Shown: positions 1 through 6,906 of the stretch, one piece after another | Layout of the letters: each line of letters opens with the position of its first letter | Position numbering within the stretch: the stretch's first letter is position 1 | IMG/VR virus record: IMGVR_UViG_2617270945_000017 | DNA from: a virus | Taxonomy: Duplodnaviria; Heunggongvirae; Uroviricota; Caudoviricetes | Reading direction: 5' to 3' (one strand) | Length of the DNA stretch: 6,906 bases | Program-made: the position numbers and the translations under genes | The notes under the pieces: model-generated | The model's input: the letters and a program-made list of their open reading frames with translations, nothing else | Database searches by the model: none | What the model was told of the DNA's origin: nothing

Positions 1-1175
<1,175 letters not shown>

Positions 1176-1308
1176 CTAACCATATACTTTGGTAAAAATG
1201 ACTGTTACGGAACAGACCATAGTAATGCCTGCTATTGGCACGGAGCGGGCTGCCTGAGCGCCGTGGGGTCTGCAAACGGTAAGCATACCGATAACTATAC
1301 GCTTGGCC

Positions 1309-1728
1309 TTAGTAACTTTTGCTCCCCTCAATAAATCCGCCATCTTTTATCGGACTGCAATGTCCTTCTTCATCAATCAGTTGCTCGTCTTTCAGGTAGG
1401 TATATCGATAGATAATTGAGCCATTATCCATCTCACCATTGGTTCGTTTCATTAGGAGAGTAAAATGTAACGGGCTGTCCCTATATCGAGCTATTCCATG
1501 AATATTGGCAAGTACCTCATATTGACGCTCAGGTGATAACCCTTTAAATACATCGAGATATCCATGGAATGTTCCATAGAGTGAAGAAGTGTAGATCAGT
1601 CGCTGCTCTGGACCAGTAACTTTAAGAGTAATTTGTTCACCCGTATTACAGGTTAGCTTGGCGGGAAATGTCTCAGCCTGAGCAGAAGAAATAGTCAAGC
1701 TTAAAATTATCAGGTAGCAATATTTCAT
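1309..1728 (-). CDS. Small secreted or periplasmic hypothetical protein, about 139 aa, in a low-GC island
   Basis: ATG at 1728 gives MKYCYLIILSLTISSAQA|ETFPAK..., a typical Sec signal peptide with an AQA cleavage motif. The mature part has two Cys. The region is visibly AT-rich compared with its flanks. The Shine-Dalgarno is weak; the longer ORF in the track to 1830 would need a TTG start and would bury the signal peptide. Confidence 0.55.
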   Translation of the reverse strand: MKYCYLIILSLTISSAQAETFPAKLTCNTGEQITLKVTGPEQRLIYTSSLYGTFHGYLDVFKGLSPERQYEVLANIHGIARYRDSPLHFTLLMKRTNGEMDNGSIIYRYTYLKDEQLIDEEGHCSPIKDGGFIEGSKSY

Positions 1729-2043
1729 GTGATTAGAATGTCCAAAACTAACATGTATACTCGGGATTCTATAACTAGTTGGATGTAGACCCAAGATGTA
1801 TTGGACTATTCTTCGGTTGTAGTTGGTCAAATCATATATTTTATGTCAGCAATGTCTACTTTTGGCACATAGCAGACCAGAGACACTGGCGTAAAGCCAT
1901 GGAGGATCGGTGGGAGGAGGTAAAAATCCTCTCATGCAAAAAATACGCAAAATCGATAACAGTTGGAAATCATTCAATACTCGCACTATCGGAAGTTCAC
2001 CAGCCAGCCGCAGCACGTTCTTGCATACGACGAGCCTGCGGTT

Positions 2044-2598
2044 TCATTTATCTCCGACCGGAAACATCTTATACAGTGTCGATACACCAACATCATAGAT
2101 GATCGCTACCTTCTGGCGAGGAATTCCTGCTGCAATTAATCGTCCGGCCTGCTCCCATTGTTCTGGTGTAAGTTTGGGGCGACGTCCACCAATTCGTCCC
2201 TGTGCGCGAGCTGCTTCCAGTCCAGCTTTTGTTCGTTCAACAATCAGTTCACGCTCCATTTCAGCGAGGGCACCCATCACATGAAAGAAAAAGCGCCCCA
2301 TTGGGGTACTGGTATCAATTGAATCCGTCAGACTACGAAAGTTGATACCTCGTTCGCGCAACTCCTCCACCAGCACGACAAGATGCCGCATACTGCGCCC
2401 CAGTCGGTCCAGTTTCCAGACCACCAGCGTGTCACCTGCCGATAATGTCCTGAGCAGCTTTTTCAGTCCTGGTCTGTCGGACTTTGTACCGCTTATCTTG
2501 TCTTCAAAAATCAGCTCACATCCTGCACAGTTCAGCGCATTACGTTGTAGATCGGTATTCTGGTCATTTGTTGATACACGTACATAGCCAATAAGCAT
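2044..2598 (-). CDS. Serine recombinase, DNA invertase of the Hin/Gin/Cin/Pin family, 184 aa
   Basis: ATG at 2598 is preceded by AGGGGGA 7 nt upstream. The N-terminus MLIGYVRVSTNDQNTDLQRNAL has the catalytic-Ser motif of small serine recombinases; the protein also has GRIGGRRPKLT and a C-terminal HTH (VGVSTLYK). It resembles E. coli e14 Pin and phage Mu Gin over its whole length, from memory. The 196-aa ORF in the track starts 12 codons further upstream. Confidence 0.88.
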   Translation of the reverse strand: MLIGYVRVSTNDQNTDLQRNALNCAGCELIFEDKISGTKSDRPGLKKLLRTLSAGDTLVVWKLDRLGRSMRHLVVLVEELRERGINFRSLTDSIDTSTPMGRFFFHVMGALAEMERELIVERTKAGLEAARAQGRIGGRRPKLTPEQWEQAGRLIAAGIPRQKVAIIYDVGVSTLYKMFPVGDK

Positions 2599-2655
2599 GT
2601 TAAATCCCCCTGGTAAAAGCAGGAATGATGCCATTTGCTCGTTATTTCTGCATTT

Positions 2656-3217
2656 TCATATACGAAGGTTTTCGAGAGCCGTTTTCACCGTGCCATCCGA
2701 TTTGATATCACCAAACGGATTCTTGCGGCTTAACAGCAGAGCACGAAGCGCGGTAAGCAACTGGTCGTTTCGCCCCTTCTCCAGGCTGGCACCGGATGCC
2801 TCCACCACGCTGCAAAGCTCCTCCTGCAACATATCAAAGTAGTCATCATCCAGATCGGTGGCAGGTGTGCCGGTCTGGGGGTTACCACGGGTATAAGCCC
2901 CTGGACTCCAGTTCTTCCGCCTGGCGGGTCAGGCACAAAATCTCCCGCGGGTCGTTAGTGCCGACATAGAAATTGCGCACAGGTCTGGTTTCACGAACTG
3001 GTTGCGGTTCCGCCTCCTGCGCTCTCTCAGTCAGGCGCGGGAAATGTCTGCGTGTATCTCCTTCACAACGGTGAGCCACACGCCCACTCTGACGTAACTT
3101 GCTTGCTGACTGCAGAACGCGCTGCCGTGAGTAACCTGCAAAAGCATCCGCAATGTCTCCGGAAGTACACCCCGGATGGGCTTCAATGAATTTCTGAACT
3201 TCATTCAAAAGACTCAT
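2656..3217 (-). pseudogene. Phage early gene split by a frameshift into two fragments (2882..3217 and 2656..2928); N-terminal part looks winged-helix-like
   Basis: ATG at 3217 with GGGGGTGA upstream, 2 nt after the TGA stop of the replication gene. This frame stops at 2882..2884. The +1 frame is open from 2928 to a TGA at 2656..2658 and reads as plausible protein ([30 protein letters not shown]...[14 protein letters not shown]...) with no start codon of its own. A CCCC run at 2898..2901 sits in the overlap. Confidence 0.5.
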
Positions 3218-3219
3218 AA

Positions 3220-4110
3220 TCACCCCCTGAATCCTGCCGGGATCTGGCTGTAGTCCACATTGTCGTAACTGGCTTTGAAGTACGGGTCTTCACGTTTTTC
3301 TGTGTGCGTGCTGACGGACGGCGATAAGCGCAGGGAAAGCTCATCCCATTTTTCCCGCAACTTCGACGGGCTGAGCACGTTACGGCACCAGAACGGATCG
3401 CGGCTGACGCGGCTGTACATCTCGCAGATTTGTTTGTGAGTACGACCATCCTGCACACACATCAGGCGAATTTCGTTTGCCCAGGCTGTCCAGTTAGGTT
3501 CTTTGGGACGAACCACCTCGCCGTCACATTCGGCGGCCTGCTCGTACAGGGCGATGATTTTTTTCCAGAGCCACTGTGCGCAGGTCAAATCATCCTGCGT
3601 TCCCCACTGGCGCTTTTTAGGGCTGAATACAACCGCATCAGGATGGCGAGTTAAAAAATCCTGTTCATCCATCTGCGTGTCCGGTTGCGAAGCGTCCGGA
3701 CGAGAAGGTTTTTTATCTGATGGATCATGTTTTGATTTTACTGACGGATCCCCGCCAGATTCTGACGGGTGAAAACCCGCTTTTTTGCCAGATTTCGACG
3801 CATCAAATTTTGACGGGTCAGATTTTGATGCGTCAGATTTTGACGGGTCAGAATCTGACAGTTGAGAAAATGCCGCTGCCTGAAGCTTCGCAACGTTAAG
3901 CTGATAAACATTCGACGCATTGCGGTTATCCGGTCTTAAGTCAGATTTCGTAATTGCACCTGACGTGCATTGCTCAAGTTTTTTAGCCAGCACAAAACTG
4001 GCTTTTTTATAGCCATTGAAAACCAGCCGTAAGTAGCCAGGTGTTGAGCCAACTTTTCCGGCCAACTCGCCCTGCTGTTCTTTGGTTAAAGAGTCCCAAT
4101 ACGCTTTCAT
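3220..4110 (-). CDS. Replication-initiator-like protein with N-terminal Cro/YdaS-like HTH and an iteron-encoded repeat linker (lambda O-like architecture), about 296 aa
   Basis: ATG at 4110 with GGAGGT 9 nt upstream. The N-terminus MKAYWDSLTKEQQGELAGKVGSTPGYLRLVFNGYKKASFVLAKKLEQCTSGAITKSDLRPD resembles YdaS/Cro-type HTH proteins, including the ...LRPD ending. The middle has pentapeptide repeats (SKSDA/SKSDP/SKFDA) encoded by tandem 15-bp DNA repeats. It sits directly divergent from the repressor. The C-terminal domain was not identified. The 381-aa ORF in the track is an upstream extension. Confidence 0.7.
   Translation of the reverse strand: MKAYWDSLTKEQQGELAGKVGSTPGYLRLVFNGYKKASFVLAKKLEQCTSGAITKSDLRPDNRNASNVYQLNVAKLQAAAFSQLSDSDPSKSDASKSDPSKFDASKSGKKAGFHPSESGGDPSVKSKHDPSDKKPSRPDASQPDTQMDEQDFLTRHPDAVVFSPKKRQWGTQDDLTCAQWLWKKIIALYEQAAECDGEVVRPKEPNWTAWANEIRLMCVQDGRTHKQICEMYSRVSRDPFWCRNVLSPSKLREKWDELSLRLSPSVSTHTEKREDPYFKASYDNVDYSQIPAGFRG
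3737..3862. repeat. Iteron array, putative phage replication origin embedded in the replication gene
   Basis: 15-bp units of form TCAGATTTTGACGGG: four contiguous copies at 3803..3862 (TCAAATTTTGACGGG, TCAGATTTTGATGCG, TCAGATTTTGACGGG, TCAGAATCTGACAGT), two more at 3755..3769 and 3788..3802, and a partial copy near 3737. An AT-rich stretch lies alongside at about 3700..3745. Confidence 0.65.
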
Positions 4111-4112
4111 AC

Positions 4113-4137
4113 AATATGTACCTCCGGTGTACATATT
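4113..4137. promoter_or_regulatory. Palindromic operator candidate overlapping the Shine-Dalgarno and start of the Cro-like gene
   Basis: AATATGTAC-ctccggt-GTACATATT is a perfect 9-bp inverted repeat with a 7-bp spacer. It shares the core TGTAC-N7-GTACA with the sites at 4165..4185 and 4921..4939. Confidence 0.6.
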
Positions 4138-4164
4138 ACATGATTGAAATGAACCTTCAAGATA

Positions 4165-4185
4165 CTTGTACCTTAACGGTACAAG
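4165..4185. promoter_or_regulatory. Palindromic operator candidate overlapping the -35 of the repressor promoter
   Basis: CTTGTACC-ttaac-GGTACAAG is a perfect 8-bp inverted repeat. Candidate repressor promoter on the + strand: -35 TTGTAC (4166..4171), 17 bp, -10 TTTAAT (4189..4194), with the transcription start near the A of the ATG at 4201. Candidate promoter for the Cro-like gene on the - strand: TTGAAG, about 16 to 17 bp, TAATAT. Confidence 0.6.
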
Positions 4186-4200
4186 GGTTTTAATTTCGTT

Positions 4201-4875
4201 ATGAAAACAATCCATGACATCCGGCGGTCTAACGCCAGAAAACTGAGAGATGGTGTTGGCGGGAATTCTTCCTTTGCCACTATGATTGATCGCGAGCCAA
4301 CCCAGACCAGCAGGTTTATGGGAGATGGTGCTACTAAAAATATCGGTGACAGCATGGCACGACACATCGAAAAATGTTTCGACCTACCTGTCGGATGGCT
4401 CGATCAAGAACACCAGACAACGAACATCACAAAAAAACCTGATGTTTCAATCACTAATAAACAAATCACATTAGTCCCTGTCATATCATGGGTACAGGCC
4501 GGAGCATGGAAAGAAGTTGGATATTCTGAGGTTGATTTGAGCACAGCAGAAACGTATCCCTGCCCTGTACCCTGTGGGGAAATGACTTATATCTTGCGGG
4601 TGATAGGTGATTCAATGATTGATGAGTACCGCCCGGGAGACATGATTTTTGTCGATCCTGAAGTACCTGCCTGCCACGGTGACGACGTTATTGCATTGAT
4701 GCACGATACAGGTGAAACCACCTTCAAAAGGTTAATAGAAGATGGGACACAGCGTTATCTCAAAGCGTTAAACCCAAACTGGCCTGAGCCTTACATTAAG
4801 ATCAACGGTAATTGCTCTATAATTGGTACAGTGATTTTCTCAGGAAAACCAAGAAGATACAAAATCAAAGCCTAA
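4201..4875 (+). CDS. CI-like phage repressor with XRE-type HTH and LexA/S24 autopeptidase domain, 224 aa
   Basis: The C-terminal domain carries the S24 Ser-Lys dyad motifs (RVIGDSM... and ...TTFKRL) and WVQAG upstream. The N-terminus has an HTH-like ...IGDSMARHIEKCFDLPVGWLD. The gene is divergent from the Cro-like gene across the operators. There is no Shine-Dalgarno before the ATG at 4201, which fits a leaderless transcript. Confidence 0.85.
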   Translation: MKTIHDIRRSNARKLRDGVGGNSSFATMIDREPTQTSRFMGDGATKNIGDSMARHIEKCFDLPVGWLDQEHQTTNITKKPDVSITNKQITLVPVISWVQAGAWKEVGYSEVDLSTAETYPCPVPCGEMTYILRVIGDSMIDEYRPGDMIFVDPEVPACHGDDVIALMHDTGETTFKRLIEDGTQRYLKALNPNWPEPYIKINGNCSIIGTVIFSGKPRRYKIKA

Positions 4876-4887
4876 TCAATGTTTATG

Positions 4888-4911
4888 AACCTGCTTCGGC
4901 AGGTTTTTTTA
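4888..4911 (+). terminator. Rho-independent terminator after the repressor gene
   Basis: AACCTGC-TTCG-GCAGGTT is a 7-bp GC-containing stem with a UUCG loop, followed by a run of seven T. It starts 13 bp after the repressor TAA. Confidence 0.85.
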
Positions 4912-4914
4912 TAC

Positions 4915-4947
4915 TTGACAATGTACCTTTGAGATACATAATGTACC
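4915..4947 (+). promoter_or_regulatory. Near-consensus sigma-70 promoter with an embedded operator copy (PL-like)
   Basis: -35 TTGACA (4915..4920), 16-bp spacer, -10 CATAAT (4937..4942). The spacer contains ATGTAC-ctttgag-ATACAT (4921..4939), the same TGTAC-N7-(G/A)TACA motif as the two operators at 4113..4185. A second ATGTACC follows at 4941..4947. Confidence 0.65.
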
Positions 4948-5119
4948 CAAGAGAAACAACGAACAGGCAGGACGCCCACGAAGTAGCCGCCTGGGGCATA
5001 TGAAGTCCAGGATGATTCGTTGAGTCATGTTGTGCCACTAGGCACTCATGTTAAAGCAGGTGTATGAAATGAAAGTCCAGATTTTAAACAATAACTGTGA
5101 AGTCGTTTGGGCGTAAAAC

Positions 5120-5326
5120 ATGACCGCGCGTAGACCAAGGGAGGAAAAAGTGGGAATAGTTAGAAATCAAGCAGATATATTGAAAATCAGCTCTGAATTG
5201 CTTGGAGTTTTGAAAAGTGAGCTCACCGCACATGGCATCGAGCCCACTGACGAAAATTTAAGTTGGGTTTTGTCGATTATTCAACAATCACTCAAGCCCA
5301 GCCTCAGCAAACTTTTTATCGAGTAG
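5120..5326 (+). CDS. Small hypothetical protein, 58 to 68 aa; start ambiguous between ATG 5120 and GTG 5150
   Basis: GTG at 5150 is preceded by AGGGAGG with a 5-nt spacer. ATG at 5120 has no Shine-Dalgarno but lies 3 nt after the stop of a 15-codon ORF (5069..5116) that has a good AGGTG site, so translational coupling is possible. No homology recognised. Confidence 0.45.
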   Translation: MTARRPREEKVGIVRNQADILKISSELLGVLKSELTAHGIEPTDENLSWVLSIIQQSLKPSLSKLFIE

Positions 5327-5479
5327 TGCTTCGAACTTATCGTAAAGCTTGCTTATGTCGTCTATCGGGTTTTCTGACGTACTGTAATTTTTATCTGATG
5401 TCATGGCAGCAGTCTGATATGCAGTGTGTGTCTTAACCGATAGTTGGAATAAATAAAGAATTTTTTCTTCTTTGGTCAT
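5288..5479 (-). CDS. Small hypothetical protein, 63 aa, AT-rich, convergent with and overlapping the previous ORF
   Basis: ATG at 5479 with AAGGA about 8 nt upstream gives MTKEEKILYLFQLSVKTHTAYQTAAMTSDKNYSTSENPIDDISKLYDKFEALLDKKFAEAGLE. Its 3' end overlaps the ORF 5120..5326 by 39 bp. No homology recognised. Confidence 0.45.
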   Translation of the reverse strand: MTKEEKILYLFQLSVKTHTAYQTAAMTSDKNYSTSENPIDDISKLYDKFEALLDKKFAEAGLE

Positions 5480-5770
5480 AACTATTTCCTTCTTGGCTAT
5501 ATGAAAACACCAAGATACCACCGAGCCTGAAGTGGTGAAAAGACAGGCACATAACAGCTAAGTATTTTCAACCAGAGAGAATCCTTAGCGTTGTGGTGAA
5601 TGCGGCTCAGCGCACGCGGGTTAAGGTTGAGGCTGACAGTCGACCTTCTGTGGATACCCACCCGCCTGGTGTGCAACCTTCGCCAGGCACCGGGAGGCAC
5701 CCGGTACCACAACTTTATGCTGTGTGTAGTCCTCGCGGTACCAGTTTGTACACTTGCTTCCGGCTGGTAT

Positions 5771-5870
5771 CGCTCTTTTTACAAAACAGAGAAGAACATC
5801 ACCGGACGACGGGCTCATAACCCAATCCATCCGGGCGGCAGTCACCGCAGGTGTTCTTCTCTGTTTTGTG
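5771..5870 (+). promoter_or_regulatory. boxA-like motif followed by a long perfect hairpin in the leader of the downstream operon
   Basis: CGCTCTTTTTACAA at 5771..5784 resembles the boxA consensus (CGCTCTTTA / TGCTCTTTAACAA). ACAAAACAGAGAAGAACA at 5781..5798 is the exact reverse complement of 5852..5869, giving an 18-bp perfect stem around a roughly 50-nt loop. It ends about 35 nt before the Shine-Dalgarno of the CDS at 5918. Confidence 0.4.
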
Positions 5871-5917
5871 GAGAAACCAACCGACCTTGCAGGGTCGATA
5901 TGATGAGGAGCAGCAAA

Positions 5918-6280
5918 ATGGCTAGCGAACGCAGTACTGATGTGCAGGCATTTATCGGGGAGCTGGACGGCGGCGTATTTGAAACCAAAATCGGCGCAGT
6001 TCTCAGTGAAGTCGCTTCCGGTGTGATGAACACGAAAACCAAAGGTAAGGTCTCACTCAACCTGGAAATCGAACCATTTGATGAGAACCGTGTGAAAATC
6101 AAACACAAACTCTCATATGTTCGCCCGACTAACCGCGGGAAAATTTCCGAAGAAGACACCACCGAAACGCCGATGTATGTCAATCGCGGTGGTCGCCTGA
6201 CTATTCTGCAGGAAGACCAGGGACAGTTACTGACTCTTGCCGGTGAACCTGACGGAAAACTCCGCGCAGCAGGTCGTTAA
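5918..6280 (+). CDS. Conserved hypothetical prophage protein, 120 aa (possibly YfdP-like, recalled from memory only)
   Basis: ATG at 5918 with GAGGAG 7 nt upstream gives MASERSTDVQAFIGELDGGVFETKIGAVLSEV... The long upstream extension of the 226-aa ORF in the track is Arg/Cys/Leu-rich and lies in the GC-rich structured region, so I treat it as non-coding. Confidence 0.7.
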   Translation: MASERSTDVQAFIGELDGGVFETKIGAVLSEVASGVMNTKTKGKVSLNLEIEPFDENRVKIKHKLSYVRPTNRGKISEEDTTETPMYVNRGGRLTILQEDQGQLLTLAGEPDGKLRAAGR

Positions 6281-6345
6281 TATCGTTTTTAATTAACTGA
6301 TTATTTATCTCATCACTGAATATCTTTATATAGTGAGGACTTATT

Positions 6346-6906
6346 ATGTCTCAGAACTTAGACGCAACCGCAATTAATCAAATCCATGCCCTTATTTCTG
6401 CTCAGGGTGTTAATGAAATTATCAGTAAGATTGGTGCCGATGCTGTGGCATTGCCTGAGAATTTCCGCATTCATGATCTGGAAAAATTTAATTTAAATCG
6501 CTTCCGTTTCCGTGGTGCGCTTTCCACTACCAGCATCGATGACTTTACCCGTTATTCTAAAGATCTTGCAGATGAAGGCACCCGCTGCTTTATCGATGCT
6601 GATAATATGCGTGCCGTCAGTGTGCTTAACCTGGGTACTATTGATGAACCAGGTCACGCAGATAACACCGCCACTCTCAAACTGAAAAAGACAGCACCGT
6701 TCTCTGCTCTGTTGTCTGTTAACGGCGAGCGTAACTCCCAGAAGTCACTGGCAGAATGGATTGAAGACTGGGCCGACTATCTTGTGGGCTTTGATGCTAA
6801 TGGTGACGCTATTCAGGCAACAAAAGCGGCTGCGGCAGTCCGTAAAATCACGATTGAAGCAAACCAGACCGCTGATTTTGAAGATAATGACTTCAGCGGC
6901 AAACGC
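6346..6906 (+). CDS. Conserved hypothetical prophage protein, 3'-partial, runs off the window (possibly YfdQ/DUF2303-like, recalled from memory only)
   Basis: ATG at 6346 with GTGAGGA 5 nt upstream. The frame is open for 187 codons to the window end: [48 protein letters not shown]... Confidence 0.75.

Follow-up and report, generated by a model that had tools for sequence, protein, structure and literature searches.

The window analyzed here, a 6,906-nucleotide stretch of viral DNA, holds an AT-rich region between an IS5-family insertion sequence and a Pin-type serine invertase. The sole sizeable open reading frame in this low-GC patch lies on the minus strand. Its longest reading, from a TTG start, covers 1309..1830 (173 aa); the ATG at 1728 gives a product of 139 aa, and this start position is common to nearly all homologs. 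RefSeq lists the 139-aa product as a "hypothetical protein" (WP_001333214.1), and we refer to the gene as ORF139. The features of the region are:

1..1175, minus strand: IS5-family element (ISKpn26-like), truncated at base 1 of the window, some 20 bp short of its far end
115..1107, minus strand: IS5 transposase ORF; matching records read "IS5-like element ISKpn26 family transposase"
1176..1179: CTAA, a YTAR-type target tetranucleotide at the junction of the IS5 and the island
1180..1308, minus strand: 3' flank of ORF139, the remnant of a spacer of about 315 bp toward a 488-aa gene; weak hairpins only
1273..1873, minus strand: core cassette common to several genera, 600 bp, from DNA-level comparison
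1309..1728, minus strand: ORF139 (WP_001333214.1), 139 aa, from the ORF list, RefSeq and homologs
1311..1309, minus strand: ORF139 stop codon
1674..1312, minus strand: codons of the predicted mature ORF139 protein, 121 aa
1728..1675, minus strand: codons of the predicted ORF139 signal peptide
1766..1794, minus strand: best-conserved non-coding block, promoter-like TTGGGT-17-TAGAAT, from a five-taxon comparison
1831..1858, minus strand: second promoter-like site, TAGACA-16-TATGAT, 10/12 consensus matches, partly conserved
1938..2043: sequence at prophage ends, about 100 bp, in more than 3000 E. coli genomes
1976..1991, minus strand: surrogate IS5 end CGATAGTGCGAGTATT, the exact outer boundary of the ORF139 and IS5 unit on plasmids
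2044..2598, minus strand: Pin-type serine invertase (Resolvase + HTH_7), most likely extent, 184 aa; right-hand neighbor of the island

The sharp drop in GC content at about 1300..1900 that was first noticed in the bare sequence is borne out, at 40.1% against 48.0% for the whole window; 1180..2043 stands at 42.7% and the IS5 part at 53.5%. Because other parts of the window are equally AT-rich (4876..5600 at 41% GC, 6301..6500 at 35.5% GC), the dip over 1300..1900 is real but not exceptional. ORF139 itself (40.0% GC, GC3 35%) differs in composition from the neighboring phage genes, as a moron should; pin has 49.5% GC and a GC3 of 44%.

Position in a deleted e14-like prophage

The window is a doubly deleted e14-like remnant. 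Intact e14-like prophages carry, in this order, baseplate genes, the tail fiber gene, the invertible P segment and pin, followed in some cases by a GIY-YIG gene and then by ORF139, the 488-aa gene and the prophage end. In the window, 2501..2677 comprises the 5' end of pin with its crossover site, and 2662..2896 matches the N-terminal constant part of the tail-fiber gene in intact relatives; the P segment of about 1.9 kb is absent between the pin 5' end and this tail-fiber stub. The stub is in turn fused at about 2896 to early-region DNA (ymfL/yfdP/ymfK-like), the whole structural module being deleted. ORF139 only seems adjacent to early genes because the P segment and the structural module have been lost. 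Its placement at the distal end of an early operon in the original prediction was therefore mistaken: in intact relatives the gene lies past pin and occupies the late, attR-proximal end. The whole window was not found as one contiguous stretch in any complete E. coli genome.

In K-12 e14, homology to the window ends exactly at the pin stop codon (2043), and mcrA then follows, right after pinE. The prophage e14 carries the defense genes Lit and McrA, and its PinE inverts a P segment of 1.8 kb (PMC12529663). Since K-12 e14 has mcrA at this position, and e14 carries Lit and McrA, the ORF139 region is cargo in a known variable slot. Occupancy of the slot varies among related prophages: at least 80% of 1180..2043 is present in 38 of 5426 complete E. 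coli genomes, and K-12 e14 has mcrA instead. The description of 1180..2043 as a cargo island holds as far as cargo is concerned, but the island is truncated; E. coli relatives continue into the 488-aa nuclease-like gene, which the IS5 has severed.

The portable cassette and its flanks

The core shared among genera (1273..1873) comprises ORF139 with about 145 bp upstream and about 36 bp downstream. Pectobacterium DNA is 92% identical over this full extent, and Klebsiella and Citrobacter DNA is 76–81% identical over 1273/1304..1747. The best-conserved non-coding block, with TTGGGT at 1794..1789 and TAGAAT at 1771..1766, lies about 38 nt upstream of the ORF139 ATG, and TCTTGGG and TTATAGAAT within the upstream region are largely invariant across five taxa. 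The two hexamers may represent −35 and −10 elements, and ORF139 probably has its own promoter. Only a weak Shine–Dalgarno sequence precedes the gene, a GGA some 14 nt before the ATG. Downstream of the gene no convincing terminator was found, the hairpins there being no better than those of shuffled sequence (z −0.2 to −0.3), and a search for repeats around the island gave nothing beyond chance.

The 315-bp gap between ORF139 and pin (1729..2043) had been proposed as a possible carrier of the promoter. Its length is confirmed, and the promoter-like elements conserved across genera agree with the proposal, but about 100 bp of the gap (1938..2043) is prophage-end sequence and not cargo. That sequence adjoins nleG7 in an O157:H7 prophage. 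Directly past the pin stop codon, a hairpin at about 2001..2040 has a folding energy of −19.2 kcal/mol and a modest z of −2.0; an Rfam scan of 1180..2043 returned only a sub-threshold partial CssrB match, at this same hairpin.

Conservation and distribution of the family

ORF139 is a genuine conserved protein-coding gene. Comparison with orthologs from Citrobacter, K. pneumoniae and K. aerogenes gives dN/dS values of 0.12, 0.12 and 0.21, respectively, at dS of 0.84–1.27 (Nei–Gojobori), within an overall range of 0.10–0.21 for orthologs in other genera, and these values, the RefSeq annotation and the shared start all uphold the initial reading of 1309..1728 on the minus strand as a 139-aa gene. 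The family is very small: clustering at 90% identity leaves 11 groups of homologs among 5.8 billion proteins, and when 1.84 billion representatives were searched exhaustively with a profile, 7 had E < 1e-10; a second, wider profile gathered 25 clusters of homologs, all unnamed. The statement that no homolog could be recognized is thus correct for characterized proteins but not for proteins as such, about 25 unnamed clusters being in existence. Family members of named origin are all from Enterobacterales (E. coli, Klebsiella, Citrobacter, Pectobacterium, a Salmonella plasmid and Atlantibacter plasmids), and one more comes from a compost metagenome. The identical protein recurs in thousands of E. 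coli assemblies (3497 index blocks). A 21-member alignment has 14 invariant columns, including C124; conservation also extends over EQRLxYxS, GxLDVFxG and the C-terminal IEGxKxY. The invariant residues are largely polar (E41, Q42, R43, D59, E71, E134, K137) or Tyr.

Pfam, NCBIfam and PADLOC returned no match for ORF139, nor Pfam for any of the 21 members, and PHROGs gave one weak match (E 0.006) to a family of unknown function and otherwise noise. The ORF139 profile found nothing among PDB sequences, even at E up to 10; tblastn recovered no relative among 50,697 sequenced phages, and two fixed-peptide-pattern scans over one representative genome per species likewise recovered none. In the literature, no paper mentioning WP_001333214 was found, and a keyword search gave nothing relevant.

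The gene recurs in several settings. Citrobacter and Klebsiella orthologs (71–80% identical) are the terminal genes of lambdoid prophages, where they adjoin SRAP, umuDC and dinI and directly abut chromosomal genes, with no constant partner. The Pectobacterium copy is part of an integrative mobilizable element with a relaxase and tyrosine recombinases; the gene also occurs on IncHI1B plasmids, an IncFIB phage-plasmid and Atlantibacter plasmids, and more distant members either neighbor a phage integrase and excisionase or map to plasmid leading regions. The cassette is autonomous and occupies variable cargo slots in unrelated prophage backbones. Together with the GC deviation and the presence/absence pattern, these backbones and plasmids support the original prediction of a horizontally acquired moron lodged beside an invertase and an insertion sequence.

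Predicted export and fold of the product

The N-terminus of the ORF139 product, MKYCYLIILSLTISSAQA followed by ETFPA, has a basic residue, a hydrophobic core (residues 6–16, mean Kyte–Doolittle 2.15) and an AxA cleavage motif (AQA, then E). Throughout the family the n-, h- and c-regions are preserved, small residues at −3/−1 are retained in 21/21 aligned members, and there is no lipobox. The signal peptide suspected at the outset is borne out by this rule-based reading of the sequence, which also places the cleavage site, and by the conservation in 21 members; Sec export and signal peptidase I cleavage after A18 are predicted with good support. The precursor contains three cysteines, of which C4 lies within the signal peptide and is not conserved. 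The two cysteines noted earlier are those of the mature protein, C27 (nearly invariant) and C124 (invariant).

AlphaFold2, run with the family alignment, returned an all-beta model (pLDDT 86.3, pTM 0.79) in which blocks of the mature part reach 90–96. The long central strands span residues 52–64, 70–82, 85–96, 105–113 and 116–126, the first four strands are short (4–6 residues each), and the model has the form of an eight-stranded up-and-down beta-barrel. The mature protein, which contains 29 charged residues and no Trp, is predicted with good support to be a soluble barrel with one disulfide. When the model was compared with the PDB by Foldseek, the best matches were avidins only, at E about 0.01, TM 0.4–0.56 and identity 5–13%; its structural neighbors also include the Cap15 nucleotide-binding barrel and a putative lipid-binding protein. 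Foldseek against the BFVD viral structures gave no match at E 0.001 or better. The likeness to avidins is one of fold, a calycin-type barrel, and not of family membership. Structure prediction and fold search have thus given the small exported protein proposed at the outset a confident barrel model, with avidins nearest and no characterized homolog.

Mobilization by IS5/ISKpn26

The IS5 end proximal to the transposase start (GGAAGGTGCGAACAAG) abuts the island at 1175, just before the CTAA tetranucleotide; in L031 this copy of IS5 is flanked by CTAA left and right. IS5 usually targets YTAR. The insertion lies 132 bp past the ORF139 stop, inside the spacer to the 488-aa gene, and among complete genomes its junction with ORF139 was found only in NZ_OZ546993.1; in that genome the far side of the IS5 borders unrelated DNA, and the nuclease gene is missing.

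ORF139 is 99–100% identical on IncHI1B plasmids and the IncFIB phage-plasmid. In both settings the segment shared with the window stops at the same base, window 1991, and on the other side it enters an IS5 oriented opposite to that of the window. The boundary sequence CGATAGTGCGAGTATT is identical to the IS5 terminal repeat GGAAGGTGCGAATAAG at 10/16 positions and is inverted relative to the outer IS5 end. On pSAL4596-1 the unit measures 2046 bp and is flanked by TTAA/TTAA (locus L015); on pGS04EC-1 it measures 1935 bp, with a 111-bp deletion beside the IS, and is flanked by TTAG/TTAG (locus L016). The empty sites were rebuilt in silico by joining the flanks with one copy of the repeat and then searched; they are contiguous at 99.7–100% identity in related plasmids, including R27 (NC_002305.1). 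Because of these 4-bp target duplications and intact empty sites, it can be stated that a unit of IS5 and ORF139 has transposed via a surrogate end within the common prophage-end element. The two plasmid copies, L015 and L016, display the complete transposition unit; in the window, the outer end of the IS5 lies beyond base 1.

The IS5 of the window is a separate insertion that lies 34 bp away from the IS5 of the plasmid unit and points the opposite way; IS5 thus has a hotspot in the AT-rich spacer. The 100%-identical plasmid copies could be pure IS5 hitch-hikers and need not reflect selection. The evidence for selection on ORF139 comes from the divergent orthologs.

Discussion

We are highly confident that ORF139 is real and under selection, that it encodes an exported beta-barrel and that it travels as an autonomous cassette. 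The best explanation overall, which we regard as moderately probable, is a self-contained lysogenic-conversion ("moron") cassette for a periplasmic barrel binder. Under this explanation, a sigma-70-type promoter of its own within 1766..1858 would drive a 139-aa preprotein, which Sec would export and signal peptidase I would cut after Ala18. The mature protein of 121 aa would fold in the periplasm into a soluble up-and-down beta-barrel, a C27–C124 disulfide tying its first strands to its last, and would act by binding and not by catalysis. It would most likely bind something arriving at the envelope from the exterior (a lytic enzyme, toxin or phage component, for instance); the main alternative would be a small polar ligand, and the carrier cell would benefit in either case. 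The cassette is swapped at prophage ends and also travels as cargo of the IS5/ISKpn26 unit with its surrogate end at 1991..1976. In the window it is the final remaining cargo of an e14-like prophage that has undergone heavy deletion, severed by an IS5 from the 488-aa gene that usually adjoins it in E. coli.

A role as a periplasmic binder or inhibitor is quite possible, and any one specific target is at best a doubtful proposition. Among binders, known exported accessory proteins of phages and plasmids favor, by analogy, a protein-directed shield or inhibitor. A small-ligand pocket is a serious alternative because so many of the invariant residues are polar or Tyr. They would suit such a pocket, or indeed an enzyme, no less than a surface for binding proteins.

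ORF139 might, then, be a calycin- or avidin-like protein that binds small molecules and sequesters a polar metabolite, a vitamin, a siderophore-like compound or an envelope precursor in the periplasm instead of blocking a protein. The best structural neighbors, namely avidins, Cap15 and the putative lipid-binding protein, are ligand-binding barrels, and the invariant residues, mostly polar or Tyr, lie on the long central strands. However, ORF139 lacks any Trp and hence an avidin-type biotin box, and a Pfam avidin or lipocalin signal is seen in 0/21 members; we consider this alternative rather unlikely. A biotin-binding avidin in the strict sense can be ruled out because the mature protein has no Trp and so no biotin box.

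Very unlikely, in our estimate, is a remote MliC/PliC-type periplasmic lysozyme inhibitor that would guard against c-type lysozyme or against phage or T6SS muramidases. Compartment, size and barrel are shared with MliC/PliC, as are cysteines in the first and last strands, and hhalign aligns the N-terminal YxCDxGxxLxV strand of ORF139 with these proteins. That alignment covers just 20 columns at a probability of 1.2%, however, and PF09864 matches 0/21 members. The loops that define membership (SxSGAxY and YxxxTKG) are missing: the ISASGA[RK]Y and W[ST]KG motifs of solved MliC/PliC proteins are absent from the ORF139 alignment, which offers only a loose YxxxxKG.

Still less credible is a two-gene anti-phage system in which ORF139 would be the envelope sensor or regulator of the 488-aa protein, a PD-(D/E)xK nuclease (DUF4297/Cap4/Mrr-like). 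The 488-aa gene (L002:7348-8814) encodes an ERGRD...LIQCKK motif and weakly matches LmuA (E 0.0036); its homologs span many phyla, some being labeled DUF4297, restriction endonuclease or Mrr_cat by their sources. The protein looks like a stand-alone nuclease-type defense candidate. A joint system would agree with the LmuA match and with these labels, with the constant adjacency of the two genes on the same strand in E. coli e14-like prophages, and with the presence of the restriction gene mcrA in the same slot in K-12. But the two occur together only in E. coli e14-like prophages: ORF139 lacks the nuclease as a companion in Klebsiella, Citrobacter, Pectobacterium, Atlantibacter and every plasmid setting, and the nuclease family is found in many phyla without the ORF139 family. 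The two genes are set apart by 315 bp of AT-rich spacer, ORF139 has come intact through IS5 events that removed the nuclease, and a periplasmic protein cannot directly touch a cytoplasmic nuclease. The two-gene system is rejected because the distribution of the nuclease is unrelated to that of ORF139.

Least probable of all is a miniature outer-membrane beta-barrel of the Ail/Lom/PagL/NspA type: Lom and Ail genes do occupy similar prophage positions, and the C-terminal residue of ORF139 is an aromatic Tyr, but the mature protein has just 121 aa with first strands of 4–6 residues, it carries a conserved disulfide and 29 charged residues, its C-terminal GFIEGSKSY does not alternate in hydrophobicity as a BAM beta-signal does, and soluble barrels outscore outer-membrane barrels in both fold searches. 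The BAM beta-signal consists of alternating hydrophobic residues at the C-terminus, with an aromatic residue last; only the terminal Tyr fits, and an outer-membrane barrel is rejected on length, charge, disulfide and C-terminus.

ORF139 is an ordinary kind of phage cargo gene, from an undescribed family, and overturns nothing in current understanding. What is gained is a fold predicted with confidence, a portable cassette of defined extent and a documented surrogate-end route with IS5; the latter is a concrete path by which prophage cargo reaches conjugative plasmids. Thousands of E. coli assemblies and IncHI-type resistance plasmids carry exactly this protein, which has no name and no Pfam family. 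Small exported proteins from prophage ends have repeatedly proved to be exclusion, immunity or host-interaction factors, which makes a portable 600-bp cassette with a confident barrel model a cheap target for phenotyping. A bolder claim, to which we attach little probability, would make ORF139 the founding member of an undescribed avidin-fold periplasmic family found only on Enterobacterales mobile elements that confers a new kind of envelope-level protection, and would make surrogate-end export by IS5/ISKpn26 general. ORF139 might in that case block phage genome entry or neutralize an incoming lytic enzyme or toxin, for example, by a mechanism unrelated to Sp, Sim, Cor, Llp or MliC, and prophage cargo would generally be exported to plasmids by surrogate-end transposition out of the conserved 100-bp prophage-end element.

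Comparison with known systems

Several known systems resemble the ORF139 locus in part. The closest in position is mcrA of e14, whose slot, directly after pinE, ORF139 fills; nleG-type effector genes offer a second positional parallel, nleG7 lying beside the same 100-bp element in an O157:H7 prophage. The bor and lom genes of lambda and the periplasmic sodC of Gifsy-2-type prophages are morons at prophage ends. Like the morons of lambdoid and e14 prophages, ORF139 has deviating GC content, a promoter-like region, a presence/absence pattern and a product predicted to be exported; unlike them, it also travels on plasmids and an integrative element, and it has no sequence relationship to mcrA, bor, lom, sodC or nleG.

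At the level of the protein, ORF139 shares its barrel with avidin and streptavidin, but identity is only 5–13%, there is no Pfam avidin match and no biotin box, and nothing points to tetramerization. With MliC/PliC it has in common a small periplasmic barrel, cysteines in an N-terminal and a C-terminal strand and a similar first-strand motif; the signature loops are lacking, and the profile–profile probability stands at 1.2%.

At the level of transfer, the nearest parallel is ISEcp1, whose units mobilize adjacent DNA through a surrogate end. The ORF139 unit likewise combines a complete insertion sequence with adjacent DNA, a terminal-repeat-like end, target duplications and empty sites. It differs in its use of IS5/ISKpn26 with a 4-bp YTAR duplication, and in its cargo, which is a prophage moron and not a resistance gene.

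Mobility of ORF139 and its flanks

The gene for the predicted exported 139-aa protein (ORF139) and a copy of IS5/ISKpn26 transposed as one unit of 1.9-2.0 kb, using the surrogate end CGATAGTGCGAGTATT. The empty sites for these units are intact in related plasmids, R27 among them.

L015:6738-8783, unit of ORF139 and the IS5/ISKpn26 copy in the IncHI1B plasmid pSAL4596-1, TTAA duplication
L016:6738-8672, the same unit in the phage-plasmid pGS04EC-1, TTAG duplication
Window 1976..1991, surrogate IS5-like end, inside the common prophage-end element
Window 1938..2043, prophage-end sequence of ~100 bp

This common element lies at prophage ends in >3000 of 5426 E. coli genomes, in up to 7 places per genome, with one copy adjoining nleG7 in O157:H7, and it contains the hairpin that follows the stop codon of pin, the serine invertase gene. 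PGAP sometimes annotates it as a 'capsid protein' fragment. It also matches the 3'-terminal part of CssrB, a Shigella sRNA, below threshold (22 bits; gathering score 76).

IS5 has a local hotspot in the AT-rich spacer that follows ORF139. This spacer has received two independent insertions, 34 bp apart and in opposite orientations, and also carries a 111-bp deletion adjoining the IS; in each of these spacer events the downstream nuclease gene was cut off or lost.

Window 1176 (= L001:8997, in an E. coli relative), IS5 insertion junction of the window's copy
L001:8963, equivalent of the IS5 junction in the pSAL4596-1 copy
L001:9074, equivalent of the IS5 junction in the pGS04EC-1 copy

Deletions and other features in the window

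The invertible P segment (~1.9 kb) has been deleted from the window, and within 2600..2900 pin is joined directly to a tail-fibre stub at a single pix-like site. The stub in turn fuses to early-region DNA at ~2896; the structural module is therefore missing entirely.

2662..2677 (approximate), pix-like crossover site ACGAAGGTTTTCGAGA, single copy
2662..2896, N-terminal stub of the tail-fibre gene
3789..3852, tandem 15/30-bp repeat, 4.3 copies of CAGATTTTGACGGGT
5560..5782, plus strand, STnc100 sRNA match (Rfam, full model length)

The tandem repeat lies inside a 381-aa early ORF (3220..4365, minus strand), where it encodes a repetitive DPSKSDASKS stretch; an Rfam match to mir-5880 arising from it is spurious. 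The STnc100 match, to the right of the cI-like repressor gene, scores 39.5 bits (E 4.7e-06; Rfam gathering score 47).

Genes neighbouring ORF139

L002:10054-10827, plus strand, LEM-3-like GIY-YIG gene
L017:5255-5995, plus strand, 246-aa ORF
L002:7348-8814, minus strand, 488-aa gene (equivalent L001:7349-8814), absent from the window

The LEM-3-like gene lies between pin and ORF139 in many E. coli relatives and is lacking in the window. On an Atlantibacter plasmid, the ORF139 homologue (39% identity) is preceded and overlapped by the 246-aa ORF, which had no Pfam match and in which a GIY-YIG-like motif was read by eye alone.

In the E. coli relatives, the 488-aa gene lies downstream of ORF139. 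Its product belongs to a family spanning many phyla, carries a PD-(D/E)xK-like motif (ERGRD...LIQCKK) and weakly matches LmuA; sources label some homologues DUF4297, restriction endonuclease or Mrr_cat. The gene is a candidate for a stand-alone defence nuclease and occupies the slot held by mcrA in the K-12 prophage e14.

Follow-up and report, generated by a model that had tools for sequence, protein, structure and literature searches.

Gene content of the locus

The window (the whole stretch of DNA that was analysed, 6,906 nucleotides, identical with JNRC01000125.1 of the draft assembly GCA_000704485.1 and referred to among the compared sequences as L024) contains a decayed e14-like prophage, of a kind that has a Mu-type tail in its intact relatives. 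Of the e14-like hallmarks, the early genes are present in rearranged form and the late genes are deleted (Table 1). Taken individually, the parts of the window are common E. coli prophage DNA, and no complete E. coli genome spans 80% or more of it. The invertase gene pin is indeed preceded on its own strand, as the first-pass annotation had remarked in calling its position atypical, by early and replication-type genes. The repressor gene ymfK is divergent from the early operon, which now reads into pin; no minus-strand terminator was predicted in 1250-3300 and no sigma-70-like promoter between the crossover site and the start of pin (promoter scan). Read-through from the early operon into pin is possible, as the prediction gave no terminator-like site between the two. 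At the other end of the window, a 226-aa open reading frame upstream of yfdP (5600-6280, plus strand) matched no family, and in its counterpart region (L001 13275-13585 and L002 7959-8276) the relatives have an annotated frameshifted hypothetical gene.

Table 1. Features of the window, with strand and main characteristics.
Feature	Position	Strand	Details
IS5-family element (ISKpn26-like)	1-1178	minus	cut by contig end; transposase 115-1107
129-aa low-GC gene	1309-1698	minus	signal peptide MKYCYLIILSLTISSAQA/E, Sec; GC ~0.39-0.41
pin	2044-2598	minus	serine DNA invertase, Fis/enhancer type, 184 aa, intact
Presumed recombinational enhancer (Fis sites)	2509-2580	minus	within 5' coding region of pin, by homology
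Solo hybrid crossover site	2653-2678	minus	pin direction CTCTCGAAAACC TT CGTATATGAAAA
stf' remnant (constant N-terminal tail-fibre part)	2656-2889	minus	234 bp, reads into crossover site
Deletion junction 1	2890-2893		TACC microhomology; PerC/YfdN-like gene joined to stf codon ~21
Truncated PerC/YfdN-family transcriptional activator	2882-3217	minus	111 aa from ATG, C-terminus replaced at junction
YmfT::O-like in-frame fusion	3220-4110	minus	296 aa; junction 2 at 3927-3928
ymfK/cohE-type LexA-family (S24) repressor	4201-4875	plus	Peptidase_S24 E 1.5e-26; ymfK in relatives

Both the low-GC gene for a secreted protein and the IS5 element previously noticed downstream of pin were confirmed. The transposase of the latter has DDE_Tnp_1 and DUF772 domains, and the element is 99.5% identical to the IS5 of L002 and occupies the same position in L003. 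No Pfam or PHROG match was obtained for the 129-aa gene, which is called in L003 (9110-9499), L007 (10901-11290), L017 and L024, is found downstream of pin in L010 as well, and occupies the cargo slot held by mcrA in the e14-like prophage of GF31 (L001). Other cargo seen in relatives includes a LEM-3-like GIY-YIG nuclease and a 432-aa or 488-aa protein; as the cargo downstream of pin differs in this way, the place can be regarded as a variable moron slot.

The pin gene and its product

On the minus strand, 2044-2634 is occupied by a 196-aa open reading frame, the final 184 aa of which form a full small serine recombinase beginning with MLIGYVRVSTNDQ; this start (MLIGYVRVS) is the same as that of Gin and of the annotated pinE in relatives, and MLIGYVRVSTNDQ, which includes the catalytic Ser9, pairs one to one with Gin. 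The invertase had been placed at 2044-2655: there is indeed such a gene here, on the minus strand, but its coding region ends at 2598, and 2599-2655 is the non-coding leader of pin.

The assignment of the product to the Hin/Gin/Pin type is borne out by the Resolvase (PF00239, E 1.6e-51) and HTH_7 (PF02796, E 1.5e-14) domains found with Pfam, by Ser9 and by the match to the Mu Gin structures 3uj3 and 4m6f (E ~9e-95, for 3uj3 8.9e-95, residues 1-181), compared with which the match to gamma-delta resolvase is much weaker (E 3e-32). Among the PHROG families, the DNA invertase phrog_125 is matched (E 9e-98). In the alignment, helix 1 of the DNA-binding domain has the same Fis-contact motif Q-x-x-R-L (...EQAGRL...) as Gin; in Hin, the residues Q151, R154 and L155 of this helix contact Fis and are conserved only in invertases (PMC3798978). 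On sequence criteria Pin is thus a member of the Hin/Gin/Cin/Pin family, at a locus that is no longer a working inversion system. A hyperactive, Fis-independent Pin was considered and rejected, as its sequence is that of the standard enzyme, with both H106 and M114 wild type (3uj3 carries V at the position of M114 of Pin, and Hin-H107Y is an activated form; PMC4817059). The recombinational enhancer is presumed to be retained within pin, where the annotated enhancer of P1 Cin (nt 19-90 of cin) aligns with 56 of 72 positions identical; this stretch is also coding, and constraint on an enhancer is inseparable from coding constraint at 2509-2580.

The exact 184-aa Pin is recorded in 1599 blocks of the assembly collection. 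Among the matches listed, in 10 of 10 places it comes after tail and baseplate genes of the Mu type and a Stf-Tfa-Tfa'-Stf' cassette, the standard invertible tail-fibre segment of many E. coli genomes, and late genes are present beside an identical pin in L003 and L005-L014. The closest view of this setting is given by E. coli AF46 (L003), in which window positions 1-2671, comprising the IS5, the 129-aa gene and pin, are matched in one piece at 99.8% and the 5' part of the tail-fibre gene matches 2662-2893 at 99.6%, with 1838 bp of segment between the two matches; in AF46 both the segment and the late region are complete. A segment flanked by two inverted pix sites beside pin is present in L003, L007, L010, L015, L016 and L019.

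A solo hybrid crossover site and a tail-fibre stump

The two sites of the relatives were compared from L003, L007, L010, L015, L016, L019 and L025. In intact relatives pixL, read in the direction of pin as CTCTCGAAAACC-TT-GGTTTGGGAGAA, lies within stf, and pixR, TTCTCCCAAACC-AA-CGTATATGAAAA, about 67 nt upstream of the start of pin. The solo site of the window is composed of the outer half of pixL, the TT core of pixL and the outer half of pixR, and the alignment places it at the same spacing from the start codon as gixR of Mu and pixR of the relatives. The first-pass annotation had described the invertase as lacking recognisable crossover sites, a description that the 26-bp site at 2653-2678 contradicts. 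In half-site scoring this was the best site-like 26-mer in the window (16/20, the runner-up having 12/20), and no second crossover site was found in the window by a consensus scan and half-site scoring of the whole contig. Searching for the consensus TTMTCNNAAACCNNGGTTTNNGAKAA with up to three mismatches gave zero matches in the window, so that even the real site was missed. Its right half (CGTATATGAAAA) is degenerate and deviates from the GGTTT consensus, which accounts both for the blank strict scan and for the palindrome that had not been seen by eye. We infer that Pin can bind this site.

The inner arms of the pix sites are the published repeats of the e14 P segment, TTGGTTTGGGAGAAGG (PMC12529663). 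Together with the setting of the identical enzyme beside standard segments in 10 of 10 of the places listed, this leaves the earlier suggestion that the enzyme acts on an undescribed target unsupported; the locus is the known e14-type Pin/pix system in a degenerate state, not a new system.

Absence of any tail-fibre segment had also been reported, and here the outcome is divided: the invertible segment and the second site are truly missing, while 2656-2889 encodes the constant N-terminal part of the fibre. This remnant of 77 aa matches the tail fiber family phrog_1396 (E 5e-33, profile positions 42-116 of 504) and is 99.6% identical to L003 12311-12542, inside a gp53-like Stf gene. The open reading frame called within it has 58 aa (2656-2832, ending ...ALENLRI-stop). 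Before an invertase is called target-less, its surroundings should be scanned, by program or by eye, for a single half-degenerate site and for a stump of a fibre gene.

Decay of the prophage

Two further deletions, each with microhomology at its junction, separate the window from its intact relatives. At junction 1 all lysis, head, tail and baseplate genes were taken out, as judged from blastn comparisons with L001 and L003 and from the junction sequences; the PerC/YfdN-like gene matches L001 yfdN (PerC family) up to the junction and belongs to the transcriptional activator family phrog_1324 (E 2e-44). At junction 2, which has TA microhomology, a stretch of about 1.19 kb that L001 possesses is gone, and with it ymfL and the beginning of the O-like gene, so that the first 61 codons of ymfT (Cro/YdaS-like) are fused to the C-terminal part of an O-like replication initiator (phrog_391, replication initiation O-like, E 2e-97; phrog_35, repressor, over residues 1-76). 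What had been taken for a frameshifted non-fibre gene upstream is in fact this in-frame YmfT::O-like deletion fusion, and the DNA directly upstream of pin is fibre DNA. The odd position of pin is explained by the decay of the prophage.

The O-like part of the fusion (3700-3900, minus strand) contains a short imperfect peptide repeat (SDSDPSKSDASKSDPSKFDASKS), and 40-nt self-matches with 85% identity and a 30-nt offset were obtained by blastn in the same region.

Relatives sharing this decay were found by means of the junction-specific 296-aa fusion protein, the exact sequence of which recurs in 10 or more contigs that come from several samples; the decayed prophage lineage is thus in circulation. 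Among them, L015 (ENA metagenome, ERZ28581214), L016 and L019 (Logan, SRR9913975 and SRR33459800) have both decay deletions and flanks 99.95-100% identical to those of the window, and retain a 1733-bp segment between pixL and pixR. The segment of L016 is 100% identical to that of L019 and L015 and lies in the opposite orientation between identical flanks. With both orientations represented among L016 and L019, the segment has been flipped within a lineage that was already defective. The earlier proposal that an invertible segment had been lost is supported: L003 and others carry the canonical segment, near-identical relatives still keep it, and the window lacks it and joins the exact outer halves of their two sites.

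This prophage is defective and without virion genes, yet its fibre segment, 100% identical in sequence, occurs in either orientation. The stf stump is without its first 20 or so codons, and the switch may make no fibre. Given a report on defence by StfE2 (PMC12529663), the switch of a defective prophage could still yield switchable chimeric products.

Distribution of the solo junction

The junction that distinguishes the window (spanning sequence CTCGAAAACCTTCGTATATG) was found only there and in L017, from the sister draft GCA_000704465.1, which differs from the window by a single mismatch, at 628 in the IS5. The two drafts have adjacent accessions and probably reflect a single event. Exact patterns of the solo junction with a TT or an AA core had no match in genome_contigs or metagenome_contigs, and the TT junction, when the left half was ignored, had none in genome_contigs, metagenome_contigs or viral_contigs. 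In a control, standard pixR was found in only 2 viral contigs, which indicates that these collections sample this phage poorly; more informative than these scans is the absence of the junction from all 5426 complete E. coli genomes. Because the scar form is rare and its flanks are almost identical to those of the segment-bearing forms, loss of the segment is the latest and a very recent step, and the intact state of pin is for this reason uninformative with regard to selection.

The first-pass annotation had considered a connection between this loss and the insertion of the IS5. AF46 combines the same IS5 and the same 129-aa gene with an intact segment and a complete late region, and the IS5 was therefore not involved in the loss.

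The junction left by the loss of the segment

As the flanks of precursor and product are 99.95-100% identical, the position of the breakpoints is known to the nucleotide. Identity with pixL runs through the TT dinucleotide (2666-2665), the breakpoint lies between 2665 and 2664, and identity with pixR begins at the next base after TT (CGTATATG...). This third deletion has zero microhomology, in contrast to the TACC and TA at the other two junctions. In the sites of serine invertases, the two strands are cut on either side of the central dinucleotide, 2 nt apart, and the breakpoints of the deletion coincide with the positions at which such an enzyme cleaves.

Taking these results together, we consider the whole to be best read, with a probability of roughly 0.8, as an ordinary e14-like Pin that was stranded by the decay of its prophage and whose segment was cut out at the crossover sites. 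In this reading, Pin is the enzyme that flipped a segment of about 1.7 kb (stf-var, tfa, tfa', stf-var') bounded by a pair of inverted 26-bp pix sites. As a consequence of two microhomology deletions, that of the ymfL/O-like region and then that from yfdN to about codon 21 of stf, the early operon came to be followed directly by the stf stump, the segment and pin, an arrangement that L015, L016 and L019 still have. In a third step, a rare Pin reaction with the sites in the wrong alignment would have excised the segment. The sites being inverted, 2-nt overhangs of TT would then face TT, and the joining of the left pixL half with the right half of pixR would yield ...AAACC-TT-CGTATA... on the top strand and, from the bottom strand, ...AAACC-AA-CGTATA...; the mismatch would later be settled by replication or repair, the version from the pixL strand (TT) being the one kept in the window.

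Provided that the deletion is real, such a rare off-pathway reaction of Pin is the probable cause, catalysis by the enzyme being suggested by where the junction lies. Wild-type invertases guard against such an outcome: in vitro, ends with mismatched core nucleotides are not ligated in the recombinant orientation (PMC4817059), and inverted sites are brought by the invertasome into the alignment that leads to inversion (PMC3798978); for both reasons the proposed excision must be very rare. For precise excision of an invertible segment, no direct precedent was found in the searchable literature. Iida and Hiestand-Nauer (1986, 1987; both cited in PMC4134206) reportedly described localized conversion of Cin crossover cores, which, as regards ligation over a mismatch, would be the closest precedent. 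Routes with matched cores, between sister chromosomes or with a second prophage, were rejected by reasoning: they cannot bring the outer halves of pixL and pixR together. Whether the hybrid site is specifically the fossil of an inverted-site excision, in which a mismatched TT/TT core was ligated and one strand later fixed, we rate as an even chance.

Alternative explanations

The alternative that survives best, though we still judge it unlikely, is that the segment was lost independently of any recombinase, for instance by replication slippage or by hairpin bypass that the 20-bp inverted repeats promoted, the coincidence with the sites being then a matter of DNA structure. The segment is in fact bordered by inverted repeats, there are short direct AAACC repeats within the sites, and the other two deletions of the same prophage are ordinary microhomology events. 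However, the specific forms of this explanation predict other junctions: slippage at the direct AAACC repeats should leave GAAAACC-AA-CGTATATG, with an AA core where the window has TT, and excision of a full hairpin stem, including TT...AA, should remove both dinucleotides, for which reasons both were rejected. The junction has no microhomology at all and would fall, in both sites, on the phosphodiesters at which the top strand is cleaved, which argues against this alternative.

Much less probable still is a new target or role for the invertase at this place, for example as a regulator of the early operon. The position of pin downstream of that operon, with no predicted terminator between them, would suit such a role, and orphan Pins can act at the level of the host, as does PinQ, whose anti-T2 defence works by inverting e14 DNA (PMC12529663). 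Against it stand the identity of the protein to the standard enzyme, the lack of a partner site in the window, and the restriction of this setting to two sister assemblies with flanks 99.95-100% like those of relatives, which leaves no time for selection.

An assembly artefact, in which a region present in two orientations was collapsed in short-read drafts, would fit a 6.9-kb draft contig whose sole counterpart belongs to a sister draft of adjacent accession number, and invertible regions often do break assemblies (the Logan contig L004 stops inside the site, at 2665), but it is scarcely credible, given that pixL and pixR in direct orientation share only AAACC (5 nt), so that the hybrid 26-mer must be present in the reads, whether assembly was by k-mer or by overlap, that the same junction occurs in two assemblies differing by one base elsewhere (window 628), and that other segment-bearing assemblies break at the repeat and do not skip past it.

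Present state of the locus and its significance

The locus now has one site, no segment and no tail left to modify, and with a single site and no partner Pin is unable to invert anything in cis. If expressed, the enzyme would, we infer, be confined to trans action on the pix-type segments of any other prophages that share the cell. Cases of this kind have been described: PinQ of the Qin prophage inverts the P segment of e14 in trans, blocking adsorption of phage T2 (PMC12529663), and a prophage of EC958 whose own invertase is truncated was flipped, apparently in trans by the enzyme of another prophage (PMC4134206).

If the hybrid site is a fossil of excision, it shows one route by which phase-variable fibre switches are lost and by which orphan Pins, such as PinQ and PinR, are left free to act in trans. 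For specialists in recombination, the scar would then be an example from nature of a rare product off the normal pathway, with a core that ought to resist ligation. More generally, orphan invertases that still flip the segments of other prophages may plausibly have arisen in this way; such behaviour has recently been linked to phage defence (PMC12529663).

Comparison with known systems

The closest known system is the Pin/P segment of e14 (pinE, stfP/tfaP/tfaE/stfE), with which the window shares the type of enzyme, annotated as pinE in its relatives, and the inner arms of the crossover sites (TTGGTTTGGGAGAAGG; PMC12529663); the repressor, early genes of the ymfT/ymfL type and Mu-type baseplate and tail genes are common to e14 and the intact relatives. 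Unlike e14, the window is without the segment and one of the sites, and a lone hybrid site remains. The prophage of its closest relatives lies near ykgR/pao and not at icd, and a 129-aa secreted-protein gene stands where the e14-like relative in GF31 has mcrA.

With the Gin/G system of Mu, the similarity extends over the protein (E 9e-95, 181 residues), Ser9 and the distance from site to start, which is that of gixR; in systems of the Mu and e14 type, about 67 nt separate the site from the gene downstream of it, whose direction of reading leads away from the segment. In Mu a 3-kb segment is enclosed by two gix sites, whereas the window has a single site, the pin-proximal outer half of which (CGTATATGAAAA) departs from the GGTTT consensus. 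The cin gene of the P1 Cin/C segment has 75% nucleotide identity to pin and its annotated enhancer aligns at 56 of 72 positions, but in P1 (L022 1255-1285) cixL overlaps the 3' end of cin, which reads toward the segment, while the site of the window lies upstream of pin.

In its present condition, the locus resembles the orphans PinQ (Qin) and PinR (Rac), which are likewise serine invertases of defective prophages with no working segment of their own. PinQ is 38% identical to PinE (PMC12529663), whereas the protein of the window is of the PinE/Gin type. Action in trans is documented for PinQ and is here a candidate property; what sets the window apart from both orphans is that it still shows a readable scar of the loss of its segment.

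Follow-up and report, generated by a model that had tools for sequence, protein, structure and literature searches.

A probable lambda-type iteron origin inside an O-like initiator gene, left as an orphaned relic in a cryptic SfII/SfIV/CPS-53-type prophage

The 15-bp repeats that lie within ORF 3220-4110 of the window, the whole 6,906-nucleotide stretch of IMG/VR virus record IMGVR_UViG_2617270945_000017, probably constitute the iteron array of a lambda-type replication origin, located in the central, linker-encoding part of an O-like initiator gene of a lambdoid prophage of the SfII/SfIV/CPS-53/Kati type, a reading to which we assign on comparative grounds a probability of about 0.8. The origin DNA itself is intact in the window; the ORF that carries it is, as judged from its relatives, not an intact replication gene. 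At this locus, within a cryptic prophage of the SfII/SfIV/CPS-53 type, the origin has most likely been left behind as an orphaned relic, because a deletion has swapped the DNA-binding domain of the initiator for the HTH of the Cro-like YmfT, and the late genes are missing from this prophage as well. Features of the locus are collected in Table 1.

Table 1. Coordinates of the candidate origin and of the surrounding features in the window
Feature	Position	Strand	Remarks
Lambda-O-like C-terminal domain coding region	3331..3645	-	residues 173-277 of intact protein
Fusion ORF, 296 aa	3220..4110	-	YmfT(1-61) + O-like(79-313); comparison with intact relatives
Conserved cis element, candidate origin	3679..3870	-	nt 292-483 of intact O-like gene; synonymous sites nearly frozen
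GC-rich distal end of conserved element	3679..3699	.	relatives: GGTTGC-nnn-GCAACC
AT-rich tract, candidate unwinding region	3700..3749	.	GC 0.30, local minimum
Lone sixth iteron	3754..3769	-	gene strand TCAGAATCTGGC; many relatives have CCAGAATCTGG
Tandem array, five 15-bp iterons	3787..3862	-	direct reading, Tandem Repeats Finder, shuffle test
Deletion junction	3927..3928	.	1197 bp, in-frame, versus intact prophage L001
Cro-like ymfT 5' segment (YdaS family HTH)	3928..4110	-	gives the fusion its start codon and ribosome-binding site
ymfK, LexA/cI-like repressor, divergent	4201..4875	+	prophage immunity region

Direct reading of the plus strand gives six clear 15-bp units at 3755-3862, namely CCAGATTCTGACGGG (3755-3769), CCAGATTTCGACGCA (3788-3802), TCAAATTTTGACGGG (3803-3817), TCAGATTTTGATGCG (3818-3832), TCAGATTTTGACGGG (3833-3847) and TCAGAATCTGACAGT (3848-3862), beside which a degenerate seventh unit is found at 3737-3751. 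Five of the six clear units are contiguous, the fifth contiguous unit being the most degenerate, and when read on the minus strand in the frame of ORF 3220-4110 the units give SDSDPSKSDASKSDPSKFDASKS, i.e. SKSD(A/P). The first-pass annotation of this DNA had correctly reported at least six 15-bp repeats, their coding for SKSD(A/P) and the presence of an adjoining AT-rich stretch, now placed at 3700-3749; it had counted four contiguous units instead of five, and its interval of 3737-3862 covers real repeats but falls short of the conserved element, which is wider and spans about 3679-3870. Tandem Repeats Finder reports a period of 15 with 4.3 copies and 81% matches at 3789-3852 and also offers a period-30 reading at 88%. 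This 30-bp super-period, which reflects alternating CCG/GCA spacers, was rejected, since the alternation is lost in the peptides of other genera, and the unit is taken as 15 bp. When up to two mismatches are allowed, the core TCARAWTCTGAC has 15 matches in the window, both strands counted, and 12 of them fall within 3754-3859, as compared to a chance expectation of 2.56 +/- 1.69 derived from 200 dinucleotide-preserving shuffles, none of which (0/200) reached 15.

On the gene strand, the 12-nt cores of the array are located at 3847-3858, 3832-3843, 3817-3828, 3802-3813 and 3787-3798 and read TCA(A/G)A(A/T)TCTGAC, each followed by a variable 3-nt spacer. Contained in this core is the near-palindrome CAGA-W-TCTG, a 9-bp palindrome of the kind that a dimer binding site would need, which is perfect in the first tandem unit and in the lone unit and is one mismatch off in the inner units. 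The lone iteron, parted from the tandem array by a 21-bp spacer (3766-3786), is the best-conserved copy of the family, with TTT in 73/73, GAA in 66/66 and TCT in 72/74 within columns 194-201 of the codon table. Together, the six units occupy nt 300-408 of the 942-nt intact O-like gene. A 16-nt inverted repeat around the element (3684-3699/3879-3894) was treated as chance, its upstream arm not being kept in the Klebsiella phage gene.

The AT-rich tract sits immediately downstream, in the sense of transcription, of the last iteron, in an order that matches that of lambda, and is modest in extent (about 50 bp, 70% AT). Two GATC sites lie in or at this tract (3723-3726 and 3747-3750), and the Asp codon at these sites is GAT in 76/76 and 68/68 cases, with the iterons mostly using GAC. 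Just past the GC-rich distal end of the element, homologues with different C-terminal domains diverge. Part of the element encodes a well-conserved peptide, FDPSESGGDPSV, which may have a protein-level role of its own.

Comparison of 76 distinct homologous genes, drawn by a genome-contig scan from many genera of Enterobacterales and aligned, indicates that the DNA of the element is under selection beyond the requirements of the protein; a scan of viral contigs with the N-domain gave only 100% identical N-domains and was used for copy number, not for divergence. The majority-codon fraction in the 76 homologues has a mean of 0.89 and a median of 0.96 in the element and a mean of 0.54 in the N-domain (Mann-Whitney p 4.5e-20), and the median of 0.96 applies to codon columns 98-226, as exemplified by TCA in 75/75, GTA in 75/75 and GAT in 76/76. 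At identical residues, codon identity over all pairs is 0.84 in the element vs 0.41 in the N-domain, values by which the expectation of neutral drift at synonymous positions is contradicted. Among 48 genes with one C-domain type, synonymous drift is normal in the N- and C-domains on either side of this frozen island, although the peptide of the island is less conserved than either flanking domain. A similar contrast in codon use was seen in five phage genes, where the fraction of identical residues sharing a codon is 0.67-0.92 in the linker vs 0.25-0.48 in the N-domain in 10/10 pairs (Fisher p 2e-7 to 0.03). In a position matrix built from 442 units of the 76 loci, third-codon positions are conserved like the first and second ones and only the 3-nt spacer varies, while the spacing between neighbours equals 15 bp in 274/366 pairs. 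The array is located at about nt 310-380 of the gene in all relatives sharing the N-domain, and it is also present with unrelated C-domains in Klebsiella phage 1 LV-2017, Citrobacter phiNP, Yersinia YeP3, EKP1 and phiP27.

It is very improbable that the repeats reflect only a repetitive peptide, i.e. an S/K/D/P linker expanded by replication slippage in DNA without function. The units are indeed in frame and encode SKSD(A/P), and their number is polymorphic, with 4-7 tandem units in 80 E. coli-type viral contigs, 8 in strain ESY003 and 3-11 across genera, as slippage-prone coding repeats behave, but synonymous sites are almost invariant in the 76 diverged genes though the amino acids vary, and serine is encoded by TCA or TCT at fixed positions where six codons are possible. 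Moreover, in the five phage genes the nucleotide identity of the linker exceeds its amino-acid identity, the synonymous freeze reaches about 110 nt past the repeats through non-repetitive sequence, and the CAGAWTCTG core survives changes of both spacing and peptide, as seen with a 33-bp spacing within FHPPESGVQGG in Proteus and Providencia. A lack of DNA-level repeats in homologues had been named beforehand as an observation that would speak against an origin; the homologues carry the repeats, and their DNA is more conserved than the peptide. Equally remote is an origin of the freeze in an overlapping reading frame or in a structured RNA, for which the window ORFs 3720-3899 (+) and 3738-3920 (-) and the hairpin-capable palindromes could be invoked. 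Although every alternative frame is open across the array in the window, none stays open across the element with any consistency among the 76 loci, with four frames open in 0 or 1/76 and the best antisense frame in 33/76, and an overlapping codon pattern would not be expected to leave the 3-nt spacer of every unit fully variable. A search of the whole window against Rfam at a permissive threshold revealed no RNA family that explains the element, the sole match at the repeats being a spurious miRNA precursor at 3786-3860, which shows a capacity for folding but, at 30.7 bits, falls short of the gathering score of 97.

A cis element with a job other than replication, such as an operator array by which the initiator or some other phage protein controls early-right transcription, or a conserved recombination boundary for the exchange of C-domains, deserves more weight and is still unlikely. 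The element stops exactly where homologues change the C-domain type, palindromic repeats are typical of operators, and the comparative data prove selection on DNA rather than replication. Recombinational homogenisation would, however, conserve every position alike, whereas here specific nucleotides are fixed amid free variation of the spacer codons, of the number of units and of the segment between the array and the lone iteron. Furthermore, an initiator gene that contains repeats followed by an AT-rich tract, placed where lambda has its origin, and whose DNA-binding domain covaries with the repeat sequence bears the specific signature of a lambdoid origin, and since lambda iterons can serve both roles, autoregulation is compatible with origin function.

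The intact O-like initiator, of the WP_021575887 type, has 313 aa. Its C-domain, residues 173-277, is 40% identical to that of the O proteins of lambda, 434 and phi80 (tblastn, E about 7e-17), is homologous to the P-interacting domain of lambda O and is kept in the window ORF. In BLASTP against lambda O (E 1e-24) the linker aligns opposite the iteron-coding part, and among the PHROGs 391, replication initiation O-like, is matched best (E 2e-97). In Pfam, HTH_36 (PF13730, E 4e-11) is the family matched by the intact homologue, Phage_rep_O (PF04492) being matched by lambda O itself with E 6e-36 but not by the homologue, and the N-domain additionally gives weak matches to DnaD_N and RP-C. The N-domain and the element form a module that is joined to at least three types of C-domain and is followed in phiP27, EKP1 and F451 by a DnaC-like loader, a toprim protein or a primase-helicase, downstream neighbours as expected of an origin-specificity module. 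No P-like or DnaC-like loader gene is found near the O-like gene in intact L001 and in phage Kati, and the downstream steps of the lambda model are unaccounted for. Across the genes compared, the iteron sequence can be seen to covary with the N-terminal DNA-binding domain of the initiator. Repeats of 21-24 bp, different in each phage, occupy the equivalent position of the gene in Stx2 phage F451, Vibrio phage D67 and Aggregatibacter phage S1249. In Erwinia and Mixta genes the repeat is of the TTGACCCGTCAA type and the recognition helix and wing have changed with it, a motif switch that counts as a single lineage event.

ORF 3220-4110 had been taken for the replication gene, and this identity has to be given up, since the ORF is a deletion fusion without the native winged-helix N-domain; the accompanying proposal of a lambda-like architecture with a different repeat and period stands on the comparative evidence. 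As compared to L001, the 1197-bp deletion takes out the 3' end of ymfT, the cII-like ymfL, a DUF4222 gene and O-like codons 1-78, which specify the HTH_36 winged-helix domain, the expected binder of the repeats. A first hint of a foreign N-terminus was that Pfam returned with the window ORF alone only a sub-threshold YdaS match. The window lacks a cognate initiator whose DNA-binding domain is intact, and the relatives L001, Kati, SfII and SfIV have one. At least 10 public contigs encode the identical fusion protein, as part of a prophage remnant beside proA and an integrase gene. Without the native N-domain, assays supplying the window protein or its N-terminal domain would probably fail irrespective of the origin hypothesis, and functional work on this relic locus therefore needs an intact initiator from a relative instead of ORF 3220-4110.

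In an intact phage, dimers of the winged-helix (HTH_36) N-domain would bind the CAGA-W-TCTG cores, five at 15-bp spacing and the lone copy, the resulting nucleoprotein complex would destabilise the adjoining AT-rich tract with its two GATC sites, and the lambda-O-homologous C-terminal domain would recruit the helicase. We infer this binding, unwinding and origin activity from sequence comparison. The low-complexity S/K/D/P linker and its frozen synonymous sites would then arise because the DNA doubles as binding sites and coding sequence, and the relic origin could fire only with an intact cognate initiator supplied in trans. A more far-reaching and tentative idea, to which we give a small chance, is that the element may represent a mechanistically distinct subclass of origin with dense 9-bp palindromes, a 1.4-turn period and an HTH_36/DnaD-N-like initiator, with unwinding controlled by Dam (GATC), and with the lambda-O-like C-domain directly recruiting host DnaB-DnaC in phages of the SfII/SfIV/Kati type, which would have no helicase loader of their own. 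As a further part of this idea, the orphan copy in the cryptic prophage could still matter biologically: it might be fired in trans by an incoming SfII/SfIV-type phage, leading to local chromosomal over-replication, or might alternatively titrate the initiator of the incoming phage, as ectopic copies of the lambda origin titrate their initiator (PMC4488673).

Origins within initiator genes are textbook knowledge for lambda, P22 and Stx phages, and the main value of this analysis lies in annotation. The architecture is ordinary, but for the SfII/SfIV/CPS-53-type group of phages it seems to be undescribed: literature on CPS-53, yfdO, SfII and SfIV gave no specific description of the origin and only general lambdoid and P22/L accounts, the SfIV genome paper makes no mention of an origin, and in records of these phages the gene goes under 'helix-turn-helix protein' or 'primosomal protein' and no origin is marked. 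The analysis defines a probable origin, with CAGA-W-TCTG iterons at 15 bp and an AT-rich tract with two GATC sites, for widespread temperate phages and prophages of enterobacteria, covering the Shigella serotype-converting phages SfII and SfIV, E. coli CPS-53-like prophages and phages of Klebsiella, Yersinia and Citrobacter. It also serves as a clear worked case of how a DNA signal that overlaps a coding region can freeze the synonymous sites there.

The closest parallel is the lambda origin, with which the element shares direct repeats that have internal dyad symmetry and lie in the central, linker-encoding part of the initiator gene, the AT-rich tract downstream and a homologous, 40% identical initiator C-domain, and the surrounding gene order, a cI-like gene followed by cro-like, cII-like and O-like genes, is that of the lambda pR operon. 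Differences lie in the N-domain, which is HTH_36 here and Phage_rep_O in lambda O, in the unrelated iteron sequences, in two invariant GATC sites in the AT-rich part and in the missing P gene after the O-like gene in L001/Kati. Annotated lambda iterons, four in number, lie at nt 349-433 of gene O with a spacing of 20/24/23, unlike the five tandem units and one lone unit with a 15-bp period described here; the two-helical-turn spacing of 20-24 bp is thus not shared, and other HTH_36 families examined have 21/24. The 15-bp period corresponds to about 1.4 helical turns and therefore places neighbouring sites on nearly opposite faces of the helix, unlike the 20-24-bp spacing elsewhere.

In iteron plasmids such as pSC101, R6K and P1, a winged-helix initiator binds reiterated sites beside an AT-rich unwinding element, and Bacillus phage SPP1 has one origin inside its initiator gene 38. 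Plasmid iterons are usually non-coding, 17-22 bp in length and roughly in helical phase, and a further difference is that no homology to plasmid Rep proteins has been demonstrated for the initiator here. Repeats or origins inside the initiator gene are known from lambda, P22, phage L and Stx phages (PMC8022706, PMC7466680). Among the latter, 933W and P27 have six-iteron origins, iteron number differs between related phages (PMC7466680), and both the binding of O and the requirement for iterons were demonstrated experimentally. The Stx origins resemble the present element in architecture and in variable iteron number, and the N-domain of the O protein of Stx2 phage F451 is about 43% identical over residues 25-94, with its own repeats at the equivalent gene position; they differ in having repeats of another sequence (GGGGTGGGGCAGGAGCTGCCC) at 21-24-bp spacing. 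P22 and phage L carry phage-specific repeats inside gene 18, read as the origin (PMC8022706), with other repeat sequences and initiator N-domains than here and with the DnaB-type helicase gp12 as partner. In phage L these are six imprecise copies of an 11-bp repeat (PMC8022706), and short periods such as the 15 bp described here therefore have a precedent.

The repeats that the first-pass annotation had placed within the coding sequence 3220-4110 are real: six 15-bp units and a degenerate copy are present (table below), TRF reports a period of 15 with 4.3 copies, and the 12-nt core, at ≤2 mismatches, is matched 15 times on both strands of the window, as compared to 2.56 +/- 1.69 in shuffled sequences, with none of 200 shuffles attaining this number. 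The units are in frame with the ORF and encode the peptide SDSDPSKSDASKSDPSKFDASKS. The AT-rich stretch described beside them was also recovered, as a GC minimum of 0.30 at 3700-3749 immediately adjoining the repeats. A 16-nt inverted repeat with 88% complementarity (3684-3699 / 3879-3894) flanks the element on both sides and is probably due to chance, since its upstream arm is unconserved in the Klebsiella phage gene.

Repeat units and genes in the window
Feature	Sequence	Position	Strand or orientation
Iteron	CCAGATTCTGACGGG	3755-3769	+ strand reading
Iteron	CCAGATTTCGACGCA	3788-3802	+ strand reading
Iteron	TCAAATTTTGACGGG	3803-3817	+ strand reading
Iteron	TCAGATTTTGATGCG	3818-3832	+ strand reading
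Iteron	TCAGATTTTGACGGG	3833-3847	+ strand reading
Iteron	TCAGAATCTGACAGT	3848-3862	+ strand reading
Degenerate copy		3737-3751	
IS5-family transposase gene		115-1107	-
Pin/Hin-type invertase gene		2044-2634	-
PerC/YfdN-like (PerC/yfdN) gene, truncated to 113 aa		2882-3223	-
ORF under study		3220-4110	-
ymfK, LexA/cI-like repressor gene		4201-4875	divergent from 3220-4110 ORF

A reading of the repeats as a peptide repeat only is contradicted by the synonymous sites. Five phage genes, those of L001 (an intact prophage of E. coli 90-9281), Klebsiella phage 1 LV-2017, Citrobacter phiNP, Yersinia YeP3 and EKP1, have the N-domain in common at 61-88% amino acid identity, with unrelated C-domains in three, and in all five the 15-bp array sits at the same point of the gene, in 3.7-4.7 copies and with near-identical sequence; homologues lacking DNA-level repeats, which had been named as evidence against an origin, are thus not found among them. 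Codon identity, scored in codon alignments only where the amino acid is identical, is 0.67-0.92 in the linker as compared to 0.25-0.48 in the N-domain in 10 of 10 pairs (Fisher p 2e-7 to 0.03), and linker nucleotide identity exceeds amino acid identity. Scanning one genome per species with the N-domain alignment yielded 80 loci from many Enterobacterales genera, from which 76 distinct alignable genes were used for codon statistics. The majority-codon fraction has a median of 0.96 in columns 98-226, with frozen codons such as TCA (75/75), TCT (62/62), GTA (75/75) and GAT (76/76), as compared to about 0.3-0.7 (mean 0.54) in N-domain columns (Mann-Whitney p 4.5e-20), and all-pairs codon identity is 0.84 for the element versus 0.41 for the N-domain. 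Along the whole gene, 48 genes with one C-domain type gave 0.51-0.63 for the N-domain, 0.82-0.95 for the element and 0.49-0.71 for the C-domain, and their peptide is less conserved within the element than on either side of it. This island spans gene nt 292-483 (window 3679-3870). By these comparisons, the repeats are under strong DNA-level selection that goes beyond the peptide.

A conserved overlapping ORF was excluded, as each of four alternative frames is open in one of the 76 loci at most; the best antisense frame over the element is open in only 33/76, and no Rfam family fits the element. Homogenisation by recombination at the module boundary does not explain a pattern in which particular nucleotides are fixed while copy number, the spacer codons and the segment between iterons differ. 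Some other cis function, for example as an operator array, is unlikely; on sequence grounds, the most probable identity of the repeats is that of iterons in a lambda-style origin of the SfII/SfIV/CPS-53/Kati phage group.

A position matrix of 442 units defines a conserved 12-nt core, TCA(A/G)A(A/T)TCTGAC, after which comes a 3-nt spacer variable at all three positions; within the core, which includes the 9-bp palindrome CAGA-W-TCTG, third-codon positions match the first and second in conservation. The tandem array is followed 3' by a 21-bp spacer, a highly conserved lone copy, (T/C)CAGAATCTGG, the AT-rich tract and a short GC-rich end. Two GATC sites in this tract (3723-3726 and 3747-3750) are invariant in the 76 homologues, with a GAT codon in every sequence, although the iterons favour GAC. 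Several intact relatives (L001-L004) carry Dam-like N6-adenine methyltransferase genes immediately or shortly 3' of the O-like gene, which, together with the invariant GATC sites, points to a possible role of methylation in controlling or melting the candidate origin. Genera differ in unit number, with 3 to 11 units; five tandem units are found in 74 of 80 viral contigs of the E. coli type (range 4-7), and one E. coli strain has eight. The CAGAWTCTG core also occurs at other spacings (33 bp) in Proteus, Providencia, Symbiopectobacterium and phage phiP27, in other peptide contexts such as FHPPESGVQGG.

Over 3220-3929 only seven substitutions separate the window from L001, and the origin DNA is intact. 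The first-pass annotation had taken the ORF as a replication gene with a lambda-like origin, and this architecture stands, but a functional, cognate initiator does not. By megablast the ORF consists of two separate parts: 3220-3929 matches the 3' 710 nt of the gene for a 313-aa 'helix-turn-helix domain-containing protein', which thousands of E. coli genomes carry 5' of yfdN, and 3927-4110 matches the YdaS/Cro-like gene ymfT at its 5' end. In L001, ymfK is followed by the oppositely oriented ymfT, ymfL (cII-like, PHROG 101), a DUF4222 gene, the O-like gene and yfdN, an order parallel to lambda cI | cro-cII-O. Base-by-base comparison with L001 revealed an in-frame deletion of 1197 bp with its junction at 3927/3928, fusing YmfT residues 1-61 to O-like residues 79-313 and removing the HTH_36 winged-helix domain (PF13730, residues 23-70). 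What is left at the C-terminus shows homology to the O proteins of lambda, 434 and phi80 in their C-domain (40% identity, tblastn E ~7e-17; BLASTP against lambda O, E 1e-24), and among PHROGs the best match is to family 391 ('replication initiation O-like'), at E 2e-97. Since its initiator is without the cognate DNA-binding domain, the origin here is most likely an orphaned relic.

The window holds what is left of a lambdoid prophage, whose ymfK is followed by genes of the yfdP/yfdQ side; no lysis or head genes are found in the remnant. The identical 296-aa product is present on at least 10 public contigs, in the order integrase adjoining proA, yfdQ and yfdP, ymfK, the 296-aa ORF, and tail-fibre fragments with the invertase. 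The transposase, invertase and truncated PerC/yfdN genes are adjacent. A second large deletion or rearrangement has directly joined the early region to the tail-fibre/invertase region, and hence the prophage is heavily decayed. A 20-bp unit, AATGTACCCAAGAGAAACAT, occurs in two tandem copies just 3' of ymfK (4920-4958), and a full-length match to Rfam STnc100, a gammaproteobacterial sRNA, at 5560-5782 (+), overlapping the 5' part of ORF 5600-6280, reaches 39.5 bits (E 4.7e-6), short of the gathering score of 47.

The element is found in 46 sequenced phage records, always within the same gene, named 'replication protein O', 'primosomal protein' or 'helix-turn-helix protein'. Five Enterobacterial-type O-like loci with N-domains 61-89% identical carry the source labels Elizabethkingia phage EKP1, Vagococcus, Chryseobacterium, Martelella and Pseudomonas lundensis (L005, L098, L122, L127 and L161); these records probably reflect contamination or host misassignment.

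The N-domain and element form a module attached to at least three C-domain types and followed, depending on the phage, by a DnaC-like loader (phiP27), a toprim protein (EKP1) or a primase-helicase (F451), as expected if N-domain and origin set specificity and the C-domain sets the helicase partner. In L001 (4864-8418) and phage Kati (L171, 98-6241), intact relatives that have the lambda-O-like C-domain, the early-right operon contains cro-like ymfT, cII-like ymfL, the DUF4222 gene, the O-like gene, PerC, methylase, RusA and others; as a reservation on the lambda-like reading, it lacks any gene for a P-like or DnaC-like protein or a helicase. In more distant HTH_36 initiators, repeats peculiar to each are located at the same point in the gene, with a spacing of 21-24 bp: GGGGTGGGGCAGGAGCTGCCC in Stx2 phage F451, CCTAGTGACAAAATGTCACCA in Vibrio phage D67 and AGGTATGCCAGCAGATAGCACAGG in Aggregatibacter phage S1249. 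Inside the family itself, the repeat type is switched to TTGACCCGTCAA in Erwinia and Mixta genes, whose N-domains are set apart from those of every CAGAWTCTG carrier where the recognition helix begins (G-x-STVR to KSKTTVS) and in the wing (RRxGNRN to RKSGGRN). The TTGACCCGTCAA-type palindromes replace CAGAWTCTG at about nt 1850-1990 of the Erwinia mallotivora and Mixta tenebrionis loci (L168 and L170), where the GATC-bearing AT-rich segment is kept.

No published binding or replication work on the CAGAWTCTG-element family was found in the literature searched. The annotated lambda iterons lie at gene O nt 349-433 with spacings of 20/24/23, and BLASTP places the linker of the window ORF opposite this segment, so that positions correspond; the order from iterons to AT-rich tract along transcription is also the same. 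With a period of 15 bp the units are not in phase with the helix, in contrast to the other arrays examined, and the AT-rich tract of the candidate origin is modest. Origins inside the initiator gene have been described for lambda, P22, Stx phages and phage L, the last with six 11-bp repeats (PMC8022706, PMC7466680); the probable origin here is of a kind already known, in one more phage group.

Follow-up and report, generated by a model that had tools for sequence, protein, structure and literature searches.

A Cro-initiator fusion gene in a cryptic Escherichia coli prophage, a probable product of deletion at recurrent breakpoints

The window analysed here is a stretch of DNA of 6,906 nucleotides, on the minus strand of which one open reading frame (ORF) unites a Cro-type helix-turn-helix with part of a lambda-O-like replication initiator. 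We regard it as very probable that this ORF is a deletion-generated chimera inside the remnant of a cryptic E. coli prophage. The single ORF is genuine, but its reading frame appears to have been created by a deletion, and the protein is a decay product, not one designed for two functions. The anatomy of the ORF, the parentage of both halves, the 1,195 bp missing between them and the degraded state of the prophage are direct observations. The features concerned are the following (a slash within a sequence marks a breakpoint).

3220..4110, minus strand: chimeric ORF, Cro (YmfT) residues 1-61 fused to O-like Rep residues 79-313; 296 codons and a stop.
3928..4110, minus strand: Cro/YmfT-derived part, codons 1-61 (100% identity); the last 5 cro codons and the stop are gone.
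3926..3929, minus strand: deletion junction ...CCGGATA/ACCGC..., with the TA at 3928-3927 common to both parents (overlapping BLAST segments, parental sequences).
3220..3927, minus strand: Rep-derived part, residues 79-313 of a 313-aa initiator, with its stop (BLAST, PHROG 391).
3322..3678, minus strand: lambda-O-like helical C-terminal domain, Trp-rich, fusion residues ~145-263 (lambda O, 39%; PHROGs 391, 277 and 2514).
3741..3863, no strand given: iteron array of ~5 tandem 15-bp units and an outlying copy, coding-strand consensus CCGTCAAAATCTGAC.
4111..4200, no strand given: divergent promoter/operator region that separates the cI-like gene from the chimera, read from the sequence.
4201..4875, plus strand: intact gene of the cI-type repressor YmfK, 224 aa (Peptidase_S24, 1.5e-26).
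2882..3223, minus strand: truncated yfdN (PerC family), 113 aa against 164 aa when intact; homology to the intact prophage stops at ~2890.
2656..2832, minus strand: internal fragment of a tail-fibre gene (PHROG 1396 tail fibre, 2e-23).

The minus-strand frame is open throughout, from the ATG at 4110 to the stop codon at 3222-3220, and its 296 aa follow the order Cro/YdaS-like helix-turn-helix, linker encoded by 15-bp iterons, Trp-rich C-terminal domain. The initial annotation, which described these parts as one uninterrupted ORF and remarked that the locus has no separate cro, is borne out on both counts, coordinates included; the ORF list holds no second cro-like or cro-sized helix-turn-helix ORF between the chimera and the divergent repressor gene. 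Comparison of the translations shows YmfT residues 1-61 running in frame into residues 79-313 of Rep, a protein of 313 aa when intact. A search of the 296-aa ORF against NCBIfam and a search of the 6,906-nt window against Rfam gave no match, and a single-sequence AlphaFold model gave no usable information on the fusion (mean pLDDT 42).

When the region was compared by megablast with 5,426 complete E. coli genomes, close relatives matched it in two pieces spanning about 1.2 kb beyond the query. The intact prophage of E. coli 90-9281 served as the reference locus, and pairwise BLAST aligned window positions 3927-6906 with its positions 6235-9214 (99.1% identity) and window positions 2890-3928 with its positions 4001-5039 (98.1% nucleotide identity); reference positions 5040-6234, 1,195 bp, are missing from the window. 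These hold the end of ymfT, ymfL, the DUF4222 gene and the first 78 codons of rep. In the reference, the repressor gene ymfK is divergent from ymfT (66 aa, annotated 'YdaS family helix-turn-helix protein'), ymfL (185 aa), DUF4222 (59 aa), rep (313 aa, 'helix-turn-helix domain-containing protein') and yfdN onward; 3' of rep come yfdN (PerC family) and then methyltransferase, RusA, KilA-N, DUF968 and Q. Pfam searches of the intact products returned Phage_CP76 (cII) for YmfL, a further match to DUF4222, and PerC for YfdN. At the joint the parents read ...CCGGATA/TCTATCC... (ymfT) and ...CAGGGTA/ACCGC... (rep), with TA alone in common.

The homologues in other prophages are indeed split, since cro, ymfL (cII-like), DUF4222 and rep are four genes in intact relatives, E. 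coli prophages among them. The phages SfII, 2H10 and SfV carry separate cI, cro, cII-like and replication genes, as the initial annotation had held for canonical phages, and the canonical split arrangement is therefore present in viable relatives. We propose that the ancestor would have been a prophage of the SfV/SfII/e14 type, in which the early operon held cro (ymfT, 66 aa), ymfL, DUF4222 and the gene of a 313-aa lambda-O-like initiator, itself composed of a winged helix at the N-terminus, a disordered linker that the iterons encode, and a C-terminal domain of O type. One deletion of 1,195 bp would have joined ...CCGGATA (cro codon 61/62) to ACCGC... (rep codon 79), the joint with its common TA falling in frame by chance. 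Its product would retain the helix-turn-helix from Cro and, from the initiator, the second wing strand together with linker and O-type C-terminal domain, and would be without the recognition helix that reads the iterons.

The 'Cro antirepressor' of Escherichia phage 2H10, like that of Stx2c phages, matches residues 1-61 with 100% identity, and these residues are also identical to ymfT of E. coli 90-9281 and to the 66-aa Cro (YmfT) that stands alone in SfV/2H10-type phages; in SfV the gene at the corresponding position is annotated cro, and the operator region is annotated as well. Against YdaS_toxin (PF15943) the N-terminus of the chimera scored 16.4 bits (E 0.008) and intact YmfT 25.1 bits, both below the 30-bit cut-off; HTH_3 was also weak, and the top PDB matches of the N-terminus were two phage Cro proteins (E 0.017-0.024). 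An exhaustive HMMER search showed that homologues of residues 1-61 below about 70% identity are nearly all stand-alone proteins of 62-110 aa. The stand-alone size typical of Cro (about 60-75 aa) is not kept, with 296 aa here against 66 aa in relatives, and the Cro-like position is: the chimera is the first gene of the rightward operon and, like the Cro of SfV/2H10-type phages, lies divergent from an S24 repressor of cI type across a 90-bp operator region. The SfV/2H10-type Cro is 66 aa alone, whereas in the chimera its last 5 residues are replaced by 235 Rep residues.

The region between the two divergent genes is 99% identical to that of the intact prophage and contains the palindrome CTTGTACC-N5-GGTACAAG at 4165-4185, and a GGAGG Shine-Dalgarno sequence lies 10 nt 5' of the chimera ATG. 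YmfK is a LexA/S24-type repressor, and its gene starts 90 bp from that ATG. As long as the S24 repressor is intact the chimera would be expected to stay silent, with transcription from the cro promoter only after repressor inactivation (SOS). With 61 of the 66 Cro residues kept, the Cro helix-turn-helix can probably still fold, and for the same reason some Cro-type operator binding may, at most, persist.

The remainder of the protein belongs to an O-like initiator. Residues 48-296 match PHROG 391 'replication initiation O-like' (2e-97), residues 51-296 have 95.9% amino acid identity to the 'O protein family protein' of Shigella phage SfII, and the Rep half as a whole is about 96-98% identical to the separate gene of intact relatives. 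For the Trp-rich C-terminal domain, which had been left unassigned, the 39.3% identity of residues 149-260 to lambda O (E 4e-18), together with further matches to PHROGs 277 and 2514, identifies it as a lambda-O-type domain; a comparison of this domain with PDB sequences gave no match. Between the two domains lies the iteron array, in which TRF detects 4.3 copies of the 15-bp unit at 3789-3852, and a repeat search extends related copies to 3741-3863. The iterons encode a low-complexity linker of SDPSKSDASK type, and their number differs among homologues; the array is near-identical to that in the SfII O gene, differences occurring only beside it.

What the Rep half lacks can be seen in the intact Rep of the reference prophage, where residues 23-70 match HTH_36 (PF13730) with 42.9 bits against a cut-off of 25. 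A Pfam search of the chimera found no match to PF13730, its Rep part beginning at residue 79. An AlphaFold model of an intact homologue, built on a 42-sequence alignment (mean pLDDT 70.6), shows a winged helix with helices within residues 3-66 and wing strands at 70-74 and 84-88, a wing loop that holds the breakpoint and falls below pLDDT 50 at 79-81, a disordered stretch at 102-160 (the iteron-encoded linker, pLDDT below 50) and a confident helical domain at 162-280 (pLDDT 85-96). In Foldseek searches with this model the N-terminal domain gave generic winged-helix matches of MarR/TFE type (E at or above 3e-3), and the C-terminal domain gave no match. The origin-binding domain of this Rep family is accordingly modelled as the HTH_36 winged helix of residues 1-88. 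With the breakpoint at 78/79 in the wing loop, nothing of the Rep winged helix remains in the chimera except the second wing strand, which is followed by the linker and the C-terminal domain.

The deletion took the first 78 Rep residues including the whole helix-turn-helix, and the iterons are therefore left without their cognate binding domain. With the recognition helix lost, iteron binding should be abolished, and the chimera would be unable to initiate replication at its own iterons, which would make the origin a dead one. Lambda O, SfII gp41 and the PHROG 391 initiators resemble the chimera in having an O-type C-terminal domain and in-gene iterons in a disordered linker; unlike the chimera, initiators of the lambda O type possess the N-terminal origin-binding domain, which is a winged helix in the SfII subfamily. 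In SfII/SfV-type phages no P/DnaC/DnaB-like gene follows the initiator, and a PerC-family gene stands there instead.

The element around the chimera is the stump of a decaying prophage, with a truncated yfdN, a tail-fibre fragment, no late genes and IS5. On the longest contig with the fusion the element adjoins phoE-proBA-thrW, and its genes follow the order integrase, yfdR, yfdQ and yfdP (early-left), repressor, chimera and truncated yfdN (111-113 aa), directly after which come the tail-fibre fragment, tail-fibre assembly genes and the pin invertase. No Q, lysis, head or tail genes were found in the gene maps of five such remnants (L002-L006). The tail-fibre fragment seems to have been joined to the truncated yfdN by a second large deletion, which would have removed all late genes; in the window the invertible tail-fibre segment is missing too, and IS5 follows.

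The exact 296-aa protein occurs on about 10 contigs from NCBI, ENA and Logan (e.g. E. coli 2-460-02_S3_C1, KDY43928.1), and the junction is identical in L002-L008. Fusion contigs are 99.95-100% identical to the window over the DNA that they have in common, which is why one recent event fits. The junction as one piece is present in 0 of 5,426 complete genomes, an intact cro 3' end is found in 1,315 of the 1,328 records with a matching cro, and exact junction scans of GTDB species representatives and JGI metagenomes gave no match. As an observation that runs against decay, the fusion is in frame, has a promoter, a Shine-Dalgarno sequence and a stop, carries no later frameshift in the approximately 10 contigs and could be expressed. 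The copies are near-identical, so their intact frame is uninformative on selection.

The chimera joins a known kind of gene, the deletion chimeras of cryptic prophages, and its closest precedent is YmfN (b1149) of the e14 element in E. coli K-12, which is annotated 'chimeric replication protein/phage terminase' and was likewise made by deletion in a decaying prophage of the same family. The marks of a YmfN-type chimera are all seen in the window: halves near-identical to separate intact genes, missing intervening genes and other decay in the element. The two chimeras share the O-like rep gene and the point at which it is broken; YmfN keeps exactly rep nt 1-234 (codons 1-78), that is, the winged-helix N-terminal domain, with a terminase fragment, whereas the window keeps the complementary part of rep with cro. 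In e14, unlike in the window, cro, ymfL and ymfM are intact. The joints also differ, with a GGT microhomology with the terminase gene in e14 and TA in the window; in intact SfV the terminase partner of YmfN reads CCCCGGT/GATGG.

Of the interpretation given in the initial annotation, a Cro-like helix-turn-helix ahead of an initiator body stands, and neither of the two functional readings built on it does. One of them, an evolved bifunctional architecture that couples lysis-lysogeny control to replication initiation, would account for the continuous ORF and the missing separate cro only, and it is very unlikely: the halves correspond to separate genes of functional phages at 100% and about 96-98% identity, with the genes between them absent here, the origin-binding domain has been lost in an element without late genes, and the fusion is limited to a few contigs at least 99.95% identical to one another in a gutted prophage. 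Furthermore, none of the best 120 database homologues is a diverged full-length fusion; most of them have an N-terminal PF13730 and align only to fusion residues of about 50-296. The other reading took the helix-turn-helix for the iteron-binding domain of an O-like initiator. Lambda-type O proteins do have an N-terminal DNA-binding domain followed by in-gene iterons, and the ORF reproduces this pattern; yet residues 1-61 are the 66-aa Cro that adjoins the operators in 2H10/SfV-type phages, the alignment with PHROG 391 begins only at residue 48, and the binder of the family, the iteron-adjacent HTH_36 winged helix whose first 78 residues were deleted, is dissimilar to residues 1-61, which makes this reading scarcely credible. 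The N-terminus does not fall in an O family and no in-frame stop separates two genes, either of which the initial annotation had named as grounds for abandoning a Cro fusion.

It is equally hard to believe that assembly or sequencing joined cro to rep artificially. The window does match a short draft contig (L004, 6.2 kb), and genomes with e14 and a second related prophage break assemblies at rep nt 234. However, the identical junction recurs in NCBI, ENA and Logan assemblies that are independent of one another and come from different samples, analogous junctions occur at the same site in finished chromosomes, and a k-mer mis-join is ruled out because the parents have only 2 nt in common at the joint. 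More weight, although it is still an unlikely outcome, is due to the idea of co-option, with the chimera either still acting as a Cro-type repressor or serving as a dominant-negative decoy; such a decoy would use its O-type C-terminal domain to titrate the helicase-loading partners of incoming lambdoid phages or to tether these partners to operators. The intact frame, promoter and Shine-Dalgarno sequence, the retention of 61 of 66 Cro residues and the whole O-type C-terminal domain, the intact neighbouring repressor gene and the occurrence of the allele in several samples all speak for such a role. On the opposite side, the allele is very rare, no copy falls below 99.95% identity, in keeping with a single recent lineage, and the frame was kept with a chance probability of 1 in 3, many sister chimeras with the same breakpoints being out of frame. 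We retain the reading of a deletion-generated decay product.

The endpoints of the fusion deserve attention: both breakpoints recur as nucleotide-precise deletion endpoints. A search with YmfT residues 1-61 found at least 25 clusters (50% identity) that are identical through ...SDLRPD and diverge at residue 62 (site A, in cro), continuing into tail fibre, baseplate, capsid, Q, Rz, tail-fibre assembly or rep sequences or out of frame. The codon of residue 62 always starts with A, which fixes the end at ...GGATA/. Four finished chromosomes have the cro end at site A joined to GP46, DUF968, major capsid and terminase gpA, respectively, and the genes flanking these joints are annotated as truncated. 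In strain S3 the cro site serves as the right-hand endpoint (...AATTA/TCTATCC...), and rep nt 235 (...GGGTA/) is joined to the same DUF968 site that is used in strain SHP24. The corresponding search with Rep residues 1-78 returned about 120 short chimeras (sites B and F). Divergence follows residue 78 in 45 Rep chimeras (and in 8 more that share the next two A's), residue 60/61 (ACGGCTA/TCG) in 21 and residue 70 (TGGTTA/AC) in 2; the codon after the Rep breakpoints starts with A in all but one chimera, and several of these proteins occur on many contigs, including whole chromosomes.

The partner sites were mapped onto intact phage genomes, which gave 54 distinct sites, and the 3,606 TA sites of SfV and 2H10 were used as background. 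The core TA is present in 45 of the 54. Against the background, the flanks are biased towards C at -6 (29/54, chi-square 31), G at -4 (37/54, chi-square 36), C at +2 (35/54, chi-square 36) and C or G at +3 (chi-square 18), and the consensus of the 54 sites is dyad-symmetric, CCGGNTA/NCCGG. One and the same partner site can be joined to different left sites. The base at -3 is in all cases that of the left parent, and the base at +1 that of the right parent, which places the exchange within the TA, and since all mapped partners lie downstream in the same orientation, the events are deletions. Dozens of independent chimeras, YmfN of K-12 e14 among them, break directly behind the TA in CCGGNTA/NCCGG-like palindromes, and the deletion behind the fusion seems to belong to this recurrent class, whose events are rare per genome but highly non-random.

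Deletions with a fixed endpoint are known from lambda Int/att and from gyrase/REP systems: Int-promoted lambda deletions end at att, and illegitimate recombination can be associated with gyrase or REP. The hot spots described here resemble these systems in that many independent deletions share one nucleotide-precise endpoint, and their partner sites fit a dyad-symmetric consensus, as in deletions at recombinase or topoisomerase sites; they differ from the Int/att and gyrase systems in having no assignable recombinase site or enzyme. A search of the literature on ymfT found no mention of deletions. Several sources were considered and discarded. The Pin invertase acts at pix sites (CCCAAACC-AA-GGTTTGGG) that are unrelated to the hot-spot sites, and SfV is without pin; for a transposon end, an inverted copy of the terminal sequence was looked for and none was found; and the positions do not fit a cut by EcoRV or BstEII. 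Contig-end artefacts account for 'partial' proteins that start at G78, not for the junctions in finished genomes. The abundance of microhomology is no explanation, because the phage genomes are not especially rich in the k-mers that end at the hot spots.

Among the routes that are left, secondary sites of the integrase are a candidate; the similarity of the thrW att region to the hot-spot sites is only vague. A 2-nt staggered exchange like that of serine recombinases fits directly, and a nuclease-plus-ligation route is possible. A type II topoisomerase with a 4-nt NTAN stagger fits only if mismatched 5' nucleotides are trimmed and refilled. Gyrase is suggested by the resemblance of the hot-spot half-sites to the arms of REP elements (CCGGATA...TATCCGG), which are known gyrase targets (PMC6379681); against it, the exchange lies within the 2-nt TA, in contrast to the 4-nt stagger of gyrase, unless the ends are processed. 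We put forward, tentatively and as the less probable case, that SfV/e14-type E. coli prophages may undergo a hitherto undescribed site-specific break-and-rejoin activity, of which the fusion would be one product and which would cut at the central TA of CCGGNTA/NCCGG-like palindromes and rejoin pairs of sites. Dozens of independent, nucleotide-precise deletions would be its outcome, with YmfN of K-12 e14 included.

Odd domain architectures in prophages should be compared with intact relatives first. In the present case this comparison placed an unassigned domain as a lambda-O-type domain and showed the origin to be orphaned, and no new regulatory design emerged from it. The recurrent TA-centred breakpoints could matter more than the fusion itself. 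If the proposed activity exists, the domestication of prophages would proceed along preferred routes and not by random decay; and if a specific enzyme stands behind the TA-centred breakpoints, the erosion of E. coli prophages would be partly sequence-programmed, which would help to account for the shapes of cryptic prophages such as e14 and offer a handle on RecA-independent deletion formation.

Each of the two deletion ends that meet at the chimera junction (window 3924-3933) is a recurrent, nucleotide-precise endpoint. The sites, given in the coordinates of the E. coli 90-9281 prophage (L001), which retains intact cro and rep, are as follows:

6229-6242, cro breakpoint (site A), break after GGATA, at least 25 different chimeras
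5033-5045, rep breakpoint (site B), break after GGGTA at codon 78/79, at least 50 chimeras
5087-5099, rep breakpoint (site F), break after GGCTA at codon 60/61, about 21 chimeras

A dyad-symmetric consensus, CCGGNTA/NCCGG (the slash marking the break), was drawn from 54 breakpoint sites. Codons 1-78 of rep are exactly the part that is kept by YmfN of the K-12 element e14 (oweE/ymfN, L011 2671-2904), where the partner is a terminase, and by a pseudogene of strain S3 (L025 4465-4788), where the partner is DUF968. The breakpoint of these two genes is the mirror image of that of the window chimera.

Next to the chimera, yfdN (PerC family, 2882-3223) breaks off near codon 110, where it adjoins an internal tail-fibre fragment (2656-2832). 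This joint is a second large deletion, which took out the nin region, Q, and the lysis, head and tail genes. In sister contigs bearing the same chimera, a 1.7-kb invertible tail-fibre segment lies between pix sites (L003 6027-6049 and 7758-7780) that read CCCAAACC-AA/TT-GGTTTGGG. The segment has been lost from the window and from sister contig L004, where a hybrid half-site, AAGGTTTTCGAGA (2654-2681 in the window), is left adjoining the invertase gene pin. The features at this end of the remnant are:

2044-2598, minus strand, pin
1309-1725, minus strand, ORF beyond pin with a signal-peptide-like N-terminus (MKYCYLIILSLTISSAQA)
115-1107, minus strand, remnant edge, complete transposase gene of the IS5 family (ISKpn26-like)

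The ORF at 1309-1725 has no family match in Pfam, PHROGs or NCBIfam. The remnant of strain EC812A1 (L019) has an ISKpn26-like copy too, there adjoining yfdP.

The cI-cro intergenic region (4165-4185) contains a perfect palindrome, CTTGTACC-N5-GGTACAAG. Within 4887-4942, a terminator-like hairpin 3' of the repressor gene is followed by a promoter close to consensus (TTGACA-16-CATAAT) and accompanied by repeats of ATGTACC; this is probably PL with its operators, serving the yfdP-yfdQ-yfdR operon. The 226-aa ORF at 5600-6280 overlaps yfdP in a different frame and is probably not a gene; the stretch 5593-5903 is labelled 'frameshifted hypothetical protein' by RefSeq in relatives.

In SfII/SfV-type phages, the O-like initiator has a lambda-O C-domain and is followed by no P, DnaC or DnaB-like gene (loci L009 3300-4729 and L001 3840-5272); the PerC/MarR-like yfdN comes after it, overlapping the rep stop. 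In proteins P0046 and P0061, this O-type C-terminal domain (96% identity from about residue 149) follows two N-terminal domains unrelated to each other, and the linkers differ. This indicates natural module exchange, in which the origin-binding part would move together with its iterons.

Follow-up and report, generated by a model that had tools for sequence, protein, structure and literature searches.

Genes and promoters of the immunity region

The window (the whole 6,906-nucleotide stretch of DNA that we analysed) is the ymfK(cohE)/ymfT(croE) immunity region of e14/SfV-type lambdoid prophages. The window matches phages of the e14/SfV/SfIV type at 98-99% and has matches in 2778 of 5426 E. coli genomes (about half of complete genomes). 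On E. coli chromosomes the genes are annotated ymfK (LexA-family) and ymfT (YdaS-family helix-turn-helix), and in phages SfV, SfIV, cdtI and Stx2c the same genes are annotated cI and cro. In a five-way alignment of the window, K-12, SfV, phage Ayreon and an O128 strain, mean column identity is 97%. The e14 element of K-12 MG1655 (NC_000913.3, about 1202176-1203224) shares the gene order, is base-identical over window positions 4050-4375, exhibits no differences in the five-way alignment at the operator-like sites, the terminator and the PL promoter described below, and diverges in sequence to the right of about 5020. SfV (U82619) and SfIV (KC814930) are 98-99% identical to the window over the repressor gene, the spacer and PL, with a few operator-spacer changes and one half-site change, GTACA to ATACA, in OR1. 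The system is already known: the SfV GenBank record (2002) annotates cI, cro, a terminator and a "putative operator region" corresponding to window 4116-4184, and the leaderless start of ymfK was mapped in 2014. To this the analysis adds a map of five operator-like sites, backed by comparison with relatives; otherwise the results on the switch are of little importance.

The rightward gene of the region (4201..4875, plus strand) encodes a 224-aa CI repressor of the ymfK/cohE type, and proteins 100% identical to it are present in E. coli genomes. The C-terminal part is a Peptidase_S24 domain (Pfam PF00717, E = 1.5e-26), and a BLASTP alignment with residues 105-234 of lambda CI places VQAG (A100-G101), GDSM (S138) and TFKR (K176) in register: that is, the repressor, like lambda CI, carries an Ala-Gly cleavage site and a Ser/Lys dyad. 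The N-terminal domain, unlike the C-terminal domain, is without detectable similarity to lambda CI. Residues 1-92 contain no Pfam domain, even at E = 10, residues 1-75 match the N-terminal DNA-binding domain of SPC32H Rep (5d50; E = 5e-4), and the N-terminal part has matches to PHROG repressor families. We rejected assignment of the protein as a homologue of HK022 CI: the S24 domain alone aligns, and the operator spacing differs, with the HK022 CI operators (TGAAC-N5-GTTCA, TGTAC...GTAC) having a similar pentamer at a separation of 5 nt, as compared with 7 nt here.

The putative repressor promoter (PRM-like; 4166..4194, plus strand) comprises a -35 element, TTGTAC (4166-4171), a 17-nt spacer and a -10 element, TTTAAT (4189-4194), with the start at 4201. 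The -10 element is followed by 6 nt (TTCGTT) and then by the ATG at 4201, with no purine-rich Shine-Dalgarno sequence. In all 17 loci compared below, the distance from -10 element to ATG is constant and the 6 nt vary freely. A leaderless repressor mRNA, proposed in the earlier note on this DNA from the short distance between the -10 element and the ATG and the lack of a Shine-Dalgarno sequence, agrees with published dRNA-seq data for K-12. Romero et al. (2014) reported five leaderless mRNAs in E. coli K-12, ymfK among them (PMC4681348), and in Table S3 of that work the ymfK start coincides with the opening base of the reading frame, genome position 1202156, with a leader of 0 nt (PMC4681348). 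Because the window is identical to K-12 over the start region, the K-12 result transfers directly, and the 5'-end mapping that the earlier note had proposed as a check is thus in the literature already, with the start at the equivalent of 4201 and not well upstream of it. The repressor gene is followed by an intrinsic terminator (4887..4913, plus strand) composed of a hairpin (4887-4906; -11.6 kcal/mol, z = -3.9) and a T-run, present in relatives and annotated in SfV and Ayreon. Beyond the terminator lies a PL-like early-left promoter (4915..4942, plus strand) with TTGACA (4915-4920), 16 nt and CATAAT (4937-4942), matching 11 of 12 consensus positions, with both hexamers invariant in the 17 loci; a PL-like promoter is likewise annotated in the phage Ayreon record.

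The divergent gene (3220..4110, minus strand) is a helix-turn-helix gene of the cro/ymfT type, of which the first 61 of 66 codons remain and run on in frame into the 3' part of a replication gene. The Cro-like protein has weak matches to YdaS and HTH_3 and a match to PHROG 35 (transcriptional repressor). A blastn comparison with an intact prophage (L003), in which window positions 3927-6906 correspond to 5925-8904 and window positions 2890-3928 correspond to 3691-4729, indicates that 1195 bp are missing in the window, at junction 3927/3928. The deletion takes the five final codons from cro (ymfT) and the 5' end from the replication gene, along with ymfL and a DUF4222 gene, and its product is a 296-aa in-frame Cro-replication fusion. 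In K-12 e14, unlike in the window, ymfT is intact (66 aa) and is followed by ymfL and ymfM, and in SfV and SfIV, which are functional phages, cro is likewise intact. The window thus has no intact cro followed by ymfL and replication genes, and the earlier note was wrong to describe its switch as complete. To the left of the fusion are a PerC-like remnant, a pinE-type invertase and an IS5 transposase, and this left-hand arrangement is shared by no complete E. coli genome. We conclude that the window is, as judged from its sequence, a decayed prophage remnant that has retained repressor, OR and OL. With Cro present as a fusion, the switch may not function in the window.

The predicted cro promoter, PR (4133..4160, minus strand), has a -35 element, TTGAAG (4160..4155), a 16-nt spacer and a -10 element, TAATAT (4138..4133). 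It matches 8 of 12 consensus positions, under the scanner threshold of 9, and its -10 element (ATATTA on the plus strand) and the TTG of its -35 element (CAA on the plus strand) are conserved in relatives. From the position of these elements, the cro transcript is expected to start near 4125-4128, equivalent to K-12 1203006-1203009; the supplement searched lists no published start sites for ymfT or ymfJ. The sequence CCTCC (minus-strand GGAGG) occurs at 4121-4125, 10 nt ahead of the cro ATG at 4110 and within the first of the palindromes considered next.

Five operator-like sites on three promoters

Direct reading of the sequence bears out the two perfect palindromes sharing TGTAC-N7-GTACA that had been described in the divergent region: AATATGTAC-CTCCGGT-GTACATATT at 4113-4137, with arms of 9 bp, and CTTGTAC-CTTAACG-GTACAAG at 4165-4185, with arms of 7 bp. 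The third copy described, ATGTAC-CTTTGAG-ATACAT at 4921-4939, is likewise present, with one mismatch, inside the promoter spacer past the repressor terminator. The count of three is, nonetheless, an undercount: two copies, at 4150-4166 (TGAACCTTCAAGATACT) and 4942-4958 (TGTACCCAAGAGAAACA), had been missed, and a repeat finder, used independently, places 4148-4166, 4920-4938 and 4940-4958 in one family (D1). The sites are best described as five operator-like 17-mers of the form TGTACC-N5-GGTACA, three in a candidate OR and two in a candidate OL, each a putative target of a DNA-binding protein.

For scoring of the sites we used a symmetrised weight matrix built from relatives alone, with the window excluded, on their OR3 and OL1 sites. 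OR1 (4117..4133; TGTACC-TCCGG-TGTACA; 15.4 bits) has no mismatches to the core motif and overlaps the last base of the predicted PR -10 element, the predicted PR start and the cro Shine-Dalgarno sequence. OR2 (4150..4166; TGAACC-TTCAA-GATACT; 9.2 bits), the degenerate copy that belongs to repeat family D1, covers the PR -35 element and is centred at -43 from the repressor start. OR3 (4167..4183; TGTACC-TTAAC-GGTACA), a perfect copy, sits between the -35 and -10 elements of the repressor promoter and has the highest score in the window, 25.4 bits. OL1 (4922..4938; TGTACC-TTTGA-GATACA; 22.4 bits) lies in the PL spacer, and OL2 (4942..4958; TGTACC-CAAGA-GAAACA; 14.5 bits), a weaker copy, lies over the predicted PL start, at about 4949 in the window and about 1202185 in K-12. 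The corresponding positions in K-12 (NC_000913.3) are 1203001-1203017 for OR1, 1202968-1202984 for OR2, 1202951-1202967 for OR3, 1202196-1202212 for OL1 and 1202176-1202192 for OL2. The best match to the matrix is thus OR3, on the repressor's own promoter, and not OR1; were affinity to track the matrix, the sites would fill in an order different from that in lambda. The ranking is, however, partly circular, since OR3 and OL1 of the relatives served to train the matrix.

The motif is in excess in the window. With up to two mismatches allowed, TGTACN7GTACA has 7 matches in the window versus 2.03 expected, a number reached in 2 of 200 shuffles; five of the seven matches fall within 4117-4958, and four of these five are operator sites. 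Two copies have zero mismatches, as compared with about 0.007 expected for each (our own arithmetic, 6906/4^10). The weight matrix gives six matches of at least 8 bits, all inside 4117-4958, as compared with a mean of 0.095 and a maximum of 2 in 1000 shuffled versions of the window. The sixth match (4566-4582; 9.5 bits) is weak and intragenic, lying in the repressor coding sequence, and consists of a left half-site alone.

To define the conservation of the sites we collected repressor homologues of 73-88% identity from 16 other enterobacterial genera or species in a genome scan and aligned the resulting 17 loci (window included) on the repressor ATG, without using right half-sites to locate the sites. 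Upstream of the repressor gene, all 17 loci exhibit the layout TGTACCTCC-NN-(T/G)(G/A)TACA, then, 33 bp on, TGAACC-N5-G(G/A)(T/C)ACT, then, abutting, TGTACC-N5-GGTACA, then the -10 element. Downstream of the repressor gene, all 17 exhibit the terminator followed by TTGACA-A-TGTACC-N5-G(G/A)TACA-TAA-TGTACC-N5-... The spacings are fixed, at 33 bp for OR1-OR2, 17 bp for OR2-OR3 and 20 bp for OL1-OL2. Across the 17 loci, half-sites are 95-99% conserved, as compared with about 49% (range 35-71%) for the N5 spacers of OR3 and OL1. Conservation of the right half-sites is 94-100% in OR3 and OL1, except at a single G/A position of OL1 (71%), and that of the OR3 spacer is 35-71%. In OR1, TGTACCTCC and TACA are invariant, a left-half conservation that is confounded by the cro Shine-Dalgarno sequence. 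In OR2, ATGAACC is invariant in an ungapped alignment and most of the 17 loci have GGTACT as the right half, with the conserved CAAG of the spacer confounded by the PR -35 element. In OL2, the left half is always 20 bp from OL1, and the right half is poorly conserved (41-82%).

The same pattern is observed at the population level. In a set of 86 loci whose repressors are essentially the same, polymorphism affects 7 of 60 half-site positions, versus 14 of 25 spacer positions (Fisher p = 4e-5), and at OL1, in 85 loci of the same immunity, every one of the five spacer positions varies and the 12 half-site positions are all without polymorphism. Conserved half-sites with drifting spacers are the signature of a sequence-specific dimeric DNA-binding protein and not of an RNA stem, and we read the sites accordingly as probable protein-binding sites. 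As the earlier note had proposed, the arrangement is of the OR/OL type: several copies of one dyad-symmetric site overlap core elements of PR, the PRM-like promoter and PL, the motif thus being present on all three promoters, and the layout recurs in all 17 loci, with half-sites kept and spacers drifting.

The likeness to lambda extends to many features of the layout. As in lambda, there are divergent back-to-back promoters with three 17-bp operators, one of them on the repressor's own promoter; relative to the repressor start, the middle operator is located at about -42/-43; PL, which has operators within it, lies beyond the repressor gene and in the same orientation; and the repressor mRNA starts at the AUG. 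The differences from lambda, for which the spacings, counts and positions of the operators are general knowledge, are that the operator sequence is unrelated, that centre-to-centre spacings are 33 and 17 bp here and 24 and 23 bp in lambda, that there are two OL sites here and three in lambda, and that rexAB, N, cII and cIII are missing here. Phages of the SfV/SfIV type are without N, cII and cIII (PMC3851460).

A proposed repressor switch and its alternatives

According to the hypothesis that we favour, the region is an e14/SfV-type lambdoid immunity switch in which a CI-like repressor acts on the five operators, a reading to which we assign a probability of roughly 0.85. Dimers of the repressor (YmfK/CohE), each subunit having an N-terminal domain putatively of helix-turn-helix type and a C-terminal self-cleaving LexA/S24 domain, would bind the 17-bp operators, with consensus TGTACC-N5-GGTACA. 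Occupancy of OR1 (PR -10 element and start) and OR2 (PR -35 element) would switch cro off, and occupancy of OL1 (promoter spacer) and OL2 (start site) would switch PL off. From the position of OR3 between the hexamers of the repressor promoter, auto-repression is expected at high repressor concentration. OR2, at -43 beside a weak -35 element (TTGTAC), occupies the position used by lambda CI to activate PRM, which makes positive autoregulation plausible. The repressor mRNA begins at the A of the ATG and would be translated as a leaderless message. Upon DNA damage, RecA-assisted cleavage at Ala100-Gly101 would release both early operons, after which these operators would serve the Cro-like protein in closing down the repressor promoter.

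One element of this proposal is expected to differ from lambda. OR2 and OR3 abut with no gap, their centres being 17 bp apart (about 1.6 helical turns), as compared with 23-24 bp between operators in lambda, which renders lambda-style pairwise cooperativity between OR2 and OR3 doubtful. The abutting sites present four half-sites in 34 bp, and, because the N-terminal domain of the repressor resembles that of SPC32H Rep, a tetrameric binder, the geometry may be that of a tetramer on a composite site instead of that of pairwise cooperativity.

Evidence for the proposal comes also from transcriptional co-regulation in K-12. The "YmfT iModulon" of K-12 comprises, in addition to sulA and recN, e14 genes that flank ymfK on either side, and is active in strains without Fur or under peroxide stress. 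The co-regulation of e14 genes from both sides with SOS genes fits an SOS-cleavable repressor that holds both early operons. The "YmfT iModulon" may be, more simply, the regulon of YmfK, the SOS-cleavable repressor.

The earlier note had allowed that the palindrome at 4113-4137 could act as an mRNA hairpin in place of, or in addition to, acting as a DNA operator, and the alternative that the palindrome is mainly such a hairpin in cro mRNA, hiding the GGAGG and the start codon, is the first of those considered. Transcribed in full, the palindrome would give a minus-strand RNA (4145 to 4096) with a hairpin of 15 pairs and -14.2 kcal/mol in which the Shine-Dalgarno sequence is enclosed and the AUG paired (z = -2.6; equalled by 4 of 200 shuffles), and the arms of the palindrome reach past the operator core (repeat pair I5). 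The hairpin folds well, however, only if transcription begins upstream of 4143, and the only plausible PR -10 element (TAATAT, 4138..4133), conserved in relatives, falls inside the upstream arm, so that the transcript should start near 4125-4128, without that arm. RNA from 4126 folds at -1.9 kcal/mol, which shuffles equal. In addition, the extension of the arms beyond ATATT is lost in relatives, the flanks change without consistent covariation, and the motif has four further copies, of which OR2 and OL2 are incapable of forming hairpins. We consider the hairpin reading unlikely.

A second alternative is that the sites bind the Cro-like protein or another factor and not the S24 repressor, or that 4165-4185 is a terminator or insulator between the divergent genes. 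The evidence presented here ties the sites to no single protein, and a terminator scan flags 4165-4185 together with GGTTTTAATT, with an RNA of -11.5 kcal/mol and z = -3.3. Against a terminator or insulator, 4165-4185 is upstream of both starts (repressor, 4201; predicted PR, near 4126) and hence is expected in neither transcript, and the half-site sequence itself, and not just its complementarity, is invariant while the loop or spacer drifts. On these two grounds, position upstream of both starts and sequence conservation beyond pairing, we rejected 4165-4185 as an intrinsic terminator. Against the reading with another protein, the lambdoid switches characterised so far all have, to our knowledge, operators common to CI and Cro, and both operons are co-regulated with SOS genes, which fits a cleavable repressor. 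We judge this second alternative very unlikely in either form. A chance origin of the motif in AT-rich intergenic DNA, for which it might be argued that short GTAC-containing palindromes are common and that one weak extra match lies inside the repressor gene (4566-4582), is already refuted by the shuffle controls for the matrix, by the invariance of site positions across the 17 loci and by the deficit of half-site polymorphism.

The searchable literature yielded no binding data (EMSA, footprint or ChIP) for YmfK or YmfT; Allison 2002 (SfV) and Mehta 2004 (e14) fell outside that search. Operator sequences are likewise absent from the SfIV paper, the gSELEX papers, PRECISE-1K and Reg-Seq. The operator map, with its K-12 coordinates, is precise and testable, and could seed a binding-site entry for YmfK/YmfT.

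A structured RNA in the PL leader

In addition to the operator-like sites, the region downstream of PL contains a 73-nt three-way-junction RNA (4954..5026, plus strand), about 5 nt past the predicted PL transcript start, with stems P1 (4959-4963/5016-5020), P2 (4966-4968/4974-4976) and P3 (4990-4994/5007-5011). The element is conserved in K-12 e14, in SfV and in about half of the diverged relatives. RNAalifold yields a three-way junction, with compensatory changes in 9 of 13 pairs. A covariance model recovers 79 copies, 72 of them distinct; in an alignment of the 72 fitted to the model, 96.2% of cells are paired and 10 of 13 pairs have compensatory changes. In controls, 0 of 500 shuffles reach the observed values, and slid controls give 21-47%. 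A search of Rfam gives no match at the operators or the PL leader, and only a sub-threshold STnc100 match elsewhere.

HK022 offers a parallel in position: in HK022, which is without N, the RNA element putL lies directly after PL. We rejected the PL-leader RNA as a homologue of put, since the covariance model finds none of HK022 putL, HK022 putR and HK639 putL at E up to 10. By BLAST, the PL-leader RNA and HK022 have only chance matches of 7-8 nt; put, which consists of two stem-loops, shares with the PL-leader RNA only the short strings CGAAC(A)GGC and GGAUGA. Given that these phages are without N and that the SfV record annotates a terminator inside the early-left operon, a put-like, RNA-only antiterminator is a reasonable hypothesis. 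The more specific proposal, that the element represents a second and independent class of cis-acting RNAs by which RNA polymerase is modified (protein-free processive antitermination), taking the place of N/nut in this phage group, is tentative, and we regard it as possible but rather doubtful. If the element, which is found in many N-less lambdoid phages, were an RNA-only antiterminator, it could matter more than the switch.

The element recurs, with heavy covariation, in dozens of lambdoid phages that are without N and have unrelated repressors. In ST64B, SPN3UB, ZF40, YeP1 and mEp237, whose repressors are unrelated, it is always just downstream of a cI-like gene; in ST64B, SPN3UB, ZF40 and YeP1, as in the window, it is located directly after PL. 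It is observed also in the terminal repeat of T5-like Providencia phages.

A conserved RNA at the start of the predicted early-left transcript

The 5' end of the transcript predicted for the early-left promoter PL corresponds to a conserved 73-nt RNA (4954-5026, + strand) that has a three-way-junction fold with strong covariation. Among its 72 distinct copies, 96% of alignment cells are paired, and compensatory changes are present at 10 of the 13 pairs. Copies lie 3' of PL in many N-less lambdoid phages, that is, phages lacking the lambda antiterminator protein N, whose repressors are unrelated, and are found also in T5-like Providencia phages. Rfam gave no match at 4954-5026, and a model built from the RNA and run on HK022 and HK639 did not detect the put antiterminator RNA of either phage. 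We consider the PL-leader RNA a candidate cis-acting antiterminator.

Repressor starts and operator-like sites in other phages

The unrelated or distantly related cI-like genes of ST64B (L111 689), YeP1 (L116 726), and a Comamonas locus (L024 2501) also have a -10-like hexamer 6-7 nt 5' of the ATG and no Shine-Dalgarno sequence, suggesting that leaderless repressor mRNAs may be general across this phage group. HK022 has its own OL and OR (L110 820-880 and 1640-1700), with TGAAC-N5-GTTCA and TGTAC...GTAC sites; the HK022 operator pentamer resembles the e14-type pentamer, whereas the spacing is 5 nt in HK022 and 7 nt in the e14 type. Comparison of the N-terminal domains of the HK022 and e14-type repressors detected no similarity. 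Within the repressor coding sequence of the window, an operator-like half-match, TGTACCCTGTGGGGAAA (4566-4582, + strand; 9.5 bits), contains the left half-site only and could reflect chance or coding constraint.

Deletion, gene fusion, and minor matches

Relative to intact prophages, the window has a 1195-bp deletion, with its junction at 3927/3928, that removed ymfL and a DUF4222 gene and joined codons 1-61 of cro (ymfT) in frame to the replication gene's 3' portion, giving a fusion ORF (4110..3220, - strand). Left of the switch, all on the - strand, are an IS5 (InsH-type) transposase (115-1107), a pinE-type invertase (2044-2634), and a PerC/YfdN-like remnant (2882-3223); since none of the complete E. 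coli genomes has this arrangement, we regard the window as probably the remnant of a prophage eroded by IS elements, which may come from Shigella or a near relative.

Tandem GAC/TTTTGA-rich repeats (…GATTTTGACGGGTCAGATTTTGATGCGTCAGATTTTGACGGGTCAGAATCTGAC…; 3738-3860, both strands) lie within the replication-gene remnant, code for a low-complexity stretch, DPSKSDASKSDPSKFDASKS, and may be iteron-like. A mir-5880 match to these repeats is spurious. In the Rfam search of the whole window, a sub-threshold match to the sRNA STnc100 (5560-5782, + strand; E = 5e-6; 39.5 bits, where the gathering cutoff is 47) sits 5' of a yfdP-like gene, and its CACCGGGAGGCACCCGG hairpin is well matched.

Follow-up and report, generated by a model that had tools for sequence, protein, structure and literature searches.

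What do the small open reading frames (ORFs) just beyond the repressor and PL promoter of this prophage encode, and why do two of them converge and overlap at their 3′ ends? The window, meaning the whole 6,906-nt stretch of DNA analyzed, belongs to a lambdoid prophage of Escherichia coli of the SfII/SfV/e14 type. Our ORF listing for it contains 80 ORFs of at least 30 aa, a size class that is common by chance here, and for this reason the reality of any small ORF was decided by comparative evidence alone. The earlier note had placed three ORFs in the region, at 5069..5116, from ATG 5120 or GTG 5150 to 5326, and at 5288..5479 on the minus strand, with a 39-nt overlap between the last two; all were found at these positions. 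The features that bear on the question are as follows.

4201-4875: cI repressor gene, followed by a terminator, the PL-like promoter and, further downstream, yfdP/yfdQ
4915..4942, plus strand: PL-like sigma-70 promoter, TTGACA-16-CATAAT, an 11/12 match to the consensus
4962..5019, plus strand: PL leader with a conserved stem-loop (arms 4990-4994 and 5007-5011, 12-nt loop); context, outside the cassette
5049..5116, plus strand: 5′ remnant of an SfV-orf33-type gene, with annotated upstream ATG 5049, AGGTG 5058-5062, ATG 5069 plus 14 codons, a new Ala codon and TAA
5139-5144, plus strand: Shine-Dalgarno sequence GGGAGG, 5 nt upstream of GTG 5150
5150..5326, plus strand: gene for a 58-aa protein (phrog_15476), GTG start, first intact ORF of the PL transcript; missed by PGAP and in the SfII annotation
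5212..5248, minus strand: hairpin 2 (5216-5248) with a short U-tract (5212-5215), inside codons 23-33 of the 58-aa ORF
5265..5299, minus strand: hairpin 1, spanning the stop codon of the 63-aa gene, then AACUUAAAUUUUC (5252-5264)
5288..5326, both strands: doubly coding region of 39 nt, the 3′ ends of both genes, with the lowest divergence
5288..5479, minus strand: gene for a 63-aa protein (phrog_2605; WP_000159356.1; SfII_36), with ribosome binding site (RBS) AAGGA 7 nt upstream of ATG 5479
5510..5541, minus strand: conserved 32-nt element TTTTCACCACTTCAGGCTCGGTGGTATCTTGG, read as a putative extended −10 promoter
5560..5782, plus strand: STnc100/PasD-like prophage sRNA element, directly downstream of the cassette; context

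The PL-like promoter drives the strand bearing the 58-aa ORF, and between its hexamers sits a cI-operator-like half-palindrome (ATGTACC..GATACAT); one related locus (L005) has a perfect palindrome at the equivalent position. In the leader that follows, the stem-loop shows compensatory changes in three of its five pairs, with 96.7% of cells paired and none of 500 shuffles reaching the observed score.

Substitution patterns among homologues show that both longer ORFs are real protein genes under purifying selection. In those parts of each ORF that do not overlap the other, pN/pS was 0.28 for the 58-aa frame and 0.18 for the 63-aa frame, and the shifted same-strand frames of both gave 1.1-2.4. 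Plus-strand codons 2-22, which overlap nothing identified, gave 0.32 versus 1.2-2.0 in shifted frames. One opposite-strand frame was also low (0.32-0.36), probably because it has wobble positions in common with the real frame. The length of the plus-strand ORF is conserved, including a single-codon indel that preserves the frame, and its product matches the profile of phrog_15476 over the full length (E = 7e-50, 1-68 of 68), while the minus-strand product matches phrog_2605 (E = 1e-33, 1-63 of 69); the function of both families is unknown. PGAP and the SfII authors annotate the minus-strand ORF only. The suspicion that one of the two ORFs was spurious is thus mistaken, because both are selected as proteins.

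The plus-strand gene starts at GTG 5150 and not at ATG 5120. Diverged homologues are 58-59 aa long and begin at the position of GTG 5150, relatives retain a Shine-Dalgarno-like purine run ahead of the corresponding start, and the extension encoded by 5120-5149 is unconserved. The earlier description of a 58 to 68-aa ORF was consequently right about the gene and its coordinates, and its alternative GTG start with an AGGGAGG site is the one conserved among homologues; the 68-aa form starting at ATG 5120 did not hold, its extension being absent from those homologues.

Conservation of the reading frames among related prophages, which the earlier note had named as a test of its reading, was observed: both ORF lengths (58/59 and 63 aa) and the overlap of 39 nt are unchanged in 40 of 43 distinct locus variants. 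Of the other three, two are frameshifted at the 5′ end of the 63-aa gene, and the third (L024) was left out as unparsed. This fixed geometry includes homologues at 64-83% identity with other neighbours, lengths being kept down to 64% identity and the flanking genes varying among yfdP, RdgC and others. Within the doubly coding 39 nt, pS drops to 0.06-0.15. Among 25 more distant loci, 16 still have a convergent partner bearing the 58-aa domain, with overlaps of 23-33 nt, and the domain is sometimes fused there to other N-terminal domains, forming the C-terminus of longer proteins. In loci L090-L099 the 63-aa gene is accompanied by nothing but a decayed partner ORF of variable length (29-41 codons), so the pair is not obligatory. 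A scan of genome contigs with the 63-aa alignment, restricted by pattern limits, gave one locus and viral contigs yielded far more, and an exhaustive profile search for more distant relatives returned 16 small clusters of similar short proteins and nothing else.

For the 15-codon ORF (5069..5116), comparison with SfV gave a different origin. Apart from a single base, positions 5030-5110 match SfV orf33 exactly, from the region upstream of that gene into its 5′ end (MKVQILNNNCEVVWS-YDIAAP...); the likeness stops after codon 14 and is followed by divergence and a stop codon. This orf33-like segment is missing from diverged relatives, and the homology breakpoint with two other loci (L058 and L051) lies right at the ATG of the 15-codon ORF. 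A full-length orf33-like coding sequence (91-98 aa) is absent at this position; because the sequence retains no more than the RBS and 14 initial codons, we class the ORF as a remnant and not as a member of the orf33 family, and the alignments identify it as the stump of a displaced orf33-type gene, not an independent gene. The AGGTG site noted for it is the RBS of the orf33-type gene. The idea of a leader peptide, or of a regulatory ORF lying upstream, was rejected on the identity with the orf33 5′ end and the absence from diverged relatives.

Upstream of the 63-aa gene, the conserved 32-nt element has the parts of an extended −10 promoter: TGG at 5518-5520 and a −10 hexamer TATCTT at 5512-5517, with TGGTATCTT as the extended −10, plus a weak −35 hexamer TTTTCA at 5536-5541 and a predicted transcription start near 5505. 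It matches the promoter consensus at 8 of 12 positions with an 18-nt spacer, too weak a match for the consensus scan to report at its threshold. The element lies 24-34 nt ahead of the start codon, a fixed spacing, in five unrelated antisense ORFs (the 63-aa family, an 81-aa ORF of SfV, ymfI of e14 and two Zn-ribbon ORFs), homology between the window, SfV and e14 restarts exactly at its −10, and diverged versions keep TGn, −11A and −7T. The 63-aa gene thus apparently has a portable antisense promoter of its own at 5510-5541. Other readings of the element were considered and rejected. As a plus-strand terminator it has no U-tract after it on that strand; as a promoter for the STnc100-like RNA, the candidate plus-strand −10 is unconserved and the element recurs without STnc100 (L007, L089). 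The "terminator" annotated in SfV is another hairpin, AT-rich and located where the antisense ORF has its start codon.

At the other end of the 63-aa gene, hairpin 1 has 11 pairs (98-100% paired) with no informative variation, being nearly invariant even at synonymous sites of the plus-strand ORF. Hairpin 2 has 13 pairs, three of them with compensatory changes, and its G-U pairs are workable on the minus strand only; this covariation comes from only eight related sequences, within a coding region, and 5-6 of 500 shuffles reach the observed values. Its U-tract is short in the window (UUUUC) and weaker in several relatives, and the hairpin is kept in the loci without an intact partner, where it has a better U-tract. 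Transcription of the 63-aa gene probably stops at hairpin 2, as an intrinsic terminator; the minus-strand RNA would then end at about 5212, a point 114 nt inside the plus-strand ORF.

On comparison with other prophages, the region is best explained as one version of a two-gene cassette; in lambdoid prophages of the e14/SfV/SfII type, such cassettes replace one another in the first slot after PL, at the start of the early-left operon. Of 5426 complete E. coli genomes, 63 had the module and 2821 had its flanks, and among sequenced phages it was found in SfII only. GC content is 0.37-0.43 in the cassette versus 0.53-0.56 downstream. The same slot holds ymfJ/ymfI in e14 and orf33 plus the 81-aa ORF in SfV, and one locus (L058) carries the orf33-type cassette and this module in tandem. 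An accessory slot adjoining the immunity region had been anticipated, and the differing cassettes of SfII, SfV and e14 and the 63 versus 2821 genomes agree with it; the likening of its position to that of rexAB does not fit, as rexAB lies between cI and PL and this module is part of the early-left transcript, downstream of PL.

The e14 and SfV cassettes repeat the layout with other genes. In e14 of K-12 (ymfJ/ymfI, b1144/b1143), a cI-like repressor gene, ymfK, and the same conserved PL leader are accompanied by a small gene in the PL sense, ymfJ, and by an antisense, convergent ymfI that overlaps it by 63 nt and is preceded, at equal distance, by the 32-nt element found here. The proteins, in contrast, are unrelated to those of the window (YmfJ, 102 aa, phrog_12693; YmfI, 113 aa, phrog_8894), the sole link being phrog_2982, which joins a YmfJ-like N-terminus to a C-terminus like the 58-aa protein. 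In SfV, orf33 (91-98 aa) is overlapped by the antisense 81-aa ORF with the same element and identical flanks; its gene content differs, and the 81-aa convergent ORF is unannotated there.

We consider it likely, judging from the arrangement of promoters and genes, that the two genes form an excludon-like lysogen/lytic pair. With its putative promoter at 5510-5541 and its putative terminator hairpin at 5216-5248, inside the 58-aa ORF, the 63-aa gene would be an autonomous, moron-like unit, so that it could be expressed in the lysogen while cI holds PL off; the 58-aa gene, lacking a promoter of its own, would be made only on PL derepression. After induction, PL transcription would run antisense across the whole 63-aa gene and its promoter and might shut it down through promoter occlusion, polymerase collision and double-stranded RNA, while in the lysogen the antisense RNA would cover the 3′ two-thirds of the 58-aa ORF and could damp leaky PL expression. 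We infer this reciprocal expression from a cI-repressible PL that faces a putative promoter with no cI operator. As a whole, a PL-slot cassette that is exchangeable, with an autonomous 63-aa gene and excludon pairing, is the explanation we favour, at somewhat better than even chance.

Excludons, first named in Listeria, are convergent or divergent genes with overlapping transcripts and mutually exclusive expression. The neighbours described here are on opposite strands with overlapping units (a 39-nt overlap of coding sequences); as convergent units their 3′ ends necessarily overlap, and one partner is under a switchable strong PL. They differ from described excludons in that the coding sequences overlap too and the putative terminator lies inside the other ORF. 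The convergent overlap makes the antisense interference proposed earlier a reasonable expectation. Excludons have been surveyed with ExcludonFinder (PMC12288877), and the survey includes the analogous e14 pair ymfI-ymfJ, classed as convergent on K-12 RNA-seq data. In the K-12 SOS response, ymfJ is induced late and YmfJ protein was detected, and ymfI RNA also goes up late (PMC11002266). The late rise of ymfI RNA is at odds with strict mutual exclusion, though the K-12 SOS data are ambiguous, also as to strand.

Other known systems resemble the locus in part. Morons are autonomous promoter-gene-terminator units of lambdoid prophages, such as lambda rexAB, sieB, bor and lom. Like them, the module is accessory, patchily present among genomes, lower in GC than its flanks and adjacent to the immunity region, with a putative promoter and terminator of its own; unlike them, it faces against the host operon, downstream of PL, and is paired with an operon-sense gene, and it has no sequence or fold similarity to characterized moron products. 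In coliphage 186, with face-to-face interference between pR and pL, and with the antisense RNAs sar (P22 immI region) and oop (lambda), a lytic and an opposing promoter also transcribe the same DNA in the control region of a temperate phage. There, however, the targets of regulation are the genes of the switch, reached across short distances or by non-coding RNAs, whereas the promoters in the window would lie ~560 nt apart and the predicted antisense transcript encodes a conserved protein.

Both protein products of the cassette are acidic and soluble and lack hydrophobic segments. AlphaFold2 predicted a two-helix hairpin of amphipathic helices for each, with moderate confidence (pLDDT 69 and 76). 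Neither had a match in Pfam, NCBIfam or PADLOC, and PHROGs gave families of unknown function only; PDB sequence profiles gave nothing significant, Foldseek found no match at E < 1 for both models against PDB or for the 63-aa model against BFVD, and literature and data searches for WP_000159356 and the PHROG identifiers found nothing. Paralogy with a 108-aa sense ORF of another locus (L007), suspected by eye, was dropped when BLASTP gave no alignment. We speculate that these small acidic helical hairpins act by binding other proteins, for instance as an accessory or exclusion factor of the lysogen state and its early lytic counterpart.

A stronger version would make the two a cognate interacting pair, in which the lysogen makes the 63-aa protein as an exclusion, defence or growth-modulating factor, the 58-aa protein made from PL neutralizes it when the prophage goes lytic, and the overlap keeps the genes linked. 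Strict co-inheritance in fixed geometry at 64-100% identity and with differing flanks, the persistence of the 58-aa domain beside the 63-aa gene, also in fusions of that domain to different N-terminal domains, predicted hairpins that could pack into a four-helix bundle, and the location in a variable accessory slot are all consistent with it. We nevertheless consider it unlikely, given the lack of similarity to known defence, anti-defence or toxin-antitoxin components in PADLOC, Pfam and NCBIfam and the existence of partner-less relatives; moreover, other cassettes in the slot pair unrelated proteins, and the common denominator is therefore the transcriptional layout, not one protein pair. Type I toxin-antitoxin loci are common in prophages, and such a system, or a purely RNA-level antisense system with one toxic peptide and the opposite transcript as its regulator, would match the convergent overlapping units and the conserved structured 3′ region of the minus strand; hok/sok and ralR/ralA are likewise small prophage-borne genes with an overlapping antisense transcript. 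In those, however, the toxin is hydrophobic, whereas neither peptide here is hydrophobic or membrane-like, PADLOC gave no match and there was no Rfam family match within 5053-5479; the antisense partner is a conserved protein gene, and because both strands carry ORFs under purifying selection, neither transcript qualifies as a non-coding antisense antitoxin. This account is very improbable, and the toxin-like pair suggested in the earlier note likewise finds no support, the products being acidic, soluble, predicted two-helix proteins with no match in PADLOC, Pfam or NCBIfam, and some relatives having the 63-aa gene and no intact partner.

A simpler alternative is that only the 63-aa gene functions, and that the plus-strand ORF stays open and conserved merely because it lies over the 3′ end of the minus-strand coding sequence, its 3′ UTR hairpins and terminator. 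Annotation of the minus-strand ORF alone would accord with this, as would the coincidence of the most conserved plus-strand codons (34-58) with hairpin 1 and the coding overlap, where synonymous divergence is depressed, the fall of the KSEL..PT motif on the arms of hairpin 2, and the retention of the hairpin in L090-L099, where the plus-strand ORF is cut to 29-41 codons. Codons 2-22, however, lie beyond the predicted terminator and still have the low pN/pS; the conserved start codon, Shine-Dalgarno position, length and in-frame indel, the use of the domain as the C-terminus of longer proteins, and a PHROG family spanning the full length also speak against it, leaving it improbable. The position of the 58/68-aa product further recalls lambda N: it is the first ORF after PL and a stem-loop (4990-5011), a terminator-like structure ends the STnc100-like element, and the extension from ATG 5120, MTARRPREEK, is faintly arginine-rich, all of which might suit an N-like antiterminator acting on the conserved leader stem-loop. 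The protein is acidic, however, and sister phages with the same leader carry unrelated genes (ymfJ, orf33) in the slot. Since homologues start at the position of GTG 5150 and the arginine-containing extension (5120-5149) is absent from them, the 68-aa form was ruled out as an N-like protein, and we find an antiterminator of either length scarcely credible.

If the favoured reading of an exchangeable cassette with excludon pairing is right, the finding alone adds an uncharacterized member to the moron and excludon kinds and no new mechanism. It does add a 58-aa gene, real but routinely left unannotated, to a very common prophage family, whose flanks are in about half of complete E. coli genomes, and presents the region after PL as an exchange slot for sense/antisense pairs with a common antisense promoter, a pattern into which K-12 ymfJ/ymfI fits. 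It also offers a testable handle on the wiring by which accessory prophage genes could be expressed in the lysogen and silent during lytic growth, or vice versa, and candidate small proteins for phage-exclusion or host-modulation screens. A bolder conjecture, which we think quite doubtful, is that the first PL slot of e14/SfV/SfII/ST64B-type prophages is a state-toggle hotspot, where PL and the portable antisense promoter bracket interchangeable pairs of matched antagonists, the 63-aa/58-aa pair among them, one lysogen-only and the other lytic-only; an example would be a prophage exclusion or defence effector with a self-immunity or anti-defence protein by which the resident phage escapes it once induced. 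If true, this would be a new organizational class of defence/counter-defence modules, with proteins under 70 aa that annotation pipelines half miss.

Directly beyond the cassette, the STnc100-like element matched Rfam family RF02076 with 39.5 bits (E 4.7e-6), a score below the gathering score of 47, and the surrounding interval (5555-5915) folds with z = −7.2.

Comparison with related loci revealed an exchangeable cassette of two conserved protein genes that converge with a fixed overlap, one of the two lying on the PL strand. The prophage in the window is lambdoid, of the SfII/SfV/e14/CPS-53 type; over the 1 kb surrounding the small-gene module it shows 98-99% identity to many E. coli chromosomes as well as Shigella phage SfII, and the module's flanks are common to the window, SfV, SfIV and others. 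The layout was assigned by comparison with annotated records:

Minus strand: cro-like gene and replication genes
4201-4875, plus strand: LexA-family cI repressor, ymfK type
4887-4906: intrinsic terminator 3' of cI
4915-4942, plus strand: strong sigma-70 promoter TTGACA-16-CATAAT
5918-6280: yfdP, then yfdQ, with xis and int beyond in intact relatives

The promoter at 4915-4942, which carries an operator-like half-palindrome related to those of the cI/cro intergenic region, is the PL equivalent, and the module sits within the first 500 nt of its transcript. The earlier note had likened this position to that of rexAB; in lambda, rexAB is located between cI and PL, whereas this module lies downstream of PL.

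All three small ORFs noted before were present as described:

5069-5116, plus strand: 15-codon ORF
5139-5144, plus strand: Shine-Dalgarno GGGAGG, preceding GTG 5150
5150-5326, plus strand: 58-aa ORF (68 aa from ATG 5120)
5288-5479, minus strand: 63-aa ORF, sharing 39 nt with the 58-aa ORF

Because ORFs of such size are frequent by chance (80 of at least 30 aa in the window), we relied on comparative evidence. For both larger ORFs, protein searches turned up homologues with identities as low as 64%, from E. coli, Kluyvera, Klebsiella, Atlantibacter and metagenomes. The plus-strand homologues are 58-59 aa long, so the conserved start is GTG 5150, proposed earlier as an alternative with a strong ribosome-binding site, and not ATG 5120, whose 10-codon extension lacks conservation among homologues. 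At three diverged loci with differing neighbours (yfdP, RdgC and others), gene callers predicted both ORFs, convergent and overlapping as in the window. Frame conservation among relatives, a check set beforehand, was evident in 43 distinct versions of the region drawn from 57 loci: 40 kept lengths of 58/59 and 63 aa and an overlap of exactly 39 nt, two are frameshifted where the 63-aa gene begins, and the script did not parse the remaining one (L024). Nei-Gojobori counts over the non-overlapping parts of each ORF in eight diverged sequences gave a pN/pS of 0.28 for the 58-aa ORF in its own frame versus 1.1-1.6 in the two shifted same-strand frames, and of 0.18 versus 1.2-2.4 for the 63-aa ORF; one opposite-strand frame per segment was also low (0.32-0.36), probably because it has wobble positions in common with the real frame. 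In the plus-strand ORF, the initial 22 codons, with no identified overlap, gave 0.32, and overall divergence collapses in the shared 39 nt, as expected under double coding. By these ratios and the conserved lengths and overlap, both ORFs are real protein genes; the suspicion that one might be spurious is not borne out. RefSeq/PGAP and the SfII record annotate the 63-aa gene only (WP_000159356.1, SfII_36), and at least 1000 contigs have a record of exactly this protein sequence, against only ~100 with a call of the 58/68-aa product.

Several minor variants were seen. L048 and L049, two viral contigs with near-identical copies of window 5460-5479, are frameshifted where the 63-aa gene begins, at a site corresponding to the window run GAAGAAAAAATTC, and the reading there becomes ..YDQRRKILYLF. 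One contig (L044) starts the 58-aa ORF with TTG instead of GTG, and a truncated 46-aa form of the 63-aa protein exists (P0010).

The 15-codon ORF has a different origin. SfV orf33 starts MLKQVYE-MKVQILNNNCEVVWS-YDIAAP..., and window 5030-5110 equals SfV except for one base, up to GAAGTCGTTTGG, diverging into GCG TAA after it. The ORF exists, and its good AGGTG site is, given this identity through the orf33 5' end, the orf33 ribosome-binding site; the ORF itself is what cassette exchange has left of orf33, its first 14 codons, a remnant and not a gene. One E. coli strain (L058) has a tandem arrangement of this stump, the 58/63 pair and a complete orf33, and in diverged relatives the stump segment is wholly absent, the PL leader almost directly joining the 58-aa gene. 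Some E. coli prophages have, between leader and stump, an additional gene in PL sense that encodes a 73-aa 'ClpX C4-type zinc finger' protein (L058 1654-1875, L051 2694-2915); it is missing from the window, where it would equal an insertion at ~5033, and the homology breakpoint against these loci falls exactly at the ATG of the 15-codon ORF.

The slot is an exchange site for sense/antisense gene pairs, flanked on the left by the conserved PL leader and on the right by a 32-nt element, then an STnc100-like RNA. The module is rare, occurring in 63 of 5426 complete E. coli genomes, and the slot itself occurs in about half.

Gene pairs occupying the slot (PL-sense; antisense; overlap)
Window / SfII: 58 aa; 63 aa; 39 nt
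e14 (K-12): ymfJ, 102 aa; ymfI, 113 aa; 63 nt
SfV: orf33; unannotated 81-aa ORF; 83 nt
L007: 108-aa ORF, then 58 aa; 69-aa Zn-ribbon ORF, then 63 aa; 4 nt and 39 nt
L089: 131-aa ORF, then 66-aa partner with the 58-aa domain; 66-aa Zn-ribbon ORF, then 61-aa relative of the 63-aa gene; about 200 nt and 27 nt

When 1.8 billion representatives were searched with a profile, 63-aa relatives came up in only 16 clusters, all 48-94 aa and mostly 57-69 aa long. Among 25 distant loci from viral contigs (L082-L106), 16 have a convergent partner with the 58-aa domain, overlapping by 23-33 nt; this is in some a 64-71-aa protein, and in others the domain forms the C-terminus of 128-201-aa proteins with varied N-terminal domains (phrog_1744, phrog_1363). 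A YmfJ-like N-terminus joins a 58-aa-like C-terminus in phrog_2982. The other nine loci (L090-L094, L096-L099) lack an intact partner, and from these two groups the 63-aa gene is the core, often but not necessarily accompanied by the 58-aa domain.

Two kinds of signal on the minus strand bear on how the 63-aa gene may be transcribed:

5510-5541, minus strand: 32-nt element TTTTCACCACTTCAGGCTCGGTGGTATCTTGG, ending 24-34 nt before antisense start codons
5265-5299, minus strand: hairpin 1, nearly invariant even at plus-ORF synonymous sites
5216-5248, minus strand: hairpin 2, 13 pairs, three with compensatory changes, UUUUC directly after

The spacing of the 32-nt element is seen for all five unrelated antisense genes, and homology between the window, SfV and e14 restarts exactly at its 3' end. 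It reads as a putative extended -10 promoter, TGG-TATCTT, whose -35 (TTTTCA, at 18 nt) is weak; diverged copies keep TGn, -11 A and -7 T while other positions vary (TATCCT, TATGCT, TATTCT, TGC-TATTGT). A consensus promoter scan of the window left the element under threshold, so we infer the promoter from conservation. Both hairpins follow the 63-aa stop codon. Several hairpin 2 G-U pairs would turn into C-A mismatches if read from the plus strand, and the hairpin is kept, with a better U-tract, in relatives whose partner ORF is decayed and varies between 29 and 41 codons. On modest evidence, from eight related sequences within a coding region, hairpin 2 may be the terminator of the 63-aa gene, within codons 23-33 of the 58-aa ORF.

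The 32-nt element also holds an inverted repeat, CCAC-N10-GTGG, between -35 and -10, which could be a binding site for some regulator. Repeat and element occur in the window (5510-5541, minus strand), L003, L007, L058, L059 and L085-L104; L007, L058 and L089 have the element twice, one per cassette.

We propose that in the lysogen PL would be silenced by cI, and the 63-aa gene transcribed from its own predicted promoter. Its RNA, starting at about 5505 and ending with the hairpin near 5212, would measure roughly 300 nt and lie antisense to the 3' two-thirds of the 58-aa ORF. Upon induction PL would fire, the 58-aa protein would be the first product of the early-left transcript, and transcription would cross the 63-aa gene and its promoter in antisense. 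By analogy the outcome would be mutually exclusive expression, an excludon. The e14 pair ymfI-ymfJ, at the same locus, supports this reading: it is among the convergent excludons detected in K-12 RNA-seq (PMC12288877), and ymfJ RNA and YmfJ protein increase late in the SOS response (PMC11002266), as expected of a cI-controlled PL gene. As a caveat to mutual exclusion, ymfI RNA is also up somewhat in the same data (PMC11002266). An accessory or exclusion factor and its early counterpart are one, speculative, possibility for the protein roles.

Other explanations appear less probable. AlphaFold2, on shallow alignments, predicted two-helix hairpins for both the 58-aa protein (helices 7-27 and 34-55, pLDDT 69) and the 63-aa protein (3-27 and 38-59, pLDDT 76), and the two might be a cognate interacting pair, which we consider unlikely; 16 of the 25 distant loci keep the partner and nine do not. 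That the 63-aa gene alone is functional is more doubtful still; the nine partner-less loci stand beside the own-frame constraint on the 58-aa ORF. By sequence both proteins are acidic and without hydrophobic segments. Searches of Pfam, NCBIfam, PADLOC, PDB sequences and PDB folds matched neither, and viral fold models gave no match to the 63-aa prediction; these properties, and the lack of PADLOC, Pfam and NCBIfam matches, leave the toxin-like pair suggested earlier without support. A type I toxin-antitoxin-like RNA system, for which the antisense RNA might be invoked, seems quite improbable, and an N-like antiterminator, despite the early PL position, very improbable indeed.

Morons, excludons and uncharacterised PHROG families are already known, and the excludon label for e14 ymfI/ymfJ is not new either. 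We found no description of both ORFs as real with one systematically unannotated, of the 15-codon ORF as an orf33 stump, or of a putative portable antisense promoter common to interchangeable sense/antisense pairs in the first PL slot of a phage family. The interest of the module lies in this architectural regularity, and would rise if the pairs proved matched antagonists.

Two neighbouring RNA elements were also observed. A conserved element at 4962-5019 (plus strand), starting about 12 nt past the predicted PL start, is common to e14, SfV, SfII and phages with different operators. Its stem (4990-4994 / 5007-5011; 5 bp, 12-nt loop, GGCAUAUGAAGU) shows compensatory changes in three of five pairs (CCUGG/CCAGG, CCGGU/ACCGG, CCCCA/UGGGG, CCGAC/GUCGG, CCCGGU/ACCGGG), and none of 500 shuffles reached the observed score. 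It has no Rfam match and occupies the position of nutL but bears no boxA/boxB resemblance; a nut- or put-like role in antitermination or stability is conceivable. On the other side, 5555-5915 (plus strand), annotated by PGAP as 'frameshifted hypothetical protein', is very strongly structured as RNA (MFE -158 kcal/mol, z = -7.2) and probably non-coding. Within it, 5560-5782 (plus strand) matches STnc100 (RF02076; 39.5 bits, E 4.7e-6, just below the gathering score of 47), a prophage sRNA family recently linked to PasD sRNAs (bioRxiv 10.64898/2026.05.13.724894). A terminator-like hairpin at its end is followed by a long hairpin of 20-odd bp (~5776-5871), and PL transcription may meet its first terminator in this region.

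Upstream of the replication region, translated sequences have the look of an IS5-family transposase (330 aa, 115-1107, minus strand) and a Pin/Hin-type serine invertase (196 aa, 2044-2634, minus strand), a sign, if so, that this prophage end is rearranged or partly degraded. At 2009-2070, a weak and partial hit to the Shigella sRNA CssrB (E 0.32) is probably chance. Four and a bit tandem 15-nt repeats (CAGATTTTGACGGGT) at 3789-3852, where an Rfam mir-5880 match was rejected as a spurious product of the repeats, look like origin iterons; they fall within a long minus-strand ORF (3220-4365), in place of which related phages have separately annotated early genes, one for an O-family replication protein among them.

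Follow-up and report, generated by a model that had tools for sequence, protein, structure and literature searches.

Organization of the leader

The region 5550-5917 of the window (the whole 6,906-nucleotide stretch of viral DNA analyzed here) probably forms the untranslated leader of the early-left (pL) operon in a lambdoid prophage that is SfV/e14-like and lacks N, and it seems to be built of RNA modules. In order, these are the P0 hairpin, a tRNA-derived pseudoknotted domain (5590-5713), a single-stranded stretch followed by the intrinsic terminator T1 (ending at 5780), a long hairpin (5781-5869), and the ribosome-binding site and start of yfdP. The modules, the promoter and yfdP are all on the + strand. 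This arrangement supports the proposal of an earlier note that a structured, non-coding leader lies between the small ORFs and yfdP. Compared with shuffled sequences, the folding energy gave z = -2.98 for 5555-5785, -6.5 for 5775-5920, and -7.7 for 5555-5920. The leader is a common feature, not an exotic one: the 701-base stretch 5400-6100 has matches in 2,867 of 5,426 complete E. coli genomes, and the element lies between the repressor gene and the first early-left gene in SfV, mEp460, ST64B, phiES15, LLS, and F1055.

A pL-type early-left promoter is found at 4915-4942 (TTGACA, 16 nt, CATAAT; 11/12 matches in the promoter scan), directly 3' of the cI terminator (4887-4906, a terminator-like site in the scan). 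The promoter overlaps operator-like TGTACC...ATACA repeats (4920-4958), which also occur in the cI-cro intergenic region. Another conserved structured RNA is located directly after pL, at 4955-5021. No sigma-70-like promoter was predicted anywhere in 5200-6100, and an internal promoter for the RNA was rejected on the basis of this empty scan. This means that production of the RNA would depend on pL, which is repressed in the lysogen. An N-like gene is absent between pL and yfdP, nor is an N gene annotated in RefSeq. None of the ORFs from pL to yfdQ matched Pfam, and the PHROGs to which they belong are without assigned function.

The P0 hairpin (5557-5589; 13 bp with two mismatches), recognized as an inverted repeat and in the minimum-energy fold, abuts the tRNA-like domain. 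It could be extended by pairing of CAUAAC (5550-5555) with GUUGUG (5590-5595), as read by eye only. In the relatives, a hairpin of different sequence occupies this place and ends exactly at P1. Rearrangements occur in the leader; the one that was seen is at the duplicated P0/P1 flank, not at the inverted repeat of the long hairpin. At the other end of the leader, between the long hairpin and the ribosome-binding site of yfdP (GAGGAG, 5905-5910), the fold shows a small hairpin, CGACCU-UGCA-GGGUCG (5882-5897), for which the relatives have another small GC hairpin, e.g. GGCGGUGGCAGCCGCC. The first gene after the leader is yfdP (ATG at 5918, stop at 6280), as annotated in RefSeq for near-identical loci (phrog_204, E = 1.2e-49).

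The tRNA-like pseudoknotted domain

Judged from its sequence, 5590-5713 is a pseudoknotted, tRNA-like RNA of the prophage sRNA family STnc100 (Rfam RF02076). The Rfam model matched 5560-5782 over its full length (positions 1-206) with 39.5 bits (E = 4.7e-6), which is below the curated gathering threshold of 47 bits. A 98.9%-identical copy (strain C9) scored 49.1 bits, above the threshold, and the SfV copy scored 39.5 bits; in other words, the lineage of the window straddles the threshold. Our own model R1, made from 41 IMG/VR sequences with the lineage of the window left out, matched 5588-5715 over its full length with 69.5 bits (E = 1.6e-18), a score that is in part obtained by construction, because the member sequences were gathered by a 17-nt motif also present in the window. 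Other Rfam matches in the window (mir-5880, CssrB, U6, and hairpin ribozyme) were far below threshold and were treated as chance.

The core fold shared by STnc100 RNAs was found in the window: the closing helix, GGUGAAU, a hairpin with a YNNGCG loop, P4, and CCGGG-AGGCA-CCCGG beside the 3' strand of the closing helix. An intrinsic terminator at the end of the RNA (5735-5780), another mark of the family, is also present. The acceptor-like helix P1 pairs 5590-5598 with 5705-5713; it is 92-94% paired, and six pairs are changed on both sides. P2 pairs 5602-5605 with 5614-5617, and P3, traced by eye from the aligned relatives, pairs 5618-5621 with 5660-5663. P4 (5664-5671 with 5681-5688) and the T-arm-like P5 (5690-5694 with 5700-5704) both covary. 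These two helices correspond to the two adjacent GC-rich hairpins that had been pointed out before. The GCCUGG/CCAGGC hairpin is present at 5664-5669 and 5683-5688, one base to the right of the earlier position (5663-5687), and the ACCGGG-AGGCA-CCCGGU hairpin at 5689-5705.

The pseudoknot is formed between 5623-5629 (AAGGUUG) and the loop of P4 at 5674-5680 (CAACCUU). The complementarity is specific to each sequence: the mean of the best pairing was 6.85 nt, compared with 5.18 nt (maximum 5.57) when the loops were dealt to other sequences. It should be mentioned that the pseudoknot was judged by this permutation test; a count of brackets in the MAFFT alignment was dropped, the register differing by one or two columns between sequences. 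The structure line of the Rfam STnc100 consensus marks neither the pseudoknot nor a tRNA-like nature, and we found no description of either in the searchable papers. It appears that neither the tRNA ancestry nor the pseudoknot nor the exchange of cassettes has been reported before.

The copy in the window is tRNA-derived or tRNA-resembling, yet it is not a tRNA. ARAGORN found no tRNA genes in the window, and the Rfam tRNA model gave no match in it at E up to 1. A canonical tRNA was rejected, since ARAGORN was negative for the window and for ten related loci. The evidence for tRNA ancestry comes from two sister cassettes, L220 and L213, which occupy the same slot between the same constant flanks. 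These match the Rfam tRNA model with 43.9 and 29.5 bits, respectively (threshold 29), and the acceptor stem of both matches is P1.

The linker and terminator T1

The domain is followed by a single-stranded linker (5714-5734) with the conserved motif UGCUGUGUGUAGUC. This motif is kept where the terminator stems differ, namely in phiES15, LLS, ST64B, and IMG/VR loci. By position, the linker corresponds to the 5' half of DicF, and we infer that RNase E may cut here and that the linker would supply the seed of a short 3' sRNA. A target of this seed in cis was rejected: the window has no complementary site at up to three mismatches.

The fold places the intrinsic terminator T1 at 5735-5780. Its 10-bp stem (5735-5744 with 5764-5773) has a 19-nt loop and is followed by the U tract UCUUUUU (5774-5780). 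In the relatives, a different GC-rich stem followed by a run of five to seven U residues is found at this place. A simple terminator scan did not flag T1, probably because of its loop limit of 8 nt. The string CGCTCTTTTTACAA, noted before as similar to boxA, is present at 5771-5784. Its CGCUCUUUUUACAA portion is the 3' strand and U tract of T1. Where the window has CGCUCUU, the relatives have GUCCUUUUU, GACCUUUUU, CACCUUUUUU, or GCCCUUUUU, and these letters covary with the 5' strand of T1. Thus the relatives keep the hairpin and the U tract, not the boxA letters.

The long hairpin

The long hairpin (5781-5869) is a three-way junction of 89 nt with a fold z of -6.5. Its long stem pairs 5781-5800 with 5850-5869 (20 bp, 18 of them perfect), arm A pairs 5802-5806 with 5830-5834, and arm B pairs 5835-5838 with 5845-5848. 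As had been noticed from the letters, 5781-5798 is fully complementary to 5852-5869. A repeat search extended the inverted repeat to 25-nt arms with 88% complementarity. The repeat is the longest perfect one in the whole window and is far longer than expected by chance: 60 shuffles that preserved the dinucleotides gave maxima of 8-14 bp.

Phages with the same flanking genes keep the inverted repeat, whose absence from such relatives would have spoken against an element here, and the long hairpin is also kept where the first gene behind it is a different one. Among 18 diverse relatives, pairing in the long stem amounts to 93.6%, and 6 of the 20 pairs are changed on both sides; G.U pairs are present. 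The perfection of the 18-bp stem is lineage-specific, one internal mismatch being found in most relatives. The duplex 5781-5800/5850-5869 has the size expected of an RNase III substrate, namely a nearly perfect duplex of around 20 bp or two turns. By analogy, the long hairpin is a plausible candidate RNase III site.

The apex of arm A (5808-5823) carries GACGGGCUCAUAACCC, which forms a GGG/CCC stem with a CUCAUAA loop. It is invariant in the module-B relatives, along with the flanking AAUCCAYCCGG. The apex looks like an initiator-tRNA anticodon stem-loop; it presumably matches the anticodon arm of E. coli tRNAfMet. A search with the apex pattern also retrieved loci that, by eye, are apparent phage tRNA genes (e.g. 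L221).

Alternative interpretations

The region is non-coding, as the earlier note had supposed of its overlapping ORFs, and both conditions that the note had set as refuting turn out to speak for a real non-coding element. A real gene in the 226-aa ORF starting at 5600, or in any of the overlapping ORFs of 49-113 aa, is scarcely credible. The frame of yfdP is open for 106 codons upstream of its start in the window, and likewise in SfV, mEp460, and ST64B, and the NCBI annotation pipeline PGAP labels a "frameshifted hypothetical protein" here. However, the codon-position bias of a gene under coding selection is absent: mismatches against phage ST64B are distributed over the three codon positions as 23/21/23 in 5590-5917, whereas within yfdP they are 24/31/73, with an excess of substitutions at the third position. 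Insertions and deletions in 5590-5917 are mostly not multiples of three and break the frame, and phage LLS has a stop one codon upstream of its own yfdP start. Searches of the overlapping ORFs against Pfam and PHROG were empty, although the flanking genes do match PHROGs, and the covarying RNA helices account for the sequence. A site acting at the level of DNA, with the inverted repeat bound by a protein or used for recombination, is very unlikely. A perfect 18-bp palindrome-like repeat and the rearrangements of the leader would fit such a site. However, the G.U pairs that keep the pairing in the relatives would be mismatched in a DNA palindrome and on the other strand; together with the compensatory changes, they point to selection on the + strand RNA. 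The conserved apex is asymmetric, and the observed rearrangement did not occur at the repeat. An equally poor account is a nut- or put-type processive antitermination site, in which a boxA and a hairpin would modify RNA polymerase. A hairpin does follow CGCUCUUUUUACAA in the pL leader, this string resembles the boxA consensus, and a phage without a recognizable N gene would need an RNA-based mechanism somewhere. Nevertheless, the supposed boxA is the covarying, unconserved 3' strand of T1; the hairpin is the 89-nt three-way junction and not a boxB, which is about 15 nt; and there is no N-like gene. Neither R1 nor short-word BLAST links 5540-5920 to putL/putR of HK022: in a comparison of 5555-5920 with the HK022 immunity region, only chance-level BLAST matches of 9-14 nt and no R1 match were obtained. 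Identity of the leader with put was rejected for this lack of similarity, and the structured RNA at 4955-5021 would be a better-placed candidate. What stands of the earlier suggestion is the processing element, which is plausible, including a cut of the long duplex by RNase III as judged from the Qin dicBF leader; antitermination is not supported.

Two further readings accept a functional RNA, and we regard both as unlikely. In one of them, the leader is a cis-acting attenuator or riboswitch, in which the pseudoknotted domain would respond to a ligand or protein and so control termination at T1, and with it expression of yfdP and the genes behind it. The layout is indeed aptamer-like, with a conserved pseudoknotted fold and an intrinsic terminator 20-40 nt later, upstream of genes, and alternative pairing would be possible because CGGUACCA, present in P5/P1 (5702-5709), recurs at 5736-5743 in the 5' strand of T1. 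Such pairing was rejected, since relatives whose T1 stems differ do not keep the CGGUACCA repeat. Family members also occur beside tRNA genes in tandem arrays of three to five copies, each followed by a separate terminator-like hairpin with a U run, unrelated in sequence; the domain is exchanged for unrelated cassettes between constant flanks; and the equivalent RNA of Qin is a processing intermediate. All of these argue against a switch. The same arrays beside phage tRNA genes, and the wide variation of the cassette between phages at an early-expressed locus, might instead suggest a tRNA mimic. The tRNA-like domain and the copy of the initiator anticodon arm would be made early after induction to bind or distract host enzymes directed to tRNA (e.g. 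tRNA-cutting defence nucleases), and would not serve sRNA biogenesis. The acceptor-like and T-arm-like geometry, the tRNA-model matches of the sister cassettes, and the invariant anticodon-arm copy at the hairpin apex are consistent with such a decoy. Against it, the copy in the window is recognized neither by ARAGORN nor by the Rfam tRNA model, and its relatives have been published as Hfq-bound base-pairing sRNAs.

Possible biogenesis and significance

In the preferred reading, the leader is a source of processed sRNA. Release of pL (4915-4942) from repression by CI would yield transcripts that cross the leader. Those ending at T1 would give an RNA of about 190-230 nt, which might be trimmed in the same way as Qin DicF, with RNase III cutting in P0 and RNase E in the linker 3' of the tRNA-like domain. 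It should be mentioned that P0 (13 bp with two mismatches) is short for an RNase III substrate. The products would be a stable structured RNA and an RNA of about 65 nt, consisting of the seed UGCUGUGUGUAGUC and the terminator hairpin and acting in trans. In transcripts reading through T1, a cut by RNase III in the long hairpin would part the sRNA from the yfdP message and set the 5' end of the latter.

A broader picture can be offered only tentatively. STnc100-type RNAs, including the copy in the window, the structured portion of 190-nt DicF, and the RNA in the K-12 dicF-dicB spacer, may be decayed tRNA genes. Each might consist of a pseudoknotted acceptor/T-arm mimic, a "3'-trailer" sRNA, and a terminator, and might be an exchangeable cassette between RNase III hairpins in the early-left leaders of N-less lambdoid phages. 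The mimic would recruit tRNA-processing enzymes of the host (RNase E, and perhaps RNase P) to free the sRNA, and the copy of the initiator anticodon arm on the long hairpin might have a function of its own.

Several records annotate the leader as a protein, either frameshifted or hypothetical, and the RNA reading corrects this annotation. One modular, tRNA-derived design would join three subjects that had been handled apart: the STnc100/PasD sRNAs found in Salmonella and pathogenic E. coli, long DicF, and the unannotated K-12 dicF-dicB RNA. It offers a testable idea of how prophages make sRNAs from early transcripts and, through the exchange of cassettes at conserved flanks, replace one with another. 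In practice, this gives an improved covariance model that includes the pseudoknot, together with defined RNA ends to look for.

Comparison with known systems

The lambda nutL site, the RNase III hairpin of the N leader, and sib share with the window both a location within the pL leader and the presence of a long duplex that might be cut by RNase III. They differ in that the window has no conserved boxA, boxB, or N gene, its "boxA" being the tail of a terminator. HK022, with putL/putR, is likewise a lambdoid phage without N-dependent antitermination and with structured RNA in the early leader; its put sites, however, show only a faint likeness (CGAAC.GGC ... CARGGAUGA), and this to the separate element at 4955-5021.

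The c4 RNA of P1/P7, isrK, and the CI RNA of P4 are also phage regulatory RNAs excised from an operon leader, and c4 and CI are tRNA-like substrates of RNase P. The Rfam C4 and isrK models gave no match in the window, and the C4 and isrK RNAs of SfV are on the pR side (1204-1392 of the SfV locus, L002). An RNA-based immunity of SfV has been published (Roberts, Allison and Verma 2007, J Gen Virol 88:3187, as cited in PMC3475682). The leader was not equated with it; SfV immunity is probably the pR-side C4/isrK locus, because these RNAs lie there.

In comparison with tRNA, the domain has an acceptor-like P1 of 8-9 bp that is continuous with the 5-bp CCGGG/CCCGG stem, and a sister cassette uses this stem as its T arm (CCGGGUUCGAGUCCCGG). 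The differences are that the domain has no anticodon arm, and that the loop is AGGCA instead of a T loop.

STnc100 itself is a prophage sRNA whose copies are expressed, one of them confirmed by Northern blot in EHEC (PMC5331693). It is related to PasD and is prophage-encoded in Salmonella and E. coli; the Pas sRNAs, which are grouped with STnc100, were found bound to Hfq by RIL-seq (10.64898/2026.05.13.724894). The window shares with it the core GGUGAAU ... CACCGGGAGGCACCCGG(C/U)ACC, the closing helix, the 3' terminator, and the location in a prophage. It is a variant in having GCGGCU..GCGC where STnc100 has a CCCCCU..GGGG hairpin. In addition, the window copy is in the pL leader beside the repressor gene, whereas STnc100 is between Q and the lysis genes.

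The dicBF leader of the E. coli K-12 prophage Qin is the system in which the RNA processing has been demonstrated; for the window, processing is proposed by analogy. The 53-nt form of DicF depends on RNase E and the 190-nt form on RNase III, with no internal promoter, and RNase III cuts a hairpin at the place equivalent to P0 (10.1101/2023.04.14.536235). By calculation from its reported length, the 190-nt DicF begins in the 3' arm of this hairpin. Identity of 5714-5780 with DicF (RF00039) was rejected: the Rfam DicF model gave no match on 5700-5800 at E up to 10. This model scores Qin DicF at 76.7 bits and the T1 region of the relative L213 at 29.6, below the threshold of 48. The window nevertheless has the DicF layout, a short 3' RNA of a structured early-left cassette with an intrinsic terminator.

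The Qin order is the P0 hairpin, a cassette, DicF with its terminator, and a second R1-type RNA. The cassette upstream of dicF is of another type than that of the window, a second cassette is found where the window has the long three-way-junction hairpin, and the downstream gene is dicB in Qin and yfdP in the window. Both leaders occupy the same map place, after the repressor gene and a pL-like promoter, and show the same order of a hairpin, a cassette closed by GUUGUGG/..CAAC, and a short RNA with an intrinsic terminator. Furthermore, Qin has an RNA of the window's own type between dicF and dicB: R1 scores this K-12 spacer, which does not contain the exact collecting motif, at 69.6 bits. The unit of the window, from the start of P1 to the end of the T1 U tract, measures 191 nt, compared with 190 nt in Qin.

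Organization and distribution of the locus

The immunity region of an SfV/e14/CPS-53-type lambdoid prophage makes up the window. Its repressor gene (4201-4875; LexA-like, with a Peptidase_S24 match) has a terminator at its end (4887-4906), and 3' of this lies a near-consensus promoter (TTGACA, 16 nt, CATAAT; 4915-4942). Operator-like repeats overlap this promoter and occur again between the repressor and cro-like genes; the promoter is the equivalent of pL. Next come two small genes of PHROG families (5150-5326, plus strand; 5288-5479, minus strand) and then the stretch examined here, with yfdP (5918-6280) and yfdQ following it. In the annotations of SfV, mEp460, ST64B, phiES15, LLS and F1055, the element is flanked by the repressor gene on one side and the first early-left gene on the other. 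The 701-base stretch 5400-6100 has matches in 2,867 of 5,426 complete E. coli genomes, and 5540-5920 was matched in SfV, SfII, SfIV, mEp460, cdtI, Stx2c phages and ST64B, and partly in phiES15.

Other elements were observed at these loci. The 15-nt unit CAGATTTTGACGGGT is repeated four and a third times at 3789-3852 in a partly palindromic arrangement, possibly as the iterons of a replication origin; a mir-5880 match there was rejected as spurious, being caused by the repeats. In SfV (locus L002, 1204-1392, minus strand in locus orientation), Rfam gave C4 (82.3 bits) and isrK (64.2 bits) RNAs within the annotated protein gene orf37, and isrK is found at the corresponding position of ST64B (L004 21-97). 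Neither was found in the window with Rfam.

Fold and family of the tRNA-like RNA

Helices P1 (5590-5598 with 5705-5713), P4 (5664-5671 with 5681-5688) and P5 (5690-5694 with 5700-5704) of the domain 5590-5713 are each supported by covariation. P2 is a short hairpin with a conserved YNNGCG loop, and P3 was read by eye. P4 and P5 are the two GC hairpins of the earlier note; both are there, one of them displaced by one base. In addition, AAGGUUG (5623-5629), just after P2/P3, pairs with the P4 loop CAACCUU (5674-5680) to form a pseudoknot. Its strands co-vary in almost all members (AAGGCUG/CAGCCUU, CCAGUC/GACUGG, AGACUGACA/UGUCAGUCU), and their mean complementarity of 6.85 is significant when compared with 5.18 for loops exchanged among sequences (maximum 5.57 in 200 permutations).

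The Rfam model of the prophage sRNA family STnc100 aligns full-length to 5560-5782 with 39.5 bits (E 4.7e-6), which does not reach the curated threshold of 47 bits, whereas 49.1 bits are reached by the 98.9% identical copy of strain C9. Two C to U changes distinguish the window from near-identical copies: one at 5705, which turns the innermost pair of P1 into G.U, and one at 5770, within the 3' strand of terminator T1; these probably contribute to the fall of about 10 bits. Our own covariance model, R1, built from 41 non-redundant family members with the window's lineage left out, gave 69.5 bits for 5588-5715. The window RNA can be classed as a new member, slightly below threshold, of a prophage sRNA family already known, and the kind of locus is known as well. 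The ultraconserved CACCGGGAGGCACCCGG was found in at least 120 IMG/VR loci, some with 3-5 tandem copies. Such arrays (L016 2265-3380, L026 342-1038, also L042 and L079) have a spacing of about 220-480 nt, and each copy carries its own pseudoknot sequence followed by a terminator-like hairpin and a U run; tRNA genes adjoin the arrays in the two array loci scanned with Rfam (L016, L026).

Likeness to tRNA and exchange of cassettes

P1 is continuous with P5, like an acceptor stem running into a T stem. The constant flanks GUUGUGG and CCACAAC enclose very different cassettes in different phages. Those of loci L220 (43.9 bits) and L213 (29.5 bits) match the Rfam tRNA model (threshold 29), with P1 as the acceptor stem and, in L213, CCGGGUUCGAGUCCCGG as the T arm. 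ARAGORN accepted no cassette of the window or related loci as a tRNA; the cassettes are tRNA derivatives rather than tRNAs. The available passages of the STnc100 literature, which represent it incompletely, contain no tRNA-like fold, and no link of DicF to such a fold was found in a similarly incomplete literature.

In E. coli O19:H7 strain 730V1 (L239 370-1160, equivalent to about 5480-5600), an insertion of 655 nt comprises the 5' portion of a cassette of the mEp460 type, an ORF of 91 aa and, as read by eye, a small minus-strand ORF. It also contains a second flank copy, namely a pseudoknot-like element, the hairpin P0 and the start of P1. This make-up suggests that cassettes and extra genes are swapped by recombination at the conserved flanks. 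The element ACCACCGAGCCUGAAGUGGUGAAAAGACAGGC (5517-5548, plus strand), located 5' of the RNA and past the start of the small minus-strand gene, has possible interleaved pairings (CCACC with GUGG(U)G, GCCUG with CAGGC). It is seen again upstream of P0 or T1 in other loci: L140, L205 and, in two copies, L239. P0 of several relatives (L131, L128 of phage LLS, others) equals the window hairpin 5781-5869 in length and begins with CACAAC, which can pair with GUUGUG. Since P1 also uses GUUGUG, P0 and P1 of these relatives would be mutually exclusive. Some relatives' P0 apexes include T-arm-like GGUUCGAUUCC hairpins.

Terminator and long hairpin

T1 is formed by 5735-5744 with 5764-5773, followed by UCUUUUU (5774-5780). 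Relatives have other GC-rich stems with U5-7 at this place (GUCGGCGUC...GACGCCGAC-CUUUUU in ST64B, GCCCAUCG..GGUGGGC-ACCUUUUUU in LLS), so that the letters CGCUCUU are not conserved. Upstream of T1, single-stranded UGCUGUGUGUAGUC is kept even where the terminators differ, a pattern that would be typical of an sRNA seed.

The segment after T1, 5781-5869, forms a three-way RNA junction that is conserved. Its 18-bp perfect inverted repeat (5781-5798 with 5852-5869), described in the earlier note like the other features, all of which were found in the sequence, is the longest within the window; in 60 dinucleotide-preserving shuffles the longest was at most 14 bp. A pattern search retrieved the hairpin from many IMG/VR contigs, 5' of differing first genes and sometimes directly after pL. 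When 18 diverse sequences are compared, pairing in the 20-bp stem amounts to 93.6%; six pairs are changed on both sides, one of these positions being divided between C-G (9) and G-C (9). As 15 of the 18 carry one internal mismatch, the perfect duplex is peculiar to the window's lineage. The long stem seems a reasonable candidate for an RNase III site, in analogy to the K-12 Qin hairpin described below. The apex, GACGGGCUCAUAACCCAAUCCAYCCGG, is near-invariant; its GGG/CCC stem and CUCAUAA loop are what we take to be the anticodon arm of initiator tRNA, and the apex pattern also retrieved sequences resembling, by eye, phage tRNA genes. Phage phiES15 has the tRNA-like RNA and terminator without the long hairpin; therefore, the modules are separable.

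Mechanism and alternatives

What the analysis shows is which modules are present and how they are built. In the proposed mechanism, the leader would be transcribed from pL and partially terminated at T1, its RNA would be processed by RNase III/E, and the short RNA would act in trans.

The finding is real and non-coding, as the earlier note had supposed: the fold is far better than that of shuffled sequence (z down to -7.7), and a protein-coding reading of the overlapping ORFs is disfavoured on several grounds. Substitutions against ST64B show no codon-position bias upstream of 5918 (23/21/23), in contrast to those inside yfdP (24/31/73); the reading frame is broken by indels there; a stop codon lies one codon upstream of the yfdP start in phage LLS; and none of the ORFs matches Pfam or PHROG. 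The nut-type antitermination site read from a boxA-like motif proved wrong, because these letters are the 3' strand and U tract of T1 and are not kept in relatives; a nut or put site is given less weight. A DNA site, to which the inverted repeat might be ascribed, is likewise marked down, since G.U pairs in the long stem tie selection to the plus-strand RNA. Readings as a riboswitch-like attenuator or a tRNA-mimic decoy are also less favoured than a processed, trans-acting RNA.

It should be added that a structured RNA of about 65 nt (4955-5021, plus strand) lies directly 3' of pL, consisting of CGAACAGGCAGGACGCCCACGAAGUAGCCGCC, a covarying stem and GGAUGAUUCG. Its closing helix and second stem covary, and it is kept in many N-less phages and in many lambdoid phages from the genera Escherichia, Salmonella, Yersinia, Pantoea, Citrobacter, Klebsiella and Pectobacterium. 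The RNA has no Rfam match and is unannotated in nearly all phage records listed. Its likeness to HK022 putL/putR is faint; it is a candidate for letting pL transcripts pass T1.

Comparison with the Qin dicBF region

In K-12 Qin (locus L238), the dicB promoter and ydfABC are followed by a hairpin (2682-2693 with 2739-2750), then a cassette with the closing helix GUUGUGG/CUGCAAC, then DicF and its terminator (76.7 bits with Rfam), and finally an RNA of the window type. The last, unannotated, occupies 2953-3084 (MG1655 1,649,452-1,649,583) between dicF and dicB, directly 5' of the dicB ribosome-binding site. This spacer, which is without the exact motif used for collecting members, scores 69.6 bits with R1 and a sub-threshold 34.4 bits with Rfam STnc100. 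By eye, its closing helix is extendable to about 20 bp via GUGAAUUUUGUGAUG with CAUCACAAAAUUCAU. The tRNA ancestry, the pseudoknot, the cassette exchange, this dicF-dicB RNA and the anticodon-arm copy appear undescribed so far.

Upstream of dicF, 2752-2866 is the structured part of 190-nt DicF and apparently of the same design: by eye, it has the closing helix GUUGUGG/CUGCAAC and a hairpin GGGUUGUCA/UGACAACCC with a loop, CCAUAC, that is able to pair with upstream GUAUGG. R1 fails to recognise it. A 2023 preprint showed that DicF has no internal promoter and that its 53-nt form depends on RNase E and its 190-nt form on RNase III (10.1101/2023.04.14.536235). By calculation, an RNA of 190 nt with its 3' end at the DicF terminator would have its 5' end in the 3' arm of the Qin hairpin; in the window, the span from the start of P1 through the U tract is 191 nt. 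The window's short RNA is not DicF, as the DicF model gives no match, but the two regions are alike in position and design.
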